The notes under the pieces are model-generated. The model did no database searches. It was not told the DNA's origin and worked only from the letters and a program-made list of their open reading frames with translations. A program made the translations under genes and the position numbers. 64,000 bases of DNA, from the NCBI GenBank assembly GCA_023334545.1, contig JAADVB010000006.1:1-64000 (forward strand). Reading direction: 5' to 3'. This DNA is from Salisapilia sapeloensis CBS 127946 (taxonomy: Eukaryota; Protista; Oomycota). Below, piece after piece: positions 1 to 64,000 of this stretch; position 1 is the stretch's first letter, and every line of letters begins with the position of its first letter.

Positions 1-1
1 C

Positions 2-151
2 TACGCGAACCTAGCGGCCGCACGCGCGCGCTTCTTCATCAACGAAATGTCGGACGGAGCGTCGACCATCGGCTCCGGCTCCATCGACCCATCCAACTTT
101 GAGTTCAGCGGACTCCATCAAGACCTCAAGAACTGCATGTTCTTCATCTAG
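2..151 (+). CDS. AGO: C-terminal end of an Argonaute (PIWI domain tail); gene runs off the left edge
   Basis: Frame 2 reads YANLAAARARFFINEMSDGASTIGSGSIDPSNFEFSGLHQDLKNCMFFI-TAG(149-151). This matches the Argonaute C-terminal pattern YAHLxAxRARxx...LHxxLKxxM(F/Y)(F/Y)x. Confidence 0.75.
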   Translation, partial: YANLAAARARFFINEMSDGASTIGSGSIDPSNFEFSGLHQDLKNCMFFI

Positions 152-404
152 TCGAAAATTTTTGAATACTGCGTTTGAAGTGCAGTCATGAGCTTTCCAT
201 CACCGTCTTATAATAAGATATTCATGAACTTCAACTTTTACGCACGATGTATAGTACACTGCTAGTGCAAGCAAGATATGGCAGTGGGTCTCCAGAAATA
301 AAAACGAGAAAAATAACATTTTATGATCTATTTCAATCAATCGTCTTTCATTTGCTCAATTGCACATGCACTTGTGTATCACCTCGATACGATCGCTACT
401 TGGA

Positions 405-2330
405 TTAGAGACGAAAGACGTCGAGGCCTGGCTTTAGCTTGTCTTCCACGACTTGGTCTTCTAGACAGAGGCTTGCTATCCGTCGTTGTAGGTGCGGTGG
501 TAAGTCCAGCGGACGACGGTTCGTCCTCATACCAAAGCAAGTCTTCTTGCGATGGATAATGTCCATGGCTACTTGGACGAGTGAGGTTCTGGATAGCGAC
601 TCAAAGGTTGAAAGGAGCTTTCGACTGTCTTCTGCACGTAGTGATTCGTTTAGTATAGTCGACATGACATGCTCAAGATCGTCGATCGTGTCTGCGTCTT
701 CATCGATGGATGCTACAGCAGTTTGGATTTGAGCACGAAGCTCTGCATCCAACTCGAGACAAAGATGAAAATGAAGTGCAAGGAAGGAGTCGACGCCGAT
801 ATTCTTCTCTTCAAGTTTCGGTAAGCGATACAAGAGCCTTTTCCTGGCATCGTGTCCATGTTGTCCGAAGTGGAGATACATGAGGGTTGAAGCTGTTTCC
901 AAATCGATCATCCATGCTTCTTTTCCAAAGAGATAGACAGCTTCTTGGAGAGACGGTGTATCTATCTCCAATTCTACTATATCTGCTAGCATGTCGATGG
1001 TGGAATTTGTTGCAAAGCGTAGTACGCTAGAAGAGATCTGTACAGAGGTTTTCGTATCAAGCACTTGAACAAGTTGACAGAGGCGACAGAACTGTTCGAG
1101 CCGGATATCTTCCCATTTAAGTTCTTTCATCAAGAACCAGTGTTCTGCTTCACTATCGCCCAGTCGCTCTTCCTCACTGTATGCAATCTGATCTCGATAA
1201 TGCATGCACGATTTAATAATCGCCGCAAGGTGGAGGTCTGAAAGTGTTGACGAAGTGTAGCGTCGATGCATCGCTTCTTTCAACGACGTATGCAGGTCAG
1301 GTCTACCCTGCAGAGATTTGATCGCGATGGCATCTATCTGTACCTTACAAAGGAGAAGCCATAAAAGTTCTTGAATGAGGGCTCTTTTGTCCATGTACTT
1401 CGATGTCACCAGTGGACGAGTGGAGAATTGAATAGCTAGTGATGGAGGCAGTACAGTGGCTCTGGATGAATGCCGTAAGAGGCTGCTCACGCCTGCTTTT
1501 ACCTTGTAACGTGGCTGCGTCTTTGAGCTCCTTTGTCCGATGTCTGACGTATTGTCATCATAAACCAGGCGATGGCTCCCTGCTTGCTTGAAAGATGCTG
1601 TAGAGGATAAGGGTTCTCCATCCGTCTGTGACGCTTGTGTTACCATGCTTAACAAGCGATACTTGCTTTGCTGCACTTCAATATCTGCTGCTTGCTTCCA
1701 GAGGATGGAAGCTATCTCTGAGTCCACGTGTCTATCTAAGTCATCCAGCTTTTCCACCAGGCGACACTCGCTTGCTAGCAACGATGCAAAAAGCACATCT
1801 ATATCGTTTCCAACAATTTCAATCTGCGTACGGCTTGTCCAGTCTTCTTCATCTTCTTCTGCGTCTGCTGGTTGAATGTCCATAATCTGCTTTTGCTCAA
1901 GATTTGTGAGTTGTACGCCTTCTCCCTCTGTTTCCACTGCAGGCGCAATACTGCCCGACCTGGATACAGCATTCCGTGCATGCTGTAGCTCCTGGACTGC
2001 TTTTTGAAGAGTGGCATTCTCCGCCTCGGATCGCTTCAGCTTGCGTTGGCAGGTGTAAAGTTGAGCACTAAGCTTTTCATTTTCACTCCTTATATTCTGC
2101 GTCTCTGTTTCATACCTTTTGATGCGTTCTGTATGAAGTTCTACTACTTCTTCATGAACTTTAGCAGCATCGTGCGCCTCTAATTGCAGACGCTCAATTT
2201 CATCGAAAGCCGATGCAGAGAGTTGGAGCAGGACGAACATGTTGAGACAGACCAAGTCCCAAACTTGGGAAATCAATCTGCATAGCCGAGGAGAAAGCTT
2301 TTCCAATATCTTTAGTACTTCGCCCAGCAT
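405..2330 (-). CDS. Hypothetical protein with N-terminal coiled coil and C-terminal helical domain; 5' end probably extends upstream through a short intron
   Basis: 641-aa ORF with a heptad-rich segment (ERIKRYETETQNIRSENEKLSAQL...). The frame stays open to about 2440, where an AG acceptor-like site lies. No family recognised with confidence. Confidence 0.7.
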   Translation of the reverse strand: MLGEVLKILEKLSPRLCRLISQVWDLVCLNMFVLLQLSASAFDEIERLQLEAHDAAKVHEEVVELHTERIKRYETETQNIRSENEKLSAQLYTCQRKLKRSEAENATLQKAVQELQHARNAVSRSGSIAPAVETEGEGVQLTNLEQKQIMDIQPADAEEDEEDWTSRTQIEIVGNDIDVLFASLLASECRLVEKLDDLDRHVDSEIASILWKQAADIEVQQSKYRLLSMVTQASQTDGEPLSSTASFKQAGSHRLVYDDNTSDIGQRSSKTQPRYKVKAGVSSLLRHSSRATVLPPSLAIQFSTRPLVTSKYMDKRALIQELLWLLLCKVQIDAIAIKSLQGRPDLHTSLKEAMHRRYTSSTLSDLHLAAIIKSCMHYRDQIAYSEEERLGDSEAEHWFLMKELKWEDIRLEQFCRLCQLVQVLDTKTSVQISSSVLRFATNSTIDMLADIVELEIDTPSLQEAVYLFGKEAWMIDLETASTLMYLHFGQHGHDARKRLLYRLPKLEEKNIGVDSFLALHFHLCLELDAELRAQIQTAVASIDEDADTIDDLEHVMSTILNESLRAEDSRKLLSTFESLSRTSLVQVAMDIIHRKKTCFGMRTNRRPLDLPPHLQRRIASLCLEDQVVEDKLKPGLDVFRL

Positions 2331-2765
2331 GTCCGAGCAAGAAACGTGATACGAAGAGCTTCGCGGAAGTAGGCTTGGACCAGTGGCTCTTTGAAGCTTA
2401 GGTAGCTGTTGAACGCTAGTGCTAATGTACGACTCTAAATGCTAAAAGATTCAAGTAAGTTTTGCATATACGAGCTGCTGTCGAAGAAGGAAGATGGCAT
2501 CTCACACTGAGTTCATGGCTGGCAAAGTGGAGCACTGTCATCGGTCTTTAATCCGACGCTTGCGTCCAGCATACCAGCTAAAAATAGCTAGAGCATGGAG
2601 CAAGAACATTGTGTGCTTTGTTGATACGAAAGGTCAAAAAGATAAAGTTGTAAAAGGATGCATGCAGCAATCAAGTGGCATGGTATCCGCCAGGTTACCA
2701 AAAGTAGGTAGTACATGTCTGGTACGCATATGGTACCGATGAGGCTGGTCATGACATAAAAAGCT

Positions 2766-4349
2766 ATGAACAGCGCGATGGTATATTCCCATGCCTGCAT
2801 TCTCTTCACTTTGTACGCAACTCAGTGCTTCCTAACCAACATAAATGTATAGCACAAGACGCTGCGGGCTGTATGCAAACGATCGTTCTCCACTGGCAGT
2901 GGTATTTTCGACAAAGGTCCTACTAACAAGCATTCACTACCTCTCGTTCATCTTCTGAGCCACATGGGCTAACATATCTCCCTACTATGACTACAGGCAT
3001 CAAGCGACAGCAACGCAATAATGCAGCACTTTTGCAAGATAGCGATCAGTATGAATATTTGAAAAACGAGGTCGCACGCCGTCTTGTTGATCGCCTCGAG
3101 GTAGCTAATTAACTCGCGAACGTCGAAATCGTGTTTATTTACGCTTTGTGATCGATCTGGTATAGGATATCGAGCGTGACTTGCCACTTGCATTGGATCT
3201 TGGCAGTGGTAGTGGTCACATTCTAAAGGAGCTCAACTCGGAAGAAGGTCTTGGAGGCATCGAAACCCTCATCCAGTGCGATTCGTCCGGTAGATTTCAC
3301 GAAGCTAGAGTAGCTAGTTTAATCTATTTATCTATATATTTTATGGTATGAGTAGAGAGAATGCTGCTTCGAGATGTTCCAGAAGAAGGTGACGACCCGA
3401 GCGCAACAGGTACGCATTCATCCTCTGCTACTCCCATATACATGGATCGTACTCAATGGGATATATCTGCTTGATGAATAGTGCAAACGAAGCGAGTGAT
3501 CGTTGACGATGAGTTTCTTCCATTCCCACCACATCACTTTGATGCCGTCCTCAGTTCTCTCCATTTGCACTGGGCAAATGACCCGGAAGGCACGTTCCGT
3601 CAAGTATGTACTTTGGTCACACTACCACCACACATCAGGAGTACATACTGACTGCTTTGGCATTAGATTAACGAGTCCTTAAAGCCAGATGGAGTGTTCC
3701 TTGGAGCTGTCCTCGGTGGCGACTCTCTTCAGGAACTCCGGTACAGGATCATTGTATCCACTTGTCAAGAATAAACACATAACGATATGTACCATCCATA
3801 GGAGCGCTTTTATCTTGGCTGATCAAGAACGTCAGGGTGGTATCACGCCCCACATCTCTCCTTTTCTGCGTGTAGCTGACGCTGGCAGTCTTCTCGTTGA
3901 GTCTGGCTTTAGCCTCACCACTGGTGCGCTTCGAACGACGTAGATAGGAACTTCATGCACTTATACTACTTGTTCATGACTATAGTTGACACGGATTTGA
4001 TTCAAGTGGACTACCCTGATCCGTTCACATTGATGGAACACTTGCGTGGTATGGGAGAGAACAATGCGGTGGCGGATCGAAGCAGCGCTGCAACGACGAA
4101 GGATTCGCTCTTGGCTATGGCATCCATCTACCAGTCCATGTATGGCAATTCAGATGGGACAATTCCAGCCACTTTCCAGGTACATTTGTTCATAACACTC
4201 GTTTATATCATTGCTTGACGATGGATCTGTGGCAGGTCATCTACATGATCGGCTGGTCTCCACATGAATCTCAGCAAAAGCCATTGCGACGAGGTAGTGC
4301 TCAGCGGTCGATGAAGGAGTTAGGAAAGAAGGAGGATAGCAGTAACTAG
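2766..4349 (+). CDS. NDUFAF5: Mitochondrial complex I assembly factor, SAM-dependent methyltransferase-fold arginine hydroxylase; about 9 exons
   Basis: Spliced reading gives IFDKGIKRQQRNNAA, EYLKNEVARRLVDRLE, ALDLGSGSG, SSLHLHWAND, LKPDGVFLGAVLGGDSLQELR, HISPF, LRGMGENNA, IPATFQVIYMIGW and a stop at 4347-4349. Introns are GT..AG. Confidence 0.92.
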
Positions 4350-4592
4350 ACAAATAAGACTGACCGAACGAGATGATGCTGCAATCTTATTTGTATGTCT
4401 TTTGTTCACTACTTCTTTTTACAAAAAAGTACGCATTGTGCTTCGTCTCAGCTGACGACAAGCGGACGGACTCGCGTACAGACCACACTGTCTGTAGCAC
4501 TGAAGTACGCGTTCCCACTGCATTTACCATTTAATGACGGCAACGATACGTTGATTAACTGCTCTTCTCACTCTCGTATATACCTCAAGCTT

Positions 4593-6332
4593 ATGCCACA
4601 TCCAATTCGACCCGGTTCGGCCATTATACCATGCCACGAACAGCGTCGGCGAAACGATGGGCAGCCTTCGTACCGATCTAGTGAGCTTAAAAGTAGAAAA
4701 CGGAATTGGAATGCGAGGATTAATTATAGGCAGCAACAGGACGAGGGTTTGACTGTTAGTGCTCGTAGGAGTACTGATGGAGCGATGGCAAACGGCGGAA
4801 CACTTGATTTGTTATCCTCGACGGCAGTGCTTCGACACTCAAATCATCCTGTCGACACGACTCGAGCAAATCGAGAAGGATTGCAGTCGTACCAAAGTAA
4901 GGATTTGCCACGTTCTACTGCAATGCCCATGTACGGACAGGAGCAGAGTCCTACGACGCTGCACAGGCAGTTTCCAGTGCAATCACCAGTACCGTTCGTA
5001 CAAGGTTTCTTACCGCGTAATACGCCACTAGTGCATGTGACGTCCACACGATCAAGTGCACTTTTGAGACCACAGGAAGAGAAATGGAATACTCCATATG
5101 CGACTCAGAACTTCAAACATTTTCCTGGTTTATCTCTCGGTGTAAATGCTTCACGGAAATGGCAAAAGAACATGCGTGGAGGTACAATGGCTAGACAGAG
5201 TAGGCAAACAGCAGAACAAAGTGCAAGTAAGTCTGAAGCAGCATTAAACTGTGCTCGCATGGAGTCGATGACACAGACTGTTCGCAACAAGATGAGCATG
5301 AAGAACATCTTGTCATCTCCTAAAGCAGATATTTTGACCTGGAAGCCAAACTCGATCTCTAGAGCAGAGTCTGGTCTTTTAGAATCGCCTGACCAAGATA
5401 CCAAAGAAGATGGTGATGACGATTATTACGTTCCGGACGTACAAACCTCGGGACGGGAGAAGCCTACGCCAGCTAAAAACAAGATACGAACGACAGATAG
5501 ACAGCGTACAAGTGTTGCTAAGAATATAGTAAGCCAGGGGAAGTATGCAGCAGATGTGCATCCGAACAACGTGCGACAGTATGCCAATGCAGAGCAGCAA
5601 GATCACGTATCGAATCGAGCTCACAACAGAGAGCCATGCAATACTCCTAAAGTACCCTCCACGAGCTCAGAACACCAACAAGAGCACGTACCTATGCCTG
5701 TAGGGTCAAATGATTCACAAATTGTTGAATGTACGAGTCATCCAGACGAACCTCATAAGCAGGTATCATCTAGTGCTTTAAAAGCACAAAATGCAAAGGC
5801 AAGTAAAGGACCTCGGACGGAACCTTGCATCCAACGCAGACGGAGGGCAAGCAGCAAAGTGCCACAAAAGCGAGTACCGACAGTCGGTAATGGCTGTGCT
5901 GTTCCTCCCATCAAAAGCGTTTTGCCTGAGGTATACCCAGCTCCTGTGGTGCCTGACCATGGTCGTGACCGTATAAGGACGAATACGATGGTCTTGTTCT
6001 GCAAGCGAGACTTGCTGCGTTACCAAGTTCGGTCATTATGGAAAAAGTCTTGTGACAAGAAGAAGCGGAAGGCACTGAATAGTCTCGAAGTGGCTGGGAA
6101 GCGTATTCGACGACCGGCACTAAAGGCTGATAACGCAGAGGTATGCTCTTCATACGTTAGCTTCACCATAAAAATGTCATCTAATCCTATCGGCTACATC
6201 AACGTAGAAATCCACCGTCCATCCAGCTTCACCACCAATCCCGAAGAAACAACCTGTATCTAGATGCAAAGGAGGCGACAAGGAGATTGGAAAGACTCGG
6301 TCGATTCCATTAAGCACTATTCCTGATCCATA
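4593..6332 (+). CDS. Hypothetical low-complexity, probably disordered protein with a basic C-terminal motif
   Basis: Long ORF 4395-6263. Likely start is ATG 4593, after a TCACTC Inr-like element. A possible last exon 6208-6332 follows GTATGC..AACGTAG. Rich in S/Q/R/P; C-terminal region reads LFCKRDLLRYQVRSLWKK. Confidence 0.55.
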
Positions 6333-6377
6333 ATACCTTTTACCTTGGTTGCAAAATGGTCAAAGAGAACACGATTT

Positions 6378-8689
6378 CTATTCTACGTTTTGATTTTCAT
6401 CCAGTGCATCTTCACTTTCATCGTCAACGCCTGATGCAGTCGGCGACGACAAGGCATCGACCGTATCGTCTTCATTCGACGACTCATGCTCCGCTTCCAC
6501 TGCCTGTGCCTTGCCTTCGTCCAAGTTCGCAAGCTCTAGCGTCAGCTTATCAATTGGTGTCGCATCACGCTCAAACAAGAGACGAATGGCTGTCCTTGGA
6601 TCTTCCGCCTCTTTGGCAAGGTACGCACACAGCTTAAAAAGCTGCACATCCTTGGGTTCTTCCTCGGCATCGACATCAGTCATAGCTGTCGCAAAGTCAT
6701 GGATGAGCATCGTGAACGCTTGTGTCTGCACTAGTTCCTTTAAAAACGTCTGTGTCTCTGGCTCCTTCCTCGTCTGGCAGTACCCATGTCGGTTGAAACT
6801 AACGCCTTGTCCGTCTGACGACAAAAAGCTTTGAAAGTCTCCAAGTATCCGTGCAAAGAACGTCGCGAAGGCACTTCGAGTGACGTCTACCCACGGCATA
6901 GGAGCGTTCCACTCGCTATCATGGACGTCTGTGGAGACTGCCAAGGTCTGATACTGAGATGCTAAGTCATGCAGGTTCCCTGCCGTTGGTGCTGGGTTAA
7001 AGAATCGGAGACTGATCGGTCTCTCAATCGTCCGGATCTTATCGATCGTCTGCATGAACGTGTTATCTAAGACGGACACTCCGTTGATACCGATGAGGAC
7101 AAAGCCAGGGGAGATGGATCCGGATCTTTCAGCAGCACCAGGCGTTCCGTCTGGCGCGTCTAGAAGCGCTTTGACGACAGTTGACGTGCCTTCTGGCCAG
7201 TTCTGTCTATACTCCGAGTTGATCGAATCACTCATCGTGGATTCGAGAGATAATCCGAGTGGTCCGTCACCAAAGACTACCTCAATCTCTTTTAATCGCA
7301 TTGATGCGTCGCTTTGGTTGCCACCAGAGCTCACGTACCTCGCTGGACGTGGGACTTGAGGAGTGACTTCATCCAGTAGCTTGCGTACTTCTGCCATGGG
7401 GAACCGTGGGATGGCAGAAGCATTGCTACGAAGGCCGTCGATGCGTGTGAAGATGGGAGAAACGATATTGTCCTTGTCCAGGTGAACGACGACACAGGAT
7501 GCAAACGTGTCGGCTGCCACACGAGCTGCGAGAGAGCTCGTGTGAACGCCCATTAAATAAGGAACAGGTGCTTGAACGTATTCGATGAGTTGAACGGGAA
7601 GGAACGGGGCGTAAGCGTGCTCCCATCGGAACGGGAAGAGTAGAGCGCAGAGGGCTTCGCATACAGGAGTGAGGAGAGCTGGGTATTGAGTATGGACGAG
7701 TACGCGTTGCTCTGTGAGCATGCAGTTAAGGACGTAGACGACATTCTTTGCACTGAGACACTGGAAGAGGACTTCGAAGCAGGCGTCATCCAGATGGGCT
7801 GCTTTGCCTCGATGCCAGAGGTAGCGGTAGAGTGGCTGCTGATGGTTCTGCAGTTCGATCGCGATGCCAGGACTGGCATTGAAGGATATGGTGGTCAGGA
7901 GATGTACTACCTCGTTCACTTGGTCGTTTATGAGTGGCAAGTCGTTGTCCGAAGGAGAGACTTCCGTCTGATTACTGGATAAAAGAGGCCTTGGTGCGTC
8001 GTTACTTATATGGTCGTCATATAGCCATCTACAATTGAAGATGTTTAGCATGAATCTAGTCGTATGAAGCGAAGGAAGTGGATTTACCTCAAAAAGTGTC
8101 GAAAGAAGGAAAAGAAGGGATGATGGGAGATGACACAAAATGCACGAGACGTCCGTTGGCCAGCTACAGATTGATATGAATACGCTTAGTGGATAGAAGT
8201 AGTAGATTATAGTTGAGGAATAGTACCTGCTTCATCATACGTATCTGGGACGTACAGAGCAAAGCCATAGGCTCTTGATCCGTCGCCCCCAGTGAGAGAA
8301 AACGAGAAGAATAGAGGAATCTGCGAGTAGGGTGGATGTATTAGCGGACTACAGCATTCTGGTAGGCAGAACTAGACACCAATATAAGTTTTCGTCCATA
8401 TCATACACAAGAATCAATGTAGCTCGAGGAATAAAATGGCGTACATAAGGTAGTCCGTCCGGCAATGGGAAGTCTGGATGATCTGCTGCTGGTACTCGAT
8501 TGCATACTTTCGGCTCCAGCTCTGCTTCTGGCTGTAGTAGCGTATCATTGTCTACAAACCAACATATAATCAGTCCGATAAGCCCATTTTCGTCTGAACC
8601 CTTGGAGGTATTATCGATTATTACGACATACCTCGCTGTTCATTCGCAACCACTTCGATGACATAATCCACGAGTCTTGGCGCTGTCAT
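6378..8689 (-). CDS. DENN-domain protein (Rab GEF family) with an inserted PDZ domain; multi-exon
   Basis: Spliced start MTAPRLVDYVIEVV (ATG 8689). uDENN motifs PDFPLPDGLP and FFSFSLTGGDGSRAYGFAL, then FCVISHHPFF. cDENN LTEQRVLVH..LTPVCEALCALLFPFRWEH..PFLP..QAPVPYLMG. PDZ GPLGLSL..GAAERSG..LIGING. dDENN FLKELVQTQAF. Confidence 0.9.
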
Positions 8690-8802
8690 TGACACTACTT
8701 CTCCGCTCGACTCGACGTCACAAGTCGGAACAAGAGGAATCTGAGCACCCGAACGCTATGCTCGAGGACGAAGTTTCAATTTCGTGTCTCACGCTCGTAT
8801 CG

Positions 8803-8851
8803 GATTGGCTAAATAGAAAACCAAAACAACATGTTCGCTTCCGAGCCAATC
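8803..8851. promoter_or_regulatory. Pair of oppositely oriented CCAAT boxes in the DENN/SLC30A9 bidirectional promoter
   Basis: GATTGGCT at 8803-8810 and its exact reverse complement AGCCAATC at 8844-8851 lie between divergent ATGs at 8689 and 8903. Confidence 0.6.
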
Positions 8852-8902
8852 AGCAAGTAGAATGAAGTTCGATATCATGGCTGGGGCCAGTTGCCTACCA
8901 TC

Positions 8903-10430
8903 ATGCTGGCGCTGACGGTACTTGGTCGACGTGGGTCACGTGGCTTTGCCCACAGACTCGTCGGTCATTCAAGACCTAGAGCTCGATTAGCTCCAGTTGT
9001 TGCACAATACCTGTCGTCTTCAGCAGGTCCATCGGAACCGGAATCACCGCTCCAGAGACGTAATACGGATGTGAACAAGGCATATTTTCCGACTAAATCA
9101 GGCTATCCAACGACATCGAGAGACGTTGTGTTTCGTGCCATGGCTGGCAATACAGCTATTTGCATATTAAAAGGCCTCGTGTGGTTAAAAACAGGTAGTA
9201 GTGCCATGCTATCGGAAGCCATTCACTCGCTTGTGGACACTGGCAACCAAGCTATATTGATCCTTGGCTTACGTCAGGCAAATCACGTGCCGGACAAGAA
9301 ACATCAATATGGATACGGTCGAGCAGCATACTTTTGGTCACTCATCTCGGCACTCGGCATGTTCTGGCTTGGAGCTGGCGTGACTGTCACCCACGGCGTA
9401 CAGACACTCTTCCATCCACCGACAGAGTTATTGGTGTCGTGGGAGACATGGGGAGTACTCAGTGCATCCTTCTTGATTGACGGATGGGTCCTACAACGTG
9501 CCGTTCGCGAACTACGCGCGACGCAACCGTCCGGCATGTCCTTCCTGCAGTACGTCCGCGGGATCAAAGACCCGTTCATGATGGCCGTCTTGCTAGAGGA
9601 TACGACTGCATGCACTGGTGTGCTCATGGCTGCAAGTGGACTCGCCGCCACTGCAGTGACTGGAAATCCATTGTACGACACCGTCGCGAGTATCTCGATC
9701 GGCGCGTTGCTAGGCAGTGTCGCCGTCACGCTCATCCGACTGAACCAGCGGTATCTCCTCGGTCGTTCTGTAGAGCCTGAGATTGAACAAGGCATCCGTC
9801 AGCTACTGCTCAGTCGTCCATCTATTGATAACGTGTACGCGGTGCAGTCACAGTGGGTTGGACCATCAACGTTCAGCTACAAGGTACATCATCTCCTGTC
9901 CTCTCTCCAGTGTTGTTATTCTGATTGTGCATGCGTAGGCAGAAGTGGACTTTGATGGGACGTACTTGGCCGCCAAACTCTTACAAATGTACTACGAGTA
10001 GCTACTTGTAGTCGATATGCACAGCTCTAAGTGTTCTATGTGTCTATTAGCTATAAGCCAGTGTTTCTCAATGCGACCGAGCTCGAGAATGACTTGCCAC
10101 TCATCTTATCTTGGTATGATGTTCATGTACAAGTTTCTTGTAAGTTGTATGAACGATAGATGCGTTAGGTATGCAGAAGACGTGACGCGATTAGTCGAGA
10201 AAGAAGTGCAGGAAGTGGAAGCAGAAATACGTAAACTATATCCAGAAGCAGCGTTCATAGAGCTCGAACCAGATAGTAAGGACACGGAGATGCGTGCTAT
10301 CTCGAGCATGGGGACCAAGTCCCAGCGAACGAGAGAGCGAGAGGCCATGTCGAGAGCACTGGCATTGCTATCACGTACGCTAGAAAGAAAAGCTCCGGCA
10401 GAGAAAGAGGACAGTCCGAAGCAAGTGTAG
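8903..10430 (+). CDS. SLC30A9: Cation diffusion facilitator, ZnT9-like mitochondrial zinc transporter; introns near 9885-9939 and 9985-10166
   Basis: Arg-rich presequence (MLALTVLGRRGSRGF). Motifs AMAGNTAI, SSAMLSEAIHSLVDTGNQ, HQYGYGRAAYFWSLISA, LLEDTTA, N+RYLLGRS, SQWVGPSTFSYK, IELEPD. Confidence 0.9.
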
Positions 10431-10543
10431 ACTGAGAGAGCCATATCTACTAATGACGTTGATATATGCTTCGTACATGTAGGATGAGTCGACATGTAAT
10501 AAACACTTTTGAACATCCTACTTTTCATCCGGAAGAATGTCGA

Positions 10544-12019
10544 TTAGATCATATTGTCTTTGACTTTCTTGTCCTTTTGTTTCGCTTCTTCTTTCTCTTT
10601 CTGTTTTTCCAAAATGGCTAATGGGATCGCAATAGGCGGAGCGGTAGATGGACGTTCATGATAGGCGTCGATGAATGTTTGAGAGAAGTGAGCAAAGGTA
10701 TCGCTTGAGATGTGGTCTCGAATCGCTTGGAAGAAGCGACTATACTGCGAGAGGTTGTGTAGGTTGAGCAAGACATCACCTAGCATCTCTCTTACGTCTA
10801 GCAAGTGGTGGATGTATGCTCTCGAGTAAGATGTGCAAGCAGGACAGGCACAGCCATCTTGGATCGGACGCATGTCGTCTGCAAAGACAGATTCACGTAG
10901 ATGGAGGACGCTGCCGAATTGCTTTCGATCTGCACTTCGGACAGAAGACACGTCATCGTCGTTGATCCATGGGATGAGTGCCGAGCCGCCCTTTGTGAGC
11001 TCGTAGGGGTACGTTGTGACGAAGGCATCGATACCGACTGCGACGGATTGGAGGATCTGGAGAGGGTGGCCGATACCAGAGATCAGCCGCGGGATGGATG
11101 TCGACTCGACTTCTTCTACACAAGCTTGAGCGAGTTGAAGACGCTCTTGGTCACTTTCGACATCGTCCAGGCCACTGAGTATGACAGCGCCAACATCTCG
11201 CTTTGACGTTTCTGATGCGCTGTACCGACGTAGCTTTTCGTCCTGTCCGCCAACAATGACTCCAGCAACCTTTGGAGTGGATGCGTCGATGGATTGTAGA
11301 CACTCATCTAGCCATTTGAGAGAGATGTCGACTGCTTTGCGATGACGGTTCTTGCCGTAGCTTAGATCGACTTCATCTGCTAGTGCTATGGTGAGGTCGG
11401 ATTGGAGGGAAGCTGCTACACTCATGTACTCGCTTGGTGCCACGACATGTCTGCCTTTCGTTGTATTGATTGAAAACCCACTCTTGGAGGAGGTGGATGT
11501 CTATGAAGCAAAGGAGGTGACTTGGTTATTAAGGGGATGTCAGACAGGAAAATGGAAGGATAGAACGCACGGATGCTTTTGAAAAGTAGTCTTGAGCGGA
11601 TAGAATGACTGTCGTATCATGAAGTTGTAGAAGTTTTCGCAGTTCTGCTGCAGGAGACTTTGATACGGCGTCGGCAAAAGTGTAGCTGAGAGCAATACAA
11701 CAGATACGTATAAGCATATAAAGGGTAAGAGCTAGAGATAAATGTACATGTCTGCAAAATTCACGACGCGAGCACTTGCGTCTTGTACATGCTTGGAGTT
11801 GTCTAGGTACATGCAATCAAGTGAGTTAGTGGTCTGCTCCATCCATCGGACTAGGATGAGGCGTGTATAAACCTCATAAAGCGAAATATGGATACAGTAT
11901 GATGTAGATGTACCTGGTGTGAGGAGTGGGAGATTAGCACAAACTGTCGGTGGTAGAAAGCATGGAGTCGATCGATCCAGTAGATGCAGCGACCGAGCTC
12001 TACTCGGCTCGACCTTCAT
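10544..12019 (-). CDS. QTRT2: Queuine tRNA-ribosyltransferase accessory subunit; multi-exon
   Basis: N-terminus STPCFLPPTVCANLPLLTP; KAVDISLKWLDECL; GVIVGG; GIGHPLQILQSVAVGIDAF; zinc site CACPAC..YSRAYIHHLL..LLNLHNL. Confidence 0.88.
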
Positions 12020-12112
12020 TACGCTATTCGTATGCAGAGGTCAAAATTACCTTTCAGAGGTAAACATGTACTTTGAGAGGCTTCAGCCTACGCTCCTAGA
12101 TTACTACACGAC

Positions 12113-12764
12113 TCAAACAGGGATACTTTCAAGTGTGGCACGGCCGGTCTTCAATCTCTCCAACCATCCGGAAGATGATGGGAATGCCACCATATACGAG
12201 CTCTGGCCATCCAACACGGCCTCCTTGGAGACGAGGAGGGACATTGCGAGACCGATCTCAATTCGCTAAGAAGTAGATGGCATCAACTAGCTCTTGTGTA
12301 TTTCTCCACGAGTGTTAAAAGTACGCTAGACGTACTCGCTCTGTCGTCAGTGTACTCGTGAGCTTCCACTTCCGATGCTCTGATCTTTCGCGTTCAAGGA
12401 TGAGGTGTGCTCCTACAAACTTCAAGTCAACGCGAGCTTGAACATATGGATCGTTTTTCAGTGAGCTCTCACGAAGCAAAGAATCACACGTAGGGCCGCT
12501 AGGTTATCCCAATCGATGCTTTTGAATACGCTCTATTCTCCTATACCAAAAGTGGAAAAATGATGAACAAAAGTTTTTGGTCGATTGTCAAGATCGCTAC
12601 TTGGTGTCCTCGTGCTCCAGTGTTCGATTGATCCGCGGCTTTTCGAGATCATACAAAAAGCTAGTGAGTCCAGAATTCGCAACATTTTCCTTACAAGCAG
12701 CGGTGTTGCTTCGAATTACTAGCTTTTTGTATATCTCTGACCGACAAAGCGACCTAAGCCACAT
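12113..12764 (-). CDS. Possible small spliced orphan gene (~160 aa)
   Basis: Exons can be joined by GT-AG introns into MWLRSLCRS...PYVQARVDLKFVGAHLILERERSEHRKWKL...RIEIGLAMSLLVSKE...LESIPV-TGA. No homology recognised; the 5' exon is uncertain. Confidence 0.35.
12645..12737. repeat. Long imperfect inverted repeat (fold-back hairpin)
   Basis: ATACAAAAAGCTAGT (12651-12665) pairs perfectly with ACTAGCTTTTTGTAT (12718-12732). Pairing extends outward (GAGAT/ATCTC) and inward (AATTC/GAATT, GCAACA/TGTTGC), giving about 31 bp in 93 nt. Confidence 0.85.
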
Positions 12765-12956
12765 CCTTGAGCGAGGATCACGAGGTAGCGATCGAGTCGA
12801 CTACCCAAACTTTCGATTTTCAAAATTCCAATTTTGACATATACGGATAGAGCATGCTCAAGAGTGTCTATTGAGCGGGTCTAGAGTGTCTGCATGGCAT
12901 TCCTTCGCCTCTAGAAGACCGGAGTATGTCTACGACTGTTCAAGGTACACCGTCTA

Positions 12957-13347
12957 CTAGAAGGCTCGATTGCTGTCCGAGATTGCCATGCGCGTGCAGT
13001 GAAAGTAGAAACTCGATGGAAAATAGTACAGCTCCTGCTCATTCGTTGTCGTGGTCTTTGTTAATCATGCTTTTATCATGTACTTGTATATTGTCATCGG
13101 CTTCCTCTTCGTGATCGTTATCATGAAGCACAACTATCTTGTCCAAGACGACCGATCTTCCACGCCATAACCAGGCTTCACGCACTTTGAACATCGATTT
13201 ACTGCTCTCTCCATCTTTTGATGCACTCTTGGATAAGACGCGTCTTGATTCGAGGATCCACTGTCCACGTCGACTTCCAACTTCCACTTCCTCCTCGCTG
13301 ACGATAGCTTCAAGCTCTTTATTTCGTGATGCACGCATTCGATCCAT
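12957..13347 (-). CDS. Possible small orphan gene (~110 aa), probably with one intron
   Basis: ORF MDRMRASRNKELE...FKVREAWLWRGRSVVLDKIVV. A GTACAT..GAGCAG intron would join it in frame to ELYYFPSSFYFHCTR...-TAG(12957). Confidence 0.4.
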
Positions 13348-13482
13348 CTTGATGCTTTCTAACGACGGTCATGCACCTCTTCAAAGTTACACCATCGCAC
13401 GAAGATAAATAAAAACGTTTCACATCCGACTAGTTAAACCACCGACAGATCAAATATGAAATCTAAAAGGATTTACTTGTCG

Positions 13483-16400
13483 TTACTCGTCTTGAGATCT
13501 GCTTCGGCTACTAAACTCCATAAGAGGGACGACGGATGGTCGTCCATGGGCACACTGGAATGGAAGGTTGCACCCTCGAAGACCCTGAATGATGCGTTCG
13601 CAAGAGCGAAGGGAAAGAGGGTCACCAAACATGATCGCTCCACGGCATGCACGAGAATGTAAAAGACGCGTGATGCTATGTGGACGAGAGGAGTCTCTTG
13701 GACATTCAGGATACTTCATCACATGCACCAACAACTCGCGGAAGTCACCGGTCGTTGCGACGCGACGGTCGATCATGGGACTCGATAGGAGCGATATCGC
13801 TGAGCTGTGTTGCCTCGCATTTGATGCTGCATGCTCGAGTGGTGAGACCAATGTTGATGTATCGCTGATGGTGCATCGAAATCCCCATTTAGCCAAGTAG
13901 TCTTGATGGTGACGAACTGTTTGCACCTCTTGTATATTCAGATGTAGTTGAATGGGAACTTGGTGCTCGTGGATGTTGTCAGGGTGGAGGGATCCATCAT
14001 CTCCTATTAACTCGTTTTCCATGAGCTCTAGGCGAATCCGTTCATCTGCGGCATGCTGATCGATGCATAATAGGCGTTGACAGGGAGCATCTTGACTCTC
14101 TTGCACGACCAGTATGAATTTATTATCGACTTGACCAAGAGTACGAAAATTGGCTAGCGAATCCCGGTCCAGCTTACAAGAAGTCGTACTTTGACAGCCA
14201 GAAGTGTCTGTCGTTGGTGCTTTGGACTGGACTATACCTGAAACTTGACTTAGTTTAGGCAACATACCCGACTTCTGACTTCCTTTTATACGAGTCGGTT
14301 GGAAATACTTGGAAGGAGTGAATGGCGTGTCTTGCGAGAAAGATGTTGGTGCTATCAAGCTAACCTCATCGAGATCTCGTGAAGTCTACATCACATATAC
14401 GACGGCTTTATGAACCTGATACTGCCAAATTAATGAGTTTATCGTTACCTGAATTGGACGACTTCGGCGCTCTTTCCAAATTTCCTGAATTGGCCTTGTA
14501 AGTGCCTTCATGTACTTCGAAATGACCGTCGAGTGACTCCTGTTGCTGGATATTATGTTTTCTTGCGATACACTATTCACTAATTAATACTTCAGGTGCT
14601 CCTGTGGGTTGGTATAATTGCCACTCATACCTTACGGACTTGCTTCCATTGCCAGCACACTCAAGATGAGAGACGTCTGGGTGACTCTGCGCCTCAGTGT
14701 GGAAGTGACAGGGAAAATATGTTTCCTCCATATCCTAGATTGCTTGTTTTATAAATTTATTTTGCCAGGAAACTTGTAATAGAAATGCTGTACATGTATA
14801 CAGGCATCTAGGAAGTAGCGATCGTCATCTAGAAGTGTCGATTCTCTTCCAGCATATCTTTTAGATGAATATTTTGATTTAGATGTCATCATTGAGTATG
14901 TGGCATTTTCTTGACTTGGTCCGAAGAAGGCACAACCGTACTCCTCCTCTAGATACTTCTGCTTGTCTTCCATCATAGGAGTTGATTGAGGCAGGTAATC
15001 GTCAAAAGTCACTTCGCCTGGAACGCCGATGTGTTCATGGTACGTCGTGTCGATATCCAGCTCACTCAGGGGCTCTCTCAGGTCTGCTTTAACTTTGCTA
15101 TTCATAAACGGTGAGCATCCTTTATTGCTGTCAGCTCGGTTTCTCTCAAGGCAAATCTACGGTGTATGTGTCAAGTCATGCCATATCGAACTCGAAGGCT
15201 AGGTAGAACAGCGTACATGGACGTATTCGTAGCACAGGTCTTCTAAATCGCTTCGGTGGTGTACGTTCACACTCTTTGTCCCATCAATTCGCGAGAAGCC
15301 ACACGCGTGCGCATTGCAAGTGATCTTGAGTATAAAGATAGGCACTAGATGATGTAGCTTATTAGTACTCACTCTACAAGTATTGCGTTTTAAGGTACAA
15401 GTACGAACCTGCGGAGTATGCCAGAGCTGCATCATTAAAAATCGCTGCGCAGCTTTCGTGGAAATTGTCGATCCACTCATTTCCAAAGTAAACGTATTGG
15501 TAGTAAGCTTTTGCTTCTTTGGAAACCTTGGGATGATCGTTTGGTGTTGTGAAGATCAGTCCAAAGTACCCATGGACAGACATGCTTTCTTCCGGAGAAA
15601 CTAACCGCTTGTACTACATTGTTCAAGCCAACCTTTGTCAGTCTGATCTACCGCGGTGTTTGTTGCGCTTCTTCTATTGAGCATCGCAATGAAACAATGT
15701 ACCTTTAGATCGTTGTACAAGTACTGTCCAAACACCATTAGTAGACGCTCGTTGTAAGTCGCAACTTTCATGATGCGAATTGGTGGATTGCTGCTGTCTG
15801 CAAAGCACACGAAACTGAATATTGGAGCATGTTCGGCATATTAAAAGGTACACAAGCCACTACCTTGGAAGTGAACTGTCAAGTCGAGTTGAGGCCTAAT
15901 GATGGAGACGATTCGGCAAAACCCTTGAATCTTGCGTACGACCTGTGATTGGTACTTGATGTCGCGCTTGATGCTCTTCGTGCGCACCGGTAGTCTGTCG
16001 AATAGACCGTGCACTGTCAGTGTCGTTCCACTCCGCGTTTGATCATTGGTAACTTTCCGAATTGACTTTACGACTCCATTCTAGTCGATAGCATGCCACG
16101 GTAGCCCATTAGATATCATCGCGAAGAAGATGCTTTGTAAGTGTGCATGGATATTACTTGTATCACTTTTTGGAGCGTTGCCCAGCTATGAACAGCTCGG
16201 GATGTAATTTGTACGCTACCTAGAGTTGCCAGCATCAGTAGGAATTGGCCACGACGGCCGCGGTGTTTGACTTTCTGGATCATGCTTCTTGAAGCTACAT
16301 TTTGACATTTTAGGCCGTCAGCGAACTACTTGTAAGCTAAAGGCTATAGCATCTACCTCTACTGACGCCAATGGTCTCTCGAAGTCCAGTTGCTGGAATA

Positions 16401-16711
16401 CCGTTCCCTGAAACCAGAGGTAGTAAACATTAAAGTCGTGATAGCATGTAAGGATGTTTCATAGTGCTCACCATCGTCAACGATAGAGAAAGCACTTTGA
16501 GAAAACGCGATCGTCACGGTTATTTTAGAAGCCTCTGCATCAAGTGCATTTTGAATCGCTAGAATAGACTCAGTATTATATTTGAAGTGGAAACAGGCTC
16601 ATGGAATCTGATCAACTTACCCTCTTGCACAGCCATCGCAAAAGTCGGCAGCGAGTGGGAGGCAACAATGACGTCCTCAGTTTCCTTTGTAACTCTAGAT
16701 AAGCCGTCCAT
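13483..16711 (-). CDS. MLH3: MutL-family mismatch repair / meiotic crossover endonuclease; multi-exon
   Basis: N-terminal GHKL ATPase: MDGLSRV..AVQEAIQNALDAEA..DDGNGIP..GRRGQFL..GTTLTVHGLFDRLPVR. C-terminal endonuclease motifs GQVDNKFI, DQHAADERIRLE, SRACRGAIMFGD, FQCAHGRP. Traced exons join in frame. Confidence 0.92.
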
Positions 16712-17009
16712 ATCTTGTCGCTTGGAGTGAGTAGACACTGATCAGCGTCCGCTAAAGGTGCTTTCTCAATTCTGAATATGCTGCTGCTTTCGCTCCGAGA
16801 AAGAGCACTTTCCACGACGTATATGGGTATACAGCAATGTCTGCAATGGATAAAGTACTTTAGAACTGATAGAGTCTTCTAGAGGACCCTCAAGAAGCAA
16901 ATATCGATCATCACATTAATCCCTGTATTTGTTTTTGCTCTAGTTACCCCCAATGCAAGTTATCCGGATCAACGCATAGAGTAAGCAATTGGACACATGA
17001 CAGCTACGT

Positions 17010-20000
17010 TTACTTGACTTGTAAAAATCCACGCACGTCTCCAGCAAATGCATAGAGGTTATTCTTAAACTCATTCCGCAGTTTGCGTGTCGCCACATTT
17101 CCCATAGCCATGTCGCCTGCTGATAAGAACTGCACCAGCGAAGCAAACGCCGCCATCAGTCTCTGCTGATTCCCTCCATCTTGCTGCTCTTTGCTAAACT
17201 CTTCTGCGATCGAGTAGTACCGATCCTGTTCAATCAGCACGAGAGGGAAAAGAGCTTCAGCACATCCGTCCAAGATGGAAGGATTGAACTCTTCATAAAG
17301 CACGATGCGGTAGATGGCTCGGATATAATGCAGAAACATGTCTGGGTTGGCTTGAAGCGGTCCGCTAAGACCAGGTTTCCCTTGCTGTTTTGCCTTCCAA
17401 TGGAAGTCAGCCAGCTCTCCTAGTGCCTGGAAGCTCTTACGCGCTACATCGACTTGTACATGACGAATACCAAAGAGTAGGGACTGCAATAGCATGCCAA
17501 GTAGCTGGTTATCTAGCGACGATAGCTTCTCAGCGTATACTTCGATCATGTACGATATGAGTGCAAAGTATTGGGAACTTAGACTCGGATACTGCAGAAG
17601 TTGTTCTGTCATGAGCGGGATGATCTGACTGAGACCGGAGAAGACGACCTTGGCGACAGTCCCAGACGCACTCTCAGCGCCAGACTGTTCAAGCGAGTAG
17701 TCTGCGAAATCAATAAAATCTTTCGTGACCAAGTGAGAGAGGAGCTGTAGCAATGCGAGGAGATCAGCAAAGCTCTCTTCTTCCACGTCACCAAGGACAC
17801 TCACTTTACGCAGGTTATGTCGACCATAGGACAAGATCAGATCGTTACATGCAGTGTACATATGCAGTGCTTCTTGTGGAGACAAGAATGAAATCTGGGT
17901 GTCAGCAAGAGAGCAGAAGAACGTTAGTGTCAAGTAGACTAGTTGTGAATCTCCATGGAAGAGGTCAAAGAGCTTGACGATTGACGGAAGAGCAGGCAAG
18001 GTGAATGCAGAGATGAGTCCCTGCGTTCCAGGCTCTGCTGCACGTGCGATGCCAGAGTACATTTCCAGTACAAGCTTTAGTTCCTCTTGGATACGCACGT
18101 TATTCACGCAGTCGGTCGATCCGAGATTCGGGATGGATAAAATCGATTGCAGTCGTGCCTCTACTGGGCGCGACACAGCTAGGAACTGGTTTTGAGCCAT
18201 TTCTTGGTTATCAGCAGTCGACGATGCTCTGCAGAGAACTTCTGTAAGCACACCACGTGACTGGGATGGGACACGAGCGACAGCAGCTCGCAGGGCATCC
18301 GTCTCTTCCTTTAACGTCACCACTGACCCAGCAGCACCATTGGCTTGGATGAGAGACTGCCAAGTAGGACTATTCAAGACGCTGCCGATGGCTTTGCTCT
18401 TCGCCAGCACGAGGAAGCACTCGAGTAGGTTTTGCATGACACCTGGTTGCGTCGGCCAGTGCGCCAAGTACGTAGTGCACTTTTGAACAAGGAAGACGAT
18501 GAGCTCTCCACCATGTCCACCGTTATCAGTACGAAATAGCTGTCGAAGGGCGATGGGGGTGTTACTATCATCACGCACGTTCTCTGGATTCATGTACGTC
18601 GCACAGATGCGAGTGATCGTTTGTAGTAGTTGCTCTCCTACGAACGGACTTAGGAGCGAACTAGAAGGGTTTTGAGCAACGCGAGTTGTCTCTAGTTCTA
18701 GTAGATCACTCAGAACATAGCGGAGTATACTAGCAACAGATGGAGCGTCTGCGGACCCTTGTTCCTGGAAGGTGGAGAGGATACGAACGGGTATGCCTGG
18801 ACGCTCACTTCGATAGTCATCAGCAAGGAAAAGACCGATGAAACGAAGCAAGAAATGGAGCTTTTCAAAGTGCTGCGATAGCTCTGGTGGCATATCACGG
18901 GTGTCTCCTCGAGCGGCAATGACGTTCTGCGCATCCGAGACGACGGATTTTGTGAGTGTTAGGAGCAAAGATGATGTCGAACTAGCGTTCATCCGAGCTA
19001 GAGCTGCTGCCATTTCTATTTGCTCTAAAGAAGACATCGGAGACGGTTCTTCCACGTCATCTGCCTCCTCTTCCTCCACCAAGGCTTCGATAGCTGCTAG
19101 TTCGAGCTGGACTTGGAGATACAAGTCGACGACTGGTGCAGCATACTTAGCGAGTGCCGAGGTGATAGCTGTGGTGTTGAGTTGGTTCGACTCTGCTCCA
19201 TGCATTGAAGCAGGGATACTCGAATCAAGCAACGGATTGTCCACGAGAGCGACCCATGCATCCATAAGTACGTCAAAGCCCTCTAGCTGCCATAGTTCGT
19301 CAATATTCTCTCCTATATGATGAAGCTGATGTGCTTTCGTCTGTTCCAGGGCTAACGAAAGGAGTTTGCAGGACAACGAGGCTAGCTCTTCGACAAATGG
19401 CAAGAATATATCTGAAGAGGAACTCGCGAGTCCTTTTAGTCCGAGATTTACAACAAGTCGAAAGAACAAGTGGCTCATATCAATCAGTTCTCGCGCCGCA
19501 ACTTCACATGCAGTCGGGTCATCTGCTGGCACGAGGTCCAGGAACGGGTTACGAATGATCGTAGTTGCGCCTCGGAAGATCTCAGCGAGAAACTGAGTCT
19601 GTTCGACTGTAGACACGAACATGGAACCTTGGAGAGATGCTAATTGCAGTAAGAACTGACGTGATAGATGCAGTAGCGTCTCATTTTGCGCGCCGATGCT
19701 ACGAAAGTAGGCGTACGTATTGAACGCAGCGTGAATGAGAGCTGGACGGACGAGAGCAGAGCGCCAGGACTCAGATGCAGCGATCATTCGCTTTTGCTTA
19801 TTCCCACTTGCTTCGTTCGAAGGACCAGAGAGACTCCAGCTGAGGTTTAAATTGCTACCTGCACCTTCAAAGTTCCAATTGACTAGTTCAATACAGAGTT
19901 GGAAAGTTGTTTCTAATAAATCCAATTGCTCTTTCGGAATGGCAGACACCGATCCTGCAGCTGGTTGCATCGATGATGCTGCCATCTCACCGCCATTCGT

Positions 20001-20663
20001 GTACACGGACGTCGACCGAATGAGGTCTTCTAGTAATTGCACAGCAAAGCTCAGTAGTTTCGACAAACCCTGCTCCTCCAAGTTTTTACGAGTCTTCGTG
20101 TGGAACTCTACAGGTTGCAGCATCCGACTTGACCGTGAGGCCGATGAAAACTCCGTCACGAACGCAAGCATCCACTTGGCAGCCGTCAATCGAGTCACAG
20201 TCTGCGTCGATAGTGCACTCACAGGTGTTGCTGCATCCAATTGCGACTGATCAGAGCCAGCACTTCCGTGAAGTAGCATTGCACCCATTTGATCGAGAAT
20301 AGCGTCACGCTCTGGCTGCGTGCGTTCGAGCCATCCACGCTTGAGGAGTAGTGAGATCGTTTGCAAGATACTACCTGATACGAAAGTTGGCAGCTGGGAG
20401 TACCGCTGACTGACGAAATGCATTAACGCATCTAGAGGTTGTGATCGCTCCTGTGGACTTAGACTACGCCATCGAGTGAGCGCAGCTTCTCGGATCGCGA
20501 CGACGCAATGGAATTGGACGACTGCATGCTGTGTGCTTGTAAGAACCTGTACAGCCTCATGAAGTATTTGCTGACGTCTCTTAAATTGCTCTAGTGCATC
20601 ACGTGCCTGCGGGTCATTCGGTGCCGCCTGCAGCCGCAAGCATGCAGCTTCCAACGCTTCCAT
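17010..20663 (-). CDS. XPO4: Exportin-4-like karyopherin, intronless, ~1217 aa
   Basis: Start MEALEAACLRLQ (ATG 20663); importin-beta N-terminal helix VVQFHCVVAIREAALTRW; HEAT-like helical body; LLQYPSLSSQYF; C-terminus NLYAFAGDVRGFLQVK. Confidence 0.85.
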   Translation of the reverse strand: MEALEAACLRLQAAPNDPQARDALEQFKRRQQILHEAVQVLTSTQHAVVQFHCVVAIREAALTRWRSLSPQERSQPLDALMHFVSQRYSQLPTFVSGSILQTISLLLKRGWLERTQPERDAILDQMGAMLLHGSAGSDQSQLDAATPVSALSTQTVTRLTAAKWMLAFVTEFSSASRSSRMLQPVEFHTKTRKNLEEQGLSKLLSFAVQLLEDLIRSTSVYTNGGEMAASSMQPAAGSVSAIPKEQLDLLETTFQLCIELVNWNFEGAGSNLNLSWSLSGPSNEASGNKQKRMIAASESWRSALVRPALIHAAFNTYAYFRSIGAQNETLLHLSRQFLLQLASLQGSMFVSTVEQTQFLAEIFRGATTIIRNPFLDLVPADDPTACEVAARELIDMSHLFFRLVVNLGLKGLASSSSDIFLPFVEELASLSCKLLSLALEQTKAHQLHHIGENIDELWQLEGFDVLMDAWVALVDNPLLDSSIPASMHGAESNQLNTTAITSALAKYAAPVVDLYLQVQLELAAIEALVEEEEADDVEEPSPMSSLEQIEMAAALARMNASSTSSLLLTLTKSVVSDAQNVIAARGDTRDMPPELSQHFEKLHFLLRFIGLFLADDYRSERPGIPVRILSTFQEQGSADAPSVASILRYVLSDLLELETTRVAQNPSSSLLSPFVGEQLLQTITRICATYMNPENVRDDSNTPIALRQLFRTDNGGHGGELIVFLVQKCTTYLAHWPTQPGVMQNLLECFLVLAKSKAIGSVLNSPTWQSLIQANGAAGSVVTLKEETDALRAAVARVPSQSRGVLTEVLCRASSTADNQEMAQNQFLAVSRPVEARLQSILSIPNLGSTDCVNNVRIQEELKLVLEMYSGIARAAEPGTQGLISAFTLPALPSIVKLFDLFHGDSQLVYLTLTFFCSLADTQISFLSPQEALHMYTACNDLILSYGRHNLRKVSVLGDVEEESFADLLALLQLLSHLVTKDFIDFADYSLEQSGAESASGTVAKVVFSGLSQIIPLMTEQLLQYPSLSSQYFALISYMIEVYAEKLSSLDNQLLGMLLQSLLFGIRHVQVDVARKSFQALGELADFHWKAKQQGKPGLSGPLQANPDMFLHYIRAIYRIVLYEEFNPSILDGCAEALFPLVLIEQDRYYSIAEEFSKEQQDGGNQQRLMAAFASLVQFLSAGDMAMGNVATRKLRNEFKNNLYAFAGDVRGFLQVK

Positions 20664-20747
20664 TTTGGTGTGAAGTACCGGTACAGTACCTGCAGATGGG
20701 TGGTACGATGCTGGTATTTTGACGGTACTTTGACAATAAAAAGGAAG

Positions 20748-23700
20748 ATGGAGCAAATGACTCAGATCACTGCTCGTTGCGTGGAAGTAATCGCGCTCCA
20801 AGGACGACGTGGGATCAGTATTCGAGAATTGTTTGGTGTAGTGGATCCGTCAGCAGATAATGAGCTTCGAATATTTATGTGGCGCGTTCTAGTGGCGATG
20901 AGCGGCCATCAGCTCTTCTTTTATCGCCTCGTCGGTGGCAATCGCATGCGAGAACGTGGCAAGAAGCGGTCTATGAAACGCAAACGATCCAATACAAGTT
21001 CTTATGAGAGTTTAATTCCGGTACGTAAGCAGAAACGGCCGTCGCACGCTACTAAAGATGCAGAGAAGGAAAATGACCAGGAAGATCAGGGACAATCTGA
21101 TTGTAGTCAAACAATTGATACAGGTGAATTAGAAGATACGCCAGTATCCTCAATCACAACTAGAGACTACTCTTTGGGTGAAGAAGTAGACGTTAGTTGT
21201 ATGACATATACCCAAGCGACTGCAAGTGACCAAGATAGCGTGGGCGTCATGGCGTCCGAGGAGTTCAGACTGCGTGCGTTAGGCGTTGAAAGTACAGAGA
21301 CCTTAGATGCATCATCTCCCGTCTACGATTTATTAGAACTTGTTGGTCAGGCTGGAGTATCTGGTCTGTCGTCTGCTAGTGCACTTGCCACTGACCTCTT
21401 TGAATCGTCTTCTCGATTCTACTATTGCGTTGAGCAACTTGTGCTCGGTGGATATGCTGTACGGAGAACAATCCAGGATGGAAAGAACTCATACATTATT
21501 TTGTATTTAAAACACTTCGCCAATGAATCTGGTCAACAAGGCACTCACGACATCAACTGTACAGAAGGATCGCCGTCTTTCGATGCGATAGCACATTCCA
21601 TTGCTCAATTTCTTCGTGATCGTGGTCAAAGCAATTGTATTCTTGCCAATATTGGTCATGAACTAGGCTACAGCAAGAAATTTCAACGTTCGCTTCGGAA
21701 TCACTTTACCAAGATGCTCGCAAAGGACGCTACATTTCCACTCGTCCCGTTCAAAGCTAAATGTACATCCAGGAACCAAGCTGATACTCTTGTAAGCGGA
21801 CGTTCTATGTGGTGTCTACGCCTGCAAACGAAAGCTTCTGATGAGAAAATAAGCACAAAGGAACGTACGAGCTCACTTGTGCTTGAGTCTGGACTTGTGG
21901 AGCAGGCAAGAAATTTCATTGAACATAGAGGTCGTGAGGGTCTTACGATAACCGAACTTGGAGATCAATTACAGGTGCCTACGGCCAACATTCTCAAGCG
22001 TCTGACGAATGAACTTATTATTAAGTACGACGTGAGAGCGGAAGAAACGACCGAAGGGAAAGCAAAATCACAGCGATTATTCCTCATACCTTCTGGGAAT
22101 AGTAGCAACAAGTCTACAGCTGACTTACGTAAAGATGAAAGCGTTGAAGAGGGTAAAAGAGCCGCTTCATCCTCATCTACCTCCAAAGTATCATCTGAAG
22201 ATCGCGCTATTCGAATACTTGACATTGTTGCAGACAAAAAGATCGTTTCGATGGACCAATTGCAGTCTAAACTAGCGGAAATGGAGCAAGTGATAGGTGA
22301 TGGAAAGAAAGCTACAGCACAAAAGTTGGACTTGCGTTCAGTAAGACCTGCACTTAAGAAGTTGATCGACAAAGGAAAGGTGATTACCGTCAGCATTGCG
22401 TTACCAGCGACTTCGAAACGGCAAAAGAAGCAGCGTGTCATTGAATGTATAGCTTTGTCTGGTTGTGAGCAGGATGCAGATGCTCTCCGAGCTATTAAGG
22501 AAGCGCATGTATCACAGGAGAAGGAAAAGAACATGATGCAGAGTGAAAATACGGACTTATTATCTCTGCAGAATGCTGCATTGACGTCGAATGTGTCTAT
22601 TAAAGCAAAAGTCGTTGAAGATAAATCGAAACCTGCTACGAAGACGACTGAGGCAACTGGCAGTAGTTTAGAAGAACAAAGCCGACAACTCGGTCTGTTA
22701 CCCGGACACGCTCGTCGCTGGGAGCTGCTCCACAAGCTACTATGGCAACAGGTCGACAGACAACTAAGTGAAGACGCATGCGAATCACCAAAAAAGACGA
22801 AGGATAGGCTTTGTGTACATTTACAGGAGGTAATAGACACAACACCCATCCAGTCATACATGCAGCTGGTAGGTGTGGGCGAACCACTTAGCGATGATGA
22901 AATGAGTGATGTCCAGTCTGCAATAGCAGGCCAGCTTGCTTGGGATTTGTTGAGCGATACTGCTCGAACGAAGATTCGAGGTCGTGAAGTCGATCGCTTT
23001 ACGAACCTCATTGATCCGCTTATTCAGCTAAGCTTAGTCCATTGGGAAGTAGGCCTTCAAGACAGTTCTTGTGCTGATACTGCAAGTAGTGCCCAATCCA
23101 AGCCTTCCGAGGTGATAGTGAGGCTGTGTGAACGTGCTAAGATGAAAGTGAAGAAAGGAAGCAAGGTCTTTCGAAAGCTACCAACGGGTGCAGAGCTGTA
23201 CTTAGCTACATCGACAGCAGAGGCTGACGAGAGTGAGAGTAGACAAAGACTTCAGCTAACTTTTCTCTTTAAGAGTAGTAAAGATACGACGTTGTATTGG
23301 CAGAATCTTGGGCTACTAAGCACGGAAGGTGGTCGTCTCGTCTGGACGAATGGTGTTCAAGCAGACGAAAGCAGTGGCTTAGAGGATAAGGTTTGGTCTG
23401 CTCCTCTTGAACAGTACAATCTACATGCAAAAGCGACTTGGGCGATGGATGATGGCGATATAAATGACGCCAAGAGTACGTCGCCACCTAAGCAAGTGAT
23501 AAAGAAAACTCGAAAGCGATGGTCGAATCCAAAAAGAAGGAATCGGACTATAAAAGCTCATCAGCAGCTTGACGATGACAGTGAACAGATACCGTCGGAG
23601 GGTGTACAAGTGTCTGATGATACCACTTTTATGGCGAAAATCCTTCCTTATCGACCACGCCCGAATGCTAGTGAGCGTGCATCGAACTGGACACTTGATA

Positions 23701-25412
23701 CGGACTTGGTCTTGTTGGATTGGTACATGAGTGAGTTGAAAAGACAGTGGAGTGTCGACATCCCACGCATTTTGCAGCATCATGACGGAGAAATTGCGCT
23801 TCAAATGGGATCACTGCATCGAACTGGCATCCAGTGGAAGGAGATTGGTAGTCGACTGGATAAACCGACCTCCGATTGCATGTTACGAATCGATGAGCTG
23901 CTTGCCGTCCCTGTTGTTCGTGCTCGTATTCAGCGCACAAAGAAAGATGTACAGGCGTCACGAAATCCTACTGGTGTATTCCAAGAGCTATGTGCGATCC
24001 GGAAGGAACCACGTTTATCAGCACTCTTTACACGTATCCTTCAGATTCTTTTCCATGATGAAAGCTCGTATGATGCAATTGTCGCGAATGCACTCACTCG
24101 TTTCTGGACGGAAGAAGAGATGAAGATTGTATGGCGATATCTCTGGATCAGTTGTTTAATTATGCTAAATCCGTCTACTCCACACAGTCCACATCAAGCT
24201 CGACGAACGTTTGCATTGCGCAAGAGTGTATGGAAGATGCATAAGACCGTAAAAGATCGTTTTCCAGTTGCAGCAATGAAAGAAGCAGCGTCACATCGTT
24301 CATTCTTGGATGAAAAAGCCGACGTTGCTTGCTTGACTGAACGTAATGCGGAAGATGAATGGGCTATTCAGTATGATTTACAAGATGACTATGCAGAAGC
24401 ATGGTTGGCGACTGAGTTGGCGTGTGTGGTCACTGGAAATGCAGAGCTCGTACCGAAGCGGATGATGGAAATAGTGGAGCTGTCGCGGGCGACTGAAGAA
24501 AAGTATCCTCCGAAAGCAAGCATGCGTGATCATGTGCGGAGATGTACTGGCGGTATTGAACACGAGGATCTTGCTCGTGAATTTTGGAATGTCACTGTCA
24601 ATTTCCAGACGAAGCGCGTTACCGAGTGCACGAGCTTGGAAGCTTTTTCAGGTACTTCTCTGAAAGGAATGTGGACTGTAGATGGAGCAAATGGTCAGGA
24701 CAAGAATATAGAGCGGTGGGTGCGTGATGCAGTTTCTGCCTATGGAGAAACTGGAGTCTCTGTATCTGATCTTTGTGAGCAGTTAGAGGGAAATGCTTGT
24801 ACCCATGGTACTCCATCTACTTCGCAATGTTCTGAATGCATCAAGAAAATTTATCCATGCTTGGAGCAATTAAAGTTGGAAGGCAAGATCTTCCAAGTAA
24901 GTGCCTTGGATCACAACCGCTATGTCGATGCAAATAGAGCAGAATTGTGGAGCGTTTGTCCCTACACAAAGGTGGAGAGCAGCAACCAGGAAGCATCGTT
25001 TCACTTTGACAAAGCCCAAACAGTGGCAGGTAGGCCATGGATAGACTTGAACGGATCAACGAACCACATTTATGCGCTTCGATTTAAGCGACAGGTACTC
25101 AGTGTCCTCCTTTGTACCCCTGGGCTATCAGACGAAGCGATTACGGTAAACCTTCATAGTTTGCTGGGTATTCAACATGTACGACTGCTGTTGGATGAGA
25201 TGATCTCGGACGATATCGTATACTGTCGAGCGGTCTACAGTACGAATGGCAGTAGAGGCGGCGTCTTTCAAAAACGAGCGAAGTACTCTATCTTCCGTGT
25301 TGAGCACGGAGACCACAGACTTGTCGATGCACAGAAGGAAGCTGTGCTCCGCTACTTTCCTACTTCTCATGCTCTTGAGAAACTAGGCGCGATGGAGAAT
25401 GAGATAGAGTAG
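20748..25412 (+). CDS. GTF3C1: RNA polymerase III transcription factor TFIIIC B-block-binding subunit, intronless, ~1554 aa
   Basis: N-terminus CVEVIALQGRRGISIRELF..IFMWRVL; B-block winged-helix region YDLLELVGQAGVSG..LFESSSRFYYCVEQLV; C-terminal RPWIDLNGSTN..VLSVLLCTPG. Confidence 0.8.
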   Translation: MEQMTQITARCVEVIALQGRRGISIRELFGVVDPSADNELRIFMWRVLVAMSGHQLFFYRLVGGNRMRERGKKRSMKRKRSNTSSYESLIPVRKQKRPSHATKDAEKENDQEDQGQSDCSQTIDTGELEDTPVSSITTRDYSLGEEVDVSCMTYTQATASDQDSVGVMASEEFRLRALGVESTETLDASSPVYDLLELVGQAGVSGLSSASALATDLFESSSRFYYCVEQLVLGGYAVRRTIQDGKNSYIILYLKHFANESGQQGTHDINCTEGSPSFDAIAHSIAQFLRDRGQSNCILANIGHELGYSKKFQRSLRNHFTKMLAKDATFPLVPFKAKCTSRNQADTLVSGRSMWCLRLQTKASDEKISTKERTSSLVLESGLVEQARNFIEHRGREGLTITELGDQLQVPTANILKRLTNELIIKYDVRAEETTEGKAKSQRLFLIPSGNSSNKSTADLRKDESVEEGKRAASSSSTSKVSSEDRAIRILDIVADKKIVSMDQLQSKLAEMEQVIGDGKKATAQKLDLRSVRPALKKLIDKGKVITVSIALPATSKRQKKQRVIECIALSGCEQDADALRAIKEAHVSQEKEKNMMQSENTDLLSLQNAALTSNVSIKAKVVEDKSKPATKTTEATGSSLEEQSRQLGLLPGHARRWELLHKLLWQQVDRQLSEDACESPKKTKDRLCVHLQEVIDTTPIQSYMQLVGVGEPLSDDEMSDVQSAIAGQLAWDLLSDTARTKIRGREVDRFTNLIDPLIQLSLVHWEVGLQDSSCADTASSAQSKPSEVIVRLCERAKMKVKKGSKVFRKLPTGAELYLATSTAEADESESRQRLQLTFLFKSSKDTTLYWQNLGLLSTEGGRLVWTNGVQADESSGLEDKVWSAPLEQYNLHAKATWAMDDGDINDAKSTSPPKQVIKKTRKRWSNPKRRNRTIKAHQQLDDDSEQIPSEGVQVSDDTTFMAKILPYRPRPNASERASNWTLDTDLVLLDWYMSELKRQWSVDIPRILQHHDGEIALQMGSLHRTGIQWKEIGSRLDKPTSDCMLRIDELLAVPVVRARIQRTKKDVQASRNPTGVFQELCAIRKEPRLSALFTRILQILFHDESSYDAIVANALTRFWTEEEMKIVWRYLWISCLIMLNPSTPHSPHQARRTFALRKSVWKMHKTVKDRFPVAAMKEAASHRSFLDEKADVACLTERNAEDEWAIQYDLQDDYAEAWLATELACVVTGNAELVPKRMMEIVELSRATEEKYPPKASMRDHVRRCTGGIEHEDLAREFWNVTVNFQTKRVTECTSLEAFSGTSLKGMWTVDGANGQDKNIERWVRDAVSAYGETGVSVSDLCEQLEGNACTHGTPSTSQCSECIKKIYPCLEQLKLEGKIFQVSALDHNRYVDANRAELWSVCPYTKVESSNQEASFHFDKAQTVAGRPWIDLNGSTNHIYALRFKRQVLSVLLCTPGLSDEAITVNLHSLLGIQHVRLLLDEMISDDIVYCRAVYSTNGSRGGVFQKRAKYSIFRVEHGDHRLVDAQKEAVLRYFPTSHALEKLGAMENEIE

Positions 25413-25451
25413 TGTATTGGAGTACAATGGAAACACGATATATTTTATTAA

Positions 25452-27024
25452 TTAGCTAACTGAAACGGAGTCTCTAGTCGGACGTGACAACATTTCAATC
25501 GATTGCTTTTTTCGTTCAATGAGCATCTGCACGACGGAAAGAACTTCTCGATTCTTTGACCTTGGACCAGGTTTACTTTGACTGGAAATTTTGTTTTCCA
25601 TTATACCTTTAGATGACCGTGGTCGCAGAGTATGGGTCACAGGTCGAGGTGGTGGGTCATAGTTGGGTCGAACATGTTTGCCTGCTATAAACAAGTATTA
25701 CATATGTGGTTCGAGATACAAGAGAATGATAAAGGTGTACTGTGAATGTCCCCAGTGGAGTGATGCGACTTGGATATGCTGTTTCGATCTCGAAGTGGAG
25801 AGTTAGGTTCGCTGGATTCCTTTTTAATAGACTGTCTTCTGCTTTTAATGGTTGGTGAAAGTTGTTGAGCTGTGGACTGCTCCACCTCGTTCACAAGGAG
25901 TGAATCTCTTTTCTGTAGTAATCTTCCAAAAAGACTTTGGCGTTGGACGGGGGATGGTGCGTAGGTCGAAGTGTCCGGTGTATGCTGCTTTCGAATTGGA
26001 ATTGGTGAAGGAGCTTGTTCTGGAGGTGATTGTGGTGGTGACACAGAGTACGAGCGAGGTGAGCGAAGTGCTCCAGAGTTTTGCTTCCCTGCTTGATCGT
26101 CAAGGTATGCGCGCGGTGCAGACTGTGGTCTGGCCTGCTTCTGCAAATGGAAATGTTTTTTGTCATCATAGATGCGAGCTATCGTATTAAAAATGTATTA
26201 GATGTATCGAAAGGTGTTACCGAAATGAACTTTGCACGATATCTACCATAAGACAGCGACTTGGAACCAGCTCCGTCATTTGATCGACACCGAACAGCAC
26301 TACGAACTTTGCGTTCATCAAGAACAAGAAGATTGGGAAGCAGCTCCAATAATACGGCGCGGTATTCCGGTCGATTGCTAAACGGGTTACCACGCAGTGT
26401 CAAATGTGTCAGATTTTGATTCAAACTCAGCATCCGGATGTCCTCTGCCCTATCATTCACATGAGTATAAGTCCTATGGAGTTATGGCTGCAATGAACGA
26501 GTAACGTGCTCTTCAATAAGGTTGTCAGAGATATCCAAGTACTCTAAACGGTCCAGAGTCTCCAGCCCATTGACGCATGTGAGTCTACATCGAAGTAGGA
26601 ATGAGCATGATTCAATCCAAATCAAGATGTACTGTACCTGTTGCCACTTAAGTTGACCCTCTTTAAACTAGTGCAGTACTCGAGGATACTGGCATCCTGA
26701 AGACGATTAAAGCCTAGATGAAGCTCTCGGAGATGTTCCAGGCGTTGGATCCCATTCGCGTTGGCAAGTAAGTTGAATGAGGCATCAAGTGCCTGAATGC
26801 CTGCAGGTATCGTCTGTGGCAAGTGTTCCATTTCATTGTTCGATAAATCAATGGCAATGGCTGTGGTAAAGACTCGAAGTGTTCGCTCAATCTGAGGCGT
26901 GGTCAATCCTCTTCCCTACATTCGACGTTGGTCACCTAGGAGCAATCGACTGGTAATATCGAATGCGTACAGAAAAGTCACAAAAGTCGGATACTGCTCC
27001 ATCTACGCCAATCGAGCGCGTCAT
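25452..27024 (-). CDS. Leucine-rich-repeat protein (SDS22-like LRRs with LRR cap) and a disordered basic tail; multi-exon
   Basis: DFSGRGLTT, IDLSNNEMEHL, LDASFNLL, LRELHLGFNRL, VNLSGNR, YLDISDNLI, LTLRGNPF..YRAVLLELLPNLLVLDERKV. May be joined to the upstream 27021-27556 exons. Confidence 0.8.
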
Positions 27025-27556
27025 TTCGTCTCTACAGTACCGAATACAAGCTTCTTGGTTGTCAATCGCCTCGTACGTTTCGATCCTCTATATTTATAGA
27101 ATCCATTTCCCATCATAGCAAATGCATGCATCCAAATAAGATACGCCACATAAGATTTCCAGTCATCTTGACACTCGATTCGATCTCGAGATAGCACGGG
27201 AGCAAGAGAAAGCTTCTCTACTACCAGAAAAAGAAAAATATTCTTTTCTTTCGTTAAAGTTGTGTCTTGCTCAACCCACCGCACGTCATCCTAATGGACC
27301 TAATAATCTGAGTCTCCATACAATTGTCAAGAGAGTGGAAATCCAGTTGTTTGAGCTCAAAGCGAGAAGGACAAGAAGCCTCCGAGCACGCGACGTCCGT
27401 GCGACACAGTTTGATTTGCGGTACACGCTCGTCACGTCCTTTATTGCGACCAACATATCGCGTGATTAAGTAGTGAGCGACTTTCGATTCGTTCTGCACC
27501 ACAAGCTTTTCGTATTCAAATCTCGTTGCATCGTACGATTTGCCAAGTAGAAGCAT
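27021..27556 (-). CDS. Uncharacterised coding segment, either a separate small gene or N-terminal exons of the LRR gene
   Basis: Two protein-like frames (MLLLGKSYDATRFEYEKL... and DDVRWVEQ...DDWKSYVAYLIWMHAF...). A 74-nt GTACGA..GCGTAG intron (27076-27003) would fuse them in frame to the LRR gene. Confidence 0.4.
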
Positions 27557-27608
27557 GGCCAAGTCTTCGCTTCCTCCTTGCAATGAACTCGACCCACTTG
27601 ACGTCAGT

Positions 27609-30416
27609 ATGGACGACTTGGAAGGGGACAATTTGCTGCGTGGTATGTTGATTTTGTAGGAATGTGGATGGTAGTAGAGGTTCTTATTTATACTCAATGC
27701 GTCTATCGTAGACTTTGTCTTAAAGCAGGAATATAATGGCGCTACGGACACACCGTCTAGTACCCATAACGGCGGGTATACGTCGGAAGAATCGGATTAT
27801 TCGGCCACGACGCCGCCACAAAGACCACAGACTGATCCGGACATTGCCCTCTTCCAGCTTACGGACACAAATGAACTAGTGGAGACCGTCGCGGATTACG
27901 TTGCGGATCAAGACTTGACCCAGATACCTGCTTCTGAGAAAAATGGCTTTACTGGAAAGGTTATCAAGGGTAAGACATCCAAGTACCGTGGCGTTACGCA
28001 GACGAGTAAGTCGTCTTGGGGTGCGAAATACAGCGCTAAGCGTATCACGAACAAGTGCAAGACAGCAGATGAAGCTGCACACGCGTACGATGACTACGTG
28101 AAGACTCATTTTCCTGAAAAGTACCCGAAATTTGCCAATTTCTGCGACCACTGTGGGAAGTTCACGAACCCTCTGGAGCTGCCACAATACGCAAATGAGT
28201 GTACGTGCTCTGGAGTGAATCCGACGTCTGCTGAAAGCACGAGCGACAGTCGATCGAGTTCGTCTTCTCCTATGGCAGAGACCGCGGACAATGACGACAA
28301 GCTCATGCGTCAAGGCAGTGCTTCGTCTCTTAATTCGCTTAAACTGAGCTTCACAGAGTTAAACGACGCGCTGTTCGATGGTAGCTTTGAAGATCTGGCG
28401 AAGGAAGCAGTGGACGCGAGTGATGACTTCAAGATGGAGCAGAATCCCAAGCGCCGTAAGAGCAGCGTCGATAGTGCATCGATGGCGGAGATCTCTGCCG
28501 TCGCGGAGTTTGCTAAAGGGAAGGACATCGACAACATTATCAACGACATCCATCGCTCGAGCTCGAATTCACTATCGAAGCACCCTTCGTTCCGTCGATT
28601 TAATAGTGGTAGTAGTAAGAATATGCTCGCGTCGTCTACGATGGACAGTTCTACGTTTGATTTGAATCCAGACGAGATGGAGGATTTGCAGGACATCAAT
28701 ACGTATCTGAACGATCCAGCAGAAGATTACGCTTTGAGTGTCGGCAGTGCTCCAGAGCCTCAAGAGCAGCAAAATGGCAAGTACCAAGGATTCGGTAAGA
28801 TGCACAGTCTTGACTATGAAGATTCGACGGTCGAAGGCGAGAGCACAAGTGTCGTGGGAATGTCGGAAGGGAGTAGACAAGAGTCTCTTCCGGCACAAGT
28901 CGACTTCAAGACTAGTTTCTTACAAAAGTACTGGCGAAATGATCGGAAGAACATCCAATGCTTTCCTTATTGTCGGGAATTCGGCGACTACTATCGTGTG
29001 CAGATGGAAAAGCTGGCACATCAGAACAAAGGTGTCTGTCGTGCTGACGTAGACGTTCGTATCGACATTTCGTCTGGGTCGGTCCTATCTCCATCGACAC
29101 TTGTCTTCTTAGCTCGATGCAACAGTGTCTTTTCGCGTGAGAAAGCGTTGTCACATGAGATGCAGTTAAGTCACGATGAGATGGACGGATTAAAAAAGGT
29201 GAGTACGACAGGTATCATCGAGTCTTCTGCTCCTATCCCATCTGCAGGTGCGAATACGATGCAATTTGATGTGAAATTCGCACCAGACGTCTGGAAATTC
29301 GAGTTTGATTTGCCCAAGAAGCGTCGACATACACAAGCCGGATCAGAAGATGGTGATCAGTTGCATGCCGAGTTCCTCTACTTTTTCGAAGTCGATGTCT
29401 TTTATTCGGATGATAAGGAGACGTACGTGAGGCTCGGACATCGTGAATCGAGCAAGTTCCAGATCGCGAATACACGGACGTTGCAGCGACAACGCACCAA
29501 GATGGGCGAATCGGCTGCGGATAGGAGCGCTCCGAACGCCATGGACCATCCAGACAAGCAAATTGTTAAGGCCCCGCGCTATCAACACGCGAATGACAGT
29601 CTTCTCTCGAGAGACGACAGCATGACGGAAGTAGCGGACTCGGAGACAGTCAAGACTGCGGATAAGACGCCACCTCCGGAGCTCTTGTCCCAATCGACGT
29701 CGACGCATCTTGATAGATGGGTCAGTGCCGTGGACGATGATGCTGTTCATGGAGACTATGGTGGCTACAGCACGCCTCGGAAGCAGAGCACGAAAGCGAC
29801 GGACGGGATATCGTCCAGTGGCGTGCCGAACGTCACTACGCATGAAAAGGCGGAGGCTGCTCCTGTCCATCCGACGGATGCAGAGAAGAACACTTCGGAC
29901 GAAGCGTATAGTCTGCCCAAGTTGGCGTCGTATACGCTCTTGTGTCTGCCTCTGTCGGTTGTCTACTTGGTCTGCGGTCTTGGCATGCTACTTGGCTTTG
30001 TGCTTGTGCCGCCAATGGCTCATGCTATTGTCCGTGGACTCGACACGCTCTCAGACATGGAGCTCAGTCGTGCGAATAGCAGTCTCATTGCCTCCGACGC
30101 GCGCTACGTTTTAAATCGATTGGCGACGGAACCACCGACGAATGAGCGTCGTGTCTTCCGGTATCACACGTCTGGAGAAGTTTGGGCACGCCTGGGATTC
30201 TTTACCGGCGGCAAGTTGCTCTCTTCCGTGCTTTCTTTCTTCCCTACGATGTTGCTAGGCCTCTGTGCCGTCCTGGTCTTCCCACTGCGTTCTCTATCGA
30301 GCTCTATATCGTCCAAAGCATGTGACACAGCGCTGTGGACGCGTGAGTACTCTCGCCGACAAGTGGGCAAGCCTCGTGCGTCATCGCCGCGGCCATCATC
30401 TGCAGCGTTGGTGTAA
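27609..30416 (+). CDS. AP2-domain DNA-binding protein with a central globular domain and a C-terminal multi-pass membrane module
   Basis: Spliced start MDDLEGDNLLR|DFVLKQ (intron 27643-27711). AP2 motif SKYRGVTQ..WGAKY..ADEAAHAYD followed by CDHC..CTC. Hydrophobic segments YTLLCLPLSVVYLVCGLGMLLGFVLV and LLSSVLSFFPTMLLGLCAVLVFPL. Confidence 0.85.
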
Positions 30417-30706
30417 AGACGTATGGCAAGATGACGGTCGCAGTCGTCTGTAACTTATCGTAGCTTTGGATGCATCTCTTTCTTTTTATCATTTCATCTA
30501 GCAAGTTTGTATCATGACTAGTAGACGCATGCAGTATACTAGTACTCGTCTACTATGTGATGCAGGAGTAGCTTTGGGTAGATCAACATGGAAAACATTT
30601 AAAGAAAAGAGAGTTGAGAGTGGATGATGAATGATAACATGTCGACCAGACGTGTAGGTCGGGAGGCAAATTTGTGTATTTCTTGTCGACTAGGAAGCAG
30701 CGACGT

Positions 30707-32452
30707 TTACTCGGTTCGGAACTCTTCCCCGCCAGACGCCATGTCGAACTGACTAGCGAAGTCATCGATGGACATGTCCTTCTTGTTCCCGCCATCATCG
30801 TCATCGTCGTCAAACACCCACGTCGTGCCAGGAACGTACTTGGATGCCTCCCCGTCGCTCGATCCTGGAGGTGGCTTCGTACCTTTTGCGTACAATGGTC
30901 CGGCGCTAGTTTCACAGCAAGATAAGGACGCTACATGGCTTATTCAGGATACAAGAGACGCACCCTGGTAGCGCATCTGCAGCACCGGAAGTCATAGAGC
31001 TCTCGCCAATGTCTTCCAGTCTCGCGAGAAGACTGTCAGCCAACAACTTGGTCGTGCCAGCTTTCTTGAAAAAATTGTGCTTGAGCAGTGGTCCCGTCGC
31101 CGGACTGCATCATCTTGATTGAGTTACGTCACGAGTGAGAGAGGAAGAGCAGACGTACCGCTTGGAAGGTTCCTTCTGGAGGCACATCTTGACCATGTCA
31201 CGGTAGTGTCGACCGAACTGGCTGTTGCTACCATCATCCTACACATCCAAAGGTTATCATTTACGTCTCTCGTAGCTGAAAGAGGCAGACTTACGCCGTA
31301 GGTCTTGAGCGACGGTGGCTCTTCCTGTAGCGTTAGCAGCAAGACTTTCATCGGCTGGAAACGAGCGTACGGAGCGTATCCTTTCGCGAGCTCAAGCGCC
31401 GTGATGCCAAGCGACCAAATGTCTGCCTTGTAGTCGTATCCACGCACTTGTTCCATGACCTCTGGAGCCATCCAGCACGGCGTACCGACAAATGTCTGGC
31501 GGTTCTTACGCCGGTCACCTCCTTCCATCATCCATCCAGAGACACCAAAGTCGGCGATAACAACGTGGCCTTCAGAGTCCAGCAGGATGTTACCAGCCTT
31601 AATGTCTCTGTGGTGAGCATGTTAGGTACTGGGCATGGAAAGGAGATGTAGGATGGACGTACCGATGGATTTGGCCGTTCTCGTGGAAGTATTGCAGCCC
31701 CTTGAGTGCTTCGTTCAAGATGACAGCAATGTACTCTTCCTACAAGCATATCCAAGCTTGTTAGATACTCGATAGACGGTGGTTTGGATGATAGAGAGCG
31801 AACCTTGAGGCCTTCACCTTGATTCCTCTTCTTGAGCAAGTTCATGACGTGGAGGCAGGATCCTACGTATAGAGATGGGAGACTGATGGCTAGATGAAGA
31901 GGTAGAGAACGAACCTTTGTTCATGAGTTGCATGACGAGCCACAACTGGTCTTTGTTGACAAAGCTATCCGAGTGTCAGAGCTTATTTATAAGCGTTTAG
32001 AAGAGAGACAAAGGTACCTGCAGTAGCACTTGAGGACGTTCGGATGGTCTGTCATCTTCATCGTCTGCACTTCCGAGCGGATGTCTTCAAAGCTCGTGGT
32101 GATCTTTTCCAAGTCCATGATTTTGATCGCGACATATTTGTCTTTGGACGCACAGTATGCTTTCCAGACTTTTGCAAACGCTCCCTACAAGACACATAAG
32201 TCGTTATTCATGTCCATGCTATGGTAGGAGATGTGGTAGATGTAGTGATGCTCTAGCAACGAGAGCTAGGCAAAAGGCTGTTATCAGATAGTGGTAGGGA
32301 GATAAATCTTTTGCCCGAGCTATTGGATCGATCGCATCTCTTGCTGCCTCTCATTCCACTCGTACGTTCCACTATAGAGTAAAAGAATATACCTGGCCAA
32401 TTTGCTCAATGATCTGGTACTCTGCGGCAGTCGTCGGCCACTCTTCTGCCAT
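30707..32452 (-). CDS. STE20/GCK-family kinase, OSR1/SPAK/Fray-like; multi-exon
   Basis: [110 protein letters not shown], tail GTTWVFD. Confidence 0.92.
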
Positions 32453-33303
32453 CGTTCTCGTAGGCTTGAGAGCAGTGAATGAAGAGGGGGGAGTCGTCGA
32501 GAGTAGAAGCTTTTTAGCCTACAAGATAGACAAATGACAATTCGTGAGTGTCCGAATGCAGGTAGGATGCTCTCAAGTCGAATCGTGATGAAGCGAATGG
32601 CATTCGACAGGATGAAGGAAGAGCAGCAGCAAAAGACGTACCTCGGTCGATCGCGATAGTAGGGGCTCGAACTGACCCCTCGCTTTGGAAATTGTGGACG
32701 AACATTGAAGACTTTTTGGAAGAAAAAGCTTTTATTTCACCACATTTTGGCAATTATTGAGAGGTATGACAGCAAGAGGGCACCACCGAAGTCTGCCGCT
32801 TGTCAGTCTGTCTAGGGACGATGGTAGGACCCATAGCTACTTTTACCTACACGCTACTTATAGGAAGGATAGAAGTAGTCGAGTTGACTTTGTGGAAATA
32901 GTTGCTAGAGGGAGAAGAGCATGACAAGACGATTAATCATTAGAAATAGTACGAGGAACGTACGAGTCTGTAGCTGTACTTGCCTCAGTAGGATCAATTG
33001 GAATGTTAAAATAAAGGTTTTCCATCATGTAGAATAGAGTACATCGGAATGAGCAACTCATCATCGGCAAGTACACTTGTAAAAACATATAAGAAGCAAG
33101 GGATATTGGAAGTGGTGTCTCAGACTGACGTGCAAATGTTCATATCAGCATCCGTCATAGAGGACGGTCAAGCGACAATATCTTCACCGACACCACTTCC
33201 GTAGATGGAATCAAGACCTGTGTACACCGCGATAGGAAAGCAGCCAACTTCGTGTTTGTTTCGTTCCATTCTCCTATAGCACCACGGCACTATCGAGATA
33301 GGT

Positions 33304-33825
33304 TTACTTGAGCGGGATGAATCGGGACGAGTTCGTCGCACCGATACCGGGGCGGCCGTGGGCAACCGGCTTGTACGAGATGGCGAACTCACCAAGGTAG
33401 TGGCCAATCATCTCCGGCTTGATCTCAATACCGTTGAACACCTTTCCGTTGTACACACCGACGACGGAGCCAATCATCTCCGGAACGATGATCATGTTAC
33501 GGAGGTGGGTCTTAATACCCTCCGGGCGCTCCAAAGGCTTGGCAGCGGCCTTGGCCTTTCGCAGACGCTTGATGAGAGCCATCGGCTTACGCTTAAGGCC
33601 ACGGGAGAAACGACGGCGGGCACGGGCGCCGACGAGCTCCATGAGCTCTTCGTGGTTCAGGTCCAAGAGCTTCTCGAGGTCGACACCACGGTACGTGAAC
33701 TTCTTGAACGTACGCTTCTTGCGTGCCGCCGCCAGTTCCAAATTGGACATGTTGGATTCTTCCGCCTAGCTCATGACAAGGTAAGGATACATGCAAGTAG
33801 AGGAGACAGAGGTAGTACGCACCAT
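33304..33825 (-). CDS. RPS15: 40S ribosomal protein S15 (uS19); first exon is ATG only, intron 33766-33822
   Basis: [78 protein letters not shown]. Confidence 0.98.
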
Positions 33826-33968
33826 GGTTGCTTTCCGTTCGCTTGTGAATGTCTTTGGTTTGATAGACTGGTCTTAAACTCCTTTCAGCCAACCAACCCA
33901 CTTGCATACTTTACGCAAGATGTACATGTTGAACAAGACACTCCGCACACAATTTGCCAAAGTGCGAA

Positions 33969-34929
33969 ATGTACTGTGATTTAGGTGTCCGAGCCGATGG
34001 ACGATGCTCCGTTCGAGAGCTAGAGCAACGTAGGATTTTGCTTTTGTGGAAAATATTACATTGGAGGCTGAATGTTTGGGTGAGAGTAGTCGGGTATGCT
34101 TGTGCGGCGGTGAATGTCACGTATGACAGTGGCGAGAAGCCAAAGGAGGTGTCTGCTGTGATACAAGCTATTGTATGCATGTGGAGTGTATTCATGGACG
34201 TTGTGTAGGCGGATCAAGTACAGCTATTCCATCAGAAAGGGCATGCAGGTCAGGCGGAGCACAAGCTGAAACAAGTGCGTCGGATCACACTTCGGATCGA
34301 TGACATGGCAGCTGCGCAGCAACTAGTGTGTGCATTACCAGAGAAAGCTACCGACATCCTTTTAACACGAATTTGTAGAATGCCTCTCCTGTCACTAAAG
34401 GCTACGACATCGTGGCTGTGGAGGCCGGTTCGCCCAAAGTCTTCCAGTACCTCTGCGAACAAGGAGAGATCGACCTCATCACCTTCGACTTGGCGTCGCG
34501 TCTTCCGTTCCAGCCCAAACATCCATGGGTATGTACTTCCTAAGACTCTTAATTGCAAGCATAACTAATCTCAGATCCTAGATCTGGGCAGCATTGCGTC
34601 GATCTATCCATTTTGAAGTTACATATGGTCCAGCGCTAGGCGATTCCTCCGGTCGTCGCTACTTTTTCGCGAATGCTTCCAATATCATTCGATTAACAGG
34701 AGGAAAGAACATTGTCTTGTCCAGTGGTGCCACGAGAGACATGACGCTTCGGTCTCCTTATGATGCGATCAACATCGGACTCTTGCTAGGCCTTAACTAC
34801 GGCCAAGCAGCGTCTGCAGTCTCCAGCGCCGGTGTGGCTGTCTTGGCAGGTGCTGAGAAACGAAGAGGTATCCGAGCAGGTGTCGTGATGGAAACGACGG
34901 AGGACGATGCAGACATGTCTGAATTATAG
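33969..34929 (+). CDS. RPP30: RNase P/MRP subunit p30 (PHP fold); multi-exon
   Basis: MYCDL..GYACAAVN; RRITLRIDD; YDIVAVE; DLITFDLASRLPF; IHFEVTYGPAL..RRYFFANA..GGKNIVLSSGA..LRSPYDAINIGLLLGL. Confidence 0.9.
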
Positions 34930-34965
34930 ACTCGAAAGTAGATATAAAAGCAGGCATGTATTTAA

Positions 34966-35547
34966 CTACTCCACATGATCTTCCAACGCTTCATCCATGA
35001 TAGTCTCCTCTGTGTCCTGTTCATCAGTGTCGACGACAGCGGACTCTTCTCCAGAGTCTTGCTTCTCCTCTGCGCTAGACATAGCAACATCCTCTTCGTT
35101 GTTATTTAAATCGTCAATTTGTTCTGCCTCAGCTGCTGCATCCTTTTTCTTTAATCTCTTGGCAGCAGCAGCGTCCTTTGTCTCTACTCATGACTATATC
35201 AGCGCTACTCCTATCGATTGATAGAATGGACGAAAACCTTTAATGCAAGTGTCAATGGCAGGGATAAAATGATCAAAGTCGACGTCACGTAGAGCTGCCA
35301 TCACGTCTTTAAGTGATATAGTCTGTCTCTTGCTTTGAGCGGCATTCTCTTGTGCACTGGAGTAGAAACGCATGAGCTATTAGTTCCTGTCACGAGCGTT
35401 TAAAGCGTACATGGAGGCAAGGTAGAGCGTGAACATGCTCGTGGCCGAGTTGAGCATCTGTCTCGCATCTTTCGTCAACGTAGCCTTCTCCGGCACAGCT
35501 CTCTTGACGGCCTTGGCCGTTAGCGTCGCTGGTAGCTCCTGCTCCAT
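34966..35547 (-). CDS. POLE3: Histone-fold protein (CBFD/NFYB family), DNA polymerase epsilon subunit 3 / CHRAC17-like; 3 exons
   Basis: ELPATLTAKAVKRAVP..LTKDARQML..ATSMFTLYL..AQENA..KRQTISLKDVMAALRDVDF..F, followed by an acidic tail. Confidence 0.7.
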
Positions 35548-35611
35548 CGTGTCCTGACGCAGTTTTGCCGCCAAAGCCCGCAGTATACTAAAGTCAAGTC
35601 AAAAAGCTCTG

Positions 35612-37362
35612 ATGGCCATCTCGGACGATGATCTGGAGGCATGCATACGAGTACTCGAGCACTTCCACGTCGATGGAGGTCTAGAAGAACTACAGCAGCC
35701 ACGCTACAAGCAACTCCGCAAAAGTCTACATCCGTTGCTGGAAGACTTGCGTCCGCGATTTTTCCACGGTCAGACACCGGATGCGATCGCCAGGAAGCAG
35801 GAGGCGAAGCGTCAGCGGAAGATCGAACGTGCTCGACAGAAGGCGTTAGATCAAAAGCATATTGACAATACCAAGCTACGCGCAGATCGGATTGCTAGGC
35901 TACAGGCATTGTCGATCGAAGACGGCGAAACGCCTCAAGTACCGGACGGCGTGAGCTCCACTCATTCCAAGTTACTGGAAAATGGAGATGCACCAGAGCT
36001 CCACTTCCACCGCTCTTGCTACACCTGCCATCGTCGATTCCGTCAGCTACATCAATTCTACGATAGCTTATGCACGGACTGCGCCAATCTAAATTACTTT
36101 AAGCGACTCCAGACGGCGGACTTGGCAGGACGCATCGCATTGGTGACAGGAGCTCGTGTGAAAATCGGGTACGAGATCGGACTCAAGCTCTTGCGAGCTG
36201 GCGCGACGGTGTTGGCGACGACTCGATTTCCGAAAGACGCAGCCAAGAGGTATGCTTCCGAAGAGGACTTTGAAGAGTGGAAGCATCGTCTACAAGTGCA
36301 TGGACTCGATTTTCGAGATTTAGGTAGTATCGATGAGTTGATGGCGTATGTCGAGAATACGTTCGGGTGTTTAGATATTGTGATTAATAACGCGACGCAA
36401 ACGGTCCGACGACCGACGCACTACTACTCGCATTTGATCGAAGGAGAGGCTTCTCCGTTCCCTCCTGCACTGCATCAAGCGGAAGATCTGGTGCAGACGA
36501 CGAGAACTTTGGTGACACAAGAGAATAACATTGCTTCCTCGGTAGCTATGTCTCAGATGAAGCTCTTGGAGGAAGATGAGCAGTCAGAGGAGACGGCAGC
36601 ATTGTTTCCGAAAGGAAAGTTAGATCATAATGCGCAGCAAATTGATTTACGGACGAATAACTCTTGGAAACTCAAGCTGGAAGAAGTCGATACGATGGGT
36701 ATGTCTATCGGACGAGAGAGTTTGCCACGTGGTACTGACGTTTATCTCTAGAACTAGTGGAAGTGTTTGCTGTGAATGCCATGGCTCCGTTCATACTAAA
36801 CAAACGAGCTATTCCACTGCTTGAAAAGGTTTGTGGCAAGTAGATACGTTAGCAAGATGGTTCTAATGTCTGTGTACTAGAGCTCCTATGAGCAACGCTT
36901 CATTGTGAACGTTAGTGCGATGGAAGGCAAGTTCTCCAGGTACGTTGCCAGCCTCTTCATCCACATATTCATCTGTACTAATGCTATTGTAGATACAAGA
37001 CACCACATCATCCGCATACGAATATGGCAAAGGCGGCGGTCAATATGATGACCAAGTCGAGTGCGGAGGATTTGAGCAAGAGAGGCATCTACATGACGTC
37101 TGTGGATACAGGCTGGATTAATGACGAGAATCCAAGAAATGTGGCTGCCGAGATCGCTGCCAAACACAACTTCCAGGTAGATTTCCATGTTTCCACAAGT
37201 GGAAAACAAGATACTAATTCTTGCATGCAGACACCTCTGGACGAAGTGGATGCTGCTGCGAGGGTCCTGGATCCCATCTTCATGTTGCATCAAAAGGACC
37301 ATGCTGGCACGAAACCTCTTTACGGTGTCTTCCTCAAGGACTATGACATCTGCGAATGGTAG
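35612..37362 (+). CDS. Short-chain dehydrogenase/reductase with N-terminal extension and Cys4 module; multi-exon
   Basis: ALVTGARVKIGYEIGLKLLRAGA, LDFRD, LDIVINNATQT, FIVNVSAMEGKF, catalytic HPHTNMAKAAVNM, SVDTGWI, PLDEVDAAARVLDPI. Upstream RSCYTC..LCTDC. Confidence 0.88.
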
Positions 37363-37500
37363 ATAAGACAAATCGACAGCAATTCCTTCCTTTATAGCTC
37401 TTTTGATCTACAACCTAGGATAGAACCTGTATTCTTTAATATCTCGATCTCTTTATCGATTGCAGGAACACTCGACGGCCCGACCGACGGCGGCACCAGG

Positions 37501-38517
37501 ATGAACGCCCAGCGGAAGATGACGCCCAAGGGGCAGATGAGCGGCAGTGGCATGGGTCCAGCCATCACTCATCTGCCCATGCACCTCAAGATGCTCTTTG
37601 AGCCGAATCCGCCGCTCGAGTTTAGACCCAAGCCAACGAAGCGCAAGATGCCACCGTACTCTGGTCTCCATGCTTTTGCCTCGGAAGTTGATCTGCTTTT
37701 CAATTTTGCTTGTACCTTTTGCACTAATGCTGGATACTAGTTTGAGCAGGGGCCACCGCCGAAGCGTGTGGTGCATGAGACGCCAAAGGAGCTCAAGGAG
37801 AAGGCACGTAAAGAGCGGATGGAGGCGAATGATCAGCAAATGTTAAAGCAGTTCGCACAATGTACTTGCTACAGTTCATAGGATGGTAGTAGATGATAGC
37901 TAAGAGTCGATATAGGGAATCCGTCAGCGGATGACGGGAAGATGAAGACGGAGGACGCATACAAGACGCTCTTTGTCGGTCGCATCAGCTACGAGACGAC
38001 GGAAAAGCAGCTACGTTACGCCTTCGAAAAGTATGGTCCAGTGAAGAACGTCCGGTTAGTCGAGGATCCCGATGGCAAGTCAAGGGGCTATGGGTTCGTC
38101 GAGTACGAGAACGAGGCGGACATGAAAACAGCGTACAAACAGGCAGACGGTCAGAAAATCGATGGCCGGCGTGTCGTCGTGGACGTCGAGCGTGGTCGGA
38201 CAGTGCGTGACTGGAAACCTCGCAAGTTTGGCGGCGGAATTGGAGACACACGCAAAGGGGGACCGGATGTGAATGTCAAGTACTCTGGACGAGAAGCGAT
38301 TGGTGACTTACGTGTTGCGTCCATGCGCGACCGAAGTGAGCCTCGAAGCTCCGCTCGAGGCGGACGTAGTCGTAGTCGCAGTCGAGAACGAGGGTCTAGA
38401 CGCACAAGCGATCGGCGTGAGCGTCGAAAGTCGCGATCGCGCTCGCGTCCTCGTCCGAGAGAACGGGACCGAGACCGTGATCGGCGTCGAGAGACGAAAT
38501 ACGGTCCAAGGAGGTAA
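37501..38517 (+). CDS. SNRNP70: U1 snRNP 70 kDa protein; 3 exons
   Basis: [15 protein letters not shown]; [17 protein letters not shown]; [10 protein letters not shown]; [26 protein letters not shown]; RS/RD tail. Confidence 0.97.
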
Positions 38518-38558
38518 ACGAAAAGAATATAACAAGGAAAGGTGTCTTTGTTGCTTGC

Positions 38559-39761
38559 CTACACCATGTTTTCTAGTACAAGTGCGATACCTTGTCCACC
38601 ACCGATGCAGGCGGATCCGACGGCATATCTCTTTTGGTTACGTTGTAGAGCGTGCGTGAGATGCGCTGTGATGCGGCTTCCAGACGCACCTAGTGGGTGT
38701 CCGAGCGAGATGGCTCCACCCGCCAAGTTCGTCTTGTCCATGTCTAGTCCGAGTTCTTTGACGCACGAAAGGAATTGAGGAGCGAACGCTTCGTTGATGT
38801 CAAAGATGTCGATATCGTCCTTAGACAGTCCTGCCTTCTTCAAAGCGCCTTGGATCGCTGGCACGGGACCGATACCCATGATCGTCGGGTCAACTCCAGC
38901 CATGTGATACCCGGCGAGTCGAGCTAGAGGCGTGAGGTTATGCTTCTTCACAGCTTCTTCCGATGCCAAGAGGATGGCACCAGCGCCATCCGAAATACCA
39001 GATGCATTGGCTGCCGTGACGACGCCATCCTTTTTGAAGACAGGTTTCATCGTCGACAGCTTGTCCAGCGTCACTTGGCGCGGACCTTCATCGGCTGACA
39101 TGGTCTCGGTCTTCTTCCCTTTACGCACTTCCAATGGAGCCATTTCGGCATCAAAGTATCCCGATGAGTTTGCCTGAGCACAGAGGTTTTGACTACGAAC
39201 AGCGTATTCATCACATTCCTCTCGGGTGATGCCGTACTTCTCCGCGAGATTTTCAGCCGTGACACCCATGGGCGTCTTTGCATGCGAGTCTGTGAGTGCA
39301 GCCCACAGCGTGTCCTGGAGGTCTAGTCCGGCACCGAGGTTCACGCCAAAGCGAGCCTTGTTTCCATAAACTGCGAGAGGAGCCATGCTCATGTTCTCAG
39401 CGCCGCCACAGAGCGCTACACTGGCTTCCCCGAGCTGGATCTCCTGTGCACCGTTCACGACGGACTGGAAGCCGCTGCCGCAGAGTCGGTTAACCGTCAA
39501 CGCAGGCACTTCCATCGGAACGCCAGCTTTAAGCTGCACGTGGCGAGCAATATAAGCGCCGTCCGCAGACGTCTGCGAGACGTTGCCGACGAAAACCGTG
39601 TCAATGATCGACGGGTCGATCTTGCCTGCTGCCAGCGCTGCGTTGGTCGCTTCGAGACATAATTCCGTCGCCGAGCGGTCCTTGAGTGCGCCACCAAAGG
39701 CCCCAAAGGGCGTCCTCTTCGCCGCGACGATGTAAATCTGCTTGCCTGCCGTATTGAGCAT
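38559..39761 (-). CDS. ACAA2: 3-ketoacyl-CoA thiolase, mitochondrial type, intronless
   Basis: IVAAKRTPFG; NRLCGSG (catalytic Cys); NASGISDGA; INEAFA; GGAISLGHPLGASG; ACIGGGQG. Confidence 0.95.
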   Translation of the reverse strand: MLNTAGKQIYIVAAKRTPFGAFGGALKDRSATELCLEATNAALAAGKIDPSIIDTVFVGNVSQTSADGAYIARHVQLKAGVPMEVPALTVNRLCGSGFQSVVNGAQEIQLGEASVALCGGAENMSMAPLAVYGNKARFGVNLGAGLDLQDTLWAALTDSHAKTPMGVTAENLAEKYGITREECDEYAVRSQNLCAQANSSGYFDAEMAPLEVRKGKKTETMSADEGPRQVTLDKLSTMKPVFKKDGVVTAANASGISDGAGAILLASEEAVKKHNLTPLARLAGYHMAGVDPTIMGIGPVPAIQGALKKAGLSKDDIDIFDINEAFAPQFLSCVKELGLDMDKTNLAGGAISLGHPLGASGSRITAHLTHALQRNQKRYAVGSACIGGGQGIALVLENMV

Positions 39762-40057
39762 TTTGTCTAATGATAGAAACGAGATCCTGATCTCCTATCT
39801 CGACGGAACGACCGGAATTTCAACGTGAAGAGCTTCAAGCTTGGATCTTGGAGAGGTAAAGATAGACAAAGATGAGGTTACATGCGAGTATACTACGTAG
39901 ACTCTTATCTACGAATGATGCATGTACTAGATCTACCGAAGAAACATGTATGTACTATTATTATTTTAATATAATATGAAATTGAAAATAATATGGTAGT
40001 TGTTGGTAGACTTATTTTGGAGAAATATGCTTATCAGCTGAACTAGGGTGTATTTAT

Positions 40058-41787
40058 TTAATGCTTGCGTGGCATCTCTACATCCTGCGGTCTCGTTACA
40101 AGTTGCCTGCCACCTAGCACTGGCTTCAAGTACGTTTCGTCAATCCGTTTCCACCACGCGTGGATGCCACTTGGTGGTGGTCGGCGTGCGTGATGCTCGT
40201 CGTCCGGATCATCATCAACTTCTTGCGTTTCATCCATTAAACTTTGCTCCTCATCATCCTTGTCGTCCTCAGCTTCCTCTCCACTGCCAGCGAGATTAAA
40301 GTAGCGCAGTACAGGACTCGTGCACATGCCAAAGACGAGCGTCGTGAACATGACAGTGAACAGCGTCGTGCTCTGGATGACACCCGAGTGGGTCACGTCT
40401 GGTGTCCACACATTCAGCGCAAGTGCAAAGGCAATAGCGCCTCGCAGTCCAGCGAACCAGATGACCGTCATGTGGCTCATGGGGATCTTGTCACTACGAC
40501 CGACATTGGCAAGTGCACACAACGGGAAGGTATTACAGAGTCTAGCGAGGAGACAAGCGACTAGATTTACTAGGATGAGTGGCCAGTCCCACGTAAAGTA
40601 GCTCGAGTACGCGACGACGCTCATGCCGAGGTAGATGAAGATGAAGTTGTCGGCGATGAAAGCTGCTGTAGTGAGCAGATGACGGAGTGCCGTGGCGCTT
40701 TCGTCTGCAATGTTATAGAGATGGTAGTGGCTCATGAGCACACCAGAGCAGAAGAGCGCGACAATGCCACTGAGACCAGCCAAGTCCGCTGCAACGTAGC
40801 TCAAGTAGGCAGAGAGGAGGATGATGGAGATTTCGTAGGACGGATACTCACGTAGCACTGGATCTGCGTGCTTTAACAAGAAGGCGGATAGACTGCAGAT
40901 GACAGCAGCAAGACCAACGGATCCGACAGCAATGCCAAGAACCTGTAACACGACTACACTGGCGTCATGTAGCGTGACGTCTTCAATGTCTTGTCGTATG
41001 AGCTGTTGGAAGAGTGAAAAAGCAACGATAGCTACGCCGTCATTGAGCATGCTCTCACCGAAAACGAGGTTGAACAGCATCGGAGGCGCGCCTATTTTCT
41101 TGAACACTGAGAGCGTCGCGACAGGATCAATGGCCGAGATGAGTGCGCCGTACAAGTACGCTTCGGCAGCAGTGAGCTTGGTTACCCACCCTAATTGTCC
41201 GAACCAGAGTAGGATGCCTCCAGTCACGAACATGGCGATGAGTGTACCAGCAATGGCGAGGAGGAGAATCGTGAAGAAATTGGAAAAGAATCCTCGCTTC
41301 TTCATACTAAAGCCAGCCTCTAGGATGATCGGTGGCAAGAGTCTAGATGCATGCATGTGATACGTTGATATGGGCGGATTGTTAAAGTATATACATACGC
41401 ATGGAAGAGAAACTGAGGGTTCATGCCGTTCTTGAGCGATTGCTACATGGTGTTTTCGTTACAAGACATTTCGGTCGATTTGATACGACGAGCTTACAAT
41501 AGGCGAGAAGAAGCGGACGACACAGCCAAACTAGATGCACTAGAATCGTCAGACACATATGCATCGTTTGAACAATATCGCAGACATACCAGGACGCCGA
41601 AGAACATGGCGTAGGCCGACTCGGAGACGAGTGCTGGGGTCGTCGCTCGATCTAGACGATAGGCAACAACGACGAGGACGAGTTGCAAGCTAGCAATGAC
41701 AAAGAGCTCAATATTGGCCCAGTCCGCCTCGCCTTCATCCATAGCGGCAGCCGGCGCTGCCGCTGGTAGTCCTGCCTCCAGTGCCAT
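40058..41787 (-). CDS. NHX: Na+(K+)/H+ exchanger, CPA1/NHX (endosomal-type); 4 exons
   Basis: VSESAYAMFFG; LLPPIILEAGF; FFSNFFTIL; GALISAIDPVATL; LVFGESMLNDGVAIV; LSGIVALFCSG; AGLRGAIAFALA. Confidence 0.93.
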
Positions 41788-41819
41788 TTTGATAGTAAAA
41801 ATCTATTTTAGAGAATAGC

Positions 41820-42995
41820 ATGCATTTGGAGGCTGGCGTACCGCTGACGGAGGAGGATGACAGGGGATTAAGGAAGAGCTGGACGTCCGAGGTGGCGAGG
41901 GCAGGCAATCCTGCTGTGTGGAGAAGTCATGCGCCGAAATACGCACGTATGGCAGCGATAATCGTTGCGACGATCCTACTCTTGGTAGCAGGATCGATGC
42001 TATTAGGCGTGCGTCCTCTTGCAAGCTCAAGTACGATCGATAAACAACCACCAGGTATCCGTGGGAAGATCCAGGAAGACCACTTTCCTCCACAGACCAA
42101 CTTCCTTGTCATGGGAGACTACGGCACGGGCGATGAAAGTCAGAAAAAGGTCGCCAAGGCGTTGATGACAGTCGCGAGTGAGCTGGATCCAGCTCCTGCA
42201 TTCGTGCTGTCTACAGGAGACCAAATCTATCCGTCTGGCTTCCTTGATCCAAAGGATCCTGTGCTATCCGAACGCTTTGAACAAATGTATGACTCGCCAG
42301 CGCTGGATATCCCGTGGTATATCACCATTGGAAATCATGATTGTGAAGGAAGTATCAATGCAATGCTCCAATACGCTCGTACAGACACATCCAAGTGGCA
42401 TTTCCCAAAGCGTTATTACTCTGTCGATCATCCCGTGGCGCCCAAGACGATCCTCCGTATGATCGTTCTGGATGAATGTGACCTCGTCTGTGGGCAACAG
42501 CCTCGCAACGACCGATGCACCGAGAACATGAATGATAAGACTTCTCCATCTACGAGATTGCAGCAGTACCGATGGCTGGAACAGGTCTTAGAGAGTCCCA
42601 AACCGTTCGGCGTCGACCGCATGTGGACAGTCGTTGTGGGTCATTGGGGTGTCTACAGCTACGCTGGTAACGGCCCTACATCTGAATTGATACAGAATCT
42701 AGACCCACTGCTGCAAAAGTACCATGTGCATGCCTACTTTAGTGGCCATGACCACTGTATGCAGCACATGCGGCGGATTGGAGACGATAAATGGGCTCGA
42801 AATTTCTTTGTCTCTGGTGCTGGAGGCTACGAACTACATGATCTAGAGCCCAAGGCCCGTGGGAATGCCGATTTGGTGCATGCAGCCATGACCCATGGCT
42901 TCATGTCCGTGTCCGTGACGACAGACACGTTCCGCGTGCAGTTCATGGAGCACACTGGCGAGATCTTGTACACGACTGAAGTTGCATACGATTAG
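41820..42995 (+). CDS. Purple / tartrate-resistant acid phosphatase with N-terminal membrane anchor, intronless
   Basis: All five metal-binding motifs are present: GDYG, GDQIY, GNHD, VVGH, GHDH. Hydrophobic segment AAIIVATILLLVAGSMLLGV at about aa 45-65. Confidence 0.92.
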   Translation: MHLEAGVPLTEEDDRGLRKSWTSEVARAGNPAVWRSHAPKYARMAAIIVATILLLVAGSMLLGVRPLASSSTIDKQPPGIRGKIQEDHFPPQTNFLVMGDYGTGDESQKKVAKALMTVASELDPAPAFVLSTGDQIYPSGFLDPKDPVLSERFEQMYDSPALDIPWYITIGNHDCEGSINAMLQYARTDTSKWHFPKRYYSVDHPVAPKTILRMIVLDECDLVCGQQPRNDRCTENMNDKTSPSTRLQQYRWLEQVLESPKPFGVDRMWTVVVGHWGVYSYAGNGPTSELIQNLDPLLQKYHVHAYFSGHDHCMQHMRRIGDDKWARNFFVSGAGGYELHDLEPKARGNADLVHAAMTHGFMSVSVTTDTFRVQFMEHTGEILYTTEVAYD

Positions 42996-43054
42996 ATAAG
43001 TAGATGAACGAGTCATTCAGACACGAGTGGGCTTTTATTTCGTTTTTGTCCTCG

Positions 43055-43582
43055 TCAAGACGGTGGACTTTTCTTTAAAGTGAACCAACTAATCTCCTTC
43101 TCTTTGCTAAGCCACAAGACAAGTTGATCTGGCTTGCGTTTCTTGATGATCGCATCCGAGATCTCGTCGTAAAGTTCTAGTGACAGCACTTTGGTCTTGC
43201 CATTATAATGGCGAATACGTAGATTGATGGACGAGGCAGTCCATTCCAACTCGGTGTCGTCCTCTGGGTGGCTACCAATGCCTTCCAGGCTTACGTACAC
43301 TGTCACACGCTTTTTGCCATCGGACCAAGCGTATGTTGTGATTGCCTCTGTTGGTTCCGGAGCACTAGCAACGTCTAGAGCTTGCGTCTTTAGTAGTCGT
43401 GGCTCTGGCTTTTGATCCCATTCGTGGATCTCGACGCCCTCTCGTACGCGATGAGCATAGTAGTATGAATTCTTGCCTCTATGACAGTCATGTTAGGGTA
43501 GATATCGAGTTACGTGGAGTGAGGTAGTCTACCTCTTGCGGATATTGTCATGAAGTGCCGAGTCGTCACCTGCTTCCGACAT
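43055..43582 (-). CDS. Small CS-domain (p23/CACYBP-like) co-chaperone; one intron
   Basis: Spliced MSEAGDDSALHDNIRKRGKNSYYYAH...ITTYAWSDGKKRVTVYVSLEG..LSLELYDEI..LVLWLSK..W..LK. Confidence 0.8.
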
Positions 43583-43732
43583 CTTGCTAGCTTCTTGCGA
43601 AATGTACCACTATCGTGCTTGGAGTGTACCATTCGGACGGAGTATGCCGGCCAAGGGAGCTCGTCGACGGCTTCCGGACACCAACCAAGCTTCTGCTGGC
43701 GTAGATATCGATACATAGTGGAGTCGAGTAAG

Positions 43733-44567
43733 ATGAGTCGATGTAAAGCACTTGGTGTTATCCCTGCTCGACTTGGATCAACTCGGTTACCACGCAAACC
43801 TTTGCTCGAGATCGATGGTCGGCCGATGATAGAGCACACATTTCGAGCGGCGAAGCGGGCACAGTCACTCAGTGATGTACTCGTTGCTAGTGATAGTCAA
43901 GAGATATTGGATGTCATTCGTAAGGCTGGTGGAAAGACAGCGCGGACATCCAGTGAGTGTCCAACGGGCACTGACCGCGTTGTTCAAGCTGTACGAGCCT
44001 TGAAAACTGATGACGAGTACGACATTATTGTCAACATTCAAGGAGATGAGCCTGGAGTTAATCCAGAGCATATTGATCAGTGTGTGGAAGCTTTGCGTAC
44101 AGCACAGCCGAACGTCGTCATGAGCACATTGGCCACGCCCGTTTCGAATGAAGAAGATGCGTACAGTCGAGACGTAGTGAAATGCGTACTGAACGACGAG
44201 AGGTACCTTTGGTCTTCTACCTTCATATCGAACAAACGCTTATATTAAACTCTTATTTCTTATATACGAGGATAGCAACGCCATCTACTTTTCTCGCGCT
44301 TTAATCCCACATTCCAAAGACGGAAGCTATCAACCAAATCAGGTTACGTACTTACGGCACGTCGGATTGTATGCGTTTCGAAAAGAGTTTTTGTTGGCAT
44401 ACCCGTCTCTACCAACGTCACCTTTGGAAAGGATGGAAGAGTTGGAACAACTACGAGTGCTATCTGCTGGGTATGTGATTAAGGTCATCCAAGTCGAGTC
44501 GACATTGCCTGGCATTGACACCGAGCACGACTTGGCAACATTTACATCACTATGGCCGCGACCGTAA
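43733..44567 (+). CDS. kdsB: 3-deoxy-manno-octulosonate cytidylyltransferase (CMP-Kdo synthetase); one intron 44203-44275
   Basis: IPARLGSTRLPRKPL, VNIQGDEP, AIYFSRALIP, RHVGLYAFR, PLERMEELEQLRVLSAG, GIDTEHDL. The intron removes an in-frame stop and restores DE|SNAIYFSR. Confidence 0.92.
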
Positions 44568-44928
44568 CTCGAGTATTGTTCTAGTAGAAGAAAAAAGTTT
44601 GTACGTGCATGCTATTTGCAGCTTCTTTCTTTCTGGTGAACCCAATGACGATAATAAACATCGGAACATATACAAAAGGATGTACAACGATTTCCTTTGT
44701 CTATAGCTTCTATCTTCCGTAATGGAAGTATAATGTACTGACCACTCACTGATCCAATATCAACCAGATGGAGGTAGATCATTGCTATACGGCATGCAGT
44801 AGAAGGATAGAATGGAGAGAGCTGGAGTACGTCAGATGAGGGAAGACATGACGAGAGACATCACGTTTCGCGACCTCACTTTTTAACTTTCTTCATCGAT
44901 CGCTTGACACATCTAGTGAGTCATCAGG

Positions 44929-47670
44929 ATGGACGAGCTCAATGCATCGGCACAGTCGTTATCGCAGGAAGAGCTGATGATTTTGGAGGCGCAGGCGGAC
45001 ATTTTGCGGGAATACCGGTCACTCTTGATTGCTGTGGAAATCGGTTACGCTGTCAACTTTGCCTTGTTCAGCGCTGTCATCATATACCTCCGTCACCACC
45101 GGAACATTGTCTACAGAGGAGACTCGAGTGCAGCGCGGAAACTTATCCTTCCAGCATATGAGTCTTTGCTCTGGGTGCTAGCCTTCGTTTCCGGTGCACA
45201 TGCCCTCTACTTTACCATCCATCTCGTCTTGATGAACACACGCCGGATACCGACTGCAGTCGAATTAGAAGCTTACTACTCTGGCCGCCTCTTTACTTGT
45301 ATCCTGACGATGGTTTATCTTCATCAGAAGAGTGTGTCGACGCCAGCACTTCAACGAGCGTGTGGTATTAGTCTGCTCATGGCGACGTACACCCTTCCGA
45401 TCGAATGGGCGGCGGAGTCATTCATGTCGAAAGAAGCAGGGTACTGGGTTCCAACCATCACGCGGGCTCTTATATTCGTCTATTTTGTCTATGTGTTCTT
45501 CCGAGCGCCTGCCCGCGCCACCAAGCACTCTATCCGACAGTACTGTGTCTTCATCTGGGTGTATTTCTGTACGATGTGGGCATTTGATGGTCTCCTTCAG
45601 GGAGGCCAAGTCGATGCAGGTTTTGCGGTCATCTACATCAACATCGCCTGGTCATCTCTTTCACCATTCTTCATCTGGCGCGTCTTGCGTGCAGATACGG
45701 AGCATTGGCGAGGACTTGGTCGACGAGCTGTGCAGCTCCAAAGCATGTTCCGATCGAAGAACAATATCCACGAACGCATTTCTTCCCACGGCCTTCACGT
45801 ACTCATTGAAATGCATCGCAAGTACATAATCGATTTTGCGTACCTAGAGTTCAAACGTCGCATTGGCACGGGCTCAAGTGCAGATGTCTTTAGCGGAACT
45901 CTCCATTCGAAAACTCCAGTCGCGATTAAGGTATATTCATATCCTAGACTTCTTGGATGTGGAGATGTTGATACATGGGATATATTTGTAGGTGTATACT
46001 CCAGAATCCCTGACGGATGATGTGGTCGCAGAGTTTAGTCATGAGGCAGCGCTCTGTGGCTCCCTTCACCATGCAAATATCGTCAAGGTAATAAGGTTTC
46101 CATTGCTGTCCTCTGTGCACCTGATGCGAGCTTAATGTTCCTTTCTTAGTTCTACGGCCTCTGCATCTCGCCGCCGACGATCTGTCTCGTGTCGGAGCTT
46201 TGCCAAGGTCCTTTAGACGAAATTACTCGTGCGGTAGCTCGGCAGCAGCATGATCGCCAGAGGCAGCAAGCCCTGATCGATATCAACTACATGATCGACT
46301 GTGTCCGAGCGGTTGCATACCTTCATAGCTTTACACCTGCCTTTGTCCATCGCGACATTAAGCCATCCAACTACTTACTGGATGCACACTGTACGGTGAA
46401 ACTGACTGACTTTGGTGAAAGCCGCAGTCTGCCTTCACATAACAAGAGTGGGTATGCTATCAATATCTCTGCCATGAGCAACCACAAATCCTTGACACGA
46501 GACGAGCTTTCATCTGTCCGCACACCACAGTCGAGTCAGTCCGTACGCAATGCAATGACTGTGCGTGGCACACCTGACTATATGGCGCCTGAACTTATTC
46601 AAGGGAAGGCTGGTCAAGCATTGTACGGAGAAGCTGCGGATATCTATAGTTTGACGATAACGCTGTGGGACATTCTCCACCCGCTTCAAGAGCACTATCC
46701 GGAGGCGAACGGAAACCATCTCAAGGTCTTTGAGAACGTTTTGAATGGCGCTCGACCTGCCTTAAGCTCTTCATTTTGTCCAGAGCTCGGCAAGTTACTG
46801 ACTGAAGGCTGGGATGCGCGGCCTGAACGTCGTCCGTCTGCCCAGTACATGCTACAAAAGCTTGAGCATATCCAAGAAAGCATCAGCTACGATGTCGCAG
46901 CACTGCTAGCAGAAACGGCCGAAGACAAGCAAACTGACGTCAAGAAAGACAAGAGTCCTAGCAATGCTGCGAGTGGACACTTACTCATGCAGCGCATGCT
47001 TGAATTCGATTTCGTCAGCTCTGTCGAGGAAGCACGACGAATGGGCAACGGGTTGATGAGTGCAGGGTATTTGCACCATTCACGTCACCAAGAACCATTC
47101 CTTCGGACCACAGAAAAATTCTTTTTTGATGACAGATTCTATGGGAAAGGAGGATCTGTCTTGCTTGATAGTGATCCGTCACCACCAGGCAATACGCAGT
47201 GGTACTATCCTTTCCAATCGAACGATGAGGAGAGTGCGTCCGATGTCCTTACCGAGTCAATTGGTCGTACTTCGAGCAAGTCTACGACATTGTCGGACTC
47301 TCGAGATTACCAGAGCTACTTGCAACAACCACGACATGATGTGAAGATTTGTGCGTGTCGAAAGTTGGGGCGTGGTATGAATTCCAAGGCAAACCAACCT
47401 AAACGTTTCCGACATAACAAGAGGTGGTATGCCGTAGTGGAAGAAAGCGTGCTTACGGAGAACTTGCTGTCGGGAGAGTTTGATCAGGCTGGAAATCAGA
47501 CTACTGTGGATGAATACGATGCGCTGGAGCGTGTGAGTGAAGTCGACTCGGCCATTCTAGAAGATAGTGGTGGTGAAGGCGGTATGAATCCGATTGACGG
47601 CCATGAGCCCAACATTAGTCCGAACGAGTCCAGAGCTCCGCACGACGCAATCAAACTGTCTGTAGTGTGA
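44929..47670 (+). CDS. Multi-pass (7TM-like) membrane protein fused to a tyrosine-kinase-like kinase and a C-terminal DEP domain; introns 45930-45990 and 46089-46150
   Basis: About 7 hydrophobic segments in aa 30-250. Kinase motifs IGTGSSADV, VAIK, HRDIKPSN, DFGES, GTPDYMAPE. DEP-like SGHLLMQRML..VEEARRMGNGLMSAGYLHH..EPF. Confidence 0.88.
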
Positions 47671-47716
47671 CGCATATCGCAATGTGCTGAAGCAATCAAG
47701 TTGTATTAATGCATAC

Positions 47717-49681
47717 TCATTTTTTAGCTTTTGTTCTTGTCGGCTTCGTGGTCTGCTTTTCAGCTTTTAGTGGTTTTGTGCTTGATCGACATGTGTGCTT
47801 GGACTTTGGCTCTTTGCGTTGCATAGGTGCCTCAGCAACTGTACTATCCGCTTGTCTACTTTCCCATTCTTCCAAGACTTGTCGAATCTCTTGTTTCGAC
47901 ACGACTACGTTATGAGCAGCGTCAATTTGGTCTTTTGCGAGATCAAAGGCTGTAGCTCCGACGAAATTCTTTAACATTGGGTCGGCACCATGGTCTAGTA
48001 AGACTCGGAGACTTTTCTTGGACTCATGGAAGACAGCAATGGTACATGGAGTCCATCCATGCATGTCACGCGCATTAACATTTACCTTAAACATTGTCAA
48101 CAGACACTCTAACTTGTCCGAGTCGCTAGCAAAGTTACTGGCTGCTACTTCCTGCTCTAGCTGCTTCTTTACTCTCGACACTTTACTAAGTAGAGCGGTA
48201 ACAACATCGACATTATCGAATTGCACTGCAATCATAAGCAATGTAGCTCCTTTCTCATTCCGTACCTCACTTGTAATGCGAGGCTTTTCGTTTCGATCGA
48301 TTGCCTCCTCTGCTATCGTATCGAATTTCTCCTCGAGTGCTATGGCTGTACCACCCGCAGCTAGCTCGAAAAGCTCCTGTCGAAGGTGGAGTTGTGCTTG
48401 CCGCTCTCTCTCAATGTGACTCGTAATTCGCTCTTCCCACTTGGCTTCCATAGCCTGCCGTCGCTCCTCCAGTAGCCTCTCTGTTTCTGACAAGTCCCAA
48501 GCATTGAGCTGCTTCTGTACGTCAGATGACTTGGCAACGTCGAATGGAGATTCTCCCTGCTTTGTAGCAATACGGGGATCTCCTCCAGCTCTTAAGAGGA
48601 GATCAATCATGGCAATATGACCGTTGTAAGAAGCCCGAAACAACGGCGAGCGTCTTTCGTCGTTGCATTGATTCGGATCCGCTCCGTGATCAATTAGTAG
48701 TGTCACAATCTGTTCGTGGCCTTGGCATGCCGCCTCAGACAGAGCGGTGTGTCCTCGTCCATCCTCGCTGTTAGGATCATAGTTCTGATCGAGGTATTTT
48801 TGCACAACTTCCATGTCACCATCAAAAGCACCTTCAACCATCTCAAAACTATTACGAGGCTTTGGCATTGACTTGATTCCTAAAGCCTCCGCAAAGCTAC
48901 CTGTGTGTGATTCTTCATTTTCAGACGAAGCGTTTGTGCTGGACACTTCGATCGAACACATACGTAAGGCAGCTTCAATTGAAGGTGTAGACACATTTGA
49001 AACGACAGCGAATCGAAATTGGTCATCGATGATAAATTGGTTAGCGTCTGGATCACCTGCATTTGGCCGCAGCAATTTTGTGTATACTTGTGGTTGGAAG
49101 AGCTCCTTACGGTCGAGAATGGAAGACGGGAATGAATCATCGGAGAAAAAAGTGTCGAGTTCTAGATTGGCGAAGGACCCCAAGTCCACGACGAGAAGCG
49201 TTCCGTAGCGTAGCGCTGCAACCAAGCACCGCCGCAAGTTTTCAGGCTCCATATCTCGTGGATTTGCAGCATGAAGATAAGAACCTCGCTGGTACTGTAA
49301 GAAGCGTGCTGCATCTTTGTCGTGATTATCCAATATCATCGGACATCGCTCGAACACGTATACAGCTTGATCCATCGCTTCAAGCAATCCTGCTAAGGTA
49401 ACGTGCAGTTTAGGAATCAACTGTTGACGACCATCTTCGAGCACACATAGAACTGATTCCTGTGCTTCTGGTAGTGACAAAAGAGAAGACGTGGAAACCT
49501 CGAGAGCGTCGAACACATCCTGTGCTTCATAATGCTCAAGCAAGTCTTTCGTCGACCATTTGTGAAAAGAGATGAGCTCAATGAATGCATTGCCTACATC
49601 AGGAGGTAATTGGCCTCGAATCCAGTCTTGCGACAGCGCAGGCTGCTCATGGTACGAAGCGATACTCGCTGCGCCTCCCAT
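47717..49681 (-). CDS. Ankyrin-repeat protein with IQANK1-like N-terminal domain and predicted N-myristoylation
   Basis: MGGAAS start; RCPMILD..AARFLQY..LRRCLVAALRYGTLLVVDL; ankyrin repeats GHTALSEAACQGH, SPLFRASYNGH, ATLLMIAV, GWTPCTIAV. Confidence 0.8.
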   Translation of the reverse strand: MGGAASIASYHEQPALSQDWIRGQLPPDVGNAFIELISFHKWSTKDLLEHYEAQDVFDALEVSTSSLLSLPEAQESVLCVLEDGRQQLIPKLHVTLAGLLEAMDQAVYVFERCPMILDNHDKDAARFLQYQRGSYLHAANPRDMEPENLRRCLVAALRYGTLLVVDLGSFANLELDTFFSDDSFPSSILDRKELFQPQVYTKLLRPNAGDPDANQFIIDDQFRFAVVSNVSTPSIEAALRMCSIEVSSTNASSENEESHTGSFAEALGIKSMPKPRNSFEMVEGAFDGDMEVVQKYLDQNYDPNSEDGRGHTALSEAACQGHEQIVTLLIDHGADPNQCNDERRSPLFRASYNGHIAMIDLLLRAGGDPRIATKQGESPFDVAKSSDVQKQLNAWDLSETERLLEERRQAMEAKWEERITSHIERERQAQLHLRQELFELAAGGTAIALEEKFDTIAEEAIDRNEKPRITSEVRNEKGATLLMIAVQFDNVDVVTALLSKVSRVKKQLEQEVAASNFASDSDKLECLLTMFKVNVNARDMHGWTPCTIAVFHESKKSLRVLLDHGADPMLKNFVGATAFDLAKDQIDAAHNVVVSKQEIRQVLEEWESRQADSTVAEAPMQRKEPKSKHTCRSSTKPLKAEKQTTKPTRTKAKK

Positions 49682-49746
49682 TACGACTCCTCAAGATAGC
49701 ATCAAACAGCACATAATTGACACACCACAAAACACACTACGATACG

Positions 49747-52458
49747 ATGAACGCGAGGCCGCCGCTCGTGCTCTTAGTACTCGCAGTCGGAGCTGTGTTG
49801 CTCTCGGCACTTTTCACCCGAGATTTCCTATCGGCTGCAAGTCACCCTAATGGCTGTGAAATGACATATTCACATCCGATCTACACGCAGGTCAATATAT
49901 CCTCCAAGACGCGCCATAGTAGCAAGTATTCGTTGTATAAGATTGACAATCGGAAGCAACGGAAGGAGTTGACTGGTGTACCAGTGCTTTTCTTACCTGG
50001 GAATCTAGGTAGCTACAAACAGTCTCGGTCGATTCGACGTCATTTATGGGATTTGGATGCGAATCTATTTGACGTCTTTGCTGCTGATTTTGGGGAAGAG
50101 CTCTCTGCAGTCAGTGGTCTTTTCGTCCAGCAAGAGGCATCGTTTGTAAACGATGCGATCCGTTGGATCTTAAAGCAGTACAGAAAAAAGCAAAAGAGCG
50201 ACAAGAAGAGAGCGACACAGTCTTCTGTTATCGTTGTAGCTCATTCCATGGGAGCTGTCGTGGCGCAGGTTGCTCCCACGCTACACAACCATAAGCAAGG
50301 CTCCATTGAGCATATTGTAGCTTTAGGAAGCCCATACTATAAACCACCATATCCGTTTGATACAGACATGCAGTACATGTACGAAGCAAGCAACCAGCTT
50401 CTGGCATCGAAAAAGCCTCGTTCCTCACCGACAAGTAGTGCAAATGTCAAGAATGCATTGCCAGGTGGAAAGGGAGTTTTACCCGATCCAGTGGTAATTT
50501 CCATCGCTGGTGGGCACAAGGATACAACCGTCCACGCTTCATTATCACTTCCAGACTCTGCCACATCGTCTGGAAACAGTCTGGCAGTGCTTTCAACAGC
50601 CATGCCATCCGTCAATGTTTCAGTGGACCATCAATGTCTGCTCTGGTGCCGACAGCTCTTGCAATCCGTTGCCGAAAGCATTTACGCTGTCGTCGATACC
50701 AAACACCGTCATTTGATCAAAAGCGCAAGTGAACGTCTCAAGCTCGCTACTTCAACGCTTATTGGAGACGATTCTGATGTCTCTATACACAGGAACAGTG
50801 TCATGGCTGGCTACCACCGCTTGGAAGATGTAGACCAGTATGATTTATGGTTGCCACTATGGCTGTATAACTTGTTCCGTACCAGATACTCAACACTTTT
50901 GCTCATGATGTACGCACTCACACTGCGTATTCTTCAAGTCCAGATCAGTCATTGGCAGCGACGGTTTGATCCTCAGAAAGAACCTGGCGTAGGAGACGAT
51001 ATCATCCCGTCCTTCCTCTCTTTGCTTCACCCACTGCAACACGGTCCGCAAGTCATCTATCGCATTGGCAACTGGCTATGTCCTCAAGACAACTCGACAC
51101 CAAAGCAGTCAACCCGACAGCTTGCGATCGGTGGAGGTAGCGTCACAATCATCGCACTTGCTATTGCCATTGGGTATGCGCCACCGACGTCGGACTTTGT
51201 CGACTGGCTTCGACCGTTTGGCAGTCTCGCTATCATCTACTTGAGTGCAGTAGGACTCATGTCTGCTACATTTACGATGCTTGATCCTATTCGGCAGTAC
51301 TTGCTCTGTCCGTTGGCCTTGAGACTGAACCATGCAGCTAAGAAATATCATGTCACCAAGTGGAAGGCAATAGCATTATTGTATGTGATCACGCAAGTGC
51401 TCGGACATGTGGAGATGCTCGTGTCTTCGGAAGCATCAGCCGAGTTTCGAGGAGCTCGATGCATGGCGCTTTTGGTCTTTGCTGCCTTGTTCGCTGTCAT
51501 CTTTTCCACCTTGCGAATGATTACGGATGAACTAGCTTCTCTCAGTCAACAGAGACTCCAGCGGTCGTTTGCTGCCGTCCTTTTGTTCTCGGCATGTGCA
51601 TGGGCAGGCAAGATCGCCTACTTTATCGCTGCTGCACGTTTCCCACCGCCAGTCTTGACGAAGGCGTTCGGTATCGAGGCCTCGATCTGCTTTGGGGTGC
51701 TGACGTTAGTAGGATACACTTGCGCACTAGTGTACGAACAGACGCTGCCTTTGCCTCCTGTCGCGTTCTTTGGAACGGATTCAGCTAGCGACATCTCGTC
51801 GCTGTATGATGAAACGCCAAAGGTTGGAGGTACACGCATTACGGCTGAGAATTGCCCTCGATGTCTTTATGAAGACGCTGGACCAGGTGCTGTCTTTGTC
51901 GAGTGTTCCACTTCCAAGACGAAGCGCATTCGCATGTCAAGTGGAGATGTGGTGACGGTCGGACCTACGTATCGAGTAGTGTCCTGTGACTGCGTCTTCC
52001 GAGCAAAAAAGACGGCGGACTATTGCGCCTTTTGTCTCCGATCGTGTCGGCTCTGTGGCGGTGGCGATGGCAATTTCCAGCAAGCTCAAAAGTACCGCCA
52101 GTTCCTTGATGAAAGTCGCGTTAGTCTGCTCGTGCATGCGGTCATACCGCTCTTGATGCAAGCGCTTGCACTCGGACAATTATCGTACGGCTTCGATAAA
52201 GAGCACTTGTCTTTCTACATCACTCCTACCGTCGCACTCGTGTTAATCCTCTACTTTACTCTGCTGCGTGATCCTCGCGACCGAAAGTATAGCAAGCGTC
52301 AGACAGCTCGACCTCAACCAAAGAAAGCTTCTTCAGTATCCTCGCAGCAGAAGAAGGCACGAAAGCAGCGTAAGAAGCGCAAGAAGAAAAGTTCAGCTAG
52401 TACATCCCAGACGAGTGGACCTCTTCTACAAGAGATCACGCCACCTCCATTAGATTAG
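49747..52458 (+). CDS. PGAP1: GPI inositol-deacylase (PGAP1/BST1 family), intronless
   Basis: Signal-anchor; CEMTYSHP; PVLFLPGNLGSYKQSRS; nucleophile VAHSMG; ISIAGGHKD; DHQCLLWCRQL; multi-TM C-terminal half. Confidence 0.9.
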   Translation: MNARPPLVLLVLAVGAVLLSALFTRDFLSAASHPNGCEMTYSHPIYTQVNISSKTRHSSKYSLYKIDNRKQRKELTGVPVLFLPGNLGSYKQSRSIRRHLWDLDANLFDVFAADFGEELSAVSGLFVQQEASFVNDAIRWILKQYRKKQKSDKKRATQSSVIVVAHSMGAVVAQVAPTLHNHKQGSIEHIVALGSPYYKPPYPFDTDMQYMYEASNQLLASKKPRSSPTSSANVKNALPGGKGVLPDPVVISIAGGHKDTTVHASLSLPDSATSSGNSLAVLSTAMPSVNVSVDHQCLLWCRQLLQSVAESIYAVVDTKHRHLIKSASERLKLATSTLIGDDSDVSIHRNSVMAGYHRLEDVDQYDLWLPLWLYNLFRTRYSTLLLMMYALTLRILQVQISHWQRRFDPQKEPGVGDDIIPSFLSLLHPLQHGPQVIYRIGNWLCPQDNSTPKQSTRQLAIGGGSVTIIALAIAIGYAPPTSDFVDWLRPFGSLAIIYLSAVGLMSATFTMLDPIRQYLLCPLALRLNHAAKKYHVTKWKAIALLYVITQVLGHVEMLVSSEASAEFRGARCMALLVFAALFAVIFSTLRMITDELASLSQQRLQRSFAAVLLFSACAWAGKIAYFIAAARFPPPVLTKAFGIEASICFGVLTLVGYTCALVYEQTLPLPPVAFFGTDSASDISSLYDETPKVGGTRITAENCPRCLYEDAGPGAVFVECSTSKTKRIRMSSGDVVTVGPTYRVVSCDCVFRAKKTADYCAFCLRSCRLCGGGDGNFQQAQKYRQFLDESRVSLLVHAVIPLLMQALALGQLSYGFDKEHLSFYITPTVALVLILYFTLLRDPRDRKYSKRQTARPQPKKASSVSSQQKKARKQRKKRKKKSSASTSQTSGPLLQEITPPPLD

Positions 52459-52531
52459 AAATGATGTAGTGCCACAAGTCGTTTTGAAAGTACTAAACTA
52501 CGCGCTAATGGACCGCTTCCAAAGCTCAATT

Positions 52532-54389
52532 TTATTTCTTTTTCGCAATGCCCTTGCCAAACGATACAGAGCAGTGCTTACTTGGGTTTAAGAGGTACTT
52601 GCTCCCGAGGTAGGACTGCACTTCACTCGACATGTTACCTTGGACGCGAATCTCTTCCGTCCCGCGAGCTTTCTCCATCGGCTCTTGCGTTGTCGCGCTG
52701 CAGCCCCATTTCTTCTGGACTTCCTTGGCAAACGTCGTGCCGTCAATACCGAACTGTTGATGTCCAGCAATCGTCGTAATAGTCGACTTGTTGTGCTTTT
52801 TGGACTTTTCGACGTGAATACTGATAGGACGGAAGTCGCCACCATGCATCTTAGCATCGTGGTCCGGATAGAGCTTGATGCAATGATATTTATGGCATTT
52901 CGACATCAAGCGAGAGTACACGTCCGGTCGTGGCAGACGATCGGGGTACCCACCAGCAGGCGCTTTCTTACCAAAGACCGCGTCGGTCAAAGGACCATTC
53001 AACAAAACGTATTTCTTATTCTGTGGATCCGCAAGAGACTTGAGCTCCACGTACTCGTTAATCAAGTCACGCACTTGACTCGGAGCAAACTGCTTTCTAC
53101 CACGTGACAAAACTTCATGGAAGCGACCTGCACTTTCAGTGTCGCTAGTCAAGAGAGTCTTAATGGCTGGAGATAGACCTAGAAACTCTACGACTTCTGG
53201 CTTGTGTTTTCCAGGTACGAAAGCTGGTTTTCCTGCCAATTCATTTTCTCTTGCTTGTGCTTCTTCCTGAGCCTGTCCTTCCGTCTTGTGCTTTTCAAAC
53301 GCACTAACGTCTCTAATAGGCATAAATGATGTTAAAGGCATAGAGTATAAATGAAGAGAAGAGTACGTACGGGTGTCGTCGTTGAATAGCAGTGATCGAT
53401 TGCACACCGTCTGACTCTGATATTTTAAGTAGACCCTTCTCTTCCATCCGCTTTAAGAAAGCAGAGACTTTGCCGTATGAGCTCTGCTTGACATTGACAT
53501 GACTTCCGGCAGGACGACTGGGTAGAAAGTTGTTTGCGTAGAACATGTTCGCTAGCATCGGTAGTGAGTCTTCTTTCACGCTGTTGCTTTTAATCGTCTG
53601 CAGCAACGTTCGTTCTAACAATTCATCCATCTCCTGCTTGGTCATCTTTTTCTCTTCGACATTGCTCTCTTCAGTAGTGGACGTGCTTTCGGCGTTACTA
53701 CTAGGCTTATCCTCTAACGATACGTTTTCCAATCCAACTGGCGTATCGTCATCGTCATCCTCATACTCACTGTCACTGTCTACTTGCTCTGTTGGTCGTA
53801 CTCGGTCACTTAAAAATCCATCATTTGGATACGTCTGTGGACCCAATCGCCACAGTTCGTCTCCAACACTATGCATCAGCTGCATAGCTCGACCTTTACC
53901 TCCTGTTCGTTCCAATGCTGCAGCATCGACCATAAGCTCTCCAACCGCAAACGGCATAGGATTCCCACGAGCGTATATTGCTCGCACTTGGCCACGTTTA
54001 AGCGACTTGAATTCTTCTTGGCTGGAAAAAACCATACCAGGAGCCATGACATCGGCACCGTTCATGACGAATTTACTCACAGGAGCATGTACATAGAGCT
54101 TTGGCAGCAGCTCCTGAAGTCGCCAGAGTGCATATACCGAAGGAACAAAGTCTCCTTTACCTGATAGATCAAAGAGCAGTGGTTCACCATTCAAACTATC
54201 CGAGACGTACACAACCGTTCGAGAAGGAGCTTGGAAACTGAGTTTCTTAATCGACGCTTTATTCGGCACGAGCTCTTGCACGAGTTCTTCTGCAACATTC
54301 AGTTTCGTCGCAATATCTCGTCGTAGCTTCTTGACATCCTTTCCTTTTAATGGAGCACTACCACTCGTCTTCTGAGCTTTAGCGAACAT
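52532..54389 (-). CDS. EIF2D: Translation initiation factor eIF2D (ligatin): PUA, SWIB-like and SUI1 domains; one intron near 53313-53369
   Basis: MFAK..LKGKDVKKLRRDI; PSVYALW; VSKFVMNGADVMAPG; KGRAMQLMHSVGDELW; HVNVKQSSYGKVSAFL; SUI1 ITTIAG..FAKEVQKKWGCSAT..IRVQG. Confidence 0.92.
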
Positions 54390-54523
54390 CGATTTCGATT
54401 TTTTTCACATTCGTGTCCGAGATTTATTCGTTATTGGTTAAATTGTTCATTTGTTTTTTATTTATGTTAGTAACTTTTAGAGATAAGAAGTGATGAAAAA
54501 AGGTGATGTACTACTTAAAAGGG

Positions 54524-56600
54524 CTAGATCGATCGAGTTTCAAGTCGCGTATGAATAACGTCTTCGTTAGTTGCCTGCATCTGTAGAACTTGATCGATAG
54601 GTTGGTCACATGCGAGACAGGATCGACTCATACGCACTTCAGCTGTTGCACAGGCATAGCAAGAGTAACAGTGCACAGAGCTTCCATGAACTATCAGCCC
54701 GTCTCGAGTGTTTTTCATACAAAGCATGCACTTGTCAGGCTTTGATTCTTCTTCATATGGCGTAGTGATGGTGGACGTCAGTTGCATCGTAGGCAACTTA
54801 TCCGTCGAGTCAGTAGTCTCTCGCTGCTCGTCTTCCTCCATTGCCGCCACCTCCTCTTCTCCCACTTCACTCTCCGTGCTGTCATCGTTGACTGCAGTCA
54901 TGATTGACGACAGTGTGCCTCGTCGACCACTGTTGTCCCGGACCTTTTGCATAGTCGCTGGCAAGAGTGAGCTACGAACTTTACGCGGCGACACGTTGCT
55001 CCACACATTCGGCATATGCCCATAGGACGAACCAGCGTGCCTATTAAATCTATCTACGATGCTCATCAAGCGCTTGTACCGATCGTACTCGCACCGATGG
55101 AACTTTCGCCGCTGGCTATCGGCAATCCGTCCATCTTTACCACCATGTTTCCTCATCTTTTCTTCTACTAAGACACACCAAAAGTGTTTCGCATGCAGCA
55201 ATTGCCAATAAGCTAATGTCCGAGCATGACAGACGCTTCCCATTCTAAATTCTTCAAAAGTTCGCTGCGGACTCGTCATCGCTCGACGGAGTTTCATGAG
55301 CCAATTGTCTTTATACAACTGTCTCGCATCGAAGTCGATGCCTCGAAGGTGTACGATGGCAGTGGCGACGTGATGCTGTCGATTACACGCTTCGCACTCG
55401 GTCTCAGGATCTGTGATGGATGTAGAATACTGGGAAGAGCAATCTAGGCTCGCAATTAGATCGGATGACCAGACGACACTAGTGCGAATGCTGTCACGAC
55501 GAGAGCAAATCGCTCGTTCCACCTGCATGTAACAAGATGTCAGTAAGCTGTACGAAGTTTTGGGTTGGATAGAGGTCTACGTGATGCATAGCTTCTCGAT
55601 AGAGCTGTTCTTTCGGACTCAGTTTGGATCGTTGCATACGAGACACGAGCGATTCGTCTAAAATGCATGCCTCCAAGTACTCGAGGTAGAGGTAGAACCA
55701 CTCGGACTGCTCTCTCGTTTGCATGAGCATACGTGTGATTTGTCCATCGTCATCTGGGTCGTCGTATTGATGTTGCTCATCGTCACTTGGACCGCCGAGA
55801 ACAGCTTGCTCGTCTTCATTCATGTACTCGACCTGATCGTCATTACAGATGAATTCATCCAGGTCTTCTCCTCCATCTGCATAGGCCTTTTCATCTATTT
55901 TGACAGGATCTTTCTTCTTCTTTGCACGTTTCGTTTTCGGACGAGCTGGACGAGGTTCTTCTTGGACGGCAGAAGGACTCTCATCGTCGCTACTGTCGGA
56001 ATCAAATGCAGCTTCTACACCTGCTACTACATTTTTATTCTGAAGACCATCGAGACAATTGTCTAGAGATAAGAAATTTAGCTTCCTAGCACTGGAGACT
56101 CGACTCCCACGTTGTTCCTGAATCTGTTGGATGCGAGAGCTACGTCGAGAGGAACCACTTTCGGTCGACGTGACGGTATTTGGTGTGGGTTTTCGCGTAT
56201 TAGCGTCTAGCTTAGAGTCTTCCTCTTGCTCACTTTCGTCTTCATCCTCTTCTTCGTCTGAAACTTCTTGATGACGAGTGGAGGCACCCCTCGTTCGACT
56301 CGCTGGACCGCTCTCCTCCATCTCTTCATCGTCGCTTTCTTCAACTACAAGTTTTCTCCCCGTCGCACTTGCAGGTCTAGCTACTTGTTCCATCTCTGTT
56401 TCTTCGTCATTGTCATCGCTGTCGATCGTAATGGGCTTTGAAGCACCTGTACCAGGTCCTGTTCGACTAGCTTTCGAACGAGTGTTTAAAATCGTCGTAC
56501 CAAAGTTCTCCCACTCTTCATCGTCTTCCAAAATAGTCGTCTGCCGAGTACGCTTCCGTGTGTTTGGTATCATAACGTCTGCATCCTCCTCATCAGACAT
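54524..56600 (-). CDS. Acidic disordered N-terminus, DUF4211/CCDC82-like domain and C-terminal MDM2-type RING; one intron near 55523-55582
   Basis: EDLDEFICND; CEACNR..ATAIVHLRG..FRMGSVCHARTLAYWQLLH; RING CMLC..IVHGSSVH..CYAC..CLAC. Confidence 0.8.
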
Positions 56601-57311
56601 GTTGAAGCAAAATGACCGTCGTACTTGTCCAGCTAGCTCTCTAGCTACCAACTTCGAGTTTTTGCTTTTCGCGGGTAGATATCCGTCTCAGTCTGTTGCT
56701 TTATTTATGGAAGATAAAATGCCGCGTTGTAATCGGTGGTATTATGGAAAACCAGATCTGAGTACATATGCAAGTTGGTGAAGAATGCTGTTTTGGTAGA
56801 CCTTGCGAAGACATTAACTACTTTAAACATTGGCATTTCAACGAGTAGTACACGAGTACCTCTAATACGAAATGGTCTCGGTCATGAATATGGCTGCACT
56901 GCTATGCCTGGTTGAAGTGTTTGGAAAGAAGCACGGCAGGATCGCCGATTGCCATGCAAAATACCCATTAGCTTTGCTGCTTTTCATACGATCCTCACCT
57001 GTGCGTTCTACGCTGGTATGCGACCTTGTTATTCTTACTTGAAGCCACGCGTTCAGGTGCGTTTAATCTTGCTCGTGTCGCACCACCTGCTTGAACTTTA
57101 CCTCGATGACAAGATAGTAGAATGCATCCTACCTCTACAAGTTGGATACTCTCGACTACTCACTGCGTCTTTGTAAATGTCATTCAATTTTACGACTCAT
57201 TATCATTTGTGTTCATACTCCTATCCGTTCTCCATCTTTCTTCTACCAATTCTACGTGGTGACTCTTGAAGATCGTGCCGTTCCACGTTAGAGGAACATC
57301 CATTATCAACT

Positions 57312-60016
57312 ATGCAGGTGGAAGCGCAGGAGGATACGGCACCTTTGCTCGGGAAGGAACACACGGATGAGTTGTCTCCGTCCGATGCAACAGCTTCTTC
57401 TTCCTCCTACATTGATTTCCATGCACTCACGACAAGCTCGACCCAGCGGACGACTGATCTAGATCAATCCAAGAACGCTCTTGGTACTATCAGTGGCGTC
57501 TACGTGCCATGCTTACTCAATATCATCGGTGTCATCCTGTTCCTACGCCTTGGTTTTGGCGTCGGACAAGCAGGTGCTAGTGGCATGCTCTTTGTCTTCT
57601 GCATGGCCGAGACTCAGGCCGTGCTCACTGTCATCTCGTCCAGTGCCATTGCCAGCAATGGTAATATGAAAGGTGGTGGCTCCTACTATCTCATCAGTCG
57701 GTCCCTTGGCCCTGAATGTGGTGGTGCCATTGGCGTTCTCTTCTACTTTCTCCACGCCGTCGGCATCGCCATGTGTCTGGTCGGTTTTGCCGAAGAGATC
57801 CAACAGACTTGGATACCGGACCCTGCTATCGGCAAGAAACTCGTAGTTGTATTGATAGCTACCGGTGGATTGATTATGATCTTGGCTATTGCACTCGGTG
57901 GAGCGAATGCCTTTGCTCGAGTGAATCGCTACCTGTTCGTCCTTCAGTTCGTATGCGTTGCCATTGGAGCCTTCTTCATCTTCGTCCTCAGCCCTCATCC
58001 TTTAAAAAGCGGAGGAGATTTCATAGGAGTGAGCATACAGAATATCCGGGATAATTGGAGTCCTCATTATACGTCCGAGCAAAATGCCTGTGGACCTGAC
58101 GTCGTCTGTTCTCTCGATAAAGTCTACGGTTTGAATCCCTCTTCCTCTTCATTTCCTGCAGTATCGTAACATGGCATTTATATGTAGCTATCGTGTTTCC
58201 ACTCGCGACAGGATTCATGGAAGGGCTCAACTTGTCTGGCGATTTAAAAAACCCAGGTACACCACTTGTCTATGAAGTCACTAGCATCCCACTGATATGT
58301 TACATGTGAACAGGAAGGAGTATTCCCGTCGGGACGCTGGCGGCCGTTGCAACCTCCTGCGTCGTCTACATTTCGCTCATCTTTACCTTTGCCTCTGCCT
58401 TCTCCGGTCACACGCTACGCAACAACTTTACGTTTTTCCAAGAAGTGTCTTCCATGCCCTTTATCGTCATCGCCGGCGTCCTTGTCTCAAGTTTTTCATC
58501 CGGACTAGGCGCTCTCTTCGGTGCATCTCGCATCCTCCAAGCGATTGCACGAGACGACTTGTTCTCGCCATTGAATAAGATGAAGCAAGGATCGAGTAAA
58601 GGAGATGAACCGCAGAACGCAGTGCTCTTCACGGCAGTCGTCGCACAAGTGTTCATCTGTTTGGGCGATTTGGACGTGATTGCACCTATCTGTACCTCCT
58701 TCTTCTGTCTCGCCTACGCTACTGTCAACTTTACATGCTTCCTGCTGCAAGTCACGGGCGTGCCTAACTTCCGACCGACGTTTCGCTTCCACTCGTGGCA
58801 TCTATCGCTTGCTGGTACGATCCTCAATCTCGGTGTCATGATCTACCTCAACGTACTCTACGCCCTCATATCTCTTCTTATCCTCACTGCCCTCTTCTTC
58901 TACTTGTACCTAACGGCGGAGACAACATCTTGGGGAGATATTAGCCAAGCACTCATGTACCATCAAGTGCGCAAGTACTTGCTCCGTCTCGACTCGAGGA
59001 AAGCGCATTCCAAGTTCTGGAGGCCGGCTGTCTTGCTCCTAGCGGATGATATCGAGAGCTGTAATGTCGAGCTGTGCAATCGATTGAAGAAGGGAGGGCT
59101 TTATGTTATCGGGAATGTCGTTGTGGGAGATTTCGATGGACAGAGCAGTCGTGTATGTGCTTCGAAACATCACGAGTGGCTCGATCATATCTTCTCGTCA
59201 AAATTAAAAGCTATCCCTCAAGTACTAGTAGCTAGTAACGTTCGTGAAGGCTATCGTATGGTCATGCAAGCCTCTGGATTAGGCGGTATGCAGATCAATA
59301 CGGTCGTTGTACCGTGGTTAGATGTGTCTACAAGTACCGATAAGCCCGGTGTCTTGGGTTTAACGAATGCTCAAGAGTATCTGGAGCTCTTGATGGATGC
59401 GACTGTGCTTAAGAAAAATGCCGTCGTGATACGCCATGCAGACCACTTGGACAAGCGGCTTTTTAAGTCCAAGAAGAGGTTCCAACAGCCTCTTTTACCT
59501 GTTTCTATGAACTCTACGCCGCCCATGACGATCGATGTTTGGATCAAACCCGACTTGCAGCAGGAAGACACACCAGCCAATGTTGCCTTGCTATTGCAAC
59601 TAGCCTATGTTTTGTATTCGAATCGCGTGTGGCATCAACTCACACGTATTCGTCTGATCAAAGGATGTGAATCGACGGATTCGGAAGTTCTGCAGGAGGA
59701 ACGAGAGAAGCTCGAACAAGTCATTGAGAGACTGCGGATGGCCAAGCACGTGGATGAGCTCGTCATCACCTCATGCTCTGGTACGGATTTGACGGACATG
59801 GCTGCCTGTGCTGCTATGAATCAATCACTACAGCAGTACTCGAAGGACGCCGCTCAGATCTTATTCCTCATGCCGAGTCCTCGAGATGCATCCACAACAC
59901 CAGCAGCCGCACAAGCTTTCTTGGAACAGCTCGATACGTTGACAGCAGACCTCCCGTCCATCATGCTTGTGCTGCATGGAGACGACGATCAGCTTGTGGT
60001 GTCCACGTCTATCTAG
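57312..60016 (+). CDS. SLC12A9: Cation-chloride cotransporter, SLC12A9-like; 3 exons
   Basis: GTISGVYVPCLLNIIGVILFLRL; GGGSYYLISRSLGPECGG; FPLATGFMEGLNLSGDLKNP; GASRILQAIARDD; PNFRPTF; KFWRPAVLLL; LKKGGLY. Confidence 0.88.
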
Positions 60017-60122
60017 ATCCAGACCGAGTGTAGCTATAGATGTAGCTAAAATGGTACATATCAGGTTCAGCCAATTGCAACAGACGTTTTTTATCAGATT
60101 CCAAAGCAAGAATAATTCGAAT

Positions 60123-61750
<1,628 letters not shown>

Positions 61751-62442
61751 ACATGACCGGTAGGAAATCCAGCCTTGCATCAAATAAGTATACTTATCCG
61801 AGTCATTGAGGTCACGCTTTGTTATTCTGTTGTTCCGACTTTCTAGTTGTCTAGGCCGTGACGTTGGATCTTGAGTCTATATGATGATGATGCAATTGAG
61901 ACCTATGGATCTTTGCCACTATCGTCACAGGAATGAAACGACAGAATATGACGAAAGCAAAGGAATGGAACATGATGGTGGATATCGAGGATATGTTTGC
62001 GAGTAGTTATCGTGAAATAAATTATGACAACGTGTGACGACTGCCCAATGCAAGAATGACCTAGTATGTGCCCAGACACTGACGACTGTCTTCCATGTAG
62101 ATGCAGGTGGGTGCTTCCGCCTACATCATGCTCGATAAAAAGAAAATGTATGGCAGAACGTATGGGAAGCAAACGATCGTAAAATACCAAAATCGGCACT
62201 GGTAACTTGGACAGAGCATGCCCATAGATGCCACGGATATCCCACCCGGCTCCTGCACGCTCCTCTACCTACCCAACGCTTCACTATACTGCCAACATGC
62301 ATCTCAACCTCACGATCCAAGCCACCCACAACCATCCTATAAACATGCTGAGCCAGGTAAGAGGCTTATCCCATACCCGATGGTGAACACGCCATGCTTC
62401 CACTATGGCATTCTGTGGAGACACACGTGTAAATTATCTTCC

Positions 62443-62459
62443 GCTCCACTTTTAATTCC
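62443..62459 (+). promoter_or_regulatory. Possible oomycete-type Inr/FPR core promoter element upstream of the Stealth gene
   Basis: GCTCCACTTTTAATTCC resembles YCAYTYY-N-WTTY and lies about 65 nt before ATG 62524. The motif is short, so a chance match is possible. Confidence 0.3.
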
Positions 62460-62523
62460 AAGCGGACGTGCTCGGTACCAGTGCTCCCTGGCTCTCGAGG
62501 AGGTTATACGTGTCTTACCAGTC

Positions 62524-64000
62524 ATGAATTCATCCACAGGCATTCGTGTGAAGCTCGCAATGAGTCAACGACGATCGTTACCATACATTCTGTTCGGCGC
62601 GATCTTCTCCCTTGTCGCCGTGCTGTACCTCATGGGCAGCACGAACGAGACGACGACGTACGAATCGCTCTCACCAGAAGAAGCGAACCGTTTTGCTGAC
62701 GCAGAGCTCCAGGATATGTACCCTGACAAGTGCAAAATCAAGAACTTTGACGAGTTACGTCGCATGAGCATCGTGTACACGTGGGTGAACGGCTCGCAAC
62801 CGTGTTATCGTAAGATGCGTGAGGAAGTCGGTGGTAAGAAATCGATCGGTGGTTCTCGTGACCGAGAGATTGGTGAACTCAAGTATTCGATCCGATCTTT
62901 AACCAAGTTTCTACCGTGGCACGTGGTAAGCTCTTTTCTTGGGTACATGTACTCGCTACAAGTATCTAAAGCATCTTGATAGGGACAAATCTACATTGTA
63001 TCTCCTGGACACATTCCTGACTGGGTCGATCTAGACAACCCTCGTATCAAGGTGATTAATCAGGACGATCTCTTCCCAGAGTACGCGAAAGAGTATCTTC
63101 CGACGTTCAATACGCATGCCATCGAGCAGTTCCTGTACTTGATTCCAGGTCTCTCAGACATTTACATGCAAGTGAACGACGACTATATCTTCACAAAGCC
63201 CATTGCTCCCCATGAATTCTTCACTTGTGATGGTGGCATTCGTCTGCTCCATGAAAAGAGTTTGATTTCCCACACGCCTCCGACGCCTAAAAAAGGTATT
63301 TGGATCGCATCTGTCTTGAATACACAGCAGGAGATGGATCTACGTTGGGGACAGCAGGATCGGTACTTTATCAAGCACGCACCGTTCATCTACTCTCGTC
63401 GCGCGTTCGAACGCATCCACCAGATCTTCGATCGACCGCTATACGCGACGCTCAAGTCCAAGTTCCGAGGCAAACCAGACATGAACATGCCGTTGCTGCA
63501 CTACTACTATATGACGGCACAAGGTCATAAAGAGCTCGGTATCCCGATTGAAGTGCCGCCAACGAGTGAGATGGATAACTACAAGCTCGTGCTATTGCAG
63601 GACAATAAGGAGGAAGAGCTACGACAGACGTTTGGTGCGATCCTCGACTACTCTTCTCCGTACCGCATCATCGCGATTAATGACGAGTACCACGACATGA
63701 AGATCGCTCAGCTGACGCTCGATTTCCTCAACAAGTTCCTACCAGATCCGACGGAATACGAACGTAAACCGACGTCCCCTTCACATGCCCTCAGTGTACG
63801 TGATCCAGAGACATGTGAAGTAGACCACTCGATCCTGTCCCCATTCCCACCTCGTATGTCTCCATCACAAAAGTACGAAGTCGTGGCATATCGTGAGATT
63901 CGATGGGTTGCCTTCGCGAACTCTTTCTTGCGTGGTCTGGCACTAGCACTAGGTATGATGACCGTCTACGTCTTCTACCTACTTGTCCTTCGTCAGCCAA
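62524..64000 (+). CDS. Stealth-family hexose-1-phosphate transferase (GNPTAB/capsule phosphotransferase-like); intron 62926-62982; runs off the right edge
   Basis: CR1 IVYTWVNGS; CR2 GELKYSIRSLTKFLPW..IYIVS..PTFNTHAIE..IPGLSDIYMQVNDDYIF; CR3 KHAP; CR4 INDE. TM segments at both ends. Confidence 0.9.

What the first reader, a model, noticed from the sequence alone, without database searches (positions are those of the whole stretch)
27609..30416. Candidate membrane-tethered AP2 transcription factor: a eukaryotic one-component sensor?
Seen in one polypeptide: an N-terminal AP2 DNA-binding motif with an adjacent CxxC..CxC, an acidic/Ser-rich linker, a ~190-aa globular domain, a second linker, and a C-terminal module of two hydrophobic clusters separated by a polar loop. 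Established: AP2 domains bind DNA in plants, apicomplexans and stramenopiles; membrane-bound TFs (SREBP, ATF6, plant NTL/bZIP, MYRF) are activated by proteolytic release. Inference: the TM module resembles the 'putative sensor' membrane domain of actinobacterial histidine kinases, suggesting sensing coupled to regulated release of a nuclear TF. I know of no described system of this kind in oomycetes.
Basis: partly seen in the sequence, partly recalled or inferred. Interest (0 to 1): 0.78.

Follow-up and report, generated by a model that had tools for sequence, protein, structure and literature searches.

The report
Membrane-anchored AP2-fold regulator of oomycetes
This expressed oomycete gene encodes one 930-residue protein that joins a cryptic plant-type AP2 DNA-binding fold and a second, Rel/velvet/NDT80-like beta-sandwich domain to a C-terminal membrane anchor, so it is a conserved but undescribed candidate membrane-tethered transcription factor whose activation mechanism is untested.

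Summary
Two corrections apply. The start codon is ATG 27555, not 27609. RNA contigs from four runs show that exact splice and no other.

- **AP2 call:** supported at fold level. The only three PDB chains with Z>=5 are AP2/ERF domains, and the best has rmsd 2.0 A over 56 residues. It is not supported at Pfam level (10.4 bits against a cut-off of 33.3).
- **Central domain:** an Ig-like beta-sandwich. Its longest structural overlaps are with velvet, NFAT/NF-kB, MYRF and STAT DNA-binding domains, but Z stays at or below 6.8.
- **C-terminus:** two long hydrophobic stretches, and they are the only ones in the protein.
- **PF13796 'sensor' likeness:** a sub-threshold signal in four orthologs only. 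A full HMMER scan found no bacterial relatives.
- **Family range:** both major oomycete classes. Public records name it only 'transmembrane protein'.

Regulated proteolytic release is plausible but untested. An uncleaved inner-nuclear-membrane tether is a serious rival. I rate it a new variant of a known kind, of moderate to high interest.

The parts
27361..30611 (+). Approximate extent of the mRNA (5' UTR of at least 194 nt, 3' UTR of about 190 nt)
   Evidence: Single contigs of 3100-3172 nt in four runs cover 27450-30601/30611 and run 59-89 nt further upstream. There is no ATG in 27361-27554.
27555..27642 (+). Exon 1. It holds the start codon and a conserved acidic N-terminal motif (LPPC.ELDPLD...DDLE).
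   Evidence: It aligns with the orthologs' N-termini. An in-frame stop lies at 27474. The splice joint is seen.
27643..27711 (+). 69-nt intron, GTATGT..TAG
   Evidence: Predicted from homology and reading frame. The same 69 nt are skipped, with GT..AG ends, in contigs of all four runs.
27712..30416 (+). Exon 2, running through to the stop codon (30414-30416)
   Evidence: Open frame, covered without any further joint.
27969..28142 (+). AP2-fold domain (three strands plus a helix; YRGV, W-G-A and EAAxAYD elements)
   Evidence: Pfam AP2 is sub-threshold in 17 of 18 orthologs. The profile search of the PDB puts WRI1 (E 0.027) and TEM1 (E 0.06) on top. AF2 model and Foldseek: the top 7 hits are all AP2. 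VIA-align: 2gcc Z 5.8, rmsd 2.0 A over 56 residues; 7wq5 Z 5.3; 7et4 Z 5.1; next hit Z 3.6.
28143..28208 (+). C-x2-C-x15-C-x-C motif, a putative zinc knuckle or ribbon directly after the AP2 fold
   Evidence: The four Cys are invariant in 18 sequences. Zn_Ribbon_1 matches weakly, E 0.077. Metal binding is inferred.
28887..29507 (+). Central Ig-like beta-sandwich domain with invariant YWRNDRKNIQCFP.C, KGVCRA, LARC, PDVWKF and TRTL.RQ motifs
   Evidence: Mean column identity is 67%. AF2 gives pLDDT 75.8 and pTM 0.73. Weak fold matches go to CP2/LSF, velvet, NFAT, p53, STAT, MYRF and LAG1. Small soluble relatives P0057-P0059 exist.
29316..29327 (+). Invariant KKRR in a low-confidence surface loop of the central domain; candidate nuclear localisation signal or DNA contact
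   Evidence: Residues L-P-K-K-R-R are invariant in 20 sequences. The loop that follows has pLDDT below 50. The function is inferred.
29919..30041 (+). Hydrophobic stretch 1 (about 41 aa, with Gly/Pro in the middle and a PP near the end)
   Evidence: Kyte-Doolittle 19-residue maximum of 2.51. Present in all full-length orthologs.
30042..30215 (+). Polar loop with invariant D...D..L..AN and L.R motifs
   Evidence: Invariant columns D46, D50, L53, A56, N57 and L69 of alignment A4.
30216..30308 (+). Hydrophobic stretch 2 (about 31 aa, with a conserved Lys and a central Pro)
   Evidence: Kyte-Doolittle maximum of 2.21. R95, Y98, F99 and K103 are conserved.
30309..30413 (+). Basic C-terminal tail ending in an invariant Val
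   Evidence: G154 and the last residue, V169, are invariant in A4. The tail is rich in Arg and Lys.

Best explanation
The gene encodes a conserved, oomycete-wide, membrane-anchored nuclear regulator.

Shown here:
- One spliced mRNA encodes a 930-aa protein with no signal peptide.
- Its acidic N-terminus is followed by an AP2-fold domain with an adjoining four-Cys motif, an acidic Ser-rich linker, an Ig-like beta-sandwich domain carrying an invariant KKRR loop, and a second disordered linker that starts with a conserved basic P-x-K-K motif.
- It ends in a C-terminal module of two long hydrophobic stretches with a conserved polar loop.

Inferred:
- The first roughly 760 residues face the cytosol or nucleoplasm, while the C-terminal module holds the protein in the ER or nuclear envelope.
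- The AP2 fold, and probably the Ig-like domain, bind DNA. The acidic N-terminus acts as an activation region.
- The most likely mode of action is that of a latent membrane-tethered transcription factor. A change sensed at or in the membrane module leads to proteolytic release of the N-terminal part, by intramembrane cleavage or proteasomal processing. That part then enters the nucleus through the basic motifs.
For: - One transcript: a single splice exactly as predicted, in four runs.
- Conservation: 51 homologs span Saprolegniales, Albugo, Pythium, Lagenidium, Phytophthora and the downy mildews, with the same order of parts.
- AP2 fold.
- Central domain: the longest structural overlaps (119-137 residues) are with the velvet, NFAT/NF-kB, MYRF and STAT DNA-binding domains. 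Atlas neighbours are grainyhead/CP2, velvet, LAG1, NDT80 and P53.
- Charge pattern: the N-terminus is -17, AP2+Zn is +7 and the linkers are -21 and -10.
- Hydrophobic stretches occur only at the C-terminus in every ortholog.
- The membrane module is more than a passive anchor. It has invariant polar residues next to and inside the hydrophobic stretches and an invariant last residue.
- Stretch 1 is rich in Pro and Gly. Established knowledge of SREBP and ATF6 says such residues favour intramembrane cleavage; a helical hairpin turn would explain them equally well.
Against: - No experiment or read data bear on cleavage, localisation or DNA binding.
- The AP2 match is below Pfam's threshold (10.4 against 33.3 bits), and the strand-3 Trp of plant AP2 domains has no counterpart in the alignment.
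- The central domain's best Z is 6.8, which is within the range of generic Ig-like matches.
- No protease site or autoprocessing domain was recognised.
- Topology is ambiguous: the module could have two spans, or helical hairpins.
- The contigs show no TM-less splice form, but contigs drop rare variants.
Confidence: 0.4

Rival explanations
1. It is an uncleaved inner-nuclear-membrane protein. The full-length protein reaches the inner nuclear membrane through its basic motifs and long disordered linker. There it binds DNA and tethers or silences chromatin at the nuclear envelope, in the manner of fission-yeast Bqt4 or the Heh1/Heh2/LEM2/MAN1 proteins.
For: - The layout is DNA-binding fold(s), then basic motifs, then a disordered linker of about 130-200 residues, then C-terminal membrane spans. 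From established knowledge (my recollection, not checked here), this matches what is required for inner-membrane targeting of Heh2.
- No protease site or processing domain was recognised.
- Only one full-length transcript form is seen.
Against: - No LEM/HEH or MSC domain was found.
- The acidic N-terminal motif resembles an activation region more than a tether (inference).
- The strongly conserved membrane module, with invariant polar residues, suggests more than anchoring.
Confidence: 0.25
2. The C-terminal module is a homolog of the bacterial PF13796 'putative sensor' membrane domain, and the protein is a eukaryotic one-component sensor in which that domain perceives a signal and controls release of the transcription factor.
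For: - PF13796 is the most frequent Pfam family among the C-terminal modules. The matches are collinear: P0049 E 0.044 (profile 17-123 of 162), P0052 E 0.078 (7-139), plus P0050 and P0051.
- Atlas feature neighbours are oomycete membrane-protein clusters in which 10% of members carry PF13796.
- Both hydrophobic stretches are longer than one span and have central Pro/Gly, which is compatible with a 2+2 helix layout.
Against: - All matches are far below the cut-off of 28.2 bits, and the window's own protein gives none.
- hmmsearch with the family profile against 1.84 billion proteins found 14 proteins, all of this family, and no bacterial ones.
- Hydrophobic segments often give weak spurious matches.
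- PF13796 itself has no demonstrated sensing function (its name is a prediction).
Confidence: 0.12
3. It is not a DNA-binding protein. The AP2-like and Ig-like folds serve protein or RNA interactions in a membrane protein with another role, such as an organelle or envelope scaffold, and the basic motifs are not nuclear signals.
For: - The AP2 match is sub-threshold, and one DNA-contacting Trp of plant AP2 domains is missing.
- Ig-like sandwiches are generic: the top rows also include Integrator subunits, adhesion molecules and carbohydrate-binding modules.
- Public records call the family only 'transmembrane protein'.
Against: - The AP2 region is the best-conserved part (79% mean column identity) and has net charge +7.
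- The YRG, W and EAAxAYD elements are kept across all oomycetes.
- AP2/ERF domains are the only PDB chains with Z>=5.
- Several independent searches point to transcription-factor-type Ig folds for the central domain.
Confidence: 0.2

Closest known systems
SREBP (sterol regulatory element-binding protein)
   Same: It has a cytosol-facing N-terminal transcription factor part, two membrane segments joined by a loop, and a cytosolic C-terminal tail. The first hydrophobic stretch carries helix-destabilising residues. SREBP works as a latent factor released by proteolysis.
   Different: The DNA-binding part here is an AP2 fold plus an Ig-like domain, not bHLH-Zip. The C-terminal tail is about 35 residues, not a large regulatory domain. 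No Site-1 or Site-2 motifs were established, and there is no sequence relationship.
MYRF (myelin regulatory factor) and yeast Mga2/Spt23
   Same: An Ig-fold transcription-factor domain (NDT80-type in MYRF, IPT in Mga2/Spt23) lies upstream of a C-terminal membrane anchor. The MYRF DNA-binding domain is among the longest structural overlaps: Z 5.9 over 131 residues for 5h5p, and Z 5.2-5.3 for 5yhu.
   Different: No ICA autoprocessing domain and no ankyrin repeats were found. The Z scores are within the generic range. This protein adds an AP2 fold and has two hydrophobic stretches instead of one helix.
Plant AP2/ERF domains (AtERF1 GCC-box binding domain, WRI1, TEM1)
   Same: It shares the three-stranded sheet plus helix fold, at rmsd 2.0-2.9 A over 51-61 residues and 27-33% identity. 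The YRG element, the strand-2 Trp and the EAAxAYD helix are all present.
   Different: It scores below the Pfam threshold. The strand 2-3 region is shortened and lacks the strand-3 Trp. It is fused to a four-Cys motif and to a membrane module, neither of which is seen in those proteins.
Plant NTL (membrane-bound NAC) and bZIP28/ATF6-type tethered factors
   Same: The DNA-binding part is N-terminal, the anchor is C-terminal, and no signal peptide is present. The review PMC9237531 describes release by proteolysis or by alternative splicing.
   Different: The DNA-binding families are unrelated. Those proteins have a single membrane helix. No TM-less splice form is seen here.
Other AP2-carrying oomycete proteins (the HDAC with PHD plus two AP2 domains, PMC5112689; the two AP2 proteins of P. 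infestans assayed by PBM, PMC11267843)
   Same: AP2-type domains do occur in oomycete nuclear proteins.
   Different: Those are detected by standard domain models and are soluble chromatin or transcription-factor proteins. This family carries no precomputed Pfam domain in any of its 51 members and has a membrane module.
Inner-nuclear-membrane DNA tethers (Bqt4, Heh1/Heh2, LEM2/MAN1)
   Same: An N-terminal DNA-binding fold, basic motifs, a long disordered linker and C-terminal membrane span(s).
   Different: There are no LEM/HEH, APSES or MSC domains. The comparison rests on layout only and on my recollection of those proteins.

Membership tests
AP2/ERF domain (Pfam PF00847) | Score at or above Pfam's gathering threshold (33.3 bits) | tested here: not met
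   The window's domain scores 10.4 bits, E 0.88. Of 18 orthologs, 17 match sub-threshold, best E 0.024, covering profile positions 1-49 of 54. The full-length scan gave no AP2 row.
AP2/ERF domain (Pfam PF00847) | Three-stranded antiparallel sheet packed on a C-terminal helix | tested here: met
   The AF2 model has strands 17-19, 25-27 and 34-38 and a helix at 41-55. The only three chains with Z>=5 out of 48,161 are AP2/ERF domains: 2gcc (Z 5.8, rmsd 2.0 A over 56 of 63 residues), 7wq5 and 7et4. The next hit is Z 3.6. The Foldseek top 7 are all AP2.
AP2/ERF domain (Pfam PF00847) | YRG element and RAYD-type helix (EEAAxAYD) | tested here: met
   Aligned to WRI1 and TEM1. R15, G16, V17, W25, A44, A45, Y48 and D49 are invariant or nearly so.
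AP2/ERF domain (Pfam PF00847) | DNA-contacting Arg/Trp residues of the sheet, and actual DNA binding | tested here: inconclusive
   The strand-1 Arg and strand-2 Trp are kept. The Trp of the strand-3 'RVWLG' has no counterpart. DNA binding cannot be tested with these tools.
PF13796 'Putative sensor' membrane domain | Score at or above the gathering threshold (28.2 bits) | tested here: not met
   The window's module gives no hit at E<=10. The best ortholog scores 14.2 bits, E 0.044. Four orthologs give collinear sub-threshold matches.
PF13796 'Putative sensor' membrane domain | Detectable relatives among bacterial sensor proteins | tested here: not met
   hmmsearch with profile A4 against 1.84 billion representatives gave 14 proteins at E<=0.001, all of this eukaryotic family.
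PF13796 'Putative sensor' membrane domain | Two pairs of membrane helices, linked to a histidine kinase | tested here: inconclusive
   The two hydrophobic stretches of about 41 and 31 residues, with central Gly/Pro, could each be a hairpin or a single span. No kinase domain is present.
Membrane-tethered transcription factors (a functional class, not a homologous family) | A DNA-binding-type domain and a membrane anchor in one polypeptide | tested here: met
   There is a single ORF after one splice, and a single RNA contig spans both. The architecture is kept in orthologs.
Membrane-tethered transcription factors (a functional class, not a homologous family) | The DNA-binding part faces the cytosol, and a nuclear localisation signal is present | tested here: inconclusive
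   There is no N-terminal hydrophobic segment, and the only hydrophobic stretches are C-terminal. KKRR is invariant and the P-x-K-K motif nearly so. Both topology and signal function are inferred.
Membrane-tethered transcription factors (a functional class, not a homologous family) | Regulated release (proteolysis or alternative splicing) | not testable with these tools
   The contigs show no alternative joint. Protein processing needs an experiment.
p53-like / Rel / velvet / NDT80 Ig-fold DNA-binding domains (for the central domain) | A clear structural or sequence match to one of these families | tested here: inconclusive
   - Fold: beta-sandwich.
- Foldseek: best hit is the CP2c/LSF DNA-binding domain at E 1.3e-3, then VosA, NFAT, p53/p73 and STAT.
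- VIA-align: VosA Z 6.4 over 123 residues, NFAT 6.1 over 131, MYRF 5.9 over 131, but generic Ig domains score alike.
- Atlas: TM 0.41-0.47 to grainyhead, velvet and LAG1.
- Sequence: no Pfam or PDB sequence hit.
PF28397 DG1062_N (for the central domain) | Match to the family model | not testable with these tools
   There is only a language-model feature likeness: score 0.90 with 183-184 of 256 features, and recognition below the reliable level. The local Pfam copy gave no such row and may not hold the model.

The most novel reading that the evidence does not exclude
The C-terminal module is a true membrane-embedded sensor, whether or not it is distantly derived from the bacterial PF13796 domain. 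It reads a membrane or lumenal state such as lipid composition, temperature-dependent rigidity or ER stress. It then gates release of a dual-DNA-binding-domain factor (AP2 fold plus Rel/NDT80-like fold). That would be an oomycete-specific one-protein signalling pathway from membrane to promoter, invented independently of SREBP, ATF6, MYRF and Mga2.
Probability: 0.15. Interest if true: 0.85.

Novelty: new variant of a known kind. Interest (0 to 1): 0.6.

Why it matters
Transcription control in oomycetes, which include major crop and fish pathogens, is poorly mapped, and their transcription-factor censuses rely on standard domain models. This family escapes those models: no Pfam domain is recorded for any of the 51 members, and public records call it only 'transmembrane protein'.

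It is nevertheless conserved from Saprolegnia to Phytophthora. It combines two transcription-factor-type folds with a conserved membrane module. If it is a tethered factor, it would give a direct, testable link between membrane state and gene expression in a lineage where no such link is described in the papers I could search.

It would also show the AP2 fold in a membrane-anchored setting. In addition, the central domain defines a conserved module with an RNDRKNIQCFP signature, which also occurs in small soluble proteins of other, unidentified eukaryotes.

Tried and rejected
- **Family scans of the full-length protein.** Pfam and NCBIfam returned nothing usable; the only row was a chance TelK_N match at E 1.7.
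- **Profile searches of the PDB.** Searches with the central domain and the C-terminal module found no sequence relatives.
- **Pfam scans of all orthologs' central domains.** These gave only scattered single-member chance rows.
Rejected, because three stops lie in the intron. An intron ending at the CAG at 27728 was also rejected because it breaks the frame; the TAG at 27711 fits the frame, the homology and the RNA data.
- **Separate transcript or spliced-out TM region.** Rejected for the assembled RNA.
- **Signal peptide or N-terminal anchor.** Rejected.
- **Bacterial origin of the membrane module.** Not supported by the full-library HMMER search.
- **Literature.** Searches for the family's locus tags, for membrane-tethered factors in Phytophthora and for 'DG1062' gave nothing relevant. 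One search call failed on a term-length rule and was reissued.
- **Source organisms of the small soluble relatives.** They could not be established.
Full report
**The sequence and the gene model.** A long + strand frame is open from 27678 to the stop at 30414-30416. Orthologs begin with a conserved acidic motif (consensus PLP.CDEYDPLDAHLDELEEPG..FLQDF). In the window this motif is encoded from ATG 27555 and continues after a 69-nt GTATGT..TAG interval. The model is therefore exon 1 at 27555-27642, an intron at 27643-27711 and exon 2 at 27712-30416, giving 930 aa. An in-frame stop at 27474 and the lack of any ATG between 27361 and 27554 make 27555 the start.

**Expression.** Four public runs hold the stretch. 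They come from one study, at most three samples, with about 15 Mb of contigs each. Each has one contig of 3100-3172 nt, identical to the window. Each covers 27450 to 30601-30611 and runs 59-89 nt further upstream. Each has a single joint that skips exactly those 69 nt with GT..AG ends. A spliced contig is RNA. The caveat is that contigs do not show rare isoforms.

**Conservation.** The word-indexed protein search found 51 homologs, all from oomycetes. They include Pythium, Globisporangium, Lagenidium, many Phytophthora species, the downy mildews, Albugo, Aphanomyces, Saprolegnia, Achlya and Thraustotheca.
- None carries a precomputed Pfam domain, and sources name them 'hypothetical' or 'transmembrane protein'.
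- The best BLASTP identity is only about 41-42%, or 44-45% in alignment A1. The source lineage's own protein is therefore not in that collection.
- Alignment A1 shows four conserved blocks separated by variable, acidic, Ser- and Gln-rich linkers.
- Mean column identity is 79% for the AP2-like block, 67% for the central block and 56% for the C-terminal block, against 45% overall.

**The AP2 question.** Pfam does not call AP2 in the full protein. Scanned alone, the window's block scores 10.4 bits (E 0.88) against a cut-off of 33.3. However, 17 of 18 orthologs give the same sub-threshold match over profile positions 1-49 of 54.
- A profile of the block searched against PDB sequences puts WRI1 (E 0.027), TEM1 (E 0.06) and ERF096 (E 0.97) among the top rows. 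The YRGV, W and EEAAxAYD elements are in register.
- The AF2 model (pLDDT 77, no templates) has three strands and a helix.
- Foldseek's first seven rows are all AP2 domains, although the E-values are weak because the domain is small.
- VIA-align against 48,161 chains finds only three with Z>=5, and all are AP2/ERF. These are AtERF1 (Z 5.8, rmsd 2.0 A, 56 of 63 residues, 27% identity), WRI1 (Z 5.3) and TEM1 (Z 5.1). The next row scores 3.6.
- Further down are lambda and Tn916 integrase arm-binding domains and a Plasmodium AP2, which to my knowledge have the same fold.

I conclude that the fold is AP2-type and that the domain is a divergent member below model thresholds. One departure is that the Trp of strand 3 in plant domains has no counterpart. 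Directly after the fold come four invariant Cys (C-x2-C-x15-C-x-C) with a faint zinc-ribbon match. Metal binding is inferred.

**The central domain.** There is no Pfam, NCBIfam or PDB sequence match. AF2 gives a mostly-beta model (pLDDT 75.8, pTM 0.73).
- Foldseek's best rows are the CP2c/LSF DNA-binding domain (E 1.3e-3), the VosA velvet domain, NFAT, p53/p63/p73, STAT and grainyhead. TM-scores are only 0.26-0.40.
- VIA-align gives no Z above 6.8, and many generic Ig-like and carbohydrate-binding modules score alike.
- The longest overlaps are with transcription-factor sandwiches. These are VosA (123 residues, Z 6.4), VeA (119, Z 6.2), NFAT (131-137, Z 5.5-6.1), the MYRF DNA-binding domain (131, Z 5.9), STAT (119-128), NF-kB p50 (128) and TonEBP.
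- The Atlas structure search returns an oomycete cluster (TM 0.72), then grainyhead/CP2 (0.45), velvet (0.41-0.46) and LAG1 (0.43).
- The Atlas feature search returns clusters named PF28397 DG1062_N (score 0.90), then LAG1, NDT80 and P53. Its recognition value is below the reliable level.

Several partly independent methods thus point to the extended Ig-fold class used by many transcription factors, but none does so decisively. The domain carries invariant Cys/His residues and an invariant L-P-K-K-R-R just before a low-confidence loop.

A profile search restricted to short proteins found three soluble relatives of 248-328 aa (E 2e-17 to 5e-7). They share the RNDRKNIQCFP signature, lack AP2 and membrane parts, and two of them end in short basic tails. 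The domain is therefore a module in its own right. The organisms of those relatives could not be determined.

**The membrane module.** Kyte-Doolittle scanning finds only two hydrophobic regions in the whole protein, both at the C-terminus: model residues about 766-806 and 865-895, with maxima of 2.51 and 2.21. The same holds for every full-length ortholog.
- Each region is longer than a single span and has Gly or Pro near its middle, so two spans or helical hairpins are both possible.
- Invariant residues cluster in the polar stretch just after the first region (D...D..L..AN) and at the entry to the second (R..YF...K). The very last residue is an invariant Val. This argues that the module is more than a passive anchor.

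The window's module gives no hit. Four orthologs give collinear sub-threshold matches covering up to positions 7-139 of the 162-position profile, with a best score of 14.2 bits against a cut-off of 28.2. Atlas feature neighbours are oomycete membrane-protein clusters in which a tenth of members carry PF13796. Against this, hmmsearch with the family profile over 1.84 billion representatives found just 14 proteins, all of this family. Homology to the bacterial domain is therefore unproven, and I rate it unlikely to be demonstrable by sequence alone.

**How it most likely works.**
- Shown: one protein, with no signal peptide and an acidic N-terminus (net charge -17). The AP2+Zn block is basic (+7), the linkers are acidic and disordered, and the C-terminal tail is basic.
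- Inferred: the large N-terminal part faces the cytosol or nucleoplasm, and the C-terminal module holds it in the ER or nuclear envelope.

The layout matches the class of membrane-tethered transcription factors. The two-segment anchor resembles SREBP. The Ig-fold domain followed by an anchor resembles MYRF and Mga2/Spt23. It is not a member of any of those families, because no bHLH-Zip, bZIP, NAC, ICA or ankyrin parts are present.

I commit to latent tethering with proteolytic release as the most likely mechanism (0.4). An uncleaved inner-nuclear-membrane tether, in the manner of Bqt4 or Heh2, fits the same anatomy (0.25). A role that does not involve DNA binding remains possible (0.2).

**Literature.** AP2 domains are known in oomycete nuclear proteins: an HDAC with a PHD and two AP2 domains (PMC5112689), and a small AP2 family of two members in P. 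infestans assayed by PBM (PMC11267843). AP2 domains have also been surveyed in stramenopiles, including P. infestans and P. sojae (PMC4117751). I found no paper that mentions this family's locus tags or a membrane-tethered factor of an oomycete itself. The papers on tethered factors that also mention Phytophthora, judged by their titles and abstracts, concern the plant host.

I did not test it.

**Verdict.** This is a new variant of a known kind, with interest 0.6.

Noticed in passing
window 28887-29507; proteins P0057, P0058, P0059; locus L001: The central domain also occurs alone in small soluble proteins of 248-328 aa from unidentified eukaryotes (Logan SRR27504756 and JGI 3300050046). They keep the RNDRKNIQCFP signature, and two of them end in short basic tails. 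This suggests a wider, unnamed domain family.
   Followed up: partly
window 28887-29507: Atlas language-model features place the central domain next to clusters named PF28397 DG1062_N, from haptophytes and oomycetes. The local Pfam copy gave no such row, so the link is untested.
   Followed up: no
window 29907-30413: Atlas feature neighbours of the C-terminal module are other oomycete 'transmembrane protein' clusters of 228-318 aa, some with PF13796 in 10% of members. Oomycetes may hold a wider set of proteins with a similar membrane module.
   Followed up: no
protein P0043 (Phytophthora nicotianae, 826 aa): It is named 'Glycoside hydrolase family 17 protein' by its source, but it carries this family's C-terminal module at residues 653-826 (E 3.7e-73). 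It is probably a fused or misnamed gene model.
   Followed up: no
window 30583-30925: The mRNA of this gene ends at about 30601-30611. That is close to or inside mechanical ORFs of the opposite strand, which lead into the neighbouring kinase gene. The two genes may lie tail to tail with very little spacer.
   Followed up: no
window 28212-28886: The first linker holds short motifs conserved across orthologs, with consensus SNLSVGSLKFSFSED, DNLDQIIKDI.RSSS and KKIHSLDFD. They look like docking or phosphorylation sites, and no function is assigned.
   Followed up: no
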